A DNA stretch of 64,000 bases from Candidatus Eiseniibacteriota bacterium (GCA_963792585.1 CAWBWI010000003.1:1088001-1152000), one strand, 5' to 3'; counted from the stretch's first letter, positions 1-64,000 are shown. The notes: a model not told the origin generated them from the letters alone. A program made the numbers and translations.

Positions 1-125
1 GGCTCGGAACCCCAGCAACCCGAGTATCGATAACTCCTCCCCGGATCTCAAGAAGTTTCCTCTTCGAGCGGCCCGGAGCGCCGAGCTACATTCTCCCGTT
101 GGAGTTAGCCTTCCAAGGAGACGGC

Positions 126-2053
<1,928 letters not shown>

Positions 2054-2109
2054 AGGAAAGCTGCTGCTTGGCGCGGCGTGGCGTCGTATCTTGGCGCGGG
2101 GAGCGAATC

Positions 2110-3273
2110 ATGGGCGAACCACGAGACGAGCGAAGCGCGGGGGTGAAGATCCCGGAGACCCTGTCGGCGGGCGACGGGGTGCGCCTGCTCCGGCGCTATT
2201 CCCTGGCCTTCGGTTTCGGAATCGTCGCGCTCGGCATCCTCGTCCTCCTGATCGCGATCTATCTCCAGATCGCCTACGAGATCCTCTGGGCCAGCACGCT
2301 GGCTGTTCTCTTCTACCCGTTGCACCGGCGGATCTTCCGCCTCGTGCGCGGAAGGGGAAACGTCGCCGCAGGGATCAGCACGTTCCTGGCGATCATGATC
2401 CTCTTCATCCCCGCCTTTCTCACCGTGTTCAACCTGGTCGCCGAGGTCCGCAACCTGATGCCCACGATGCGTGAGGGATTCGGCACCAACACCTTTCATG
2501 CGCTGGCGACGGGGCTCGAGGACTCGCCGTTCCGTGGCGCGGTACACCTGCTCCTCGGCCTGCCGGCGGACGCGGACGTTGCCGCTATCGAAGGTGAGAT
2601 CGCCAAGGGCGCGGCGGCGTTGCAGGAGCTCCTCCTCGGGCTGCTCAAGTCCGTCACGAAGAGCGCCCCTGCGGCCCTCTTCCAGGTCGTCATCACGCTC
2701 CTCGGGCTCTTCTTCTTCCTCCGGCAGGGTCCGGTCTGGATCGAGTCGATCAAGAAGGCGCTACCGCTCGCGCCCGAGCACTCCAACAGGCTCTTCGGGA
2801 TTGCGGCGCAGGCCGTCAACGCCGTCTTCCGCGGCGTGATCCTGACCGCGGCGGCCCAGGCGGTGCTCGCCGGACTCGGATTCTGGGTGGCTGGGGCGAA
2901 GGTGCCGATCCTGCTCGCCTGCCTGACCTTCCTCGGCTCGATGGTCCCTTTCGTCGGGGCGATCGCGGTCTGGCTGCCGACGGCGATCGTCCTCTTCATC
3001 ACGGGACACACGGTCGCGGCGATCGGCCTCGGGATCTACGGGATGGTCGTGGTAAGTTTGGCCGACAACGTGATCAAGCCGATCGTGATCGGCCGCGAGA
3101 TGAGGCTGCCGACCCTCTGGCTATTTCTGGCGATCATCGGCGCGCTCGAGCTGTTCGGCTTTCTCGGCGTCGTCGTCGGCCCCGCGACCCTCTCGCTCGC
3201 CTTCGCCTGCTACCGGATCTACACGGAGGAGAGACGGACTGCCGTGGAGGGCGGCGCGCGCGGGGGGGCCTAG
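2110..3273 (+). CDS. AI-2E family transporter
   Basis: Multi-TM protein with [15 protein letters not shown] and GFLGVVVGP motifs. It is the 3' part of ORF 997..3273, with its own ATG at 2110. Confidence 0.85.
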
Positions 3274-3277
3274 TTCC

Positions 3278-4693
3278 CTACTCGTCCCAGCGGGCGATCA
3301 GCGGTGTGCGCTGTGAACCCGGCAGGTCGAAATCGCCCCCCACGTAGAGGCTGGCGCCATCCACGAAGAGCGCGTTGACGCCTCCATAGATGGTTCCGAA
3401 AGTCCGCCAGGTCGATCCATCCCAACGCAGGAGGTTGCCATCCGGGTACCTGGTGAAGTTCAGTCCGCCGACCACGAGGCTTCCCTGGAACTCGGTCATC
3501 ACTGAAACTCCTGGTTCCCCGGGGTCAGGCAGCCGTGTCCACCCCGACCCATCCCACGACGCGACGAGTCCCTGACCCATCTCTCTGTCGTCGAACGAGC
3601 CGCCTGCGAAGAGCATCCCGCCGGAGACCAAGAGGGAGAGCACCGTGACTCCCTCGATCCCGATCGCGGGTGGCTGCCAGTCGGAGCCGTCCCAGGCCGC
3701 GACTCCATGGCAGTCGACGCCGCCCGCGCGGGTGAACGATCCACCAACGATGAGACGGTCCTCGAACACCGTGAGTGCGCGAACGGACCCGTCGACTCCG
3801 GCGCCGAGCGGCCGCCAGACATCGCCGTCCCACGAGGCGATGTTTGCGGCGACAGAATCCCCGGCGGTGCCGAACCTGCCCGCCGCGATCAATCGATCAT
3901 GGTAGACGGCGAGGGCATACACGGGGCCGTCGGTCCCGTTTCCGAGAGGGAGCCAATCGCTCCCGTCCCATCGGACGACGTTATGTGCCTCCGTGCCGCC
4001 CACCAGGGGAATCAAGCCTCCCGCGATGAGTTGATCCCGGTACGTCGTAAAGGCGACGACTTGGGAATTGAGGTCCCAGCCCGCTGCGTCCCAACTCGAT
4101 CCGTCCCAGCGGGCGAGGCCCACGCTTTCGTCCTCATCACCGGTCGATGTCCGGAAGTACCCGCCGGCGAAGAGCGCACCTTCATGGAGGATGATCGCGT
4201 CGACCACGCCGCAGCAAAGCGGCGCGCCGGAGAAGCCGTTCCACCAGTGCAGATCATCGGGGCGGAGACGGACGGCGTTCGAGAGCCCGGACCAATTGCC
4301 TGCGTCGTCGACCGCGTTCAATGCGACCCAGAGATCGCTGCCGAGCGGCCTCAGCGAGACGAGCATGGTCTCGGCCGCGCCGGCGATTCGGGGCGACGCC
4401 GGCGGGGGAATCTCGGCGGCGCCGGCCCAGCTGGGGGGAGTCATGGGCGTCGTGGCGAGCCGGACATCGTATCGTGACACGGTTCCGACCACGCCGTCGT
4501 CGCCGGGCGCCGTCCAGGAGATGACGGCGGAGGAGTCGCGAAACTCGAGGAAACGCAGGTCGAGCACGCGCGCGGGAGGATTCTCGTCCACGGATGACGT
4601 GGGGATGCGGTGATCGTCCTCCCCGCATCCGAAGAGCAGAATCGCGAGCGCCCAGAGGATCGTCCTTCGCGGAATCCGCATCATCGCCCTCAC
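3278..4693 (-). CDS. Lipoprotein with Fn3-like domain and WDGxxW beta-propeller repeats
   Basis: Lipobox LFGC; SWTAPGDDG...DDAGNWS Fn3-like segment; repeated L.AGG.F / A.WDG..W units. Confidence 0.75.
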   Translation of the reverse strand: MRAMMRIPRRTILWALAILLFGCGEDDHRIPTSSVDENPPARVLDLRFLEFRDSSAVISWTAPGDDGVVGTVSRYDVRLATTPMTPPSWAGAAEIPPPASPRIAGAAETMLVSLRPLGSDLWVALNAVDDAGNWSGLSNAVRLRPDDLHWWNGFSGAPLCCGVVDAIILHEGALFAGGYFRTSTGDEDESVGLARWDGSSWDAAGWDLNSQVVAFTTYRDQLIAGGLIPLVGGTEAHNVVRWDGSDWLPLGNGTDGPVYALAVYHDRLIAAGRFGTAGDSVAANIASWDGDVWRPLGAGVDGSVRALTVFEDRLIVGGSFTRAGGVDCHGVAAWDGSDWQPPAIGIEGVTVLSLLVSGGMLFAGGSFDDREMGQGLVASWDGSGWTRLPDPGEPGVSVMTEFQGSLVVGGLNFTRYPDGNLLRWDGSTWRTFGTIYGGVNALFVDGASLYVGGDFDLPGSQRTPLIARWDE

Positions 4694-4891
4694 ATCCTCC
4701 CCGCGCAGGATGCTCCGTGGCCCGCGGCGCCGTCAAGACGCCTCCGGCCATCCGGATCCCCTCCGTCCGGGTCGATGGAATCTCTGCTCCGTCTGCGAAT
4801 CTCGACTCATGGCATCGGGCGAGCGGATCGGGTATCCTTCGCCGTTCGCCAAGTATCGCCGCGGCCGACCTGCGGCGGGCAAGGAGGGGGC

Positions 4892-5475
4892 GTGAAGGAG
4901 AGTCCGATACCGACCGTCTATTTTTCCGTCGACACGGAGGCCTCCGGCCCCCTGCCGCCCGACTACAACCTCGTCTCGATCGGGGCGGTCGAGGTTCGCC
5001 CGAGTCCCGCGGGGCACGTGATCGGCCGCGAGTTCTACGTCGAGCTGAAGCCGATCTTCCCCGGCTTCCGCGCCGAGTCGATGGCGATCCACGGGATTTC
5101 GCGCGAGCACCTCGAGACGCAAGGCACCGACGCGCGGATCGCGATGCAGAGTTTCGCCGACTGGACCCTCTCCTGCCTCTCCGGCGAAGAGCAGCCCGTC
5201 TTCGTGGGCCACAACGTCTCGTTCGACTGGGCCTACATCAACTACTACTTCCACCACTTCCAGATCGAGAACATCTACGGCTACAAGGGCATCGATTCGA
5301 AGTCCCTCGCCGTGGGGGTCCTCGGAATCCCATGGTGGGACGCGAACAAGGACTATCTACTGGAGGCGATCCCCGGCCTCGTGGGACTTCCCCGGCCGAG
5401 CAGGTGCACAATGCCCTGCACGATGCGCAGTTTCAGGCGCGAATCCTGGCGGCGCTCCTCGACTGGAAGCGATGA
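4892..5475 (+). CDS. DEDDh 3'-5' exonuclease (RNase T/DnaQ-like), frameshift near 5395
   Basis: ExoI VDTEASG and ExoII GHNVSFD in one frame, ExoIII HNALHD in another. AAGGAGG RBS precedes GTG 4892. Confidence 0.8.
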
Positions 5476-6351
5476 AGCCTGCCGTGGCGACCGGCCCGAT
5501 GGTCGGCGCCCACATGTCGGTTGCAGGGGGGCTGCACAACGCGGTGATCGAGGCCGCGCGCTATCGCTGTCGCGCGGTGCAGATCTTCAGCAAGTCGTCC
5601 AACCAGTGGGCGGCGCGCACGCTGACCGACGAGGATCTCGCCGCCTGGAACGACGCGCGGGCGCGGCATCCCATGGTGCCGATCGTCCATGACTCGTACC
5701 TGATCAACCTCGCCTCGCCCGATCCCGCCCTTCTCGAACGCTCACGAGCCGCGTTTCTCGAGGAGGTGCGCCGGTGCGATCTTCTCGACATTCCGCTCCT
5801 CGTCTTCCATCCGGGCGCGGACATGGGGGCGGGTGAGGACGAAGGGCTCGCGCGGATCGCGGCGAGTCTCGACTGGGTCTGCGAGCGCGACGAGGGTTCC
5901 GCGACGATGCTTCTCCTCGAGACGACCGCGGGGCAGGGGACGAGCCTCGGACATCGGATCGAGCATCTGGCCGGATCGTCGAGCGGACAAGCCGCCCCGA
6001 ACGGCTTGGCGTCTGCGTCGATACGTGCCATGTTCTCGCGGCCGGCTACGACATCCGCACGAAGGAAGGATACGATGCGGTCTTGCGCGGAGTCGACGCG
6101 TTGCTCGGCGTTGATCGTGCTCCGATGCTTCCACGTCAACGATTCGAAGAAGGACCTGGGCTCGCGTGTCGATCGGCACGAGCACATCGGTAAGGGCTTC
6201 GTGGGAACCGCCGCGTTCGGTTCCGTCATGCGCGATCCGCGCTTCGTCGACGTCCCCAAGATCCTCGAGACGCCGAAGGACGGATGACATGGACCGGAAG
6301 AACCTCGCCCTCCTGCGCCGGCTCGCGAACGCGGCGCCCGCGAACGCGTAG
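5472..6351 (+). CDS. nfo: Endonuclease IV (AP endonuclease), with frameshifts
   Basis: GAHMSVAGG, HDSYLINL, FHPG, LETTAGQG, CVDTCH (alternate frame), HVNDSK, DRHEHIG and ILETP. ATGA overlap with the exonuclease. Confidence 0.9.
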
Positions 6352-6385
6352 CCGAATTCCTCCGATCCGACAGCAGACAGACGAG

Positions 6386-6414
6386 AGCCCCGGGCCGGTG
6401 CGCGGCCCGGGGCT
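6386..6414. terminator. GC-rich hairpin between convergent genes (putative terminator)
   Basis: AGCCCCGGGCCG-gtgcg-CGGCCCGGGGCT, a perfect 12-bp stem. Confidence 0.55.
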
Positions 6415-6458
6415 GGATGAAGTCGCTCGTGATTCGTGTCGTCGATCGAGGATGCGGC

Positions 6459-8805
6459 TTACCGGATCAGCGTCAGGCGTCCCTCGGTCCGGATGCCCGC
6501 GCCGTTGGCCCTCATGAAGTAGGCCCCCGGGGTGAGTCCATCGACGTGCCACGCGATCTCCATCGGGCCCGCACCCGCCGCCGCGACCTCGCGCGAGGCG
6601 ACCCGGCGTCCAGAAACATCGTGGAGCGAGAGCTGCACGACGCCGGAGGCGGTCGGGACGAGCCTCAGGGTCAGATCGGGTCGCGACGGGATTCGGGAGG
6701 ATCGTCAGGGCCGCGCCGGAGGCGAGGATCGCGTCGGGAACGTCGACCGCAGGAACTGCCGTTCCGCCCGCCGCGTGGTAGCGCACCGCGAACTCCTGGT
6801 AGTAGAGGTTCGCGACCCGGAAGTCCTCGATCATCAGTGATGTTCTCGTCGTTCTCGTTGTTGGCGGCGTTCGACCAGTTCGAGCTTCCCGTGATGACCG
6901 TCGGTCGCCCTCCGTGCGTTCACGTCCAGGATCATGTACTTTGAGTGCAGGTTCCCGCTCTCGCGTCGAGCCAGACGTCGGCCGGAGGGCTCCACGGGTA
7001 GGTGCCGGTGCCGCTGCATGTTCGTGTACTCGCTATCGACGGAGCTTCCTGGTCGCTGTCGAAGACGCCTCGCACCTCGAACCCGGGATCGTTCAGGAAC
7101 GCGCTCGTAGAGCGCGTTCTAGACGTCGACGCACGTGAACACGTAGATGCAGAAGTGCGACGGAGTACTCCGCCTCGCCGATCACGCGCCGAGAGCACCG
7201 GCATCGTGTCGTCCGACGGCGCCGAAGTAGACCTGCCCGGGATGCCCCGCGATCGAGACGCGCTTGGGCGTGTCATCGAGCTTCATCGCGCTGAAACGGG
7301 AGAGGTTCGGATCGGGCGTGTTGCCGGTCGGATCCCCACATCTCGTCGATCTCGGCCGTGTAGATCTGGCGAGCGACTCGTCCTGAATCAGGATGATGTT
7401 CTGGATGTCGCTGTAGGTGCCGAGTCGTTGGATGTTCCATGATCCGGTCAGGACCCAGTCGTTCGCGGGGTCGGCGTCCGTCATGATCGAAGATCCAGAA
7501 CTTGTCGTGCATCAGGCCGGCCCCGGGTTGTTCGGGCCGTACGCGTCGTCGATCACGGGATCCCGTTCGCGATCAGGCGTTGACCTGGGTGTGGTAGTTG
7601 CCGCCTCGGTCGTCCGTGACGAAGCGGATCGCCACTCCTCGGTTCTGTGCGCGGCGATCAACGCGTCGGCGGGGGCCGCGATGTCGAAGCTGTAGATCGC
7701 GACGTCGATCGAGAGCTGGGCGCGTTGATTCGCTCGATCAGCTTCGGACGAAGATCCACGTTTCCCTGGCGCGGCTCGCCGAGCGCGAGGGACGCGTCGA
7801 CGCCCTTGTTGAAGTAGACCCGCGTCTCGCCGGAGGAGCGGCTGCCCGAGCAGAACCGCATCCGGGGCGGCTGATCGATCCGAGCTCGTTCGTGCTGGTC
7901 ACCCTGTAGATGTAGATCGGGCGGGATCGAGCCCCGGCAGGGTCAGCGAGTGGTCGGTGACGAGCGCGGCGTCGCTCACCGTGCCGAGTTCGTAGCCGTC
8001 GTGAAGGCCGTAGTCGATCCGCGAGTCGGCGGCTGGTCGGTCGTCCAGCAGATCGTGACCGCGTGGGGAGGATGTCCGTCTCGGTCGGGCCCCGCAGTGA
8101 TCGCCGGACCGCGGATCGGGATCACGTCGGAGGGCATCCGCGGGAAGGATCTCATAGCCCGTGTTCCAGGGCGGCGAGAACCCGCCGAACTGCTTCAGGA
8201 TCCCGACGACGTCGAAGTGCCCGGAAGGCGGGGTCATTGCGGAGGTCCCCGTGTCGCGCGTCGAGGAACATGTCGCAGGTGCCCGTGTCGTCATGCAGCG
8301 TCACGACCAGGTTCGCTCCCCACGTGCCGGTGTAGGTCACGCCCTGCGATGCGGATCAGCATCCCTTCCTGCGGCTCGCAGTAAGTGACCGGGATCGAAC
8401 TGGTTGGCGACCTGGTAGCAGGTCATCGTGTAGGGCGCGGGCAGCGGGCTGTCCGGTCGCGTGCGTCGTCATCGTCGTCGGGGCGATCTCCGTCAGCCCC
8501 CGGTACTGCGCGATCGTCCCGCTGACCGTGACCGAATCGCCCATGGCGAAGGTCTGCGTGATCCCGATACTTGAAGACGTTGATCCCGCCGGTCGCATCC
8601 TGCATGTAGAAGTCGGTGTTCGTGTCGAGAAGGTTCCCGTGCCGACCGTCACGATCCCCGTGACCGAGACGCTGTCCCCCTCGGTGAGCGGGTAGCCCGA
8701 GGAGGTGTTGCAGTGAAGGCTGCCCATCGGGACCGGGTGGTACACGGCGGCGGCGGGCTGGACGCAAAGCAGGCAGAGCAACACGAATAGCGGGAGGCGA
8801 CGCAT
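6459..8805 (-). CDS. Secreted phospholipase D-like/nuclease protein with OB-fold, Fn3-like and C-terminal FlgD-Ig domains (heavily frameshifted)
   Basis: Signal peptide MRRLPLFVLL; two HKD motifs (MHDKFWIFD, LHSKYMILD); TGSWN; ILPNP...RLTLIR C-terminus. Pieces are spread over many frames. Confidence 0.7.
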
Positions 8806-8936
8806 CGGATCTCCTTGCTGGACGCGGTCCTTAGGATGATTGGACTTGGATGGGACGAACCCCGCAAACTACCATTTTGGGCAGGTGATTTCCATGGCGC
8901 GCGGGGTGGTTCCGAAGGCGGGCGAGGCGTCGAATC

Positions 8937-8945
8937 TGGTAGAAT
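8937..8945 (+). promoter_or_regulatory. Extended -10 promoter element
   Basis: TG-G-TAGAAT about 20 nt upstream of the ccmH-like ATG. Confidence 0.45.
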
Positions 8946-8965
8946 CTACCAAGGGAGGGTTGTCC

Positions 8966-9568
8966 ATGCCTTTTTGTTTTCCCCGGGGGTTTCGCATCCT
9001 GCCGCTCGCGCTCCTTTTGCTCAATTGGATCCTCATCTCAGGGCCCGCGTGGGCCCAGGCCCCGGCGGTCCCCGAAGGGGAGAACCAAGGACATACCGAG
9101 GAGGCGCCCGAGCCGGCGCCCGCTCATCCGACGATGCGGCCGGAGCAGGAAGCCCAGGCCCGCAAGATCTTCGATGAGTTGATCTCTCCCTGCTGCTGGA
9201 CGACGACGGTGGCGAGCCACGGCTCGGGCGCCGCACCCAGGATCCAGGCCGAGGTGCGCGGAATGATCGCGCAGGGAAAGAGCCACCAGCAGATTCTCGA
9301 CTTCTATGTCACCCAATACGGGGAGCGCATTCTCGCAAAGCCGAAGAAGTCCGGTTTCAATCTGACCGCCTACTGGGTGCCCTATCTCGCCATCCTGGCC
9401 GGGATCGCCCTGACCGTTCTGCTGGTGCGCAAGCGCCGGTTCGTGGTCGGGCGCGCGGGCTCTCCGGCGGCCGCAGCACCGCCCGACCCGTCCACCGGCA
9501 AGCCGGCGGCGGGACCGGACGAAGCGTACCGACGCCAGATCGAGGAGGAGCTGCGCCGCACCTCCTGA
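8966..9568 (+). CDS. ccmH: Cytochrome c biogenesis CcmH/NrfF-like protein with SPCC motif
   Basis: Signal peptide; LISPCCW; 'I..M...GKS.QQILDFYV.QYGERILAKP'; C-terminal TM helix. GGAGG RBS precedes ATG 8966. Confidence 0.75.
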   Translation: MPFCFPRGFRILPLALLLLNWILISGPAWAQAPAVPEGENQGHTEEAPEPAPAHPTMRPEQEAQARKIFDELISPCCWTTTVASHGSGAAPRIQAEVRGMIAQGKSHQQILDFYVTQYGERILAKPKKSGFNLTAYWVPYLAILAGIALTVLLVRKRRFVVGRAGSPAAAAPPDPSTGKPAAGPDEAYRRQIEEELRRTS

Positions 9569-9651
9569 GCCTCGATCCGTAACCACATCGGGCGCCCGGG
9601 TCCCGAGTCCGGGGGCGCCAGCAGCGACAACGTCGCGGCGGGAGTTCATCC

Positions 9652-12519
9652 ATGAGGCATCGAGTTGCGTTCCTGGTCCTTTCCATCCTTCTCTTAGGCA
9701 CAGCGGTGACGGCGTTCGCCGGTGAATTGAGCCCTGCGCTCGAAGCGCGGCTTGCCGAACTTGCGCCCGGGCAGAAGGTCGGAGCTCTCGTTCTCCTGCA
9801 GGAGCAGGCTCCGATCGCCGAGATCTCGCGATCGCTCAGCGATCGCGACGCGGGGCGGGCCGAGCGGCACGAGACGATCGTCCGCTCGCTGCAGGCCGCG
9901 ACCGCCGCGCAGCGGGATCTCCTTGCCGCGCTCGACGTCGAACTGCGCGCGGGCCGCGTCGGCGGCTATCGCTCCTACTGGATCGTGAACGCCGTCGTGG
10001 TGAGCGCCGACGAAGAGGCGATCCGCATGCTCGTCGCGCGGCCCGACGTGGGGCAGATCCGCGTCAACCCGCATCCCTACCTGATTGCGCCGATCGGCGA
10101 CCGGAATCCCGCGGAGAATCTCCGCGGAATCGGAGTGCCGCCCGGCCAGCGTGCCGTTCAGACCGACCGGGTCTGGAATGAGCTGGGGATCAACGGTCGC
10201 GGACGCCTGGTCGCCAACATCGATACGGGCGTCGACGGCACCCACCCGGCCCTGCGGGATCGGTGGCGGGGGAACAACGGGCATCCTTGGCAGGAGTGCT
10301 GGCTCGACGTGATCGGGGGCGACACCCAGTATCCCGAGGACACCGCCCAGCACGGGACTCATGTGATGGGCACGATCACCGGCCTGGGCGCGGCGACCGA
10401 CGACACGATCGGTGGCGCATGGGGCGCGCAGTGGATCGCATGCAACGCGATCGGCCAGGGCGCCGGCGGCGATTTCGACAACGACATCCTGACGGCATTC
10501 CAGTGGATCGCCGACCCGGACGGCAATCCTTCCACCGTCTCCGATGTGCCGGATGTCGTGCAGAACTCCTGGGGCGTGCGCGAGGTGTGGGGATACCCGG
10601 CATGCTGGGACTACTGGTGGCAGGTGATCGACAACTGCGAGGCGGCGGGCTGCTGCGTCACCTGGTCGGCGGGCAACGAAGGACCCGGCCCGATGAGCCT
10701 GCGGATTCCGGCCGAACGGACCAGTTCGCCAACCAATATCCTGGCCGTCGGCGCGGTCGACGCGACCAACTACGGCTGGCCCTATCCGATCGCCGACTTC
10801 TCGAGCCGCGGCCCGAGCGATTGCCCCGGCAACGAGATCAAGCCGGAGGTCTCCGCGCCCGGCGTGGATGTTTACTCATCGATCCCGGGCGGGGGATACG
10901 CTCAGGGCGGTTGGAGCGGCACCTCGATGGCGGGGCCGCACGTGGCCGGCGCCGTCGCGCTCATGTGCGAAGCGAATCCCGATCTGGACGCCCAGACGAT
11001 CAAGCAGATCCTGATGGACACCGCGCGTGACGAAGGGACTCCCGGCGAGGACAACGACTACGGCTGGGGCCTGATCGACGCCTACGCGGCCGTCTCGCAG
11101 GCGCTCGTCGGAACGGGCGTGCTCGAGGGGACGATCGTCAACAGCTCGTACGGGAACGCTCCGGTTCCCGAAGCGAGGGTCTCCCTGCGCGGCTCTGCGG
11201 CGCAGTTCCCGGCCGATGCGACCGGTTCCTATCGGGGCCACGCGATCGCCGGCGACTATATGGCGGTTGCGACGCATCCATCGTTCGCGCCCGAGAGCAC
11301 GCTCGTGACGATCACGGTCGGTGGCACCTCGACGCAAGCGTTCGCGCTGCGCGATATCCTCGGTCCGCACATCAGCGACTTGAGCGATCCGGTCACGATC
11401 CCGGACGCGACGGGCCCCTATCCAATCCAGGCGACGATGACCGACGTGAGCGCGGTCCAGCAGGGGACGCTCTGGTATCGGGTCAACAACGGTTCCTGGT
11501 TCTCGGTGGGGATGAGCGCGAACGGCGACATCTACACGGGTCAGATCCCCGGGCAGATCGCCGGCAGCTCGATCGATTTCTACGCTGCAGGCACGGACAT
11601 CGCCGGGAACACGTCGACCTTCCCCGCGGACGCTCCGAACAGCTATCACAGTCTCTACATCACGATCCCGGTCCTCGTGGACGACGTGGAGAATGCGCAC
11701 GGCTGGCTCCTGGGCTGGGCCGGCGACACGGCCACGGCGGGTGTCTGGGTTCGAGACGATCCGGTAGGGACCATTCTGTCAGGGAATCAGGCGCAGCCGG
11801 AAGACGACCACACGCTCGATCCCGGCCACATCTGCTTCGTGACCGGTAATGGCCAGGTCGGGGGCGCGGCCAACGCGGCCGACGTGGACGGCGGCTGCAC
11901 GAGCCTCGTCTCGCCCGTCTTGAACCTGGCCGGCATGCAGAAGGCATACCTGTACCTCTGGCGGTGGTTCTTCCAGTCCGGGCTCGGCGGCGACAACTGG
12001 GCACTCCAGGTCTCGAACAACAATGGGCTCACGTGGGTCGACCTCGAGGTCCTCACAACCCGTCAGAACGCCTGGACGCCGGTCACCGTGGACCTGGAGA
12101 CCGTCCTTCCCTTGACGGCCTTCATGCGGCTCCGCGCAAAGGTGTGCGATCCCGGGATCGACTCCGTGGTCGAGGGTGCGATCGATGACGTGCGGATCGA
12201 GGCGTTGCCGCCGCTGTCGGCGTCGGTCGGGGATGCCGGTGAGGCCTCGTCCACGGTCAGGATTCAACCGAACCCGATGCGCACGCATGCCAAGATCGCC
12301 TTCCGGATGTCGACGCCGGGCGATGTCACCCTCGATCTATTCGACGCGACCGGCCGGCGGGTGCGAAACCTCGTCAGCGGGACGTTGACCGCCGGCGCTC
12401 ACGAAATCGAGTGGGACGGGCGAGACGACGGGGGGGCCTCCTTGCCGCAGGGGGTCTACTTCTACCGCCTCCGTATGGGTGGGGTGGAGGAGAGCAGCAG
12501 GATCGTCCGGACGCCCTAG
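9652..12519 (+). CDS. Secreted S8 (subtilisin/bacillopeptidase F-like) serine protease with C-terminal FlgD-Ig domain
   Basis: Catalytic triad motifs IDTGVD, HGTHVMG and GTSMAGPH; SAGN; propeptide; QPNP...WDGRD...GVYFYRL tail. Confidence 0.92.
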   Translation: MRHRVAFLVLSILLLGTAVTAFAGELSPALEARLAELAPGQKVGALVLLQEQAPIAEISRSLSDRDAGRAERHETIVRSLQAATAAQRDLLAALDVELRAGRVGGYRSYWIVNAVVVSADEEAIRMLVARPDVGQIRVNPHPYLIAPIGDRNPAENLRGIGVPPGQRAVQTDRVWNELGINGRGRLVANIDTGVDGTHPALRDRWRGNNGHPWQECWLDVIGGDTQYPEDTAQHGTHVMGTITGLGAATDDTIGGAWGAQWIACNAIGQGAGGDFDNDILTAFQWIADPDGNPSTVSDVPDVVQNSWGVREVWGYPACWDYWWQVIDNCEAAGCCVTWSAGNEGPGPMSLRIPAERTSSPTNILAVGAVDATNYGWPYPIADFSSRGPSDCPGNEIKPEVSAPGVDVYSSIPGGGYAQGGWSGTSMAGPHVAGAVALMCEANPDLDAQTIKQILMDTARDEGTPGEDNDYGWGLIDAYAAVSQALVGTGVLEGTIVNSSYGNAPVPEARVSLRGSAAQFPADATGSYRGHAIAGDYMAVATHPSFAPESTLVTITVGGTSTQAFALRDILGPHISDLSDPVTIPDATGPYPIQATMTDVSAVQQGTLWYRVNNGSWFSVGMSANGDIYTGQIPGQIAGSSIDFYAAGTDIAGNTSTFPADAPNSYHSLYITIPVLVDDVENAHGWLLGWAGDTATAGVWVRDDPVGTILSGNQAQPEDDHTLDPGHICFVTGNGQVGGAANAADVDGGCTSLVSPVLNLAGMQKAYLYLWRWFFQSGLGGDNWALQVSNNNGLTWVDLEVLTTRQNAWTPVTVDLETVLPLTAFMRLRAKVCDPGIDSVVEGAIDDVRIEALPPLSASVGDAGEASSTVRIQPNPMRTHAKIAFRMSTPGDVTLDLFDATGRRVRNLVSGTLTAGAHEIEWDGRDDGGASLPQGVYFYRLRMGGVEESSRIVRTP

Positions 12520-12666
12520 CCGCGTTCGCCGGAAGTTCTCCGACGGCCTCCCGTCGCGCAACCGCACGGCGGGAGGTCCCCGCGCACTCAGGATCATCCG
12601 CCCTTCCCGGCCTACCTCATTATGGTGTATACTGTTAACGGCTGTACAACGTCACCGGAGGGAAGG

Positions 12667-15600
12667 ATGCGAATCGGATTCTTCATTGCGCTGCTAGGTT
12701 TGGGAATCGTGCTGGGCGGGGCGCAGGGTGCGCCGATCATGCGGAGCGCGAATGCGGTTGGTCCCGAGGATCTCCCCCAGATCCAACTCCTATCCTCGAG
12801 CGATCGAGGGGTGGACCTCGTGTTCGAACTCCCGGTTCTGGGTGTGGAAGACCTGACCGTGGGATCGCGGACATTCTCCTCGATCTCGATTCCCGGCGGC
12901 GGGATCACCGGCGAAGTCGGATCGCCGATGCTTCCGGTTTTCACCCGGCTCGTCGCGATCCCGAGCGACGCGGCGGTGACCGTCACGGCGGAGCGTGAAG
13001 ACGTGGAAGAGATCCAGGGGATCAATCTGATCCCGATGCAGGAAGATGAGGGGGCGGAGTTCGCATACGACGCAAGCGCCTACGGGCGCGATGCCCTCGA
13101 GGGCGGTGAAGCGGCGGGCGTCGGAGCCCCGTCCATCGCCCGTGATTTCCGGGTGGTGCCGTTGACCTTCCGGCCGGTCCGCTACAACCCCGCGCAGCAG
13201 TCCCTGCAGGTGGCGCAGCGGATTCGCGTCCACGTCGAGTTCTCCGGGCACGATGCGCGTAACGTCCGACTCGGATCCACGCACGCGACGATCGCGCCGA
13301 GCTTCGACCGTCTCTATCGGGAGCTGATCGTCAACTACACCGGTCCCCGGGATGGCGTCACCGTCGAACCCGGGACCTATGTGATCATCTGTCAGAACGA
13401 CAACAACGTCCTCACCCGGATCCAGCCCCTGATCGAGTGGCGCAAGAAGAAGGGATTCCCCGTCGTGCTCGCCACGACCTCCGAGACGGGCCAGACATCG
13501 ACCACGATCAAGGCATGGATTCAGAACGCCTACGACACGTGGACGAATCCTCCCGAGTACATCTGCTTCGTCGGAGATGCCCAGGCGCCGATCACGATCC
13601 CGACCTTTTACGAGAACCTCTCCGGCTACGATGGGGAAGGGGATCATCCGTACACCCAACTCGAGGGCAACGACGTGCTCGCCGACGCGCATGTCGGGCG
13701 GCTCTCGTTCGGCTCGACCACGGAACTCGATGTCGTCGTGAACAAGATCATTGGCTACGAATCGACGCCGTACACGGCAAACGATCCGGGCTGGTTCCGC
13801 CGGGCGTGCCTCGTCGGAGATCCCTACGACTCCGGTTACAGCACCGTTCAGCTCCAGCAGTGGATCAAGGCCCGCCTGCGTCAGATCGGCTACACGGAGA
13901 TCGACACGATCTACGACGACTCCGTTCACGAGCCGCATGGCGACCGCGCTCAACAAGGGCGACACGATCTTCAGTTACCGGGGCTATCCAGGGGATGAGC
14001 GGCTGGGGGAACAGCAATACCTACCAGCTCACGAACGGATGGAAGATGCCGTTCGCGGTGGTCATCACCTGCGCGACCGGTTCGTTCGCCGGTGGGACAT
14101 GCCGGAGCGAAGGGGTTCCTGCGCGCCAACTCCGGCGGCGCGCCGAGGGGCGCGATCGGCGCGATCGGCACGGCCACGACCGGCACGCACACGCGGTTCA
14201 ACAACTGCATCACCTACGGCATCTGGTACGGGCTGTTGTATGGAGAAGCGTACAATCTCGGCGCGGCTCTGACCCGCGGTAAGTACGAGATCTACCTCAA
14301 CTACCAGGAGAACGACCCGAACCGCGTCGACGATCTGGTCGTACTGGAACAACCTGATGGGCGATCCGGCCGTCGAGTGCTGGACGGGTTTCCCCGACCC
14401 GCTGGCGATCGACTATCCGGCGACGATCCCCGTGGGCGCCAACGCCGTCCCCGTGACGGTCACCGAGGGCGGGCAGCCCTCCGTGGGGGCGCAGGTCTGC
14501 CTCTGGAAGGGTTCCAAGAGGTGCAGGTGGTCGGCGTCACCGAATGCGCTGGGACAGGTCGAGCTCGACGTCTCGCCGGCGACCGCGGGCAACCTGATCC
14601 TCACGGTGACCAAGCACAATCGCTACCCGCAGCTCCTCACGGTGCCGGTAGCGAACCAGACAGTACGTCGCCTACCAGGGGTCGACGATCGACGATGATT
14701 CCTCCGGGGAGAGCTCGGGCAACGCGACGGCGTCGCTGAACCCGGGCGAGACGATCGAGCTTGCGCGTCCAGCTCAAGAACTACGGCTCGCAGACCGCCA
14801 CCGGCGTCACCGCTTCGATCACTTCGGATGATCCGTACGTCACGATCACCGACGCGAACGAGACCTTCGGCGACGTCGCCGCCGGGGCGACGATCTGGTC
14901 CGGAGACGACTTCGGCGTCCAGGTTTCGATGGCTCCTGCCCCGACGGCCGCACGGTGCACCTCGGACTCGATGTCCAGTCCGGCGCAAACGAGTGGCACT
15001 CGGTGATCGACCTGACCGTAGTCGCCGCGGATCTGGCGAGCGAGACCTACCAGGGCTACAACGTCGGCGGGAACGGCCTGTTCGATCCGGGCGAGACGGG
15101 CCAGATCTCGATCGCTCTCAGGAACGTCGGCGCAGCGAACGCCGTGAGCCCCATCGCGACGCTCAGGAGTCTAAGCGAGTATGTCGACGTGCCGGACGGA
15201 CAGGCCGGGCTACGCGACGATCGGCGTCGGGGCTATGGGAGAGAACACGAGCGATCCGTTCACGATCCACATCGCTCCTACCTGCGTCCAGGGCTACGTG
15301 GCGACGCTTCAGCTCGCGCTCAGCTTCTCCGGAGGAGCGAAGGACACGACGATCGTCCTGGTCACGATCGGACAGCGCGCCGCGACCGATCCCATCGGGC
15401 CCGACGCCTACGGCTATTACGCATACGACAACACCGACACGGCATACCCACAGGCGCCGGTCTACAACTGGATCGAACTCGACCCGGCATACGGAGGCAG
15501 CGGCGGGACGGAGGTGGTGCTCGGCGACAACACCGAGTACGCGGACAAGTCACGGGTCGTCGACATGCCGTTCCCATTCGTCTACTACGGCAAGACCTAC

Positions 15601-17514
15601 ACCAAGGCGACGATCTGTTCCAACGGCTGGATTGCGATGGGATCTCAGTGGAACACCGAGTATCGGAACTGGACGATTCCCGGAGCCGGCGGGCCTCAGG
15701 CGATGATCGCTCCGTTCTGGGATGACCTGTACCAATCCGGCGGCGGGAAGGTCTACCAGCGATACGATTCCGCCACCCATGCGTGGATCATCGAGTGGAG
15801 TCACATGAAGAACGTCCCGCCGTATGGCGGCACGATCGAGACGTTCGAGGCGATTCTCTACGACCCCGCCTACGTCACGACGGAGACCGGGGACGGAGAG
15901 ATCGTCTTCCAGTACAGCCAGGTCCAGAACGTCGACAGCGTCGACGGTTACTCGACGGTCGGCATCGAGAACGAAGACCAGTCCGTCGGTCTCCTGTATA
16001 CCTGGTTCAACCGCTATCCGACGGGTGCGGCGAACCTCACGGCGGGTCGCGCGATCCGATTCATCCCGACGCGCGAGGTCCTGGCCGGCCTCATCCAGGG
16101 CACGATCACCAACCAGTCCGCCGGCGGGGCGCCGCTTCCCGGCGCCACGGTGACGGTTCTGCAGAATGGCCATGAGTACTCCAGCGGAATCGACGGCCAC
16201 TATCAGGGCAGCGAACCGGCGGGTGTCTATGACCTCAGGGCGAGCCGCAGCGGATTCGAACCGGATACCGCTTTGAGCGTCACGGTTCCGCTGGGCGGGA
16301 ACATTCAGATCGACTTCTCGCTCCGGGACAACACGCCCCCGACGATCCTCCACCTGGAGATCCCGAGCACGAGCGACACCGTGGGCCCGTACGTGGCCTC
16401 CGCCGGCATCACCGATCCATCCCCACTCACCCAGGTGACGCTCTACTGGCGGGCCAATGAGGGGAGCTTCGGCTCGCTTTCCATGGTCAACCAGGGAGCC
16501 GGAACGTACGCCGCGTCGATTCCAGGGCAGCATCTCTACACCAAGGTCGACTACTACATCCTGGCCCGGGACAGCGGGGGCAACACGGCGACCAGTCCCC
16601 TCAATGCCCCGACGAGTCTCCACACCTTCTTCGTCGGGCCGACGATCGCCCTGCTCCAGGACGACATGGAACTCGATCGCGGCTGGACGGTGGGTGGTCC
16701 CGGCGACAACGCGACGACCGGCATCTGGAGCCGGGTCGATCCGAATGGGACGTGGAGCGGCGACGAGCCGGTCCAGCCCGAGGACGACCACACGGTCGCG
16801 CCGGGCAGGCTCTGCTGGATCACGGGGAATGCGGCGCCCGGATCGGGTCAGGGAACGAACGACGTCGACGGCGGCAAGACAACGCTGACCTCCCCGCGGA
16901 TCAACCTGAATCTGGACGGTGTCGTCACCCTCCGTTACTACCGGTGGTTCACGAACAACACGGCGAACTACCCGAACGAGGATGCTTGGATCGTTCAGGC
17001 GTCCGACGATGACGGGGCGACGTGGGTCGATCTGGAGAACACCACCCAGAGCGATCGCACCTGGAAGAGGATGGAATTCGACCTGGGCGGGTTCATTCAG
17101 CTGACGGACCAGGTGCGGATTCGCTTCATCGCCCAGGACCTCGCGGGCGAGTCGATCGTCGAGGCCGGCGTCGACGACGTCGAGATCGACGCGGTCGGAC
17201 TGCTTGGAGCCGACGCGGAAGGCCCCTCGGCCCCGCTGCTGTTCGGTCTCGGGCAGAATCGTCCCAACCCGTTCCGGCTGCAGACCTCCATCGTCTACAC
17301 CCTTGACCGCGCCTCGCAGGCATCGCTCGCCGTCTACGACATTTCGGGCCGCGTGGTGCGCACCCTCGCCGACGGAATCGCACAGGCGGGCGTTCACACG
17401 GCCGTATGGGATGGGCGGGACGACGCCGGGCGTGGCGTGCCCTCCGGGATTTACCTGCTGCGGGTGCGTTCGGAAGCGGGCACGCAGACCAGGAAGATGA
17501 TCCTCGTGGAGTGA
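12667..17514 (+). CDS. Large secreted C25 (gingipain-like) peptidase-family protein with C-terminal FlgD-Ig domain (multiple frameshifts 13.9-15.2 kb)
   Basis: C25 propeptide (G.P.LP, P..YNP); PPEYICFVGD, DHPY, VGRLS, NKIIGYE, ITCATG, NLMGDP; NRPNPF...WDGRD...GIYLLR tail. Confidence 0.82.
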
Positions 17515-17556
17515 CGCAGCGTTGGGCGGAATCGGTATCCGCCATGGAGAATGACG

Positions 17557-17587
17557 CGGCGCGCCGCCTGTTCAAGGCGGCGCGCCG
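17557..17587. terminator. Hairpin downstream of the C25 gene
   Basis: CGGCGCGCCGCCT-gttca-AGGCGGCGCGCCG, a 13-bp stem. Confidence 0.5.
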
Positions 17588-17757
17588 TCTGTTCCCGGGC
17601 TATCGGGCGTATGCCCGCCCGTGCGGGCCGAAAACGGGGCACTATCCAGGCGGGGCATGTTGGGCTACCGTCGGTTGTCGAAAGGTGTGGCGGGAGCCGT
17701 GGCGTGCGTCGACACGTCTCTTCGCAATGCCGGCGGCCAAGGCCGCCAGGGTGGCGC

Positions 17758-18564
17758 ATGAACGGAAGCCCGTTTGCAGGACGCCGCATCGTCATCGCCT
17801 TGGTCCTTCTCTGCTCGCTCGCGCCGGGGGTCGTCCGCGGCGCCGAGGGTTTCTCGACCGCGCCCTTCCGCAACGGCGAGGTTCTCCGCTACGGGGTGCG
17901 CTACGGTCCGATCCGGCTCGGGACGCTCGTGCTGTCCCAGGAGGCCGCGGACTCCCTGGGTGGAACGAAGTCGATTCTGCGGATGACCGCGGAATCGGCG
18001 CCGGGTCTTCCAATCCTCAAGGCGAGATGGTCGAATCGATCGTTGCTCGTTCCTTCCTACCCAAGCCTGCGCGAGTTCGAATACATCTCCGCCCTGGAGG
18101 ATGGAACCCACGTGCGCTGTCGCTACGATGCGGTCGGCAGGCAGGCCGTGATCGTGGAGGAGCGCGCGGGCGCGGCGGTGCGCGAGCTCCGTCGAAGCGT
18201 GGACGGCCCCGTCTATGACGCCGGGGGCGTCGTCATGATGATCCGCTGCATGTCGGGCAGCGGCCGGAGGGTGAACCTCCCCACCTTCGTGGTCGAGGAC
18301 TTCCGTGCGACCGCTTTGGACTTCACGCCGCGCCTCGAGACCGTAGAGGTCCCCGCCTTCCACGCGCCCGTCCGGGCCGTCCGATTCGACGGCAGGGCAG
18401 AGTGGGTTCTACCGACCGCAGCAGGAATGACGGGGGAGTTTCGCGGGTGGCTCACGCAGGACGAAGCGGCGATCCCCGTGAAGGCGACGGTGCGGATCTT
18501 CCTGGGATCGGTGACCTTGGAACTGGAATCGTTCGAGAGGCCGGCGGGCGACAGAGCCCCTTGA
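17758..18564 (+). CDS. DUF3108 family exported protein
   Basis: Signal peptide; 'F..GE.LRY.VRYG.IRLG' N-terminus; 'W.T.D...IPVK......GSV.LEL' C-terminus. Confidence 0.7.
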   Translation: MNGSPFAGRRIVIALVLLCSLAPGVVRGAEGFSTAPFRNGEVLRYGVRYGPIRLGTLVLSQEAADSLGGTKSILRMTAESAPGLPILKARWSNRSLLVPSYPSLREFEYISALEDGTHVRCRYDAVGRQAVIVEERAGAAVRELRRSVDGPVYDAGGVVMMIRCMSGSGRRVNLPTFVVEDFRATALDFTPRLETVEVPAFHAPVRAVRFDGRAEWVLPTAAGMTGEFRGWLTQDEAAIPVKATVRIFLGSVTLELESFERPAGDRAP

Positions 18565-18696
18565 TCCGTCCCCGGTGGACGGCTGAGCAGGACCGGGTCG
18601 CAATCACACTCGTATTCCGCGTCTCCATTTCGCGGTCGCTGCACCGGAGGATCATCCCCGGGGTTCTTGGTTCATTGCCTCTTCCCGACGCGTTCC

Positions 18697-21342
18697 TCAG
18701 CGCAGCAGGGAGGCTCTGCGCACCAGCCGCATCTCGCCCGCGTCGATCCTCAGGAAATAGGCTCCTGCCGGCATGCGGCGGCCGTCATCGCCCCGGCCAT
18801 CCCAGACGACGGCCGTCCCGCGGATCGGTCCCTCGAGATCGTGGACAGCCGTGCGACGCCCCGACGCGTCGAAGACGGTCACGCGCGCCTGCGTCCCGCG
18901 CGGAAGATCGAGATCGAGGCGCACGGTCCCGCGCGCCGGATTCGGGACGACGCGGCCGATACGCAACACGCTCGGTTCGGTCTCCAGCGGATCGTCGATC
19001 CACGGCTCGTCGTCCAACTCGAGCGGGATGGGGTCATCGAGAATGGAAATGCAAGTGCCGTAACCGAACGTGACCTTCCCGGCGCCGTCGGAGGTCATGG
19101 ACGGATGCCAGGCGCCAATGTCCGTATAGAAGGCGGGATTGTCGACCACCACGCCATTGGCTCCGATCCTGCAGCCCTGAAGAGGACGCCACGCGCCGTC
19201 CCACACCCGCCACGTCACCAGGAAGTGATTCCCGTCCCACACGCCTTCCGGACCGTAATCGGTTCCCGGACCGGTCCAGATGGGGATCGGGGTCGGGTCG
19301 AGCGGCGTTCCGCCGGGACCCAATCGGATCGCGAAGAGATCATTGCCGTCTCCGGGCACCTCGAAGTCGTCCGATCCACCGACGAACAGACAGAGGTTCA
19401 CCTCCGGCCCCGCGATCAGACGGGTCGGTCGTCCGTACCAGCCGGGCGGGAGGATGGGTGTGCCGACGATTCCGTCTGCGTCGTCCAGAGGGGAGACGAT
19501 CGCCTTCTCGATCGCTGCGCGACCGTTCTGCTGCGACCAGAGCACGAGATATCCATCTGACGCGGCCACGACCGCGACATCGGCCGCGGTGCTGTCCGAG
19601 ACGACGGTCCAGCCCCGCATCCGGTTCCCCTGCGGATCGAAGAGCTCGGCCTTCACCCAGCTCGGCTGCCCGCCCTCGCCGTCGGATCCTCCGAAGACGA
19701 GCAGCGCATCTTCCGCGCGGGCGGCGAATCCATGGCTGGTGACGCTGTACCGGGTGTCGTAGCCGTGGCCGATGCCGATCGAGACGCGCCGGAGTGAATC
19801 GCCCTCTTGGGAGAGCATGTCCAGGACGATCGAGGAGCTGCTGTAGGAGTAGTACTCGTAGTAGTCGGAGTCGGAGTGAGAGTAGACGGAAGCGAATCCA
19901 TACCCCCATGGCCGGATGTCGGGTCGACTGATCGAGCACATGGAACAATCGTCCCAATAGCACGGCGGATTCCACACGGGGGATCGGAATCTCCGTGGGC
20001 ACTCGACCACCTGCCCCTCCGGGTCGACGAAGAGGGTATGGAAGTACCTCTCTCCGGCTTCGTCTGCCATGAGGACGAGGGTGCGCCCGCCCTGCGTGCA
20101 GACCTCGGAGGAGGACGGAATCGCCCCGCGGCTGACCTGGAGCGGCTCGGTACGAAGTAGCGCCCCGTCCTCTGCCTGCCAGGTGGCGAAGATCGGCCAG
20201 TTCTCGGGCCCTTCCCCGCCTCTGAGCGTGGTCGTGCTGTCGCGCTTCGCGGTCGGCGGGCCCCGGAAGCCGTACCACATCGTCACGAAAGCGGAGCCCG
20301 TCCAGGCGCACGCAACCTTGCGGAGATCGTCATTGGATTGCCAGAGGTCGGCAGGCAGGTCCCGATCCAGGAGGATCGGATCACCCATCAGGCTCGCGTC
20401 GGCCGCGACGCGGAAGGCCCGCACGTCGCCGTCGTTGAACACCACGAGGCCGGTGGAGTCGGAGCCGCACACGGAGAGGACGAGCGCATAGTCGTGGTCC
20501 AGGAGGTTGGAGTGAATCGGGACGCCGGAAGGATCGAGGATCAGCATCTGCTCGCGCCAGGTCGGCTTCAGAGCGACCAGCCAGTTGGAGCCCAGGCGCG
20601 CGACATCGATGCCCCAGGTTTCGTCGGTCCAGAGGATCCGGACGGGGACGCCGGAAGGCAATGCGTCGGCGCCCAGCGGTTGCGCCCATACGGCCGCCGA
20701 TCCATCGAACCAGACGAGCATCCCGGCCGAATTGGTCATCGCCATCGCGAAGAGCTTGGCGTGCGGCGAGATCGTGATGGGGGAGTCGTCGATCAGCTCC
20801 AACCCCGCATTGACGCGTACGAGTCGCAGGGAGTCCTGCTGAAGCCAGGCGACCGCGTGTCCGCCCGCGTACCGGGCGATCGTCGGATAGCGCAGATCGT
20901 CCCAATGCGGGCTCGTGGCGAGACTGAGTTCACCGGGAGTCACCTCGAGGGTCCGCCTATCGACGTTGCGCATGATGATGGCGTGAGGTCTGTCCACGCG
21001 GCCGATGCTTCCCTCAGAGACGAACTTCCACCCGAGGCTATCGAGATCCGAGACGTCGAAGGCCACCTCATGGATGCCGAGCCGGACCAGGTTGGTTCCG
21101 ATGCGCTCGCCACGCGGACCATGGAGCGCGGCGAGGATCCCATCGTCCATGTCCGAGTAGGCCAGGAGCACGAGCGAGTCCCCGAGAGCGATGGCCGTCC
21201 TCTCCGGCCAGGCCGGATCGAACGCGTAGCGGTACCCGTGATCGAGCAAGATCGGGTCGGAGATCGCCGGAGGATCGACGGCGCGGGCGTGCCCCGCGAA
21301 CGTTTCGAGAACGGCGACGAGGATGACGAAAGACGGCCTCAC
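18697..21342 (-). CDS. Secreted beta-rich protein with C-terminal FlgD-Ig/T9SS-like domain
   Basis: Signal peptide; WDG.FLV.W-type repeats; VPNP...WDGRGDDG...GAYFLR tail. Confidence 0.7.
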   Translation of the reverse strand: MRPSFVILVAVLETFAGHARAVDPPAISDPILLDHGYRYAFDPAWPERTAIALGDSLVLLAYSDMDDGILAALHGPRGERIGTNLVRLGIHEVAFDVSDLDSLGWKFVSEGSIGRVDRPHAIIMRNVDRRTLEVTPGELSLATSPHWDDLRYPTIARYAGGHAVAWLQQDSLRLVRVNAGLELIDDSPITISPHAKLFAMAMTNSAGMLVWFDGSAAVWAQPLGADALPSGVPVRILWTDETWGIDVARLGSNWLVALKPTWREQMLILDPSGVPIHSNLLDHDYALVLSVCGSDSTGLVVFNDGDVRAFRVAADASLMGDPILLDRDLPADLWQSNDDLRKVACAWTGSAFVTMWYGFRGPPTAKRDSTTTLRGGEGPENWPIFATWQAEDGALLRTEPLQVSRGAIPSSSEVCTQGGRTLVLMADEAGERYFHTLFVDPEGQVVECPRRFRSPVWNPPCYWDDCSMCSISRPDIRPWGYGFASVYSHSDSDYYEYYSYSSSSIVLDMLSQEGDSLRRVSIGIGHGYDTRYSVTSHGFAARAEDALLVFGGSDGEGGQPSWVKAELFDPQGNRMRGWTVVSDSTAADVAVVAASDGYLVLWSQQNGRAAIEKAIVSPLDDADGIVGTPILPPGWYGRPTRLIAGPEVNLCLFVGGSDDFEVPGDGNDLFAIRLGPGGTPLDPTPIPIWTGPGTDYGPEGVWDGNHFLVTWRVWDGAWRPLQGCRIGANGVVVDNPAFYTDIGAWHPSMTSDGAGKVTFGYGTCISILDDPIPLELDDEPWIDDPLETEPSVLRIGRVVPNPARGTVRLDLDLPRGTQARVTVFDASGRRTAVHDLEGPIRGTAVVWDGRGDDGRRMPAGAYFLRIDAGEMRLVRRASLLR

Positions 21343-21570
21343 GGAGTACCTCCCGCCCGGTGATTACGATGGAAGAGTCGCCGGAGATTCGGGCGCGTCA
21401 ATTCTGCACCCGGCAGGCGGAGATGTCAACGCGGATGCCATGTGGGGATACGGATGCCGCGGGGCTGTCGTGGGCGGGACATCTTCCCTCCCATGGCCCC
21501 GATCGATCTTCCCGGCGATCGGCCCTCAGGCGTATGCTCGTTCCGCGGTCGGAACACGGGAGGTCCGCCC

Positions 21571-22248
21571 ATGAACCGCTGGAACAAGACTCCGCAGGCA
21601 TGTGCGTTACTGTGCGCTCTGTCCGCCACATTCGTCCCCGCCGTCGCATCCGCAGAGGTCATATGGAGCCAGCCTCCGGATCTGCACGGATTCAAGTGCA
21701 GCTCGGAGATCATCGCGATCTACGGTCTGGATTCCCGGATCGCGGATGACTTCCAGCTCACATCGGATGCGACGATTCGGGCTGTGGTCTTCTGGGGCGG
21801 GTACTACAACTGGAGTGGCGAGGATCCCGATCCACCCTTCAACGTCGTCTTCTACTCGCACTCTGATCACTCCGATTGCGACCCGATGTACGAACTGGCC
21901 GTGTACGAATGCCTGAGGACGGATCGCACCTTCGTCGGGTATGACGACGGAGGCTATCCCACGTACATGTATGTCGCGAACGTGGATTTCGCGGCGACCG
22001 CCAACACGCGCTACTGGTGCATGGTTCAAGCCTGCGATCACCCTTACCCACCTCAGTGGGGCCGCCAGCAGTCGACGGAGGATCCACTCTGCGATGCGCA
22101 GTGGTATTTGGTCTTGAACTGGCCCGAGTGGATCGACATGTGGTACGTCGTGGGCATTCCCTGGGGGGCGAGCTTGGAACTCCGCGACGACCCGCCGACG
22201 CCGATCGAACCCACCACCTGGGGACGGATCAAGGCCGCGTTTCGTTGA
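21571..22248 (+). CDS. Secreted protein with C-terminal TTWGRIK tail
   Basis: GGAGG RBS; signal peptide; 'IADDF.L....I..V.FWGGY' domain; ends PTPIEPTTWGRIKAAFR. Confidence 0.75.
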   Translation: MNRWNKTPQACALLCALSATFVPAVASAEVIWSQPPDLHGFKCSSEIIAIYGLDSRIADDFQLTSDATIRAVVFWGGYYNWSGEDPDPPFNVVFYSHSDHSDCDPMYELAVYECLRTDRTFVGYDDGGYPTYMYVANVDFAATANTRYWCMVQACDHPYPPQWGRQQSTEDPLCDAQWYLVLNWPEWIDMWYVVGIPWGASLELRDDPPTPIEPTTWGRIKAAFR

Positions 22249-22274
22249 GACCGCCGGGCTGCTAGAGTCCCCGC

Positions 22275-23990
22275 ATGGCGAGTGTTCGGGAGACGCACGC
22301 GGCCGCACGCCCGGCATGGGCCCTGCCGGCGGCGATCGTAGGTCTCGTCTACATCGTCTGCTTCCTCATGCTCCCGAGTCCGGGTCTCTGGATCAACGAC
22401 AACGGCGCAAAGCTCATTCAGGTGCAGAGTATCATCCAGGGCCACTACCGCGACTACTCGATCCCGTGGCCGGGCGCCGCGCTCGATCCGTCGTTCCGCT
22501 ACAACCCGATCCCAGCGCCGATCGGCGAGGTCCGCGACGGAAGGCTTTACGTCACCTACTCACAGCCCTTCGCCGTTGTCTCGTCGATCCCGTATCGGCT
22601 ATTCGGATTCCGCGGTTTGGGCCTGCTCCCGCTCGTCTGCGGATTGCTGCTCTTGCCGGCCGTCGCGATGCTGGCCGAACTCACGGGCGCCTCGCGGGGC
22701 GGGCAACGCCTTGCCGTGTTCATCGCAGGGCTTGGCACGCCGGTCTGGTTCTACAGCCTGACCTTCTGGGAGCACACGCCCGCCGCCTGCCTGGGCGTCT
22801 GGAGCCTGGTTCTGCTCCTCCGCCATCTCCGTGATGGAAAGTTCCGCAGTCTAGCGTGGAGCGCGGTTCTCGTCGCCCTTTCCGTCTTCTTGCGTGCGGA
22901 CATGCTGCTCGTCGCTGCGGCGCTTCTTGCGCTTCTCGTGATGGCTCCACGGGCGACTGCGCGCACCATCGGACTCTACCTGCTCGCGGTCGCGCTGACC
23001 CTGATGCCGCTTCTCATCTTCCAGTGGCGGGCTCTGGGGGATCCGTTCGGCCTGCACCTTGCGGCGCACTCGCCGTTCGCCGGCGGTCTCGGCGGTTATC
23101 TTGCAGGCAGGGGGACAGTGATCCGCGAGATCCTGTTCAGCGCGCATGCGAATCCTTGGCTGTCGGCGATTCTGGCCGCGCCCTTCCTACTGCTCTTCTT
23201 CCTGTCCCCGCGCCTCAGGCAGGCGCGCCTGGACGGGATCGGGCCCCTCGTGGCGATCCTTGGTTTCGCGGCCGGTGTCGCAATCCTGCTGGGGCAGGCC
23301 GGATCGGCGAGCCCCATGTGGGGCCTTGTCCATGCCAACGGCCTCTTCGCGGCGTCCGCGGTCCTGATCCTGGCGTTTCTGCGAACAGCGGACGATTCCG
23401 CGGTGTCGGGGTGGACGGCCCCGGATGGCGCGACCTACTTGTGGCGGTTCCTCCTGATGTATGTCCTCGCCTACGTGGCATTCTCGCCGACCAGTTCCAC
23501 GGGCATCCACTGGGGATGCCGTTTCCTGTTGCCGGTCTATCCGATCATGGCGGCCATGACGGGGCCTGTCATCATGCGGGTCGCATCGAGTCCGGGCCAG
23601 CGCAGGCGGCTCAGCGTCGGGGCCGTTGCGGCCGCACTGGCGCTGTCGTTTGCGGCGCAGGTGTACTCGGTGCAGCTTCTGGTCCGGCGTACGGCATTCT
23701 CCGCGCGGCTGAACGAAGCCGTCGCGGAGCGTCCGGAGCGCATCATCGTGGTGAACGGTTGGTTCCTGCCGCAGGATCTCGCGCCGAATTTCCACGGCAA
23801 GCAGATCTTCCTGGTGCAGCGCCCGGAGGACTGGGACGCGCTGCCGGAAGCGCTCGGCAGCTCGCGCGCCGACCGCGTCCTGCTCATCACTTGGCCTCAC
23901 GGGGCTGCGCCGCGTTCTCCCGACACCATCACGCTCGATGACGGGATGGGTTTCATCTCGGTCGACATCGGGCCGGTTAACGTGCGGTGA
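22275..23990 (+). CDS. Multi-pass membrane protein, putative GT-C fold glycosyltransferase
   Basis: Many TM helices; 'DNGAKLIQ', 'FYSLTFWEH' and 'WGCRFLLP' motifs. Confidence 0.65.
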   Translation: MASVRETHAAARPAWALPAAIVGLVYIVCFLMLPSPGLWINDNGAKLIQVQSIIQGHYRDYSIPWPGAALDPSFRYNPIPAPIGEVRDGRLYVTYSQPFAVVSSIPYRLFGFRGLGLLPLVCGLLLLPAVAMLAELTGASRGGQRLAVFIAGLGTPVWFYSLTFWEHTPAACLGVWSLVLLLRHLRDGKFRSLAWSAVLVALSVFLRADMLLVAAALLALLVMAPRATARTIGLYLLAVALTLMPLLIFQWRALGDPFGLHLAAHSPFAGGLGGYLAGRGTVIREILFSAHANPWLSAILAAPFLLLFFLSPRLRQARLDGIGPLVAILGFAAGVAILLGQAGSASPMWGLVHANGLFAASAVLILAFLRTADDSAVSGWTAPDGATYLWRFLLMYVLAYVAFSPTSSTGIHWGCRFLLPVYPIMAAMTGPVIMRVASSPGQRRRLSVGAVAAALALSFAAQVYSVQLLVRRTAFSARLNEAVAERPERIIVVNGWFLPQDLAPNFHGKQIFLVQRPEDWDALPEALGSSRADRVLLITWPHGAAPRSPDTITLDDGMGFISVDIGPVNVR

Positions 23991-24054
23991 GCTTCATCGG
24001 TGCATCGCGGCACCGGGGTTCCTCTCGACGGCACCATACGAAGGCCACGAAAGA

Positions 24055-24079
24055 GGCCCGGGGAATCGATCCCCGGGCC
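24055..24079 (-). terminator. Putative intrinsic terminator of gltA
   Basis: GGCCCGGGGA-atcga-TCCCCGGGCC, followed on the minus strand by TCTTTC. Confidence 0.55.
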
Positions 24080-24104
24080 GTCAGTCTTCGATCGCCAGGA
24101 TCGG

Positions 24105-25355
24105 CTACCGCTTGTCCATCGGCACGTACGGCATGCTGATCGGGCCGACGTAGATCGCGCGGGGCCGGAAGATGCGATTGTCCTGCAGATACTCGATCGC
24201 GCGGGCGGTCCATCCGGAGATCCGGCTCACCGCGAAGATCGGCGTGAACATCGCCGTCTCGATCGCCATGGCGCGGTAGATCAGACCCGAGTAGAAGTCG
24301 ACGTTCGGGAAGATCTTCTTCTCCCCGAGCTGGCTGCAGACGAGTCCGTCGAGCTTCAACGCGATGTCGTAGAGCCTCCGCACGGCCGGGTCGCGATCGA
24401 CGAGACCGTCCGCCATCGGCCCGAAGATCCGGGCGCGCGGGTCGTAGGCCTTGTAGACGCGATGCCCGAAGCCCATCACCTTGCGCTTGGTCTGCTGCGC
24501 CTTTGCGAACCACGCCTCGACGTTATCCACGCTGCCGATCTCCTCGAGATCGTACAAGACCCTCTCGTTCGCGCCGCCGTGGAGCGAACCCTTGAGGCTC
24601 GCGATGCCGGCAACGACGCTGCCGTACATGTCGGAGAGGGAGGAGTTGACGACCATCGTCGTGAAGGTCGACGCATTCATCCCGTGGTCGGCGTGGAGGA
24701 TGAGCGATATGTCCATCGATCGCTCGAGAACGGCGTCGGGTTTCTTGCCGGTCATCATGTAGAGCAGGTTTGCGGCGTGGCTGAGGGATGGGTCGGGATC
24801 GATCGGCTTCTCGCCTTTGCGGATCCGGGCGATCGCGCCCGTGAGGGTTGCCATTTGCGCGATCAGCTTGATCGCGATCTCGGTCTCGTTTTCGACGGAG
24901 GTGTCGTCGGCCCGGGGATCGATGTTTCCCTGAATCGAGGCGAGGGTCCGCAACGTCGACATAGGATGCGCCGTTCCCGCGGGCAAGTACTCCAGCGCCT
25001 TGCGCGACTCCTCCGAGAGCGGCGCATAGCGACGGACCTTGTCCTTGAACGCGTCGAGCTCGGCGTGCTTCGGCAGCTTTCCGAACAAGAGGAGGTAGGA
25101 CGTTTCCTCGAACGTCGAGTTCTCGGCGAGATCGAAGATGTTGATCCCCCGGTAGACGAGCCAACCCTTTGCTCCATTGACGTAGCCGACCATCGTGTCG
25201 GTCGCGGGCGCCCCCTCGAGGCCCTTGCCGATCGAGGCCTCGACGGGCCACGTATGGTCGCCCGTCATCTTCGGCTCCGGCTCGTCGTTCGTTTCGCGGA
25301 ACGCCTTCTCCCTGGCGACACGGATCAAGGCGGTGATATCGGCGGTCGTGGTCAT
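24105..25355 (-). CDS. gltA: Citrate synthase
   Basis: GLEG, LVYRG, HADHGMNAST, LHGGANE, GFGHRVYK.YDPR, PNVDF. Confidence 0.95.
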   Translation of the reverse strand: MTTTADITALIRVAREKAFRETNDEPEPKMTGDHTWPVEASIGKGLEGAPATDTMVGYVNGAKGWLVYRGINIFDLAENSTFEETSYLLLFGKLPKHAELDAFKDKVRRYAPLSEESRKALEYLPAGTAHPMSTLRTLASIQGNIDPRADDTSVENETEIAIKLIAQMATLTGAIARIRKGEKPIDPDPSLSHAANLLYMMTGKKPDAVLERSMDISLILHADHGMNASTFTTMVVNSSLSDMYGSVVAGIASLKGSLHGGANERVLYDLEEIGSVDNVEAWFAKAQQTKRKVMGFGHRVYKAYDPRARIFGPMADGLVDRDPAVRRLYDIALKLDGLVCSQLGEKKIFPNVDFYSGLIYRAMAIETAMFTPIFAVSRISGWTARAIEYLQDNRIFRPRAIYVGPISMPYVPMDKR

Positions 25356-25432
25356 ACCTGCTACCCCCGGTTCGGGGCATGGCGCGCCCCGGCATTCGAA
25401 CCCAGACTCCCAGCCCGGTGGAGGAACCCTAC

Positions 25433-25440
25433 AGTATAAT
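25433..25440. promoter_or_regulatory. Overlapping divergent -10 elements
   Basis: TATAAT on + (25435-25440) and TATACT on - (25433-25438), between gltA and the large fusion gene. Confidence 0.5.
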
Positions 25441-25516
25441 GCCCCAGGGACGCGACCGTCTCGGTGGGGACGGCACGTGCGAAGAGACGAGGCCGCCCGG
25501 GCGCGATGGAGGATCG

Positions 25517-28500
25517 ATGAACGCGCAAACCGGTCCCACTCCCGAGGGGATCTCCATCGAGACCCGCGAGCTCGCGGCGGCGCTGCGCGACGGGGACGCA
25601 TTGGCGCAGGCGGCCCTGGCTGCGATCGAGCCGGATCGCGTGATCCGGGCGCTCGAGGATGGAATCGAGTTCTTTCGCGCCGCCCCTGCGGGAGAGGTGG
25701 CCGACGCGGCCCGTGCCCTGATCATGCGGGTCCTCGAGGCGGGCCGGTGGCCGGTCTTCCTGCGGCGGGTAAGCGGCACGCCCCTTGCCGAGCGCTGGCT
25801 CCAGGCCGTTCTGACGGCCATCAACGAGGCGGACCTGAACACCGGGGATCTCCTGCGGATGCGTACGGCGCAACGGGCCGAACGACCGTTCGTGCAGATT
25901 CCCGTCGGGCGGGAGCTGCGGGATGTCTCACGCGGAGAGATCGGCGATCGAGTCGCCGCGCTCGGCTCGGCGATCGTCCGGAGAACGAAGACGTCTCACT
26001 CGCGCGTGCCCGTCGCGATCTTCTCCCCGAACCGGCTCGAGACGATGCTCGTGGACCTCGCTTGCCTCTGTCACGGAATCGCGAATGTGCCGATCGCATC
26101 GGACGCGACGCCGGACCAGATTCGCTTCATCCTCGAGCAGACGGGCTCGGAAACTCTCTTCGTGTCGGATTCGCGCCGGCTCGAAGGGGCGCAAACGGGC
26201 GGCGCGCTCGGCGGGGTCGGGACCATCGTCCTCTTCGATCCTCCTGAGGGGACCAAGACAGACCGACGACTGATCCAGCTCTCGGAGATCGAGGCGGAAG
26301 GGCGCATGCTCGGCCCGATTCTGCCCCGCCGCCCGCGCGCGGACGATCTCGCGACCGTGATGTTCACTTCCGGCACGACCGGCCGTCCGAAGGGGATCCG
26401 ATTCAGCCAGCGCAACATCCTCTACAAGCGGTTCTGCCGCGCCGTTGCCCTGCCCGAGATCGGCGAAGATGACGTCTTCCTCTGCTACCTCCCCCTCTTT
26501 CACACGTTCGGGCGATGGCTCGAAATGACCGGCTGCCTCTTCTGGGGCTCGACCTACGTGGCGATGGAGAACCCGTCCGTCGAAGCGATGCTCGCCAACA
26601 TGCGCCGGTTCCAACCAAGCGTCTTCATCTCGATTCCGAAACGATGGACCCAGCTCCACGAGAAGATCGTCCAGATCGCGGGGACCGATCCGGACGATCC
26701 GGGCGAGCCCGATCCGGCGCAGCTCCCTAACGCCGTCGCCGACGTGACCGGGGGGCGTCTGCGTTGGGGGCTCTCGGCGGCGGGATACCTCGATGCCGAC
26801 GTCTTCCTCTTCTTCCAGCGCAATGGTGTCGAACTGCTGAGCGGTTTCGGCATGACCGAGGCGACGGGTGGGATCACGATGACCCCGCCGGGGCGCTACC
26901 GTCGCGGGACCGTCGGCGTCGCCCTGCCGGGCATCGAGGTCCGCCGCGGCGAGGACGGGGAGCTGCTCTGCCGCGGGCCCTACATGATGATCGGTTACGA
27001 CGACCCCGACGAGCCGGAGCGGGACTACCGGACGGAGTGGTTCGGCACGGGGGATCTGGTCACCCAGGATGACGACGGCTATTACACGATCGTCGACCGG
27101 AAGAAGGACATCTACAAGAACGTCAAGGGCCAGACGGTCGCCCCGCAACGGATCGAGAACATGTTCACGGAGTTCGACGAGATCAAGCGGGTGTTCCTCG
27201 TCGGGGACGGGCGCGAGTACAACACCCTCCTCATCTATCCCGATTACGACGTGGCCGGCGGCAAACTGGCCCGGATGTCGCCCGACGAGCTGCGGGAGTA
27301 TCTCTCGAGCTTCGTCGTCTCGGTCAACGGGTTCCTCGCGCCCTACGAGCGCGTCGTCGATTTCGATCTCCTGCCGCGCTACTTCCGCGAGGACAGGGGA
27401 GAGATGACGCCCAAGGGAACCTTCGTGCGGAAGGTCGTCGAGCGCAATTTCAGCGACCTGATCGACGCCCTCTATGCGCGGGCCTATGTCACGCTGCGGG
27501 TGGAGAGCATCGATGTGCGCTTCCCGACCTGGCTCTTGCGCGAGAAGGGCATCACGGCCGATGCGCTGGTGACGGAGCCGGGCGGGATCCGGCTGCGAGG
27601 TTCGGGGGACCGGCTCGCGATCGGGCGGGCCGGCGGCGCCTCGGGCCATCTCCGGGTCGGAAGCTTCATCTATGCGATCGGCGCGTCGGCGCGGGAAGGA
27701 CCCGCGACCGTCGATCTCGATCCGCTGCTCCGCGTGCCACGCTACTGGGTCGGCAACGCGGAGCTGGCCCACTTCGCGGGCGAAGGCCTGATCCGGCGTC
27801 AGCGACGGGGCACGGAGCCGTTCGCGCGCATCACGGTCGAAGGCTGGCAACGCCCCGTCCTGATGCTCGACGATGCGCGCGCGCGCTTCGGGGTGGCCGT
27901 CCAGAAACAGGAGCGCGGCGCGTCGGGAGTCCACGCGGCGGCCGCACTCCTGCTCTCAGCACACGGTGAGGATGCGGAGCGGGCTCTTGCCGTGCTGGAA
28001 AGCTTCCTTGGAGACCCAACCACCGAGGAAGCCGCCCACGTGCGCGCGGTCTTGCCCCTGCTGCGCTCCCACGGGGATGGTGAGATTCGCAGGCGCGCCC
28101 TGACCCTCCTGCTTCCCCGCGAGGTGGACGAAGGAGCGGGCGAGACCCTCCGTCGGTTCCTTTCCTTCGATCCGGACGTGCTCGCGCCCGATGTGGCGTC
28201 GAGCGTGCTCGACGTCGACATGCCCGCCGCGGCGCTCCGCTCCTTGCTCGACATCGCGCGCGACCTCGACATCGGCAGCGATCCCTGGAAACTCGCTGCC
28301 GGCCGAAGACGGGTCATCTCGGTGCTTCGGCTCGCGGCCGATATCGGGTCCCGGCAGCCGCGATGGTATGCCGCGGCGCGGCAAACTCTGGTCCGCCGCG
28401 CTCTGACGGACCGTGACGGGGAAGTCATCGAGGCCGCGCGCACGGAGCGCGTGCGACTCGATGCGCGCTTCCGTTCCTGGATCGCCTCGGGGCGCGCGGC

Positions 28501-30298
28501 GCCCCCCGATCCGATCGACGAGCAGCCGATGGGATGGGAGAAGCTCATCCTGTTCGACGAGCGCTGCGACGCGCGCGTGCGTGCGCGCCTGCTCGATGCC
28601 TTCCGTGACTCGACCCTCTTGCGGGAAACGATCTTCCTGCTCGGGGAAGGGATGCTCCTCTCGGGCGCCGACCTGCCCCCTGGCGGAATCCTTGTCACCG
28701 ATCTGGGCTCTTCCGACGGCCATGCATCCGTGCGCGTCACGGTCCGCACGCGCGGGAACCGGTCGTACGAGTTCGTCGCGCGGGTCATGCGCGGCGCCCC
28801 CAACGAGGCGGCCGCCGAAGAGATCGACGGCATGATCCGCCTCGGGGCGGGCGGGGATGGGCGCAAGCTCGTCGCCGAGTTCGGCGGCTTCTGGCCGGAA
28901 TACGGGACATGGACGGAGGAGCTTGTCGACGACGAACCGGTCGGCGCGCTCCTCAAGAGAATGCTCGCGTCCGGCGACGCGGAAGCGCCCGCGCGTGTCA
29001 CCGCGCTCTGGCCGCACCTCGTCTGGAGTTCGCTCTCGGCCTTCTTCGATTTCTGGAATCGAAGCGGCCGAAAGGCGTTGATCGGCGACACGGGCATCAC
29101 GAACATCGCGATCGCCGCCCACGACTACCAGGAGAGTTCGCGACTGATCTCCGTCTCGCGCCGCGAGCCGTTCGAGGGCCTCGCGGTGCTCGTGCGCCGC
29201 ATGTTCGAGCGGTTCGTCGAGGCGGCAGAGGCGGAGTTCCCGATCCTCCGCGGCGTGGCGCCGCGAGCGCTCGCTTTCGCAGGGGTGGTCGAGGCCGTGG
29301 GAGAAGCCGACGCAATTCCTCTTCTCTGGAGATCGCTGGTGGAAATGCGGGAACGCGCCCGCGATTCCGCTGACCCGAAATGGGCCGCATGGAGCATCGA
29401 TCTATCGACGTTCCTCGACGACGTCGAGCGGGACGGTTTCGCGCCGCGGCGGCTGGTCATGGCGGTGCGACGCTACCACAACTGGTCGGGATTGAACCCC
29501 GGCGCCTCGTTGCAGGCGCGGGCCGTGATGCTGCAGGAGCTCTACGAAACGTACAGCCTCGCGGCGATGGAGCAGTCGCACCCCGAGATGCGCGTGCGCT
29601 TCTTCCGTCTCACGGTCTTTGCCGAGGCGCGCACACCGTTGGCCGTTGAACTCGACGCGTTGATTCGCGCGCACCGCGACACCCCGCTCGTCCTCGAAGG
29701 CCTCTTGCGACGGATGACGGTGCTTCACCGCACGCTCGGTCTCGACGAAGAAGAAACCTACTTCCTCGCCCGCATGACCTACGCGCACCTTCGGCCTGCG
29801 CAGCAGGTTCGGCTCGAGCTTCTCGAGGAGGGAGGGGAGACGAAGGCGGAGCTGGTGGAGGAAATTCGCGACGCCGACGGCGTTCCCCTCAAGATCCGCT
29901 CGGCGGCGAACCCGAAGGAGATCATGCGCCTCTACCGTCTCTTCGAGAACGCGGGGCTTTCGGTCGCCTTCCGCCCGGAGCATCGATTCCTGGTGATCCT
30001 GGACGAAGTGGACCACGTTCTCGGCGGGCTCTACTACCGGCCGACCGGTCGCGCGAGCGTGCACATGGAAAAGATCGTGGTCGGCCCGCGCCAGCGAGGA
30101 AAAGGGGTGGGCGAGAAGCTGATGGAAAGCTTCCTGCTGCGTGTCCGAGACGCGGGACAGAGCTCGGTGACCACCGGCTTCTTCCGACCTCACTACTTCT
30201 ATCGATTCGGCTTCCGACTCGAGAAGGGGTTCGCGGGCCTCGTCAAGGATCTCGATGAAGGAACTCCGGTCGAGGGGAAGGGTGACGGCGCATCGTGA
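25517..30298 (+). CDS. Multidomain fusion: long-chain acyl-CoA ligase-like AMP-binding domain + helical region + kinase-like fold + C-terminal GNAT acetyltransferase
   Basis: FTSGTTGRPKG, YLPLFH, GFGMTE, GTGD and DRKKD at the N-terminus; VGPRQRGKGVG and YFYRFGF at the C-terminus; one uninterrupted ORF; GGAGG RBS before ATG 25517. Confidence 0.85.
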   Translation: MNAQTGPTPEGISIETRELAAALRDGDALAQAALAAIEPDRVIRALEDGIEFFRAAPAGEVADAARALIMRVLEAGRWPVFLRRVSGTPLAERWLQAVLTAINEADLNTGDLLRMRTAQRAERPFVQIPVGRELRDVSRGEIGDRVAALGSAIVRRTKTSHSRVPVAIFSPNRLETMLVDLACLCHGIANVPIASDATPDQIRFILEQTGSETLFVSDSRRLEGAQTGGALGGVGTIVLFDPPEGTKTDRRLIQLSEIEAEGRMLGPILPRRPRADDLATVMFTSGTTGRPKGIRFSQRNILYKRFCRAVALPEIGEDDVFLCYLPLFHTFGRWLEMTGCLFWGSTYVAMENPSVEAMLANMRRFQPSVFISIPKRWTQLHEKIVQIAGTDPDDPGEPDPAQLPNAVADVTGGRLRWGLSAAGYLDADVFLFFQRNGVELLSGFGMTEATGGITMTPPGRYRRGTVGVALPGIEVRRGEDGELLCRGPYMMIGYDDPDEPERDYRTEWFGTGDLVTQDDDGYYTIVDRKKDIYKNVKGQTVAPQRIENMFTEFDEIKRVFLVGDGREYNTLLIYPDYDVAGGKLARMSPDELREYLSSFVVSVNGFLAPYERVVDFDLLPRYFREDRGEMTPKGTFVRKVVERNFSDLIDALYARAYVTLRVESIDVRFPTWLLREKGITADALVTEPGGIRLRGSGDRLAIGRAGGASGHLRVGSFIYAIGASAREGPATVDLDPLLRVPRYWVGNAELAHFAGEGLIRRQRRGTEPFARITVEGWQRPVLMLDDARARFGVAVQKQERGASGVHAAAALLLSAHGEDAERALAVLESFLGDPTTEEAAHVRAVLPLLRSHGDGEIRRRALTLLLPREVDEGAGETLRRFLSFDPDVLAPDVASSVLDVDMPAAALRSLLDIARDLDIGSDPWKLAAGRRRVISVLRLAADIGSRQPRWYAAARQTLVRRALTDRDGEVIEAARTERVRLDARFRSWIASGRAAPPDPIDEQPMGWEKLILFDERCDARVRARLLDAFRDSTLLRETIFLLGEGMLLSGADLPPGGILVTDLGSSDGHASVRVTVRTRGNRSYEFVARVMRGAPNEAAAEEIDGMIRLGAGGDGRKLVAEFGGFWPEYGTWTEELVDDEPVGALLKRMLASGDAEAPARVTALWPHLVWSSLSAFFDFWNRSGRKALIGDTGITNIAIAAHDYQESSRLISVSRREPFEGLAVLVRRMFERFVEAAEAEFPILRGVAPRALAFAGVVEAVGEADAIPLLWRSLVEMRERARDSADPKWAAWSIDLSTFLDDVERDGFAPRRLVMAVRRYHNWSGLNPGASLQARAVMLQELYETYSLAAMEQSHPEMRVRFFRLTVFAEARTPLAVELDALIRAHRDTPLVLEGLLRRMTVLHRTLGLDEEETYFLARMTYAHLRPAQQVRLELLEEGGETKAELVEEIRDADGVPLKIRSAANPKEIMRLYRLFENAGLSVAFRPEHRFLVILDEVDHVLGGLYYRPTGRASVHMEKIVVGPRQRGKGVGEKLMESFLLRVRDAGQSSVTTGFFRPHYFYRFGFRLEKGFAGLVKDLDEGTPVEGKGDGAS

Positions 30299-31254
30299 TC
30301 CTCACGCTGAGGCGAGCGCTCGGCGGCCTGCTTCTCGCGACGGCGATTCTCGGAGCCGGCGTCGCCCGAGCGGAGATCGCCCCCCACGAGGTCGTGATGT
30401 CGATCGCGTACGGATTCGGGACGGACCAGATCGACACCACGCTCTGCGAATACGGCGCCTACTGGAAGAGCTTGATCGCCAACTACCGGGTCGGCGATGA
30501 GGAAAGCTTGTGGCTCCTGACATCGGGGAGCCGTCCATCGGTGCGAAGGTTCGAATCGGTCGACGGCCGAGCGGTTCAGCGTGAACGGATCGATCTCCCC
30601 ATCGTGCCCGGGGGGTATGACGATTTTCTGATCGACGGCGGTGTCGTGATCCTCTCGCAAAGCCTCACGGATATGAAGGACCAGGCGACGTTCTACCGCG
30701 TCGCGGGCGATTCGATCGCCCAGAAGGTAACTCTCTCCCGAAAGGTCGGCTACAACCGCATTCGCGGTTGGGGGGTCGCAAACCTCGGCCGGCTGCGCGG
30801 GACCGGCGGCGATCTGTACAATTGCTTCGTCCGCATGTCGTCGTGCATCAGGATCGGCACGGCGACCCAACTCTTCCCCCGCCTCGAGACGGCCGACCTG
30901 GTGCCGGGCGTTCCGACCGCTACGGGGGACCTGGTCTGGGCCGATCGACTGATCGTCTCTCGCGGGATCGTTCCGGTGCTCGATCTGAGCGCGGGTTTGC
31001 CTGCAGAGCTCGAAGAGGTCTTCGACGACGGCGGTTTCGTGATCCGGCGGATCGTGGCCGATCGCAAGGTCCGGGCGGTTGAGGCGCGGTTCGAGATCTA
31101 CGATGCGGCCGGGGCGCTCCGTCGCGACATCATTGTTCGCGTTCCAGTCCATAAATTCTTCACAGTGGGTGAGGGGGAGATCGATTTCTTCACTCCCCGG
31201 TCGATCTACCAGCTGGAATTCGACCGCAAGGAGATCCGTCTCATTCGCTACTGA
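30295..31254 (+). CDS. Hypothetical exported protein
   Basis: GTGA overlap with the upstream fusion gene; signal peptide ending ARA. Confidence 0.65.
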   Translation: MILTLRRALGGLLLATAILGAGVARAEIAPHEVVMSIAYGFGTDQIDTTLCEYGAYWKSLIANYRVGDEESLWLLTSGSRPSVRRFESVDGRAVQRERIDLPIVPGGYDDFLIDGGVVILSQSLTDMKDQATFYRVAGDSIAQKVTLSRKVGYNRIRGWGVANLGRLRGTGGDLYNCFVRMSSCIRIGTATQLFPRLETADLVPGVPTATGDLVWADRLIVSRGIVPVLDLSAGLPAELEEVFDDGGFVIRRIVADRKVRAVEARFEIYDAAGALRRDIIVRVPVHKFFTVGEGEIDFFTPRSIYQLEFDRKEIRLIRY

Positions 31255-31316
31255 ACGAGGCCGGAGGCGCTCACCCGTCCTATCCGCTCGATGCATGCCG
31301 CAGCGCGAGGCCTCGG

Positions 31317-32474
31317 TCAGGTCAGGAGCATCGGCTCTCCGAGAATGCTCGAAATGCGGGGACGGTAGTTCTGCGCGTCGTAGTAGCGCTCGACGTCGAC
31401 CTTCCGCTTGCCCGAGATCGCCGTGGCGACCGGCACCACGGCATAGCAGCCTTTCTGCAGCGCGACCATCTCCCCGCGGTGGCCGCCGAGGAGTCGGTCG
31501 TAGGCGAGGTTCCCGAAGTTCGTCGCCACGAGTCGGTCGGTGGAATCGGGTGGGCCGCTGCGCATGAGGTAGGCCAATCTCTGGACGAGGCACTGGCGGC
31601 CGCTGAGTCTCTCGATCTCGACGCCGAGAAGATCCCCGATCCCGCCCAACTTGAGATGCCCGTAGGCGTCGGGCCGGCCGCTCTGGATCCGCGCTCCGCC
31701 CGTCAGCGTCGCCCCTTCGCTCACGACGACGATGGCGTAATGGCTTGGGTTGCGATCCTGATCCTCGCAGAGCAGCCGGCAGAGTCGCTCGACGTCGCAC
31801 GGCACCTCCGAGATCAGGACGCGATCCGCGCTCGCCAGATAGCCCGTGAAGAGGGCCGTTTCGCCGCAATAGCGACCGAACAGCTCGATGACGGCGATCC
31901 GCTCATGCGAACCCGCGGGCGTGCGTAGGTCGATCACGAAGTTCACGCTCCGTGTGACGGCGCTCGAGAAGCCGATGCAGTAGTCGGTTCCCGGGACGTC
32001 GTTGTCCATCGTTTTGGGAACCGCGATGACCGGAAATCCCTCCTTGTCGAGGCGAACCGCGTAGGAAAGGGTGTCGTCTCCCCCGATCGCGACGAGTGCG
32101 TCGAGCTTCAGCGCGGCCAACACGCGCAAGACATGGTCCGTGACGTCGACCTTCCCCTCGCCGGGGGCGACCGTGTCTCGAAGGTGAGGGGGCAGCTCGG
32201 AGCGATTCACCGCGGCCGGGTTGGTTCGCGACGTGTGAAGGAAGGTGCCGCCATGACGGTCGACGGTCCGCACCCTCTCTGCATCGAGGCGAATGACGGC
32301 CGGACCATCCGGCCGCTGCGCATCGATCTCGAGAAGTCCTCCCCAACCGCGCCGGACCCCGAGCACCTCGTTGCCGTCGGCGACGGCGCGCAGCGTGATC
32401 GCGCGGATGCACGAGTTCAGGCCGGGGACATCCCCGCCGCCGGTCAAGATCCCGATCCGCCGCGGTTTCGTCAT
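31317..32474 (-). CDS. pfkA: 6-phosphofructokinase, PPi-dependent-type signature
   Basis: TGGGDVPGLN, GGTFLHTSR, GGDDT, PKTMDND, ELFGR. Confidence 0.9.
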   Translation of the reverse strand: MTKPRRIGILTGGGDVPGLNSCIRAITLRAVADGNEVLGVRRGWGGLLEIDAQRPDGPAVIRLDAERVRTVDRHGGTFLHTSRTNPAAVNRSELPPHLRDTVAPGEGKVDVTDHVLRVLAALKLDALVAIGGDDTLSYAVRLDKEGFPVIAVPKTMDNDVPGTDYCIGFSSAVTRSVNFVIDLRTPAGSHERIAVIELFGRYCGETALFTGYLASADRVLISEVPCDVERLCRLLCEDQDRNPSHYAIVVVSEGATLTGGARIQSGRPDAYGHLKLGGIGDLLGVEIERLSGRQCLVQRLAYLMRSGPPDSTDRLVATNFGNLAYDRLLGGHRGEMVALQKGCYAVVPVATAISGKRKVDVERYYDAQNYRPRISSILGEPMLLT

Positions 32475-33430
32475 GCCTCGACTCCTCCTGTTCCGGGCGT
32501 CGCGGCCCGTTCGATGATCTCGATTCCCGGCGGATCCGTCCGCGCGACCGCGCGCACGCCGATCGGCAGGGGATGGAACGACGATTCGTGTCCGTACGCG
32601 AGCCCCGTGAGGGCCGGGACGCCGAGGCGCGCCGCGTGATGGCGCAGGAGCGACTCGAGGGCCGTCGGTTCATGCGGACCCTCGATCGGTTGGCAGCGGG
32701 TGAACTGACCGAAGACGATGGCGGCGATCCCCGCGAGGGAACCAGACATCCGCAGTTGCGTCAGCATCCGGTCGATCCGCTGAAGCGGCTCGTCGATCTC
32801 CTCGAGGACGAGGATCGCGTTACGAAGGGGCGGCATGTAGCCGGTGCCGACCATGGAGGTCAGGAGCGAGAGGTTGGCCGGGACGAGTGGGCCGTCCGCT
32901 TGACCGGGATGGAGCACCCGCAATTCCCCCTCCGCCGCGATCGAGGAGGGCGGGCCGCCTCTTAGGATGTTGAGGGTCTCGTCGACGAGCCGGACTGGTG
33001 GATCATCGCTGTCTCCCCAGTCGGTCGCGGCCATCGGCCCGGAGAGCCCGATCCAGCCGCGCCGGCCCCAGAGCGCCAGATGCAGCGCGGTCAGGTCGCT
33101 GCGCCCGATGATCCAGCGCGGGGGCAGATCCTCGTCGAGCGCGTCGAAGTAGGGGAGGAGTTGCAGACAGCCCACGCCCCCGCGTCCTGCGAGGATCGCG
33201 TCGACGGATGGATCGTGAAGGAAACCGATCAGCTCCGCCGCGCGTTCTTCATCCGATCCGGCCCAGAGGCCCCCGCGCGCCGCACAACTCGCCCCGGTGA
33301 CGATCTTCCAGCCCATGGATCCCAAGCGTTCGATCGCCCGGGCCAACCGGGCGGGATCCACCGGGCTGGCCGGGCACGCGATTGCCACGCAAGCGTTTCG
33401 GGGGATCGGAGGTGGGTGCTTTCCCAGCAT
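32471..33430 (-). CDS. ldcA: LD-carboxypeptidase (peptidase S66)
   Basis: AG.DEERA, RGG.G, GRSDLT (Ser), LEEIDE (Glu), YGH (His). Confidence 0.85.
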   Translation of the reverse strand: MLGKHPPPIPRNACVAIACPASPVDPARLARAIERLGSMGWKIVTGASCAARGGLWAGSDEERAAELIGFLHDPSVDAILAGRGGVGCLQLLPYFDALDEDLPPRWIIGRSDLTALHLALWGRRGWIGLSGPMAATDWGDSDDPPVRLVDETLNILRGGPPSSIAAEGELRVLHPGQADGPLVPANLSLLTSMVGTGYMPPLRNAILVLEEIDEPLQRIDRMLTQLRMSGSLAGIAAIVFGQFTRCQPIEGPHEPTALESLLRHHAARLGVPALTGLAYGHESSFHPLPIGVRAVARTDPPGIEIIERAATPGTGGVEA

Positions 33431-33518
33431 GCGGGGAGGGTAGCACCGGCCCGAGCGCCGTGCCACGGCGAGGGTGCTTCGATATGCTAGCCTGTGGCAG
33501 GGGCAGAGGAGGAACGCC

Positions 33519-34343
33519 ATGAGAAGAGCTTGGATGCCGTTGCTGACGATCGTCATCGCCTTCATCCTCGGCGGTTGCGGCGAGAAGAAGCAGGCGAGCC
33601 GGGAGACGCCGGCAGATACGCAGCAGGCGGAGGTGCAGCCCCCCGCGGAGACGCCCGCCACGACCCCGCCTCCCGTCGTAGAGGAAGAGAAGACGGAGGA
33701 GCCGAAGAAGGTCGAGAAGCCGAAACCGCAGCCGCCGCCGGTCAAGCAAGAGGAACCGACAAAGCAAGAGGAGCCTCCCAAGCCTCAGCTGGTGAAGCGC
33801 GACGTGACGGTTCCATCGGGGACCGAAATGGCTGTGACCCTGCGCGAGAAGGTCTCCACGGAATCAGGGAAGCCCGGCCAGTCGTTTGCCGCCGTCACGA
33901 AGGACGCCATCCGCGTGGAGGGGCTCGAGCCGGTCCCCGCGGGCTCCGTCGTGTCCGGTGAGGTCACGAACGCGGAGCGGGCGGGACGCGTCGGGGGCAA
34001 GGCGAAGCTGACACTGGCGTTCAGGAGGATCGAGTTGCCTGACGGCAAGAGCTACGCGATCTCGGCGCAGCCGTTGAACCTCGAGGGCGAGGGAACGGCC
34101 AAGGGCGACGTCGAGAAGGTCGTCGGCGGAGCGGTCGGAGGCGGAATCCTCGGCGGCGTTCTCGGGGGCAAGAAGGGCGCCGGTAAGGGGGCGGCCGCCG
34201 GGACGATCGCCGGAGGCATCTTCGCCGTCGCGACCCGCGGCAACGACATCGTTCTCGATGCAGGCAAGGAGATCAAGGTTACGCTCGACGCGGCGCTGAC
34301 GGTTCCGATGATCATCTCCGTCGTGCCGGGACAGAACCCCTAA
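33519..34343 (+). CDS. Lipoprotein with Pro/Glu/Lys-rich linker, TrbI/VirB10-like beta domain and glycine zipper
   Basis: Lipobox LGGC; 'VPSGT...L..VST...PGQ.F.A'; GGAVGGGILGGVLGG; GAGGAG RBS. Confidence 0.75.
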   Translation: MRRAWMPLLTIVIAFILGGCGEKKQASRETPADTQQAEVQPPAETPATTPPPVVEEEKTEEPKKVEKPKPQPPPVKQEEPTKQEEPPKPQLVKRDVTVPSGTEMAVTLREKVSTESGKPGQSFAAVTKDAIRVEGLEPVPAGSVVSGEVTNAERAGRVGGKAKLTLAFRRIELPDGKSYAISAQPLNLEGEGTAKGDVEKVVGGAVGGGILGGVLGGKKGAGKGAAAGTIAGGIFAVATRGNDIVLDAGKEIKVTLDAALTVPMIISVVPGQNP

Positions 34344-34370
34344 CGATCGATCTCGAACAGCAGGTCCCGA

Positions 34371-35504
<1,134 letters not shown>

Positions 35505-35623
35505 CAACTCCCATCCGGCCCTTGGGCCATGTCGTACTCCCGATTATCGGCTCATGACGGGCATCAGTTCAACCGGGCGAGCGGCCGCTGGCGTGAACTG
35601 GTGGATCGTGCGAGACTTGCGGC

Positions 35624-36601
35624 ATGTCAGGCCTCTACCTCGACGGCGGAGGGCCCCTGGAGCGCGAGGCGTTCCTGGTCCGGCTTCACCGGCAATCCGG
35701 CTTCGGCGGCCCGCTGGAGGAGTACCGCGCACGGATCGAGGCGCTCGATGCGCACCCCTATGCCGCCCGCGCGATTCGCGACCTCGTGCTGCGCGACGAT
35801 CGAGACGCGGCGGTCGCCGGCCTCCGTCTGACGGCGATCCACTCCCTCCACGAGGACCGTGAGATCTGGATCGGAGGAATCTCCAGGCTCGTCACGCGCG
35901 AGAGCACCGGTGCGGAAGCAAGCGCGAGCCGGATCGTCGAGATGACCATGGCGCTCCTCGCGGATGAGGAGGTCGACGGCGCGACGATCTTCGCGAACGG
36001 CGATCCGCGGTACCTTCGCGATCTGGGGTTTGAAGTCGTCGGCAGTGAAGGGATCGACGTCGATCTCGTCGATCTCGATGGTCGGTCCGCTCCGCGCGTG
36101 ACGGTCCGGCCGCTGGGCCTCACCGACGGACCCGACATGCGCCGGATTCACGAACGTTCGGGTGCAGGCGAGCCTCTCTGGATGCTGCGCGATACGGAAC
36201 GATGGGACTACCTGCTCCGCGCGGCGGCGCTTCGAGGCGCGGAGTCCGATCCCGTATCGCTCGTGCAGCTCGCGTGCGTGAGGGACGGACGCCTGATCGG
36301 CTATGCAATCGCGGACCCACACGCCCCCGTGCTCGATCTGCTGGACCTGGGTCTCGAGGATCCGGATGACGCCGTGCTCGGAGCGCTCCTTGCCTCACTG
36401 GGCGCGGAGGGTCGGACTCGCGGCTGCGAACGGATGCGCACGCCCCTCCTTCCGGGCGCGGCCGGACGTCTGCTTCGGACCCGCTTCCGACCCGCGGCGT
36501 TGCGCGATGGGCTCTTCCTGGTTGCCGCCCTGCATGAACGACTCGATCTCCGGGCCGTCGTGGAGGGGTGCGGGGGGTACGCCGGGCTCGAGAGGACCTG
36601 A
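35624..36601 (+). CDS. Tandem GNAT-fold (Eis-like) protein, divergent
   Basis: 'WIGGI..LVT', 'YLRDLGF', 'R..ERWDYL' and 'GRLIGYA' segments; the acetyl-CoA motif is degenerate. Confidence 0.55.
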   Translation: MSGLYLDGGGPLEREAFLVRLHRQSGFGGPLEEYRARIEALDAHPYAARAIRDLVLRDDRDAAVAGLRLTAIHSLHEDREIWIGGISRLVTRESTGAEASASRIVEMTMALLADEEVDGATIFANGDPRYLRDLGFEVVGSEGIDVDLVDLDGRSAPRVTVRPLGLTDGPDMRRIHERSGAGEPLWMLRDTERWDYLLRAAALRGAESDPVSLVQLACVRDGRLIGYAIADPHAPVLDLLDLGLEDPDDAVLGALLASLGAEGRTRGCERMRTPLLPGAAGRLLRTRFRPAALRDGLFLVAALHERLDLRAVVEGCGGYAGLERT

Positions 36602-36615
36602 TCGGAGCGACGGGG

Positions 36616-37737
36616 CTACCGGCCGTCGATCAGGGCCTCGATCTCCCGAATCCGCCAGGCCCAGCCATGCTTCCGGGCCTCCGCGCGCCGGGATTCGGCG
36701 CCCGAGTCCCCTTCCTCCAGCGACGCCTCGATCGCCTGGATCCAGGCGGCCGCTCCCCGGGCTCCCCGCACGTGAGAGGACGCGATCAGATCCGCAAGCG
36801 CGGGGATCGGCGTGGCCACGGCGGGCCTGCCGGAGGCGAGGTACTCCCAAGTCTTCAGGGGAGAGGAGTGCGCGCTCGACGCCCCTTCCCGAAGGGGGAG
36901 CAGGCATACGTCCGCGGCGGCGACGTAGCCGGGGGCCACATCGCGGCCTCGTTCCCCAAGGATGTGGACGTTGGGGAGGGCCGCCAGGGGCGCAAGGTCC
37001 GTCTCGGGGTCCCCACGGCCGACCGGACCCACGAGGAGGATCGACCATTCCGAACAGGCCCGCGCGATCTCGGCGAGCAGGGGAAGATCGATCTTGTAGC
37101 CCGCGAGATTGCCCAGATAGAGGAGTCGGGGTCGCGGGATCCCTTCGACGTCCACCGGGACCGGACCGCCTGTCGCGAACCGGTCCACGTCGGCGACGTT
37201 GGGCGCGAGGCGCACGTCGGGGTGGATCGCGGCGAGGCGCCGGCGCAACGGTTCGCTGACGGCGAGGACCGTGTCGACCGATCGAAGTAGCCGTGCCTCG
37301 AGGGATTCGATCCGCTCCCGATCCACCCCCGGGTTCTCCGCGTACGCATCCACACAGTGATAGACGCGCCGGGCGCGAGGGAACATCTCTACGATCGGCG
37401 CCCAGGAGGGGAGATAGGCGATGACGGCCGCGGGCTCGATGCCGGCCGCCCGCAACCCCATCCGCAGGTTCCATGCGAGCAGACGGCCCGAGCGGGCCAC
37501 CGGGCTCAGCACCCGTACCCCGTCCGGCGCCGTGCGCACGCCCCGAGCAGCGTCGCGAACGCGACGGACGATCCTCCGCAAGTCCGGTCCTCGCAGCGTC
37601 GGGGCGCGCAGCCCGACCGAATCGACGAAGAGGACGTCGCGATTCGCCGCGAGACGGCAGGCGATCTGCTGGCAGTTGACCCACGAGCGATCGGAGTACT
37701 GGGCCGAGCCGAGGACCAGAAGAGCCCGGCCGCTCAT
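36616..37737 (-). CDS. Glycosyltransferase (GT4/GT1-like)
   Basis: YHCVD, NVADVDRF, NVHILG, PLKTWEYLASGRP. Confidence 0.85.
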   Translation of the reverse strand: MSGRALLVLGSAQYSDRSWVNCQQIACRLAANRDVLFVDSVGLRAPTLRGPDLRRIVRRVRDAARGVRTAPDGVRVLSPVARSGRLLAWNLRMGLRAAGIEPAAVIAYLPSWAPIVEMFPRARRVYHCVDAYAENPGVDRERIESLEARLLRSVDTVLAVSEPLRRRLAAIHPDVRLAPNVADVDRFATGGPVPVDVEGIPRPRLLYLGNLAGYKIDLPLLAEIARACSEWSILLVGPVGRGDPETDLAPLAALPNVHILGERGRDVAPGYVAAADVCLLPLREGASSAHSSPLKTWEYLASGRPAVATPIPALADLIASSHVRGARGAAAWIQAIEASLEEGDSGAESRRAEARKHGWAWRIREIEALIDGR

Positions 37738-38918
37738 GAGCCCTCTCGCGCCGCGACCAGGGCTTGCTCGATCCGGTCGAGCATCGCCCCGAGGCTGTAG
37801 CGCGTGCGGGCCGTGCGCTCCGCCTCCGCCCCGAGCCCGGCCCGCATCTCCTCGTTGTCGAGGAGCCGCAGGATCGCGTCGCGCAGCGCCCCCGCGTCGC
37901 CGGGAGGGACGAGAATCGCGTCCGCGCCGTCGCGCAGGACGCTCGGAATCCCTCCGATCCTGCTGGCGACGATCGCGCAGCCGCAGGCCATCGCCTCCAC
38001 GAGCGACAGGGCGGATCCTTCCTGCCGGATGGTCGGCATGAGGTAGATCGTGGCGGCGCGATACATCTCGGGCAGACGGTCGTGCGGGATCGGGGCGAGT
38101 CGATGGAATCGTCCGGTCCTTCCGAGCGGGGCTGCCTGTTCCAGAAGGCGGTCTTTCTCGCGTCCCGCGCCGATCATGAATGCGGCCACGCGCTCCCGCT
38201 CCTCGAGGATCGGACCGAGAGCCTGGATCGCCACGTCGAAGCCCTTCTCCCGTTCGAAACGGCCGCCGAAGAGAACACATGCGCGTCCCTCGGCAAGATC
38301 GCGGATCTCGTCCAGCATCGGCCCCTGCCGCTGGAACCGGTCGGTGTCGGCCCCGAGCCATGCGACCGAGACGCGGGCGGGATCGAGCGGCAACTCCTTC
38401 AGCACCCACGCACGCAGTCCGTCGGACTCGCACAGGATGCGGACTGCCCTCGGCAGGTAGCGGCGGGATTGCAGGTGCCCAAACGCGTTCCAAACGATGC
38501 CCGCCCAGATCCTCGGGCGATGGAGCCCTTGCCGCAACTTGCTCCTCAGGTCGGCCGCGGGGGTGCCGACCAGGAAGACGACGACCGGCAGGATCGGGAC
38601 GGCATCGCGAAGCAGGCCGAAGGCTCCACTGCTCTCGCTGTAGACGATGTCGAAGGGTCGGGCGGCGTGATCGACAAGGAAGGCCCTTCGGCTGACCCGC
38701 CAGTAGCCGCCGACATAGCTGCGGGGCCGGGTACCCGCGAGGTGCCGAATGCGCACGCCGCCTTCGGTTCGATCGGACGCTCCGGTCTCGAGCCGCGTCG
38801 TGTAGACGACAACGTCATGGCCCCGCGCGACCAGTCCGCGGGCGACCTGCTGCGCGTGGATTTCCATGCCGCCAAGTCCGTGCGCGGGCATGCACCGGGT
38901 GAAGAATGCGATCCTCAT
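37734..38918 (-). CDS. Glycosyltransferase family 4
   Basis: GGME.H, GRFEREKG, EG....LVEAMACG, SRIGGIP; ATGA overlap. Confidence 0.88.
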   Translation of the reverse strand: MRIAFFTRCMPAHGLGGMEIHAQQVARGLVARGHDVVVYTTRLETGASDRTEGGVRIRHLAGTRPRSYVGGYWRVSRRAFLVDHAARPFDIVYSESSGAFGLLRDAVPILPVVVFLVGTPAADLRSKLRQGLHRPRIWAGIVWNAFGHLQSRRYLPRAVRILCESDGLRAWVLKELPLDPARVSVAWLGADTDRFQRQGPMLDEIRDLAEGRACVLFGGRFEREKGFDVAIQALGPILEERERVAAFMIGAGREKDRLLEQAAPLGRTGRFHRLAPIPHDRLPEMYRAATIYLMPTIRQEGSALSLVEAMACGCAIVASRIGGIPSVLRDGADAILVPPGDAGALRDAILRLLDNEEMRAGLGAEAERTARTRYSLGAMLDRIEQALVAAREGS

Positions 38919-39598
38919 CGTCTGCGTCCCACTACCAGGACCCCGGGCGCCAGGAGGGCGCGTCCGATACCCACGCTCGCGATCGGCCGGAGCAGCGCCC
39001 GCAGGGTGGACCGCGGAGGGACCGGAAGCAACCCCATGACCCGTTCGCAGTCGAAGCCCGTCGTTTCCATGAGAAGAACCATCGACCGGTCGGTGAAGAT
39101 GTGACGCTGGCCGCCGTCGTATGGCGACTCCTCGGGCGAGAGGGCGATCGGCCTGCCCGCGAGGAGCCCAAGCAGGCGGGGAAGTTGCCGCCCGTTGGGC
39201 GCGCTCGCGATCAGCAGACCGCCCGGTTTCAAGACGCGCGCGATCTCGCGGAAGAGGCGCAGCGGCGATTCGACATAGGGCAGCGCGTCGAGGATCGTGA
39301 CGGCGTCGGCGCACGTGTCGCGAAAGGGGAGCCACGGCGAATCCAGGTCTGCGCAGACCCGAGGGATTCCGGCCGGTACCCGGCCGAGCCCGATCACGGA
39401 CAGGTCCAGCCCGATCTTCCGCGACGGGGCAAGTCGGAGGAGCGCGCCGTCGCCGCAGCCCAGATCGATCAGGAGTCCCTCGCGCGGAATCTGCCCGATC
39501 GCGGTCGCCGCGCGTGACCCCGGTTCGGGCGGGGCGACATCGATGCCCTCGCGCGCGGCCCACTTGTCGTCCTGGTACTCGCGGGTTCCGGCGCCCAT
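38915..39598 (-). CDS. Class I SAM-dependent methyltransferase
   Basis: IDLGCGDG, GLDLS, LPF, RVLKPGG. Confidence 0.85.
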   Translation of the reverse strand: MGAGTREYQDDKWAAREGIDVAPPEPGSRAATAIGQIPREGLLIDLGCGDGALLRLAPSRKIGLDLSVIGLGRVPAGIPRVCADLDSPWLPFRDTCADAVTILDALPYVESPLRLFREIARVLKPGGLLIASAPNGRQLPRLLGLLAGRPIALSPEESPYDGGQRHIFTDRSMVLLMETTGFDCERVMGLLPVPPRSTLRALLRPIASVGIGRALLAPGVLVVGRRR

Positions 39599-41211
39599 CA
39601 CTTCCTCCGGAGGATTCGCAACAAACCGAGGGCGAGGCGTCGCGTGGACGGGTTCATCGCCGTCCAGCCGACCCACGCGAGGAGGATCAGAACTGCGCCG
39701 ATCGCCAAGCGCGCGACCGGCGGACCGTGCGGCACGATCCCCGGTCCCACCAGGTAGAAGAAGCCGCCGCCCACGAGCAGATAGGCGAGAACGGGTAGAA
39801 CCGTTCGGGCGAGGCCCCAACCGAGGAAGGCGAGACTTCCCGAGAAGAAGAGCACGTTGGCGACGCTGAACGCGGTCGAAACGCCCCGCACTCCCATTCG
39901 GGGCGCCCAGAGGAAGGACAGGACCGCAAAGGAGACGAGGCCAAGCGCGGTCAAGGGCAGCAGGGCACCCAGGCGGCGCTGCGCGTAGAACGCGCGCTGC
40001 AGAACCGTCCCGCCGAACCACGCCCAAAGCCCGATCGCGAAGCCGGAGAGGGCGGCGGTGGTCGTCCGAACCGAGGCCTCGTCGAAGGCGCCGCGGGCGT
40101 AGATGACGCGGACCAGGTCTTCCCCGAAGGACAGCAGCCAGATCGAGAGGGGCAGCAGGGCCCAGAGGCAGGCGAGCAGGAGTGTGCGAACCGAGCTGGT
40201 GAAACGCTCGCGATCTCCCGTGGCGCTCAGATCGGATAGGGTGGGCAGCAGCGTCTGCGTGATCCCCACGCCGACCGTCACCAGCGGCGTCTCGACGAGG
40301 AATCGCGCGTAGTCGAGCGAGGCGATCGATCCCTCGCTCAATCTCGAGGCGACCATCCGCTCCACGATCAGGTTCGATTGCTCGAGGAATACGAGGGCGA
40401 GTCCCGGAACGAGGGTGATGCCGAAGAATCGCCAGATCAGCCGATCGCGACCCTGGGTACCGCGCGCCCGGGGCCGCGCGACGTCGCGCAGGGCGAGGAA
40501 GAGAAGGAGCAGCATGGCCGCCTGCGCGACGGGGAGGGAGAGCCCGAGCGGAGCGACCGCTGCGGCGGGTCTGCTCCGCGCTCCGAGCAGCAGGGCGACG
40601 ACGATCCCCGCAAGGATCGCCAGGTTCTGCACGAGAGCGCGCAGCGCGGGGATGCGAAAGCGATAGAGCGCGTTCGATATGGTCAACATCAGATTCGCGC
40701 CCAGAGCGAGGGGGACGGTGAGCGCCATCGCCGCGAAGAAGATCGCGGTCAGATGCGCGCGGTAGGAATCGAACCCCGGTGCGAGCACCCGCGTCCAGAG
40801 AGGCCCGCCGAAGAGGAGGGCCAGGAAGAGGATCGCCCCCGCAATCCAGAGTGCGCGCTGCGTCTGTTGCGCGGTTCTCCAGGCCAACCGTCTTCGCCCG
40901 GAGGAGAGGAGGTGTTTGAACGTCGGCAGGAATGCGCTGTCGAGGACGCTGCCGCCGAGCAGGTGCGTCAGCAGGAAGGTCCCCGACTGCGCGACCCGGA
41001 ACGCGTCGACGAGCCCCGAGGTGCCGAACGCCCACGCCATCAGCCCCTCGCGCACGATGCCGAGCAGTTTGCTCGCGACGGTCAGGGCCGAGACCCAGAG
41101 CCCCTCGCGGACCAGCCCCGGAGAGCGCGGGATCTCGACGACCGGCGACTTCCCGCTCGCCACGACCCCTACTTCGCCGTCCGGCTCAGCCTGTCCCAGA
41201 GGATCTCGCAC
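39598..41211 (-). CDS. murJ: MurJ/MviN-like lipid II or oligosaccharide flippase (start uncertain, possibly 41163)
   Basis: SKLLGIVRE..A..FG...DAF, FLP.F, LDYA, Y.RGAF, RAFYA. Confidence 0.75.
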   Translation of the reverse strand: MRDPLGQAEPDGEVGVVASGKSPVVEIPRSPGLVREGLWVSALTVASKLLGIVREGLMAWAFGTSGLVDAFRVAQSGTFLLTHLLGGSVLDSAFLPTFKHLLSSGRRRLAWRTAQQTQRALWIAGAILFLALLFGGPLWTRVLAPGFDSYRAHLTAIFFAAMALTVPLALGANLMLTISNALYRFRIPALRALVQNLAILAGIVVALLLGARSRPAAAVAPLGLSLPVAQAAMLLLLFLALRDVARPRARGTQGRDRLIWRFFGITLVPGLALVFLEQSNLIVERMVASRLSEGSIASLDYARFLVETPLVTVGVGITQTLLPTLSDLSATGDRERFTSSVRTLLLACLWALLPLSIWLLSFGEDLVRVIYARGAFDEASVRTTTAALSGFAIGLWAWFGGTVLQRAFYAQRRLGALLPLTALGLVSFAVLSFLWAPRMGVRGVSTAFSVANVLFFSGSLAFLGWGLARTVLPVLAYLLVGGGFFYLVGPGIVPHGPPVARLAIGAVLILLAWVGWTAMNPSTRRLALGLLRILRRK

Positions 41212-42452
41212 ATCGCGCGAACTCCGAGGGTGAGGCCGGCTTCATCCGGATCGAACGTCGGGCTGTGGTTGGACATCTGCCGGTCCGCCCGGCCGACCCC
41301 GAGGCGAAACATGAACCCGGGGAGGACCTTCTGGTACTCGGAGAAATCCTCGCCCCCGAGCGCCGGCTCGTAGCGAATCACGTTCGCATCACCCGCCGCG
41401 CGACGCAGGCCGGGCAGCGTTTCATCGACCAGCTTCGGATCGTTGTACATTGCGGGAGTGCCGAGAATGTAGGTGATCTCCGGCTCCGGAGCGCCGCCCG
41501 CCGCGGCAATTCCCTTTGCGGTCCGGATGATCGCATCCTGCACGATCGTGCGCGCCTCGGGCGTGAGCGTGCGCACGGTGGCGCGCAGGTCGACGAACGC
41601 GGGAATAACGTTGCTCGACGATCCTCCATGGATCGCGCCGACGGAAATGACCGCGGAATCGTTCGCGTTCACCTCGCGGCTCACGATCGTCTGGAAGCCG
41701 ATGACCATCTGGCACGCGATCACGACCGGATCGATGGTCTTGTGCGGATAGGCGCCGTGACCTCCGCGGCCGAGAACGCGGATGCGGACTTCGTCGACAT
41801 TCGCCGTCGACTGTCCCGGGCAGTAGCCGATCTGGTCCGGCATCAGCGTCGGGTGGACGTGGATCGCGTAAATCGCCTCCGGCCGGCGCGCGCCGTCGAA
41901 TACGCCGGCCCGGATCAGGTTGACGGCCCCCGCGCCGACCTCCTCACCGGGTTCGAGGACGAAGAGGACGGTTCCCGGCATCTGATCCCGGACCTCCGAG
42001 AGGGCCCGCGCCGTCGCGATCAACATCGCCGTGTGCATATCGTGCCCGCACGCATGCATCACACCGACCGTCGAGCCGCCCATCGTGTCGGTCGCCGCGC
42101 AGGCGAACGGCAGGCCGGTTTCTTCCGTGATGGGAAGGGCGTCCATGTCGGCCCGGTAGGCGACGACCGGGCCGGGACGCCCGCCCTTCAGGGTCGCGAT
42201 CAGCCCGGTGGCCCAAGCCCCCGGGACGAGTTCCACGCCGGGGATCGCCTCGAGCCGGGCGCGCACCCACTTCTGGGTCTCGAACTCCCGAAGCGAGAGT
42301 TCCGCGTTCCTGTGGAGCCACCGCCGGTTCTCGATCGTCTCTTCCGCCCTGGCACGGACAATCGTCTCGAATTCAGGCGATCCGCCCGCCGGGCGACCGG
42401 TCATGGTCGTCATGAATAGAAGAACCCCCAAGCTGGCCACCAAGCGCAGCAT
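41169..42452 (-). CDS. M20D amidohydrolase with signal-peptide-like N-terminus
   Basis: RRWLHR..ELS..E, RADMDALP, MHACGHD, PGEE, GGHGA.PH, GEDF, HSP.F. Confidence 0.9.
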   Translation of the reverse strand: MLRLVASLGVLLFMTTMTGRPAGGSPEFETIVRARAEETIENRRWLHRNAELSLREFETQKWVRARLEAIPGVELVPGAWATGLIATLKGGRPGPVVAYRADMDALPITEETGLPFACAATDTMGGSTVGVMHACGHDMHTAMLIATARALSEVRDQMPGTVLFVLEPGEEVGAGAVNLIRAGVFDGARRPEAIYAIHVHPTLMPDQIGYCPGQSTANVDEVRIRVLGRGGHGAYPHKTIDPVVIACQMVIGFQTIVSREVNANDSAVISVGAIHGGSSSNVIPAFVDLRATVRTLTPEARTIVQDAIIRTAKGIAAAGGAPEPEITYILGTPAMYNDPKLVDETLPGLRRAAGDANVIRYEPALGGEDFSEYQKVLPGFMFRLGVGRADRQMSNHSPTFDPDEAGLTLGVRAMCEILWDRLSRTAK

Positions 42453-42551
42453 TCCATTCCCTTCCCTGGTGCGGCGGTCATGTCGGAACCTGGACCATCC
42501 TGCCACCGGACCGGGCCGGCCGCAATCGGCCGTCAGCCGGCCCCGGCGGCG

Positions 42552-44510
42552 CTAGAGCAGGAAGACGCGGACGAGGACGTCCGTGATCCCGACGAGCGCC
42601 GCCCCCGCGATCATCCCCGCGCAGATCGGCTCCTGCGTCTCGACCCAGAGAAGATGTCCCCGAGTCGCAGTCCTCGGCTCGTAGCGGCGACGCATGAGCC
42701 AGAAGAAACCGGCCCCCGCGAACATCGCGATCGTCGAGTCGGGCGGGATCACGACTCCCAGACCGACGGCGAGCGGCGAAAGGGGGAATCCCTTGCGCCG
42801 GAGGATCCGCACCAGCTCGAGCCCGAGGCCCACCGCGGCCGCGATCGCCATCGCCACAACGGCCGACTGCGGGATGGGCGACTTCCCTTGGGAGAAGACG
42901 GCCGCAACCAGATCGGAAACCCCTTTCCACTGGAGTGCGGATGGAAAGCCGAACTGGCCGGTGATCATCACCTCCTGGAGGTTCATCCCGGGGCGGTAAT
43001 CCGACAGGAAGAGGACGTAGAAGAGCGGGGTGCTGGCGATCGCTCCCGCGACGATCCCGATGCAGTGGCCGATCGCCTGCTGGCGCGGTTTCGCGCCCAG
43101 CATGTATCCGGGTTTGATGTCCATCAGCAGGTTCGATGCGTTCGAGGCGACCTCGGTGCACATCGTCGCGGTCATCAGGTTGGTCGGCGGGTGGCGCGGG
43201 TGCAGCGTGCCGAAGAGAAACTGCGGAATCTTCGACAACGAGCCTGTGGGTGTGATTCCCGTGAGGGCCGTCGAATTGGCGGCGATCAGGGTCAGTAAGA
43301 TGATCAGCGGAATGGCGAGCGCGCCGAGATCGATCCGCACACCGAACCACACGTGGGCCATCCACACGCCCGCCGCGCCGATGACCGGAACGCCGACGAA
43401 CGAGATCCATACGGGGAACTCGATGTGCGCGACGACGTCCTGCCCGCTCTCCTTCTTCTTGAAGAAACCGGTGAACGCGCTGGCGATCATCTTCGGCTTG
43501 GCGAAGAGCGATGCGAGCGCGGCGGTGACCATGATCGCAATGCCCCACCAGAGGGCCCAGGTGTTCAGGACGTGGATCCGACTGAACGTTCCGTCGGGGC
43601 GCGCGTGGATCTCGCCTACCGAGATCATCCATGGCACGATCACGCAGAAGTTGAGGACCATGCCGACCAGCATGCTGACCGCCGCCCGGATCCCCATGAG
43701 ACCCCCCGCGCCGAACATCGCGAGGTCCATGGTCGCGGTCAGCCCGAGTTCGCGGATGTCCACGTTCGCGAGCTTGGGAATCGGCAGGCGGCCCTTGTCT
43801 GCGAGACCGTAGTACCAGGCGAAGAGGTTCTCGGGGAGGTGCCAGGCGTTCTTGAGGCCCATCACCCGCGTCTGGAGGAACCTCATGATGTTCTCGCCCG
43901 AGATGAACTTCAGTCCTCCGGCGATCAACGCCGCGTAAGCGAGCGCCTTGGCCTTGAAGAGCCCGACGGAAGCGTGGGAGGTGTAGAGCGTGTCGAGCAC
44001 GACGCCGCAGGCGCGGCCTTCGGGGAAGGGCTGCTGCTCGTCGTTGATGAAACGGCGTTTCATCGGAAAGGCGACGAGGACCCCGAGGAGGGAGAGGACG
44101 ACATTGAACCAGAGCATCTGCCACCACGGCATCAACCGATTCTGGACCATCATGTAGGCGGCCATTCCGGAGATCAAGGGGCCGGTCATGTAGCCGGCCG
44201 AAGTGGCAATCGACTGCATGCAGTTGTTCTCGAGAATCGTCATGTCCTTCGCGCCGAGGCGCGAGAGGACCTTGAACATCGCGAAGGCCAGGATGACGGA
44301 CGTGATGCCGACTCCCAAGGTCCAACCGGTCTTGGCACCGACGTACAGGTTCGTCGCCGACAGGATTCCGCCCAGCATGAAGCCGGTCAGCGCCGCCCGC
44401 AGGGTGAGTTGCGGCATGTCGCCCCGGAAGACGTTGGTGAGCCACCAGCGGTCCTTTTGCTCGCGGGACCAGGTACGGACCTGTTCTTCGGTCAGGTGCT
44501 GCAGGGCCAT
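42552..44510 (-). CDS. OPT family oligopeptide transporter
   Basis: QLTLRA, NLYVGAKTGW, LENNCMQS.A, PFPEG.A, DIKPG..LGA.PR.Q. Confidence 0.9.
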   Translation of the reverse strand: MALQHLTEEQVRTWSREQKDRWWLTNVFRGDMPQLTLRAALTGFMLGGILSATNLYVGAKTGWTLGVGITSVILAFAMFKVLSRLGAKDMTILENNCMQSIATSAGYMTGPLISGMAAYMMVQNRLMPWWQMLWFNVVLSLLGVLVAFPMKRRFINDEQQPFPEGRACGVVLDTLYTSHASVGLFKAKALAYAALIAGGLKFISGENIMRFLQTRVMGLKNAWHLPENLFAWYYGLADKGRLPIPKLANVDIRELGLTATMDLAMFGAGGLMGIRAAVSMLVGMVLNFCVIVPWMISVGEIHARPDGTFSRIHVLNTWALWWGIAIMVTAALASLFAKPKMIASAFTGFFKKKESGQDVVAHIEFPVWISFVGVPVIGAAGVWMAHVWFGVRIDLGALAIPLIILLTLIAANSTALTGITPTGSLSKIPQFLFGTLHPRHPPTNLMTATMCTEVASNASNLLMDIKPGYMLGAKPRQQAIGHCIGIVAGAIASTPLFYVLFLSDYRPGMNLQEVMITGQFGFPSALQWKGVSDLVAAVFSQGKSPIPQSAVVAMAIAAAVGLGLELVRILRRKGFPLSPLAVGLGVVIPPDSTIAMFAGAGFFWLMRRRYEPRTATRGHLLWVETQEPICAGMIAGAALVGITDVLVRVFLL

Positions 44511-44615
44511 CGTCCGGATCCTCCCCTCCTCGCATCCCGGTGCGCGTCGCGCGAAGGTTAGTGTGTCGAATCGTAGACTGCAACTCCACGGAGGTCGCGT
44601 CTGCCGATTGAAACG

Positions 44616-44648
44616 AATCGGGGCGGCCCTGCCGGGACCGCCCCGATT
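44616..44648 (-). terminator. Putative intrinsic terminator after the CoA-transferase gene
   Basis: AATCGGGGCGG...CCGCCCCGATT, an 11-bp stem followed by CGTTTC on the minus strand. Confidence 0.5.
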
Positions 44649-44670
44649 GATCTGCTCCGGAAACGTCCGC

Positions 44671-45969
44671 CTATGCGATCAGTTTCCGTTCCTTCGCCTG
44701 TGCCGTCAGCTCATCCTTGAACTTCGGATGCGCGATATTGATCAATGCCTCGCAGCGTTCGCGAAGGTTGCGCCCGAAGATGTGCGCCGCGCCGAACTCG
44801 GTCACGACGTAGTGGACGTCCGCACGCGTCGTCACGACCCCCGCACCCAGCTTCAGGAACGGTACGATTCTCGAGGTCGCTCCACCCTGCGCGCAAGCGG
44901 AGAGTGCGATGATCGGCTTGCCGCCCTTCGATTGAGCCGCGCCCCGGATGAAGTCGACCTGGCCCCCGAAGCCCGAGTAGATCCGCGGTCCGATCGAGTC
45001 GGAGCAGACCTGCCCGGTGAGGTCCACCTCGATCGCCGAGTTGATCGCGACCATGTTGTCGTTCTGACACACAACTGCGGGGTCGTTCACGTAGTCGGAC
45101 GGGTGCGACTCGAAGAGCGGGTTGTTGTCGAGGTACTTGTACAATCGTTCACTTCCCAGGGCGAAGGTCAAGATCGCCTTGCCCCGATGGAGCGACTTGC
45201 GGCGGCCCGTGATGATCCCCTTCTCGATCGCCTCCATCACGCCGTCGGAGACCATCTCGGTGTGGAGTCCGAGATCCTTCTTCCCCGCGATTTCCTTCAA
45301 GACCGCGTCCGGAACGCCGCCGATCCCGAGCTGCAGGGTCGCGCCGTCCTGGATCAATGGTCCGATGTGATGGGCGATCTGCTTCTCGACCTCGGTGATC
45401 TCGCGCCGTGGGAGCTCCGGGAGGGGGCGCGTGTTCTCCACGAAGCGACTCACTTGCGACACATGAATGAAAGCGTCGCCGAGAATCCTCGGCATGTTCT
45501 CGTTCACCTGCGCGATGATGATCTTCGCACAGTCGCATGCGCCCTTGGTCGCGAGGGTCTCGACGCCGAAGCTGCAGAAGCCGTGCTCGTCCGGAGGGGA
45601 AACCTGGATGATCGACACGTCCAGGGGGATGATCCCATCGCGGAAGAGGCGGGGGATCTGGTAGAGGAAGACGGGAACGTAGTCGGCCCGCCCCTCGTTG
45701 ATCGCCGGACGATCCGCGGGGCCGACGAACAGGCTGTTGTGGCGGAAGTGCCCACGGAACTCCGGGCCGCCTATAGGGTCTTCCCCGAGCAGGAGGACGT
45801 GGTTCAGCTGGACGTTTTCGAGTTCGTCGCGGCGATTGATCAGAGCTTCGATCAAAGGAAACGGGGTCGCCGCGTTTCCGCTGTAGTAGACGCGGTGGCC
45901 GCTCTGGATGAGCTTGACGGCCTTCTCTGCTGTCGTGAGCTTGGCCTTGTAGTCCTCGAACCAGGACAT
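44671..45969 (-). CDS. Acetyl-CoA hydrolase/transferase (4-hydroxybutyrate CoA-transferase-like)
   Basis: LQLGIGG.P, HTEM, EVDLTGQV, SGFGGQVDF.RGA, VVTEFG.A. Confidence 0.9.
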   Translation of the reverse strand: MSWFEDYKAKLTTAEKAVKLIQSGHRVYYSGNAATPFPLIEALINRRDELENVQLNHVLLLGEDPIGGPEFRGHFRHNSLFVGPADRPAINEGRADYVPVFLYQIPRLFRDGIIPLDVSIIQVSPPDEHGFCSFGVETLATKGACDCAKIIIAQVNENMPRILGDAFIHVSQVSRFVENTRPLPELPRREITEVEKQIAHHIGPLIQDGATLQLGIGGVPDAVLKEIAGKKDLGLHTEMVSDGVMEAIEKGIITGRRKSLHRGKAILTFALGSERLYKYLDNNPLFESHPSDYVNDPAVVCQNDNMVAINSAIEVDLTGQVCSDSIGPRIYSGFGGQVDFIRGAAQSKGGKPIIALSACAQGGATSRIVPFLKLGAGVVTTRADVHYVVTEFGAAHIFGRNLRERCEALINIAHPKFKDELTAQAKERKLIA

Positions 45970-45970
45970 C

Positions 45971-47104
45971 TCAGAACCTCCCCTCCCCACCCAAGAGCGA
46001 AGCGATCGGCCGGTACTCCAGGCCGAAAAGCGATGCGATCGTCTCCTGCGTGACGGTGCCGCGGTACATGCAGCATCCGCGCGCAAGCGCCGGGCTCTGC
46101 GCGAGAGCCCCTTCCATGCCGTGCCGCGCGATCCTCTCGAGGAAGCCGATGTGCGCATGGGTGAGGGCCTTGCTCGCGGTACGGGGAATGTTCGCGGTCA
46201 TGTTGCCGACGCAGTAGTGAACGACGTCCGCGAAGACGAACGTCGGATCGTCGATCGTTGTCGGCCGGCTGGTCTCGACGCAGCCTCCTTGGTCGATCGA
46301 TATGTCGAGAATGACCGACCCTGGGCGCATCGTGGCGACCATTTCCTTCGTGACGATGTAGGGGGCCTGCCCTCCCGGCACCAGGACCGCGCCGATGACG
46401 ACATCCGCGAACTGGACGTACCTCGCGATGTTCTCGCGGTCGGCCGTGCTCGTGACGACCCTGCCGCCGTAGGCGTCCACCACCTTGCTGAGCTTCTCGA
46501 TGTCCTTGTCCATGACGATCACGTGGGCGCCGCTGCCGACCGCCGCCTCCGCCGCAGCGAGGCCGGCGGTGCCGGCGCCGAGGATCAGCACGGTCGCTGG
46601 CGGGATCCCCGCGCTCGATCCGAGGAGGATTCCGCGGCCACCGCTCTCCCGCTGGAGGAGGTGGGCGGCGGTCTGGACCGTCATCTGTCCCGCCAACTGG
46701 CTCATGGCGTGGAGAACCGGCCGGTGCTCGATATCATCGGCGATCATCTCGTAGCCGATCGCCGTCAGACGCCGGTTGTTCATCTCCGAGACGAGGCTCT
46801 TCGGCGCCACGGCGAGATGCCAGAACGCCAGCAAGACCTGTCCTTCGCTCGTGAGCGCGACTTCTTCCATCGTCGGGGCGTTGACCCCGGCGACGACCTG
46901 GCAGCGGCGGTAGACCTCTTCTCGACGGAAGACGACCTCAGCGCCCGCCTCACGGTAAGCCGCGTCCGGGAATCGGGACGATTCACCCGCCCCCGTCTCC
47001 ACGAACACTCGATGCCCAAGGTCGACCAGAATATGAACGCCGCGCGGCGTCATGCCGACGCGGTGTTCCGTGCGGTGTCGCTCCAGCGGGACCCCGAAGT
47101 CCAT
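45971..47104 (-). CDS. ald: Alanine dehydrogenase family protein (atypical active site)
   Basis: EHRV, ETGAG, HLA, YE, G.LLG..G.PA, GAGTAG, DISIDQGGCVETS, HYCV.NM. Confidence 0.8.
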   Translation of the reverse strand: MDFGVPLERHRTEHRVGMTPRGVHILVDLGHRVFVETGAGESSRFPDAAYREAGAEVVFRREEVYRRCQVVAGVNAPTMEEVALTSEGQVLLAFWHLAVAPKSLVSEMNNRRLTAIGYEMIADDIEHRPVLHAMSQLAGQMTVQTAAHLLQRESGGRGILLGSSAGIPPATVLILGAGTAGLAAAEAAVGSGAHVIVMDKDIEKLSKVVDAYGGRVVTSTADRENIARYVQFADVVIGAVLVPGGQAPYIVTKEMVATMRPGSVILDISIDQGGCVETSRPTTIDDPTFVFADVVHYCVGNMTANIPRTASKALTHAHIGFLERIARHGMEGALAQSPALARGCCMYRGTVTQETIASLFGLEYRPIASLLGGEGRF

Positions 47105-47311
47105 CGCACTTTCCTCCTTCCCATCACAAACCCCGTCCCAATGCCATGGACGGGCACAGTATAGAAGATCGGCGGATACCGAGCCAAGCTCCACGCAAGA
47201 AGATCTCATGATACACCGGATCAACCCGATGAAGAGTGCTATCTTGGAAGGTCCGTTGGGGGTGCCGGGTCGCCGTTGGGACGACCCGCGCGGATCCCCC
47301 GGGAGGGGCCC

Positions 47312-47716
47312 ATGATCCGGACCGGCAGCTACAACATCTCCATCGACGTGCCGTTTCCCTACGAGGTGGCGCGGGAGCGCACCGTCGGCGCCCTCAAGGA
47401 CCAGGGTTTCGGAGTTCTCACCGAGATCGACGTCAAGGCGACGATGAAGGCGAAGCTGGATGTCGAGTTCCGCAAGTACGCGATCCTCGGCGCCTGCAAT
47501 CCGCCGCTGGCGCACAAAGCCCTCACCGCCGAGATCGATCTGGGCGTCCTGCTTCCGTGCAACGTGGTCGTCTATGAGAAGGATCCCAACAGCTCGACCA
47601 TCGTCGCGATCGATCCGGTCGTCCAGCTCTCCAAGGTCGGCCGGCCGGACATGGCCGAATTCGCCACGGAAGTCCGCAACCGGATGATCAAGGTTCTCGA
47701 GGCGGTCGCCGGCTGA
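47312..47716 (+). CDS. DUF302 family protein
   Basis: GFGVLTEIDV, ILGACNP, LLPCNVVV. Confidence 0.88.
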   Translation: MIRTGSYNISIDVPFPYEVARERTVGALKDQGFGVLTEIDVKATMKAKLDVEFRKYAILGACNPPLAHKALTAEIDLGVLLPCNVVVYEKDPNSSTIVAIDPVVQLSKVGRPDMAEFATEVRNRMIKVLEAVAG

Positions 47717-47721
47717 GCCCG

Positions 47722-48753
47722 ATGTATCTTGGAGTCGAGACCTCCTGCGACGATACGTGCGCGGCCGTCCTCACCACGGAAGGTCGTGCGCTCTCCTCGG
47801 TCGTTTCGAGCCAGCTCGTCCATGCCGAGTACATCGGCGTCGTGCCGGAGCTCGCTTCCCGCGAGCACCTGCGGCTCGGGCTCACGACGATTCGACTCGC
47901 GCTCGAGCAGGCCGGGATCCCGCTGGACGACCTGCGGGGAATCGCGGTCACGCAAGGCCCGGGCCTGGTCGGCTGTCTCCTCGTCGGGCTCGGTCTCGCC
48001 AAGGGGATCGCCCTCGCCAGGGGGATTCCCATCGTCGGAGTGAACCACATCGAGGGCCATCTCCACGCGATCCGGGCGGAGAGGGATTGGCGTCCGCCGT
48101 TCGTCGCCATGGCGGTCTCCGGAGGGCACACGGAATTGCTGCACGTCGAGGATTGGGGGCGCTATCTGCTCCTGGGGGCGACGCGGGACGATGCCGCGGG
48201 GGAGGCCTTCGACAAGGTCGCGAAGCTCCTGCATCTCGGCTATCCGGGCGGACCGGTCGTCGACCGTCTGGCCCGGGAGGGGCGCGGAGACGCGATCGCC
48301 TTTCCCCGGGCGTATCTGGACCTGGGTAAGGGAGACCTGGACGTCTCGTTCAGCGGCCTCAAGACCGCCGTTAAACTCTTCCTGGAACGGGACCCCGACT
48401 GGTCGGCCGGCAGCCCCCGCGACGGTTTCGTCGCGGACGTCTGCGCGAGCTTCCAGACGGCCCTGGTCGACGTCCTGATCGCGAAAATCGAGGCCGCCGT
48501 TGCGAGGACGAAGGCGCCGCGCGTACTTCTGAGCGGCGGGGTGGCCTGCAACACCTACCTGCGCCGCCGGGCGACGACGATGGGGGAGCGTTTGGGGGTC
48601 GAGGTCGCCTATCCGACGCCGAAGCTCTGCGCCGACAACGCCGTCATGATCGGCCTCGCCGGCCTGGATCGCCTGAATGCCGGGCAGGACGACGGGATGA
48701 CCCTATCCGCCCTGCCCAACCTCGACGACTTTCCCGCCTTCGCGGACCGCTAG
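47722..48753 (+). CDS. tsaD: tRNA N6-adenosine threonylcarbamoyltransferase
   Basis: ETSCDDT, VVPELASR.H, GPGL, HIEGH, VSGGHT, DDAAGEAFDK, SFSGLKT, GGVA.N, DNA.MI. Confidence 0.95.
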   Translation: MYLGVETSCDDTCAAVLTTEGRALSSVVSSQLVHAEYIGVVPELASREHLRLGLTTIRLALEQAGIPLDDLRGIAVTQGPGLVGCLLVGLGLAKGIALARGIPIVGVNHIEGHLHAIRAERDWRPPFVAMAVSGGHTELLHVEDWGRYLLLGATRDDAAGEAFDKVAKLLHLGYPGGPVVDRLAREGRGDAIAFPRAYLDLGKGDLDVSFSGLKTAVKLFLERDPDWSAGSPRDGFVADVCASFQTALVDVLIAKIEAAVARTKAPRVLLSGGVACNTYLRRRATTMGERLGVEVAYPTPKLCADNAVMIGLAGLDRLNAGQDDGMTLSALPNLDDFPAFADR

Positions 48754-50957
48754 CCGCGTCCTCCCCGCGCCGTCTTCATCTTCCAGTAGGTCATCGTGAC
48801 CGCGATCAGGAGCGGGACGACGCCGAGCCAGATGAAGATCATGTCGCCGGGCAGGCGGGCCCACTCGAGCGTGTGCAGGATTCCGTGCTGAAGGAACTCG
48901 GGCTGCCGGGCATGCCAGTAACCGTTCTTCAGGACATCGGCGAGCTGGATGATCCCCCCGGGGATCAGGCTCGTGACCATCATCAGGACGAGGCCGATGT
49001 TGAGTCCCCAGAACGAGACCTTCACGAATCGCTCGGTCTTGACCCATTGCTCGGCGCTCGAGACCTGTCGGATCGCAAAGACCAGCAGGGCGACCGCGAG
49101 CATGCCGAAGACCCCCATCATGGCCGCGTGCCCGTGATTCGCCGTGAGAATCGTCCCGACCTCGTAGTAGCTGACGATCGGCATATTGATCAGGAATCCG
49201 AAGATGCCCGCGCCGACGAAGTTCCAGACGCCGACCGACATCAGGAAGTAGAAGGTCCACTTGTGAGGGACCGAGACCGGTTTGTGGCAGACATCGCAAA
49301 CGCCTCGAGTCAGTCTCACGAAGTCCCACGCATCCAGGGTCAGGAGTGTCAGGGGAACGACCTCCATCGCGGAGAAGACCGCCGCAAGGGCCATGGTGAC
49401 ATTCGACTGTCCCGTCCAGTACCAGTGATGACCCGTACCGATGATTCCGCTCCCCAGATAGAGCAGGGCATCCAGGTAGACCACCCGCGCCGCCGTCGTA
49501 TGCGAGACGATTCCCAGCTTGTAGAAGATGGCCGCGACCATGACCGTCACGAACAGTTCGAAGAATCCCTCGACCCAGAGGTGAATGATCCAGAACCGCC
49601 ACGTGTCGACCACGGTGAAGTTGCTCCGGCTCCCGAAGAAGAGGGCCGGCAGGTAGAAGAGCGGGATCGCGATCGCCGCGTAGAGGAAGAGAGAGGAGAC
49701 CTGGCCCTTCTCCGGATCGCGGCGCGACGGCGCTACCGCGCGGAAGAGCAGGACCAACCAGAGCACCAGGCCGGCCGCGAGGAGAAACTGCCAGATCCTG
49801 CCGAGGTCGAGGTACTCCCACCCCTGGTGACCAAGCCAGAACCAGAGCTTCGGCATCATCCCGCGGACCCCGAGGTACTCGCCGACCAAGCTACCGGCGA
49901 CCACGAGCACCAGGGCTCCGAAGAGCACGTGCGTCCACCGGGTCTGGCCCTTCGGGTCCCCGCCGCCCAGCACGGGCGCCAGAAAGAGCCCGCCGGCCAC
50001 GTAGGCGGTCGCGACCCAGAAGATCGCAAGCTGAAGGTGCCAGGTCCGCAGGATGGAACTCGGGAAGAGACGCGAAACGTCAAAGCCGTAGAAGCTGCCC
50101 GGATCGGCGCGGAAGTGCGCGACCCCGCCGCCCACGAGCGCCTGAACGAGGAAGAGGGCCGCGACCGCCACGAAGTACTTGATCGTTGCCCGCTGGCTCG
50201 CCGTTCCCTCGCCCGGGATCATCTGCGGGTGGATGTGGTCGCCTTTCCGCTTCCAGCCGAGGTAGTCGAACTTGCCGAAGACGAACAGGACCAAGGCGAT
50301 TCCACCCAGAAGGGTGATCAAACTCAGCGCGCTCCACAACAAGGCGGCGTCGGGCGGATGGTTCCCCGCCTGCGGGTCGTAGGGGAAGTTGTTCGTGTAG
50401 GAATAGGGCTTCCCCGGGCGCGGGGCGTAGGACGCCCATGCGGTCCATGCAAAGAACGCGGTGAGGTCTTCGATCTCCTTTGGATCCGAGATGTAGCTCG
50501 CGGGCAGCCCGGCGTTCCGCGTCGGCTCCGAGAAGTAATCCGCCCACTTGGCGATCTGTCCCCGGTACGAGGAAGCTTCGACTTCCGAAAACGACAAGAT
50601 CCCCGTTCGCGGGTCGTACCGGTTCTGCTTGAGGATGGCTGGGCCGGCGCCATCCAGGGTGAGCGTGTGGAGGTACTCGGCGGAGAAGTCGGGACCCAGA
50701 TAGGCGCCGTGGCCCCAGATCGTCCCGTTCTCCATGAGCCCGTATTTCAGGAACACCTGCTGGCCTGTCTTGATGTCGTTTCCCGTGAAGAGGACCTCGC
50801 CGGACGGACTCTGAACCGTCTCGGGGATCGGCGGGGCATCCTTGTAGGAACGTACGGCCAGGGTGATCAGAACGGTGAACCCGAAGATCAGAACGAGGAT
50901 GACCGAGTGCCTCCACCAGGGGGACAGGCGGTCCGTCGTAAGGCGCGGTGACTCCAT
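48750..50957 (-). CDS. norZ: Quinol-dependent nitric oxide reductase (qNor)
   Basis: GHGAYLGPD, YTNNFP, RTWHLQ, GWEYL, HLWVEGFFE, GTGHH, HGHAA. Confidence 0.92.
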   Translation of the reverse strand: MESPRLTTDRLSPWWRHSVILVLIFGFTVLITLAVRSYKDAPPIPETVQSPSGEVLFTGNDIKTGQQVFLKYGLMENGTIWGHGAYLGPDFSAEYLHTLTLDGAGPAILKQNRYDPRTGILSFSEVEASSYRGQIAKWADYFSEPTRNAGLPASYISDPKEIEDLTAFFAWTAWASYAPRPGKPYSYTNNFPYDPQAGNHPPDAALLWSALSLITLLGGIALVLFVFGKFDYLGWKRKGDHIHPQMIPGEGTASQRATIKYFVAVAALFLVQALVGGGVAHFRADPGSFYGFDVSRLFPSSILRTWHLQLAIFWVATAYVAGGLFLAPVLGGGDPKGQTRWTHVLFGALVLVVAGSLVGEYLGVRGMMPKLWFWLGHQGWEYLDLGRIWQFLLAAGLVLWLVLLFRAVAPSRRDPEKGQVSSLFLYAAIAIPLFYLPALFFGSRSNFTVVDTWRFWIIHLWVEGFFELFVTVMVAAIFYKLGIVSHTTAARVVYLDALLYLGSGIIGTGHHWYWTGQSNVTMALAAVFSAMEVVPLTLLTLDAWDFVRLTRGVCDVCHKPVSVPHKWTFYFLMSVGVWNFVGAGIFGFLINMPIVSYYEVGTILTANHGHAAMMGVFGMLAVALLVFAIRQVSSAEQWVKTERFVKVSFWGLNIGLVLMMVTSLIPGGIIQLADVLKNGYWHARQPEFLQHGILHTLEWARLPGDMIFIWLGVVPLLIAVTMTYWKMKTARGGRG

Positions 50958-51055
50958 CTATTGGCCTCCCTCAGGGCGCGATTTCCGTTTGGGCCGGACG
51001 GGGATCATCCTCCCCGCCGGACCGTTCCAGATTGCACGGATGCGGCCTCTCAGGG

Positions 51056-51071
51056 GATGACCTAGATCACA
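51056..51071. promoter_or_regulatory. Putative CRP/FNR-family (Dnr/NnrR/HcpR-like) operator
   Basis: GATGA-N6-TCACA flanked by GGG/CCCC, about 100 nt upstream of the qNor start. Confidence 0.5.
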
Positions 51072-51245
51072 CCCCGGGGTGTCGACACAAGCTTTCCGAT
51101 CTGATATAAACGGGCGGTTCCGGTCTGTTTCAGCCCGGTTCCTGGGTGCTGAAGCGTCTGCGGTTGCGCAGGCGGCCAACTCCCTCCCGGCGCGGGGATT
51201 CGTGGGGCCCGCGCTTCCATCCGATGGTCACCTGAGGGGGTCGAA

Positions 51246-53700
<2,455 letters not shown>

Positions 53701-53706
53701 CGTCGA

Positions 53707-54669
53707 TCAAGATCCCATTCCGCCCGGCGGGGAAGATGCTTCGGCGTCCTTTCCCGCCGGGCTCTTGACGACGATCGATGCGACGACGGATCCGCCGATC
53801 AGGAGCAGGATCACCGCCAGAGAGAGCAGGATCGGGATCTTGTAGACGTCGGCCAGGAGCATCTTCGCCCCCACGAAGCAGAGGGTCGTCGACAGCCCCA
53901 CCTTGAGAAAGCGGAAGAGCCCCATCATCCCGCCCAGCAGGAAATAGAGGGCTCTGAGCCCGAGGATCGCGAAGACGTTCGACGTGTAGACGATGAACGA
54001 GTCCTGGCTGACCGCGAGAATCGCCGGGATCGAGTCGACGGCGAAGATCACGTCGGTCGTCTCGATTGCCACCAGAACGATGAACAGCGGGGTGGCCCAG
54101 GTCCGTCCGTCCCGCCGGACGAAGAAACGCGATCCCACGAAGTCCGGGGTCACCGGGAAGAGCCGTCGAACGAGCCGCAGCACGGGGTTTCTTTCCGGAT
54201 GCGTCTCCTCCGCGCGAAGAAAGAGCATGCGAACCCCCGTGAACAGCAGGAAGAGACCGAAGACGTACATCGTCCAGTGAAATGCCGCGAGGAGCGCCGT
54301 TCCGACGAGTATGAAGATCGCCCGGAGGATGAGAGCCCCGAGGATTCCCCAGAAGAGGACCTTGTGCTGGAATGCGGGCGGTACCGCGAAGACGGTGAAG
54401 AGCATCAGGAAGACGAAGAGGTTGTCGACCGACAGGGACTTCTCGATGACGTATCCCGTCAGGTACTCGAGCGCCTTCTCCTTCCCCATGGCGTTCCAGA
54501 TGATCCCGGCGAATATCAACGCAAGCGTCACCCAGACAGCACTCCAGATCGCGGACTCGCGCATTCCCACGGCATGGCTCTTGCGGTGGAAGAGCCCCAG
54601 GTCGATTGCGAGCATCGCGACGACGAATGCGTTGAATGCGATCCACATCCAAACCGGCTGGTGCGTCAC
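53707..54669 (-). CDS. TerC/Alx family metal homeostasis membrane protein
   Basis: EKSLSVDNLFVF, GILGALILR, ETTDVIFAVDSIPA, SNVFAILGLR. Confidence 0.92.
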   Translation of the reverse strand: MTHQPVWMWIAFNAFVVAMLAIDLGLFHRKSHAVGMRESAIWSAVWVTLALIFAGIIWNAMGKEKALEYLTGYVIEKSLSVDNLFVFLMLFTVFAVPPAFQHKVLFWGILGALILRAIFILVGTALLAAFHWTMYVFGLFLLFTGVRMLFLRAEETHPERNPVLRLVRRLFPVTPDFVGSRFFVRRDGRTWATPLFIVLVAIETTDVIFAVDSIPAILAVSQDSFIVYTSNVFAILGLRALYFLLGGMMGLFRFLKVGLSTTLCFVGAKMLLADVYKIPILLSLAVILLLIGGSVVASIVVKSPAGKDAEASSPPGGMGS

Positions 54670-55101
54670 GGGCCTCCTCCCCCCGTCGCCTTCCGGGGTC
54701 CCGTCAGTCTAGCCGGAGCCGGTGCAGCCCGGCCAGGTCTGCGCCCCCTGCGGGCCGCCGAATTGCGATTGGCTGAAAGGTCGGGGAAAACTCCTCCGCC
54801 GGCGGGAGCTGTTTTCCCGGGGCGTGGAGCCGGGGCCGGCGAGTGCGTTTCGCAGTGGGGGGAGAGGAAACGTTGCGTTTCGCAGGCAGGTCGGGAAACC
54901 CTGCGCGCGGGCCGAACGCCTGTCGGGTCCGGGAAACCGCTGGAATCCGGTGGCGCGCACGAATCCGATCCTGAGCATCTCGGTGGCATGGACGTTGCAC
55001 TGGGATCCGGGCGGGAGCACGAGCACCTGCGTCCTAACAACCAGGAGATCTCCGGCCGATATATGCCGGAGACCAGTGGGGCACACAACGGAGCGGAATG
55101 A

Positions 55102-56034
55102 ATGAGCCACGAGAAGATCCTCGTCGTCGAAGACGACGCATCCGTGCGGAAGATACTCACCTTCCAGCTCATGAAGGAAGGGTACGCCGTCAACACGGCG
55201 GAGGACGGCCTCGATGGCCTCGAGAAGGCGAACAGTGATCCTCCCGACCTCGTCCTGCTCGACCTCATGATGCCGAAGATGGACGGGGCCGAAGTCTGCC
55301 GTCGCCTGAAGGGGAATTTCCTCACGAGCCAGATTCCGGTAATCATGCTGACGGCGCGGGGGGAGATGGATGACAAGCTCACCGGTCTGAGCATCGGCGC
55401 GAACGACTACCTGACGAAGCCGTACACCCCCAGCGAGTTGATCGTGCGCGTGCGGAACATCCTCCACTTCAGCAGGCTGCAGCGCCAGGCGAGCCCGCTC
55501 ACGGGGCTGCCCGGGAACGCCTCGATCGATGCCGAGACGGAACGCAGACTCGAATCCGGCGGGCACTTCGCGCTTCTCTATGTGGACATCGACAATTTCA
55601 AGGCCTACAACGACTACTACAGCTTCGAGAAGGGGGACGAGGCGATCAAGCTGACCTCCTCCATCATCCTTCGCGCGGTGGGTCGTTTCGGGGGGAAGGA
55701 CGACTTCGTGGGGCACGTAGGAGGCGACGACTTCGTCGTCTTCTCGACCCCGGACGATGGGCACAAGCTCGCCGAGGAGATCGTCCGGGACTTCGACGCG
55801 CAGATACCGGCCCTCTACAACGAGGAAGATCGCGCGCGCGGCTACATCGAGGTCGTGAACCGCCAGAACGAGATCACTCGATACCCGATGATGACCATCA
55901 CCGTTGCCGGCGTGACGAACGTCGACAGGAAGATTACACACGTCGGCCAGCTCTCCGGCCTTGCCGCGGAAGTCAAACGTTTCGGCAAGCAAATGCCGGG
56001 GAGCATCGCAGTCTGGGAGCGACGCAACGACTGA
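55102..56034 (+). CDS. Response regulator with GGDEF-family (GGDDF) output domain
   Basis: REC domain (VVEDD, LDLMMP, LTA, KP); SPLTGLPGN, DIDNFKAYND, HVGGDDF. Confidence 0.9.
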   Translation: MSHEKILVVEDDASVRKILTFQLMKEGYAVNTAEDGLDGLEKANSDPPDLVLLDLMMPKMDGAEVCRRLKGNFLTSQIPVIMLTARGEMDDKLTGLSIGANDYLTKPYTPSELIVRVRNILHFSRLQRQASPLTGLPGNASIDAETERRLESGGHFALLYVDIDNFKAYNDYYSFEKGDEAIKLTSSIILRAVGRFGGKDDFVGHVGGDDFVVFSTPDDGHKLAEEIVRDFDAQIPALYNEEDRARGYIEVVNRQNEITRYPMMTITVAGVTNVDRKITHVGQLSGLAAEVKRFGKQMPGSIAVWERRND

Positions 56035-56056
56035 GTCGTCCCGAGGGGAGGCATCC

Positions 56057-56461
56057 GTGGACCGGAAGAGAATCCTGGTCGTTGATGATGAGATCTACAT
56101 CGTCCACATTCTCGAGTTCAGCCTCACGATGGAGGGGTATACCGTCCTGACCGCCTCGGACGGGGAGGAGGCCCTCAAGCTGATCGAGCAGGAGCGACCC
56201 GACCTGGTCGTTCTGGACATCATGATGCCCAAGCTCGACGGCTACGAGGTCTGCCGCCGCCTCCGTCAGGATGATCAGTTCGGTAACCTGCCCGTGATCC
56301 TCCTTTCCGCGAAGGGACGACCTGTCGATCGCGAAGCAGGACTGCAGGCGGGCGCCGACGACTACATTGCGAAGCCGTTCAGCCCGCGGAAGCTCCTCGA
56401 GAAGATCCGCGAACTGCTCGACCGGAGCGAGAACCAGATCGACAAAGTGGTGGGCTTCTAA
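56057..56461 (+). CDS. Single-domain response regulator
   Basis: VVDDE, LDIMMP, LSA, KPF; GGAGG RBS before GTG. Confidence 0.9.
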   Translation: MDRKRILVVDDEIYIVHILEFSLTMEGYTVLTASDGEEALKLIEQERPDLVVLDIMMPKLDGYEVCRRLRQDDQFGNLPVILLSAKGRPVDREAGLQAGADDYIAKPFSPRKLLEKIRELLDRSENQIDKVVGF

Positions 56462-56509
56462 GGCCTGTCGGACCCGGTAGACGGATTCCACCGATGACCG
56501 GTCGCCCCG

Positions 56510-56536
56510 GGGGACACCCCGGGGCGTCCCCTTTTT
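56510..56536 (+). terminator. Intrinsic terminator
   Basis: GGGGAC...GTCCCC stem followed by TTTTT. Confidence 0.7.
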
Positions 56537-56652
56537 CGGCCCCACAACCGCATCCTACCCCGCGTCCTCTTGTTGCCGAGCAGCCGACATCGTGCTAAAG
56601 CTAAGGGCAGACCTGACCTGCGCATCGCAGGTCCACTCCGAAGGAGGAAGCC

Positions 56653-56751
56653 ATGGGCAAGGAAAAGGACGTCAAGAAAGAGAACAAGAAGAAGCCGAAG
56701 AAGAACCTCATGGAGAAGCGAGCGGAGAAGAAAGCAAAGAAGGGGGAATAG
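56653..56751 (+). CDS. Small Lys-rich protein (32 aa), absent from the ORF track
   Basis: AAGGAGG RBS (56641-56647), ATG 56653, MGKEKDVKKENKKKPKKNLMEKRAEKKAKKGE, TAG. Confidence 0.7.
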   Translation: MGKEKDVKKENKKKPKKNLMEKRAEKKAKKGE

Positions 56752-56797
56752 CCGGACCGACCCCGCTCGAGGGCTGGCGGGGAGGGACGTCCCTGCA

Positions 56798-59113
56798 ATG
56801 ACCCTGGGGTTTCTCCTCCACCCGACCTATCGGATCGAGTCCGGAAAGCCGGCCGTCTATCTCTTCGGGAAGCTCGAAACCGGCGAGACGTTCGCCGTTC
56901 GTGATCGACGCAGCCGGCCCCACTTCTTTCTTCGGGCCGCAGATGGTGCACGCGCGCGTGCTCTTCTGCGGCCCGGCATCGTTTCGGAGGCGACGAATCT
57001 CGTCACCATGGCCGGCGAGCCGGTCGCGCGCCTGGTCGTTCCCACGCCGGCGGACGCGCCGCCCGTGCGCGACAGCCTCCACGCGGCGGGGATTCCCACC
57101 TTCGAGGCGGACATCCCCTTCGCGACCCGCTTCCTGATCGATCACGGGTTGCGCGGCTCGTTCGGCATCGAGGGGGCCTCACGTCCGGGCCGCCTCGTCG
57201 ATCGGATCTACGAGGACCCCGACCTCACGCCGGCGGACTGGGATCCGTCGCTCCGCGTCCTCTCGATCGACATCGAGACCGACGCCTCTGCGCGCCGCGT
57301 CTTCTCGATCGGCCTCTACGGCCCCGGCGTTGCGGAAGTCCACCTCGTCAACCAGGGAACGCGCCCATTGCCGGAAGAGGCGCGCCCGCACGCCGACGAG
57401 CGGAGGCTGCTCCAGGCCTTCGTCGAACGACTCCGCGTGATCGATCCCGACGTGCTGCTCGGATGGAATCTGATCGATTTCGATCTGTCCGTCCTCCAGG
57501 CCCGTTTCCACGAACACGGCCTTCCCTTCCACCTCGGCCGCGCGGAGATGCCGTGCTCGATCCGGGTGGATCGGTCCTTCTGGGGAGCATCGCGCGCCAC
57601 CATCCCCGGCCGTGTCGCGCTCGACGGAGTTGCCCTGCTGCGGGGCGCGTTCATCCGTCTGGCGGACTACCGGCTCGAAACCGCCGCGCGCGAGATCCTC
57701 GGGGAAGGGAAAGTCGTCGCGGGCCACGGCCGCGCGGCTTGGATCGAGCAGGCCTTCCTCGAGGACGTCGAGACGTTCGTTCGCTACAACCTGACCGATG
57801 CGCGGCTCGCCTTCGGCATTGTCGAGAAACTCGGGCTCATCCCGCTCGCCATCCGCCGAAGCCGTTTGACCGGAATGCCCCTCGACCGGGTCGGCGCCTC
57901 GATCGCCTCCTTCGACTTCCTGTACCTCCACGAATTGCGCAAGCGGGGGATTGTCGCGCCGACAGTCGACGCGGAGGCAAACGCGGAACCGACAGTGGGC
58001 GGTTATGTTCTCGATTCCGAGCCCGGCTTGTACCGAAACATACTCGTCTTCGATTTTCGGAGCCTCTACCCGAGTCTGATCCTGACCTTCCACCTCGATC
58101 CCGTCTCGTACGTCGCCTCGCCTCAGGCGGGGGAGGACCTGATCCTCGCCCCCAACGGGGCCCACTTCCGTCGGGAGGGGGGCATTCTCCCGGAACTCCT
58201 CGCGCGGTTCCTGCCGGAACGAGAGGCGGCGAAACTGCGCGGCGACCTCGTCGGATCGCCGGCGACCAAGATCCTGATGAACTCCTTCTACGGAGTCCTC
58301 GGCACGCCGCGATGCCGGTTCCATTCTCCCCCGACCGCCAACGCGATCACCCGCTTCGGGCAGACGATCCTCCTGTGGACCAAGGCCTTCATGGAAGCGC
58401 AGGGGTACCGTGTGCTCTACGGAGACACCGACTCGCTGTTCGTGATGACCGACGCCGGGGCGGCGGAGGACGCGGAGCGACTCGGAAAGGAACTCGCGGA
58501 GCGCGTGAACGGGGCCCTTACCGATCACATCCATTCGACGTGGCGCGTGGAGAGCCAGCTGAAGCTGCAGTTCGACCGTCTTTACGAGCGCTTCTTCCTT
58601 CCCGGACTTCGCCACTCGCGCGAGGGAAGCAAGAAGCGCTATGCCGGCCTCATCCGTCGCGACGGTCAGGAGACGATCGTATTCACGGGGCTCGAATCGG
58701 CCCGGCGCGACTGGACCGAGGTGGCGAAGCGCTTCCAGCGCGAGCTGCTGGAGCGGGTCTTTCACGATCAGCCGGTCGAGGACTTCATCCGCGGCTTCGT
58801 CGCCGCGTTGCGCACGGGGCGCTGGGATCCGCAACTCGTCTACACCAAGGCGCTTCGCAAGTCGCCGGATAGCTACACGAAGACGACGCCGCCCCACGTG
58901 AAGGCGGCGCGACAGATGTCGGACCGCGATGGGCGCCTCATCTCCTACGTCATGACGTCCGCCGGTCCGGAGCCGACCGCCGACGCCAAGAACCCCCCCG
59001 ACTACGAGCATTACGTGGAGAAGCAGATCCGCCCGATCGCGGAGGCGGTCCTTCTGTGCATGGGCTCGAGCTGGGAGCGGGTCTGGTCCGGCCAGGAAGA
59101 TCTGTTTAGCTAA
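56798..59113 (+). CDS. polB: DNA polymerase II (family B)
   Basis: SIDIET, GWN..FD, YNL.D exonuclease motifs; DFRSLYPS, K..MNSFYG, YGDTDS, KKRY polymerase motifs. Confidence 0.95.
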   Translation: MTLGFLLHPTYRIESGKPAVYLFGKLETGETFAVRDRRSRPHFFLRAADGARARALLRPGIVSEATNLVTMAGEPVARLVVPTPADAPPVRDSLHAAGIPTFEADIPFATRFLIDHGLRGSFGIEGASRPGRLVDRIYEDPDLTPADWDPSLRVLSIDIETDASARRVFSIGLYGPGVAEVHLVNQGTRPLPEEARPHADERRLLQAFVERLRVIDPDVLLGWNLIDFDLSVLQARFHEHGLPFHLGRAEMPCSIRVDRSFWGASRATIPGRVALDGVALLRGAFIRLADYRLETAAREILGEGKVVAGHGRAAWIEQAFLEDVETFVRYNLTDARLAFGIVEKLGLIPLAIRRSRLTGMPLDRVGASIASFDFLYLHELRKRGIVAPTVDAEANAEPTVGGYVLDSEPGLYRNILVFDFRSLYPSLILTFHLDPVSYVASPQAGEDLILAPNGAHFRREGGILPELLARFLPEREAAKLRGDLVGSPATKILMNSFYGVLGTPRCRFHSPPTANAITRFGQTILLWTKAFMEAQGYRVLYGDTDSLFVMTDAGAAEDAERLGKELAERVNGALTDHIHSTWRVESQLKLQFDRLYERFFLPGLRHSREGSKKRYAGLIRRDGQETIVFTGLESARRDWTEVAKRFQRELLERVFHDQPVEDFIRGFVAALRTGRWDPQLVYTKALRKSPDSYTKTTPPHVKAARQMSDRDGRLISYVMTSAGPEPTADAKNPPDYEHYVEKQIRPIAEAVLLCMGSSWERVWSGQEDLFS

Positions 59114-59121
59114 TACATAAA

Positions 59122-59205
59122 ACCCGGGGCTAACGTCGCAAATGATGGCCATCGGCGGATTCGATACCCGTAAAGGCGGTGCATTGAGACGATACGCCCC
59201 GGGGT
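59122..59205. repeat. Long imperfect inverted repeat/hairpin
   Basis: ACCCGGGGCTAACGTCGCAAATG closely matches the reverse complement of CATTGAGACGATACGCCCCGGGGT. Confidence 0.55.
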
Positions 59206-59222
59206 CGCAGGCACCGAAACAC

Positions 59223-59251
59223 TTGATTTGCTAATCTCACCTGCGTATACT
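59223..59251 (+). promoter_or_regulatory. Sigma70-type promoter
   Basis: TTGATT-17 nt-TATACT upstream of the Cys-rich protein gene. Confidence 0.6.
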
Positions 59252-59331
59252 GAGCCCTACGAGCGACGGCTGGTCCACACATCAGCCTCCATTCGTCCGC
59301 GTGAAGTAGTCAGCGACTGAGGAGGAGCTGG

Positions 59332-60453
59332 ATGATGCATTGGTATCGTAGGTACTGCCAAAACCGTTTCCGAATCACCGGAGCCCTCCTGCTGGTCGCA
59401 GCATGCGTGGGAGTTCTTGCGTTTGCGTCGACCGCCGGGGCCGATCCGGCGCGGGTTCGGGACGCGGTCTATGGAGATGTTCGGATTCTCCTGTGGAGTG
59501 AGGGCCGCTGGACGCTCAATGGCGGCAACATCCCCGGATGCACTACCTTTGTCGGCGGCACCTCGACGGGTCCCGGCAACATCTATAACGCGGACTCTCT
59601 GGTCTGTGATCCCACGCCGACGGACTGGCACTGGTCGGTGACCCTGCCGAACGGCTCCACGCTGCAGTGGGGGGTCGACAACATGCCGATCGATGTGGAG
59701 GTCTGCGCGCAGATCTTCTACTCCCGCGAGCATCCCTACCTCATCGGGAAGGCCGACGTAGACAACGACATGCTGACGGTCGCCGACGGCATGTTGAACG
59801 ACGTTCTCTACTACGGTCCGCTCAGCACGTTCGATGCCGAGGAGGAGGGGTTCATTCCCACGCAGGGGCGTCGCTGCGGAATCATCCTCCCGCTGCCGGT
59901 GGGCGCCTGCTGCTTCATGGATGGACACTGCGAGATTCTCTACCGGGATGCCTGCGAGGAAGCGGGTGGGACGTACCAGGGCGACAGCGTCGCGTGCGAA
60001 CCGAACAACCCGTGTCCGCAACCGCCGATGGCGTGCTGCTTCCAGGATGGTCATTGCGAGTTCGTGACGGCGGAGCTCTGTGAACGCCTCGGCGGGCAGC
60101 CGCAAGGCTACGGCACCGTCTGTGAGCCGAATGATTGCCCGCAGCCGCCGATGGCCTGCTGCTTCCCCGACTGCCGCTGCGAGATGCTCACCGAGCTCGA
60201 TTGCACCGAGAACGGCGGGGTACCGATGGGGCTTGGCGTGACCTGTGATCCGAATCCATGCGACTGCCCGCCGCCGACCGGCGCCTGTTGCATCGGGGAC
60301 CAGGGGGATTGCCTGATCCTTACGGAGGAGGGCTGCATCCAGCAGGGCGGGCGCTACCAGGGCAATGGGTCCACCTGCGAACCGGTCAATCCGTGCCCGA
60401 TCGTTCCCACGCAGAACACCACCTGGGGCCGTATCAAGAACGCCTATCGATAG
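59332..60453 (+). CDS. Secreted Cys-rich repeat protein with C-terminal TTWGRIK tail
   Basis: GAGGAGGAG RBS; signal peptide; four ~42-aa (G/M)ACC repeats; ends PTQNTTWGRIKNAYR. Confidence 0.8.
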   Translation: MMHWYRRYCQNRFRITGALLLVAACVGVLAFASTAGADPARVRDAVYGDVRILLWSEGRWTLNGGNIPGCTTFVGGTSTGPGNIYNADSLVCDPTPTDWHWSVTLPNGSTLQWGVDNMPIDVEVCAQIFYSREHPYLIGKADVDNDMLTVADGMLNDVLYYGPLSTFDAEEEGFIPTQGRRCGIILPLPVGACCFMDGHCEILYRDACEEAGGTYQGDSVACEPNNPCPQPPMACCFQDGHCEFVTAELCERLGGQPQGYGTVCEPNDCPQPPMACCFPDCRCEMLTELDCTENGGVPMGLGVTCDPNPCDCPPPTGACCIGDQGDCLILTEEGCIQQGGRYQGNGSTCEPVNPCPIVPTQNTTWGRIKNAYR

Positions 60454-60485
60454 GGCGATCGCGGTTTCATCAATGTATGAAGATG

Positions 60486-60513
60486 GCCCCGCCGGGTTCG
60501 CACCCGGCGGGGC
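60486..60513. terminator. Hairpin between convergent genes (putative bidirectional terminator)
   Basis: GCCCCGCCGGGT-tcgc-ACCCGGCGGGGC, a 12-bp stem. Confidence 0.6.
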
Positions 60514-60525
60514 GTCGTCTTGGGC

Positions 60526-61755
60526 TTAGGCAGCGGCCAGGGCCGCGAATCTCCTGCCCTCTCCGCACCAGCCAAGCGCCGATTCATAGAGTTCGGGTAG
60601 AGCGTGCTCCGGAATCCCAAGCCTGCGCGATCGCTCAGGGATCGCAACCCAGCGGCCGGCCAGGTAGTCCAGGGCCAGGTCGAAGACGTCCCGAAGCGGG
60701 CCGGGTTCGCCGAGAAGGGCCCCCTTCACGTCCGCTTCGATCGGAAGGCTCTCGAGGATCACGTCCTGAGGCACCTCGAGGATCACATCGAGGAGTGAGA
60801 AGAGACCGATCAGGAAGAGATCCGGCGCGCGAGGCGCCAGCCCCACCTCGGGCGCCAGCAACTCGCACGTGCGGCCCCTCAGCAGCGCCTCGGCCAGGAG
60901 TTCGCCCGGCTCCTCGCCGATGATCCCGGTGAGGGCCATCACGGATGCCCACCGTCGGATCTCGCGCGATCCGAGCAGCATGAGGGCATGCTGAACGGAC
61001 GAGACCGAGCCGCGCCAGCCAAACGCCGCCGAGTTGATGTAGCGCAGGAGCTTGTAGGCCAGGGCCACTTCGCGGGAGATGATGTCGCTGAGTTCCGGAA
61101 GGTCGAGATCCGGTTGGTGAATCTGGCCGAGCAACCGGAGGCAGCCTAGCTTCGACGTCGGGATGTCGCGGCCGGTCACGACCGAGGGCCGCGCAAAGAA
61201 GTAGCCCTGGAAGAGGTCGTAACCGAGCGATCTGGTTTCGAAGTAGAGGTCCTTCGTCTCGACCTCTTCCGCCACGACCGCGATCTTGCGCGCGCGCGCT
61301 CGCTCGGCGATCACGATCCGCTCGGTCACACTCGTCTCCGACACGTTCACCTTCACGAGATCCACATAGGAGAGGAGCGATTGCCTGTCGGATCCGAGCC
61401 GGAAGTTGTCGAGGGCAATCCGGTACCCGGCCTGCCTCAGGTGCGTGCAGGCGTCGATGACTTCCCGGTCCGCCTTGACCGAGTCCAGGAGCTGGATGAC
61501 GGTCTGGGATGCCGGGAGGATCTCTCCGTAGCCCCGGACCAGAACCTCCCGCGTGACGTTGACGAAGGCCGGCTTTCCGCAAGCGACCGCATCGAGACGG
61601 GGCAGGAACATGCTGGCCGCAAGAACCTGCGCCGACTCGATGTCCAGCCTGGGGTCCGGGAGCACCTGATCGAGGCAATCGCGTATCAGGAGCTCATATG
61701 CCCGAACGGCGAGCTTGGCGTCGAAAATCGGTTGTCTCGCTATATGAGTGAGCAT
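60526..61755 (-). CDS. EAL-HDOD domain protein (YuxH/CdgJ-like)
   Basis: ARQPIFD, YELL, ALDNF, AEEVET, FQGYFF; HDOD segment 'LLRYINSA', 'GLFSLLD'. Confidence 0.88.
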   Translation of the reverse strand: MLTHIARQPIFDAKLAVRAYELLIRDCLDQVLPDPRLDIESAQVLAASMFLPRLDAVACGKPAFVNVTREVLVRGYGEILPASQTVIQLLDSVKADREVIDACTHLRQAGYRIALDNFRLGSDRQSLLSYVDLVKVNVSETSVTERIVIAERARARKIAVVAEEVETKDLYFETRSLGYDLFQGYFFARPSVVTGRDIPTSKLGCLRLLGQIHQPDLDLPELSDIISREVALAYKLLRYINSAAFGWRGSVSSVQHALMLLGSREIRRWASVMALTGIIGEEPGELLAEALLRGRTCELLAPEVGLAPRAPDLFLIGLFSLLDVILEVPQDVILESLPIEADVKGALLGEPGPLRDVFDLALDYLAGRWVAIPERSRRLGIPEHALPELYESALGWCGEGRRFAALAAA

Positions 61756-61976
61756 CGGTTGCTTCGGGACCCCCCCTGGAAGTGTCGGACGGGAGTGCCG
61801 GGAATTGAGGGGGGCAGGAGGTTTCTCGAGGTCCCCGTGCTCGGAAGCTCCCAGCGGGACCGGCCGACCATCCTCCCCCCGGCGTCACCCCCCGGACCGG
61901 CCCGGTCACGATGGTGACCCGGAACCCTGGTTGCGAACGTGGTGTTCACTCATCGCCTGGAGCCGGGGAGGGACCT

Positions 61977-62780
61977 ATGCGCCACAGATCGGGGCGGACC
62001 GCTCTTGCCATCGCCGCCCTGGCGCTCTTGGTCATCGGCGCATCGCCGGCCGATGCCCGCGCGCGCCGTGAATCCAACGCGGAGGTGATCCTCGTCTTCT
62101 TCGGGGCGACGCAGGGGGAGCTGAAAGACTGCGGCTGCCATTCCAGCCCGATGGGCGGGCTGCCCCACCGTGCGAGCTTCATCGACTCTCTCCGGATTCG
62201 GCAGAAGACGCCCATCCTCGTGGACCTGGGCGATTTCATGAGCACGGAAGCGGCGGTTGCCGAGCTGAAGAACCGCTTCATCTGGCGGAGCATGGAAGAG
62301 ATGGGCTACTGCGCGACAACGCCGGGCGTCCGAGAGATCTCGGACTGGGAACGCTACCGCGATCTGAACCAGGGAAGCCCCATCCGATCGATCGCGACCA
62401 ACCTGACCGTCGCCGAGGTTCCTGGGATCGATGTCGCCCTCTACGGCCGGGAACCGAAGTGGGTCGACGTCGCCAGGACGGTCTCGCAGACGATCGTTCA
62501 GCAGACGGGGAACCGAGGAGCCCAGCTGGGCGAGCTGGTTCTGATCGTCGACCCGGCCGGGAGGATCGTTGAGTGGGGATCCCGAAACGATGCCCTCGGC
62601 CCCTCCTACGGAGAAGACCTGGATGTCGCCGCACAGGTCGAGCGGATCGAGAACAAGGCGAAGGAGATGATCACCGCCGATCAGCAGAGGCGGGCGGCGG
62701 GGGCCAATGCTCCCGGGGAGGCGCCGGCCGTTTCCGAGCCGCCGCCTCCCGATCCGATTCGTCCCGTCGGCAGGGAATAG
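61977..62780 (+). CDS. UshA-like CxC protein, copy 1 (internal in-frame deletion relative to copy 2)
   Basis: Signal peptide; GELKDCGCH, GGLP.R, VDLGDF, MGY, ATN, VPGIDV, G..G..LG.L. Confidence 0.7.
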   Translation: MRHRSGRTALAIAALALLVIGASPADARARRESNAEVILVFFGATQGELKDCGCHSSPMGGLPHRASFIDSLRIRQKTPILVDLGDFMSTEAAVAELKNRFIWRSMEEMGYCATTPGVREISDWERYRDLNQGSPIRSIATNLTVAEVPGIDVALYGREPKWVDVARTVSQTIVQQTGNRGAQLGELVLIVDPAGRIVEWGSRNDALGPSYGEDLDVAAQVERIENKAKEMITADQQRRAAGANAPGEAPAVSEPPPPDPIRPVGRE

Positions 62781-62816
62781 GCGGTCCCCCGCCACCCTCC
62801 AAACGAGGAGAAACCG

Positions 62817-63881
62817 ATGCACGCGAACCAGTATCAGCGAGCCACTCTCCTTCTGACGTTGGTCATGCTTGCCGGATGCGCGGCGAACATGAGCCCGCGA
62901 CCGAGGGAAACGAACGCAGAAGTTCTGTTGATTTCCTTCGGCGCCACGAACGGCGAGTTGAAGGACTGCGGATGCCATTCGAATCCTCGCGGCGGCCTGC
63001 CCCACCGGCAGAGCCTCGTCGACTCGCTCCGCCTGCGGAACAAGGACTTCCTCTTGGTGGATCTGGGCGACTTCATGAACAATGAAACGGTCGCGGGCGA
63101 CTTCAAGACCCGATTCATCTGGAAGCAGATGGAAGAGATGGGTTACTGCGCGTCGACGCCGGGCGCTCGCGAGATCGCCAACTGGTCCATCTACCAGGAT
63201 CTCCTGACGAAGAGCACGATCCGTCCGGTCGCGACGAACTTGATCCTCGTCGACGGCGGCACGGAGACGCCGGCGGGACCGCCCTATCTGATCGAGGAGA
63301 TCAACGGTGTTCGGGTCGGGTTCTTCTCGCTGATCGGGCCGGCGGTGCTCTCCTCCGTCACCGTTCCGGAAGGACTCCAGTTCCGCGCGGAGGATCCAAT
63401 CGCCGCGTCGACGCGGGCGATCGCGGAGCTTCGACGAAAGGCGGAAGTCGTCGTTCTGCTCTCCCAGATGCCCTCGAAGGAGACGGACGAGCTGATCGCG
63501 AGGGTGCCCGGCATCGACGTCGCGCTCTGCGGGCGACAGCCTGCCTGGGTGACGCGGGCGCGCACGTCCGGAGAGACGATCGTGCAGGAGACCGGAAGCC
63601 GTGGAATGTATCTGGGGGAGCTTGCCCTCGTCGTGAGTCCGGCGGGAAGGATCGTCGAGTGGGGGTCTCGCAATGACGGTCTGGGGACGACCTACGGGGA
63701 GAAGGCGGAGGTCGTCGCGCAGATCAAGCAGATCGAGGATCAGGCACGGGAAATGGTCACCGCGAGCCAGCAGGTGAAGGCGGGGCAGCCCGGGTCGGGC
63801 GCGGATGCCGCTGCGCCGGCGACTCCCGTGCCGGTGGTTCCCGCCGGATCGGGATCCGGAACGGTGCGACAGGAGCACTGA
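62817..63881 (+). CDS. UshA-like CxC lipoprotein, copy 2
   Basis: GAGGAG RBS; lipobox LAGC; GELKDCGCH, VDLGDF, PYLIEEINGVRVG, DP, VPGIDV. Confidence 0.75.
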   Translation: MHANQYQRATLLLTLVMLAGCAANMSPRPRETNAEVLLISFGATNGELKDCGCHSNPRGGLPHRQSLVDSLRLRNKDFLLVDLGDFMNNETVAGDFKTRFIWKQMEEMGYCASTPGAREIANWSIYQDLLTKSTIRPVATNLILVDGGTETPAGPPYLIEEINGVRVGFFSLIGPAVLSSVTVPEGLQFRAEDPIAASTRAIAELRRKAEVVVLLSQMPSKETDELIARVPGIDVALCGRQPAWVTRARTSGETIVQETGSRGMYLGELALVVSPAGRIVEWGSRNDGLGTTYGEKAEVVAQIKQIEDQAREMVTASQQVKAGQPGSGADAAAPATPVPVVPAGSGSGTVRQEH

Positions 63882-63892
63882 TCCCGCCCGGG

Positions 63893-64000
63893 TCACCGGA
63901 CGATTGTGATCTTCGCCTCCGCGCGCGGCCCGGCGCCATCCACGACGCACAGGTAGGTCCCCACGGGCACGGAGCGACCCGCGTGATCCCGGCCGTCCCA
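63893..64000 (-). CDS. 3' end of a FlgD-Ig C-terminal-domain protein (partial, runs off the window)
   Basis: Minus strand reads WDGRDHAGRSVPVGTYLCVVDGAGPRAEAKITIVR-stop. Confidence 0.75.
   Translation of the reverse strand, partial: WDGRDHAGRSVPVGTYLCVVDGAGPRAEAKITIVR

Follow-up and report, generated by a model that had tools for sequence, protein, structure and literature searches.

A single gene in the window, the 64,000-nucleotide stretch of Candidatus Eiseniibacteriota bacterium DNA analysed here (GCA_963792585.1, CAWBWI010000003.1:1088001-1152000), encodes a protein of 1593 amino acids in which an AMP-forming (ANL) ligase domain, a long arm, a probable pseudokinase and a GCN5-like GNAT domain are fused. 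The fusion is apparently uncharacterised, real and conserved. Its ligase has an invariantly basic pocket floor and its gene recurs beside that of citrate synthase; tentatively, the protein may be a polycarboxylate-gated protein acyltransferase that acts on enzymes of the citrate branch.

The fusion gene and its surroundings

The features of the gene and of its divergent neighbour are as follows, with positions counted from the first base of the window.

24055..24079 (-): terminator-like hairpin with a 10 bp stem behind gltA, from the sequence
24105..25355 (-): citrate synthase (gltA; TIGR01800, type II), 416 aa, divergent and 161 bp from the fusion start, by family match
25508..25512 (+): ribosome-binding site GGAGG, four bases ahead of the ATG
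25517..30298 (+): whole fusion ORF, 1593 aa, a single open frame from ATG 25517 to TGA 30298, with full-length homologs
25868..27481 (+): ANL (AMP-forming) ligase domain of the ACSL/FadD11/CAR subtype, residues 118–655, by Pfam, NCBIfam and motifs
26426..26440 (+): invariant basic triad K304/R305/R308 in the helix carrying luciferase Arg218 (substrate-pocket lining), by sequence alignment
27401..27430 (+): A10 loop, E-x-T-x-K-G-T-x-x-R, with Thr at the canonical Lys position 635 and a nearly invariant Lys633, by alignment
27482..28513 (+): conserved arm, residues 656–999, no family assigned, probably a short beta-rich part followed by a helical-repeat (HEAT-like) part, by sequence pattern and weak matches
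28514..29446 (+): protein-kinase-like fold, residues 1000–1310, probable pseudokinase with Ser1212 for the DFG Asp and no conserved beta3 Lys, by predicted structure, fold search and alignment
29447..29836 (+): conserved linker domain, residues 1311–1440 (W1323, Y1346, R1359, T1366), no family assigned, by alignment
29837..30262 (+): GCN5-like GNAT domain with motif A, by Pfam and profile comparison

An open frame of 1593 codons is expected by chance with a probability of about 1e-17 at the base composition of the window. Pfam places AMP-binding at residues 118–494 (E 4e-56), AMP-binding_C_3 at 535–655 and GNAT at 1479–1566 (E 2e-6), with no Pfam family between the last two. The original prediction of one intact ORF of about 1590 aa, with an N-terminal AMP-binding domain and a C-terminal GNAT carrying RQRGKGVG and YFYRFGF, is borne out, both motifs being present. 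An exact TATAAT is located 5' of the ORF at 25435-25440; no full sigma-70 promoter was called upstream of it.

Several other features were seen in the window. An ORF of 319 aa with a signal-peptide-like start (30295-31254, +) overlaps the fusion stop by 4 bases; it belongs to no Pfam family, and nothing matching it was found in the rest of the genome or in those fetched loci that were searched. A membrane ORF of 571 aa likewise has no match in any fetched locus searched. One apparent gene at 34371-35514 (-) is spread over short ORFs in different frames (35218-35514, 35031-35507, 34808-35152, 34756-35112 and 34371-34811), which would mean several frameshifts, through sequencing error or decay. 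Large secreted-looking proteins with C-terminal tails, presumably FlgD-like, are encoded at 14761-17514 (+), where the gene is seemingly split by frameshifts near 15000-15200, and at 18697-21342 (-). The whole genome (G000) contains at least 24 Ser/Thr kinase domains, most of them in open frames of 700-1400 aa.

Conservation of the fusion

With residues 680–1593 as the query, 19 full-length proteins of 1543–1625 aa were found among 8000 scored candidates, those named being from Ca. Eisenbacteria, Acidobacteriota and Planctomycetes. There are 370 matches to the non-ligase part among 50%-identity representatives. Both ligase families and GNAT were hit (E <= 0.1) in all 26 of the full-length representatives scanned, which are part of the 86 full-length sequences from protein searches. 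The GTDB genomes contain at least 546 relatives of the fusion among the 598 pattern matches listed, and the 80 GTDB loci kept come from Ignavibacteria, Calditrichota, KSB1, Acidobacteriota, Bacteroidota, Planctomycetota and Eisenbacteria. The spread is patchy: in three samples 13 of 121, 7 of 71 and 3 of 61 genomes carry the fusion, each with a single match. Residue patterns were taken from an alignment of 153 sequences, 86 from protein searches and 67 from loci, partly overlapping, which includes 116 main-clade and 37 distant-clade sequences.

Shorter matches to the ligase do not alter this picture. The C-termini of 119 new shorter matches, drawn from the best 120 of 2859, are scattered over residues 565–1247 with no peak at the domain end, and these therefore look like truncations. 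No stand-alone ligase or split form was found among them, and a stand-alone form is rejected on this basis. Contigs from other runs, belonging to a related strain, connect gltA with the start of the ORF and join the kinase segment to the GNAT; within the ORF they list no indel. The fusion ORF is therefore real, rather than an assembly chimera of separate ligase and GNAT genes, the possibility raised with the original prediction, since full-length homologs are many, 370 clusters match the non-ligase part, the ligase is not found alone among the shorter matches examined and the related-strain contigs bridge the gene. Contigs from RNA runs also span the divergent gap between gltA and the fusion; because they cover the intergenic gap, DNA may be present in those runs and they were rejected as evidence of expression.

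The ligase domain

The ligase is the best-conserved part of the fusion protein. Its closest NCBIfam families are FadD11 and long-chain ligases, all far below their cut-offs. It keeps the P-loop, GFGMTE, GD, DRKK and A8 Gly motifs; E448, D513, R528 and the A8 Gly538 of the CoA tunnel are found in 153 of 153 sequences and G487 in 152. The residues listed as invariant in ANL enzymes are Glu, Gly, Asp and Arg (328, 384, 418 and 433 in T. thermophilus) and Lys524 (PMC6122825); the first four are present in the fusion, with positions paired by motif.

The substrate side of the pocket is unusual. K304, R305, R308, H329 and E336 are present in all 153 aligned sequences, and the basic-triad motif is found in 79 of 80 distant-clade loci, the single miss being a split gene. 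In a sequence alignment K304/R305 fall at the position of luciferase Arg218, which lines the substrate site (PMC6122825), and a basic triad at this position is absent from the ordinary ligases compared. The uncharged acyl tunnel typical of long-chain ligases would thus be lacking here, given the invariant K304, R305 and R308. The presence of these three residues at a position aligned with the substrate site points to a small polyanionic acid as the ligand.

The A10 Lys belongs to a set of five residues that do not vary across 374 class I adenylate-forming enzymes (PMC6122825); adenylation depends on it more than thioester formation does (PMC11255334). When the fusion is aligned without gaps to four carboxylic acid reductase structures and 12 ordinary ligases, T635 falls at the canonical A10 Lys position. 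Of the 153 sequences, 115 have T here, 37 have S and 1 has D, so the invariant lysine (Lys524) is not found there, and Lys633, two residues before it, is present in 152. Among 27 control loci from related genomes, of which 22 gave a usable reading, the 12 readable ordinary ligases of the same subtype all read T-P-T/S-x-K, whereas 10 fusions read T-x-K-G/Q-T. Lys633 may replace the canonical lysine. Judged by its sequence, the domain is not an ordinary fatty-acid ligase, and the activation of a fatty acid, one of the roles originally proposed, is unlikely because of the invariantly basic pocket floor together with an A10 lysine displaced relative to 12 of 12 readable ordinary ligases.

The arm, the kinase-like segment and the GNAT domain

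Homology is faint in the arm (residues 656–999): three of 26 homologs have sub-threshold HEAT/HEAT_2 matches, of which one falls outside the arm, and there is a weak match to designed helical repeats (E 0.0035). The start of the arm is probably a short beta-rich part. The kinase-like segment named in the original prediction has a protein-kinase-like fold by structure prediction and fold search. AlphaFold2 models residues 1000–1310 with a pLDDT of 93 and a pTM of 0.87. All 50 rows listed in the VIA fold search are kinase-like, topped by Bud32 4ww5 (Z 13.4, rmsd 4.3, 219 aligned) and including RIO1 (Z 12.6); Foldseek has RIO2 first (E 5e-6), again with all rows listed kinase-like. Language-model features of a homolog's kinase segment score 0.97 for DUF6206 and 0.92 for ABC1/RIO1, APH, Kdo, WaaY and YrbL. 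In sequence searches the segment has no Pfam match and its best PDB match has an E of 0.8; hhalign gives a probability of 1.6%, yet this is above 30 of 30 shuffles. The model predicts a two-lobed PKL fold, in which the hinge and catalytic loop were placed by profile alignment.

The residues of an active kinase are not retained in the family. The DFG Asp position is Ser in 138 of 153 sequences; main-clade sequences have the beta3 Lys in 16 of 116 cases and the catalytic Asp in 57 of 116, and in the distant clade neither Lys nor Asp is among the four commonest residues at its position. The catalytic-loop Asn is mostly kept. The segment is thus a likely pseudokinase, with a kinase fold that looks dead.

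The terminal GNAT has motif A (R/Q-x-x-G-x-G/A) as RQRGKGVG at residues 1525-1532, with G1530 in 139 of 153 sequences; distant-clade members show a looser form of this motif. In profile comparison the domain comes nearest to Tetrahymena GCN5 (E 6e-9). Residue 1519 is Lys in 108 of 116 sequences of the main clade and Gly in 31 of 37 of the distant clade.

Association with citrate synthase in the main clade

Citrate synthase is encoded within 7 kb of the fusion in 37 of 80 loci. Where there is at least 2.5 kb on both sides it is near the fusion in 32 of 53 loci and absent in 21, against a chance roughly estimated at <1% per locus; these counts and the genome counts below overlap, and related genomes are not independent. 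Among neighbour families it alone reaches four lineage groups, which were set by hand from record titles and the tree; no other reaches more than two. Four arrangements of gltA (type II upstream-divergent, eukaryote-type upstream on the same strand, eukaryote-type downstream-convergent and type II downstream-convergent) fall in four separate clades of a quick FastTree tree in which two clade supports are low and loci under 1430 aa are left out. The two main-clade types of the enzyme are about 27% identical.

The citrate synthase of the window is the only match to this enzyme in the genome, which is 84% complete. Within the same phylum, citrate synthase adjoins the fusion in 8 of 13 fusion genomes and is the sole match in 7 of these 8; of the rest, two are cut by contig ends and three are distant-clade and unlinked. 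Genome G256, from the window's family, has a eukaryote-type enzyme at the divergent position that is occupied by type II in G000, G013, G091 and G257, which indicates that the gltA link survived a change of subfamily. In a second sample of 7 fusion genomes the citrate synthase is within ~2 kb in two, at 11 kb in one and unlinked in four. Of the two targets originally suggested, GltA is strongly backed as a candidate by this gene context (37 of 80 loci and the in-place subfamily swap), and Pfk is not supported as a partner, with pfk nearby in only 3 loci against 51 for citrate synthase.

The type II subgroup to which the window gltA belongs (with L081-L090, L022 and L033) has a conserved 40-residue N-terminal extension, which was rejected as a docking tag, being present also in three genomes in which no fusion was found. 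Fusion carriers in families f1 and f6 have type II or eukaryote-type citrate synthases, and the members of these families that lack it score as type I; this anti-correlation is suggestive in the two families and is not claimed, since there are counter-examples elsewhere in G125, which has both, and in G127, with a type-I-scoring enzyme. K346 of citrate synthase is conserved in both main types and matches human Lys-368, which is beside the active site and is methylated by METTL12 (PMC5518231). Nearby is human K393, where an acetyl mimic raises the Km for acetyl-CoA about 30-fold (PMC12616816). K346 is conserved also in genomes in which no fusion was found, and is therefore only a first place to look.

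Other neighbours were observed in few loci. Acetate kinase is downstream of the fusion in two (L041, 11642-13024, and L075) and pyruvate/2-oxoacid:ferredoxin oxidoreductase genes are near two more (L101, 12207-15818; L107, 16278-17690); these are further acetyl-CoA-node genes, each in few loci. There is no conserved exporter, carrier protein or tailoring gene near the fusion, and no lipid-metabolism gene recurs as a neighbour across groups. In the part of the neighbouring ORFs that was scanned, no homocitrate-synthase-like gene and no ATP-citrate lyase turned up.

Neighbourhood in the distant clade

For the distant clade 80 metagenome loci were fetched. Aconitase is upstream-divergent of the fusion in 21 of these, and NADP-dependent isocitrate dehydrogenase is present in 19, in 18 of them directly downstream on the same strand with a gap of 0-181 bp; in this arrangement the fusion lies between acn and icd. 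Twelve loci have a further, third subfamily of citrate synthase (PRK14032) after aconitase; the three subfamilies near the fusion are about 26-38% identical. The 24 loci with this TCA context represent 23 clusters at 90% identity and 9 at 70%. In 12 other loci a GntR gene faces the fusion, followed in 10 by glutamate mutase or methylaspartate ammonia-lyase cluster genes. One locus has a DcuC carrier upstream, and another a DASS/citrate-transporter-like gene. Neither TCA nor GntR context is found in the remaining 44, and 56 of the 80 show no TCA gene, many being on short contigs. In loci L138, L142, L147, L149, L158, L160, L177 and L186 a conserved cluster divergent from the fusion was seen, made up of GntR with glutamate mutase, methylaspartate ammonia-lyase, AtuA-like and DUF4387 genes; PEPCK is directly downstream in two loci.

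The common thread of the neighbours is the citrate-isocitrate-2-oxoglutarate-glutamate node rather than one protein. Since the neighbours differ (three citrate synthase subfamilies, aconitase, isocitrate dehydrogenase and glutamate mutase), a shared metabolite fits better than a single protein target.

Comparison with known systems

The type I GNAT lysine acetyltransferases, Salmonella Pat and E. coli PatZ/YfiQ, likewise have a large N-terminal acyl-CoA-synthetase-like module with an altered catalytic residue and a C-terminal GNAT, and their sensor-gated logic is here likened to that of the fusion (PMC8556138). An altered module of this kind ahead of a GNAT is the type I Pat design (PMC8556138). 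The type I/II Pat enzymes are defined by an NDP-forming acyl-CoA synthetase-like domain (PMC8556138), whereas Pfam and NCBIfam give only AMP-forming families for the fusion. The fusion differs further in its helical arm and pseudokinase between ligase and GNAT, in a pocket that points to a polycarboxylate and in a context that points to TCA-entry enzymes. The contrast with Pat that was originally drawn, of an AMP-forming rather than NDP-forming ligase plus a kinase fold, holds.

In the type III allosteric GNATs (MtPat Rv0998 cAMP-GNAT, ACT-GNAT and MxPat NADP-GNAT) an N-terminal ligand domain is also proposed to gate a C-terminal GNAT. Their regulatory parts are cAMP, ACT or Rossmann domains of about 300-400 aa (PMC8556138), whereas that of the fusion is about 1440 aa with ANL and kinase folds, and its gating is a proposal. 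No cAMP, ACT or NADP-binding domain was found by Pfam in the fusion protein or in 26 homologs. With no NDP-forming, cAMP, ACT or Rossmann module, the fusion is not a member of the Pat or type III groups.

The ACSL/FadD11 ligases and the A domains of carboxylic acid reductases are of the same subtype (PF23562), and the P-loop, A5, A7 and A8 are kept in the fusion. They differ from the fusion ligase in the A10 Lys, which is displaced by two residues in the fusion, and in its basic pocket floor; the fusion ligase was, in addition, never found alone among the 119 shorter matches examined. The kinase-like segment has the two-lobed fold of Bud32/RIO kinases, APH-clan small-molecule kinases and DUF6206, but identity is 6-14% and the DFG Asp and beta3 Lys are not kept.

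AceK, the isocitrate dehydrogenase kinase/phosphatase, is a metabolite-sensing modifier of a TCA branch-point enzyme that is encoded near related genes, and the fusion is likened to it as a dedicated modifier. AceK phosphorylates, whereas the kinase fold of the fusion looks dead and its output domain is a GNAT. AceK is not among the 50 VIA rows or the Foldseek rows listed, and the kinase segment has no AceK Pfam match. In the original prediction the architecture was not recognised as characterised, and it is not described in the literature searched, in which coverage of subscription journals was limited; nor are citrylation or an AMP-forming citrate ligase. One preprint, as far as its accessible text goes, concerns another system (bioRxiv 10.1101/2025.10.31.685773).

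Proposed function and alternatives

The idea of a sensor-gated GNAT fits these data, with the ligand, gating, target and acyl donor inferred. The ANL domain would bind ATP/AMP and, in its basic pocket, a small polycarboxylate of the citrate branch, citrate being the first candidate, with isocitrate, 2-oxoglutarate or a glutamate-type acid as further possibilities. Rotation of the ANL C-terminal subdomain, a movement that is established for ANL enzymes, would be driven by binding of the ligand or by formation of the adenylate. The helical arm and pseudokinase would relay this rotation and dock the target, and some 800 residues of scaffold and pseudokinase would suit protein docking and allostery. 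The GCN5-like GNAT would then acylate a lysine of citrate synthase, or possibly of isocitrate dehydrogenase or aconitase, most likely with acetyl-CoA as the donor. Against such a gated acyltransferase are the 21 of 53 well-flanked loci without citrate synthase, the looser GNAT motif A of the distant clade, the 56 of 80 distant-clade loci, many on short contigs, that show no TCA gene, and the conservation of K346 where no fusion was found.

With the remaining ANL catalytic positions retained and Lys633 almost invariant, the ligase may be catalytically active instead of acting as a sensor. A possible, if unlikely, alternative is a self-contained enzyme of polycarboxylate acyl transfer, in which an active ligase with Lys633 as its catalytic residue would make citryl-AMP and citryl-CoA, or a related acyl-CoA, and the GNAT would transfer the group to an amine; the acceptor would be a protein lysine, which would be a new modification, or a small molecule such as glutamate. 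In its favour are the retention of every ATP, Mg and CoA-tunnel position, a ligase core better conserved than the rest of the protein, the lack of a stand-alone or split form among the 119 shorter matches, a gene context that joins citrate-making and glutamate-mutase genes, and the presence of K1519 in most main-clade sequences. The A10 Lys is, however, off its canonical place, and its loss cuts adenylation strongly in other ANL enzymes (PMC11255334, PMC6122825); K1519 is mostly Gly in the distant clade, no exporter, carrier protein or tailoring gene is conserved nearby, and the word 'citrylation' is absent from the literature searched. Also unlikely is a 'citryl writer' in one chain, in which an AMP-forming citrate:CoA ligase would use a relocated catalytic lysine and pass citryl-CoA to its own GNAT. 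Its output would be citrylated citrate synthase or TCA-entry enzymes, as product feedback, or an N-citryl amide such as citryl-glutamate.

The basic pocket, the intact CoA-side motifs and the tight, repeated pairing with citrate synthase, the sole genome match in 7 of 8 linked genomes, would also suit an AMP-forming citrate:CoA ligase that is paired with citrate synthase as a citryl-CoA lyase, for ATP-driven citrate cleavage or salvage, with the GNAT and pseudokinase as regulators. This is improbable: citrate synthase hydrolyses citryl-CoA, which would expose the pair to futile cycling, the icd and glutamate-mutase contexts are unexplained, and no AMP-forming citrate ligase is apparent in the literature searched. 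The database label, of a long-chain fatty acyl-CoA ligase that would channel acyl-CoA to the GNAT, is very improbable. It agrees with the best family matches (FadD11 and long-chain ligases, far below cut-offs) and with the ACSL/CAR subtype of the C-terminal subdomain, but the acyl pocket has three invariant basic residues where ordinary ligases are uncharged, the A10 motif differs from that of 12 of 12 readable ordinary ligases and lipid-metabolism genes do not recur nearby. Hardly credible is an AceK-like regulator with an active kinase fold that phosphorylates isocitrate dehydrogenase or citrate synthase; the fold is truly that of a kinase, the gene is directly upstream of icd in 18 distant-clade loci and the catalytic-loop Asn is mostly kept, but the DFG Asp, beta3 Lys and catalytic Asp are not conserved, at the frequencies given above.

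The best reading is a variant of the ligand-sensing GNATs, the polycarboxylate-gated acyltransferase. The known bacterial acetyltransferases of types I-V have no AMP-forming ligase or kinase fold as a regulatory module. If the proposal is true, the fusion would also be a natural case of an ANL family in which the A10 lysine, invariant elsewhere, is displaced. Citryl transfer, if true, would be categorically new, as an undescribed lysine modification. A family that remains linked to gltA, acn and icd across many little-studied phyla would represent an unrecognised control point of TCA entry, and would do for citrate synthase what AceK does for isocitrate dehydrogenase.
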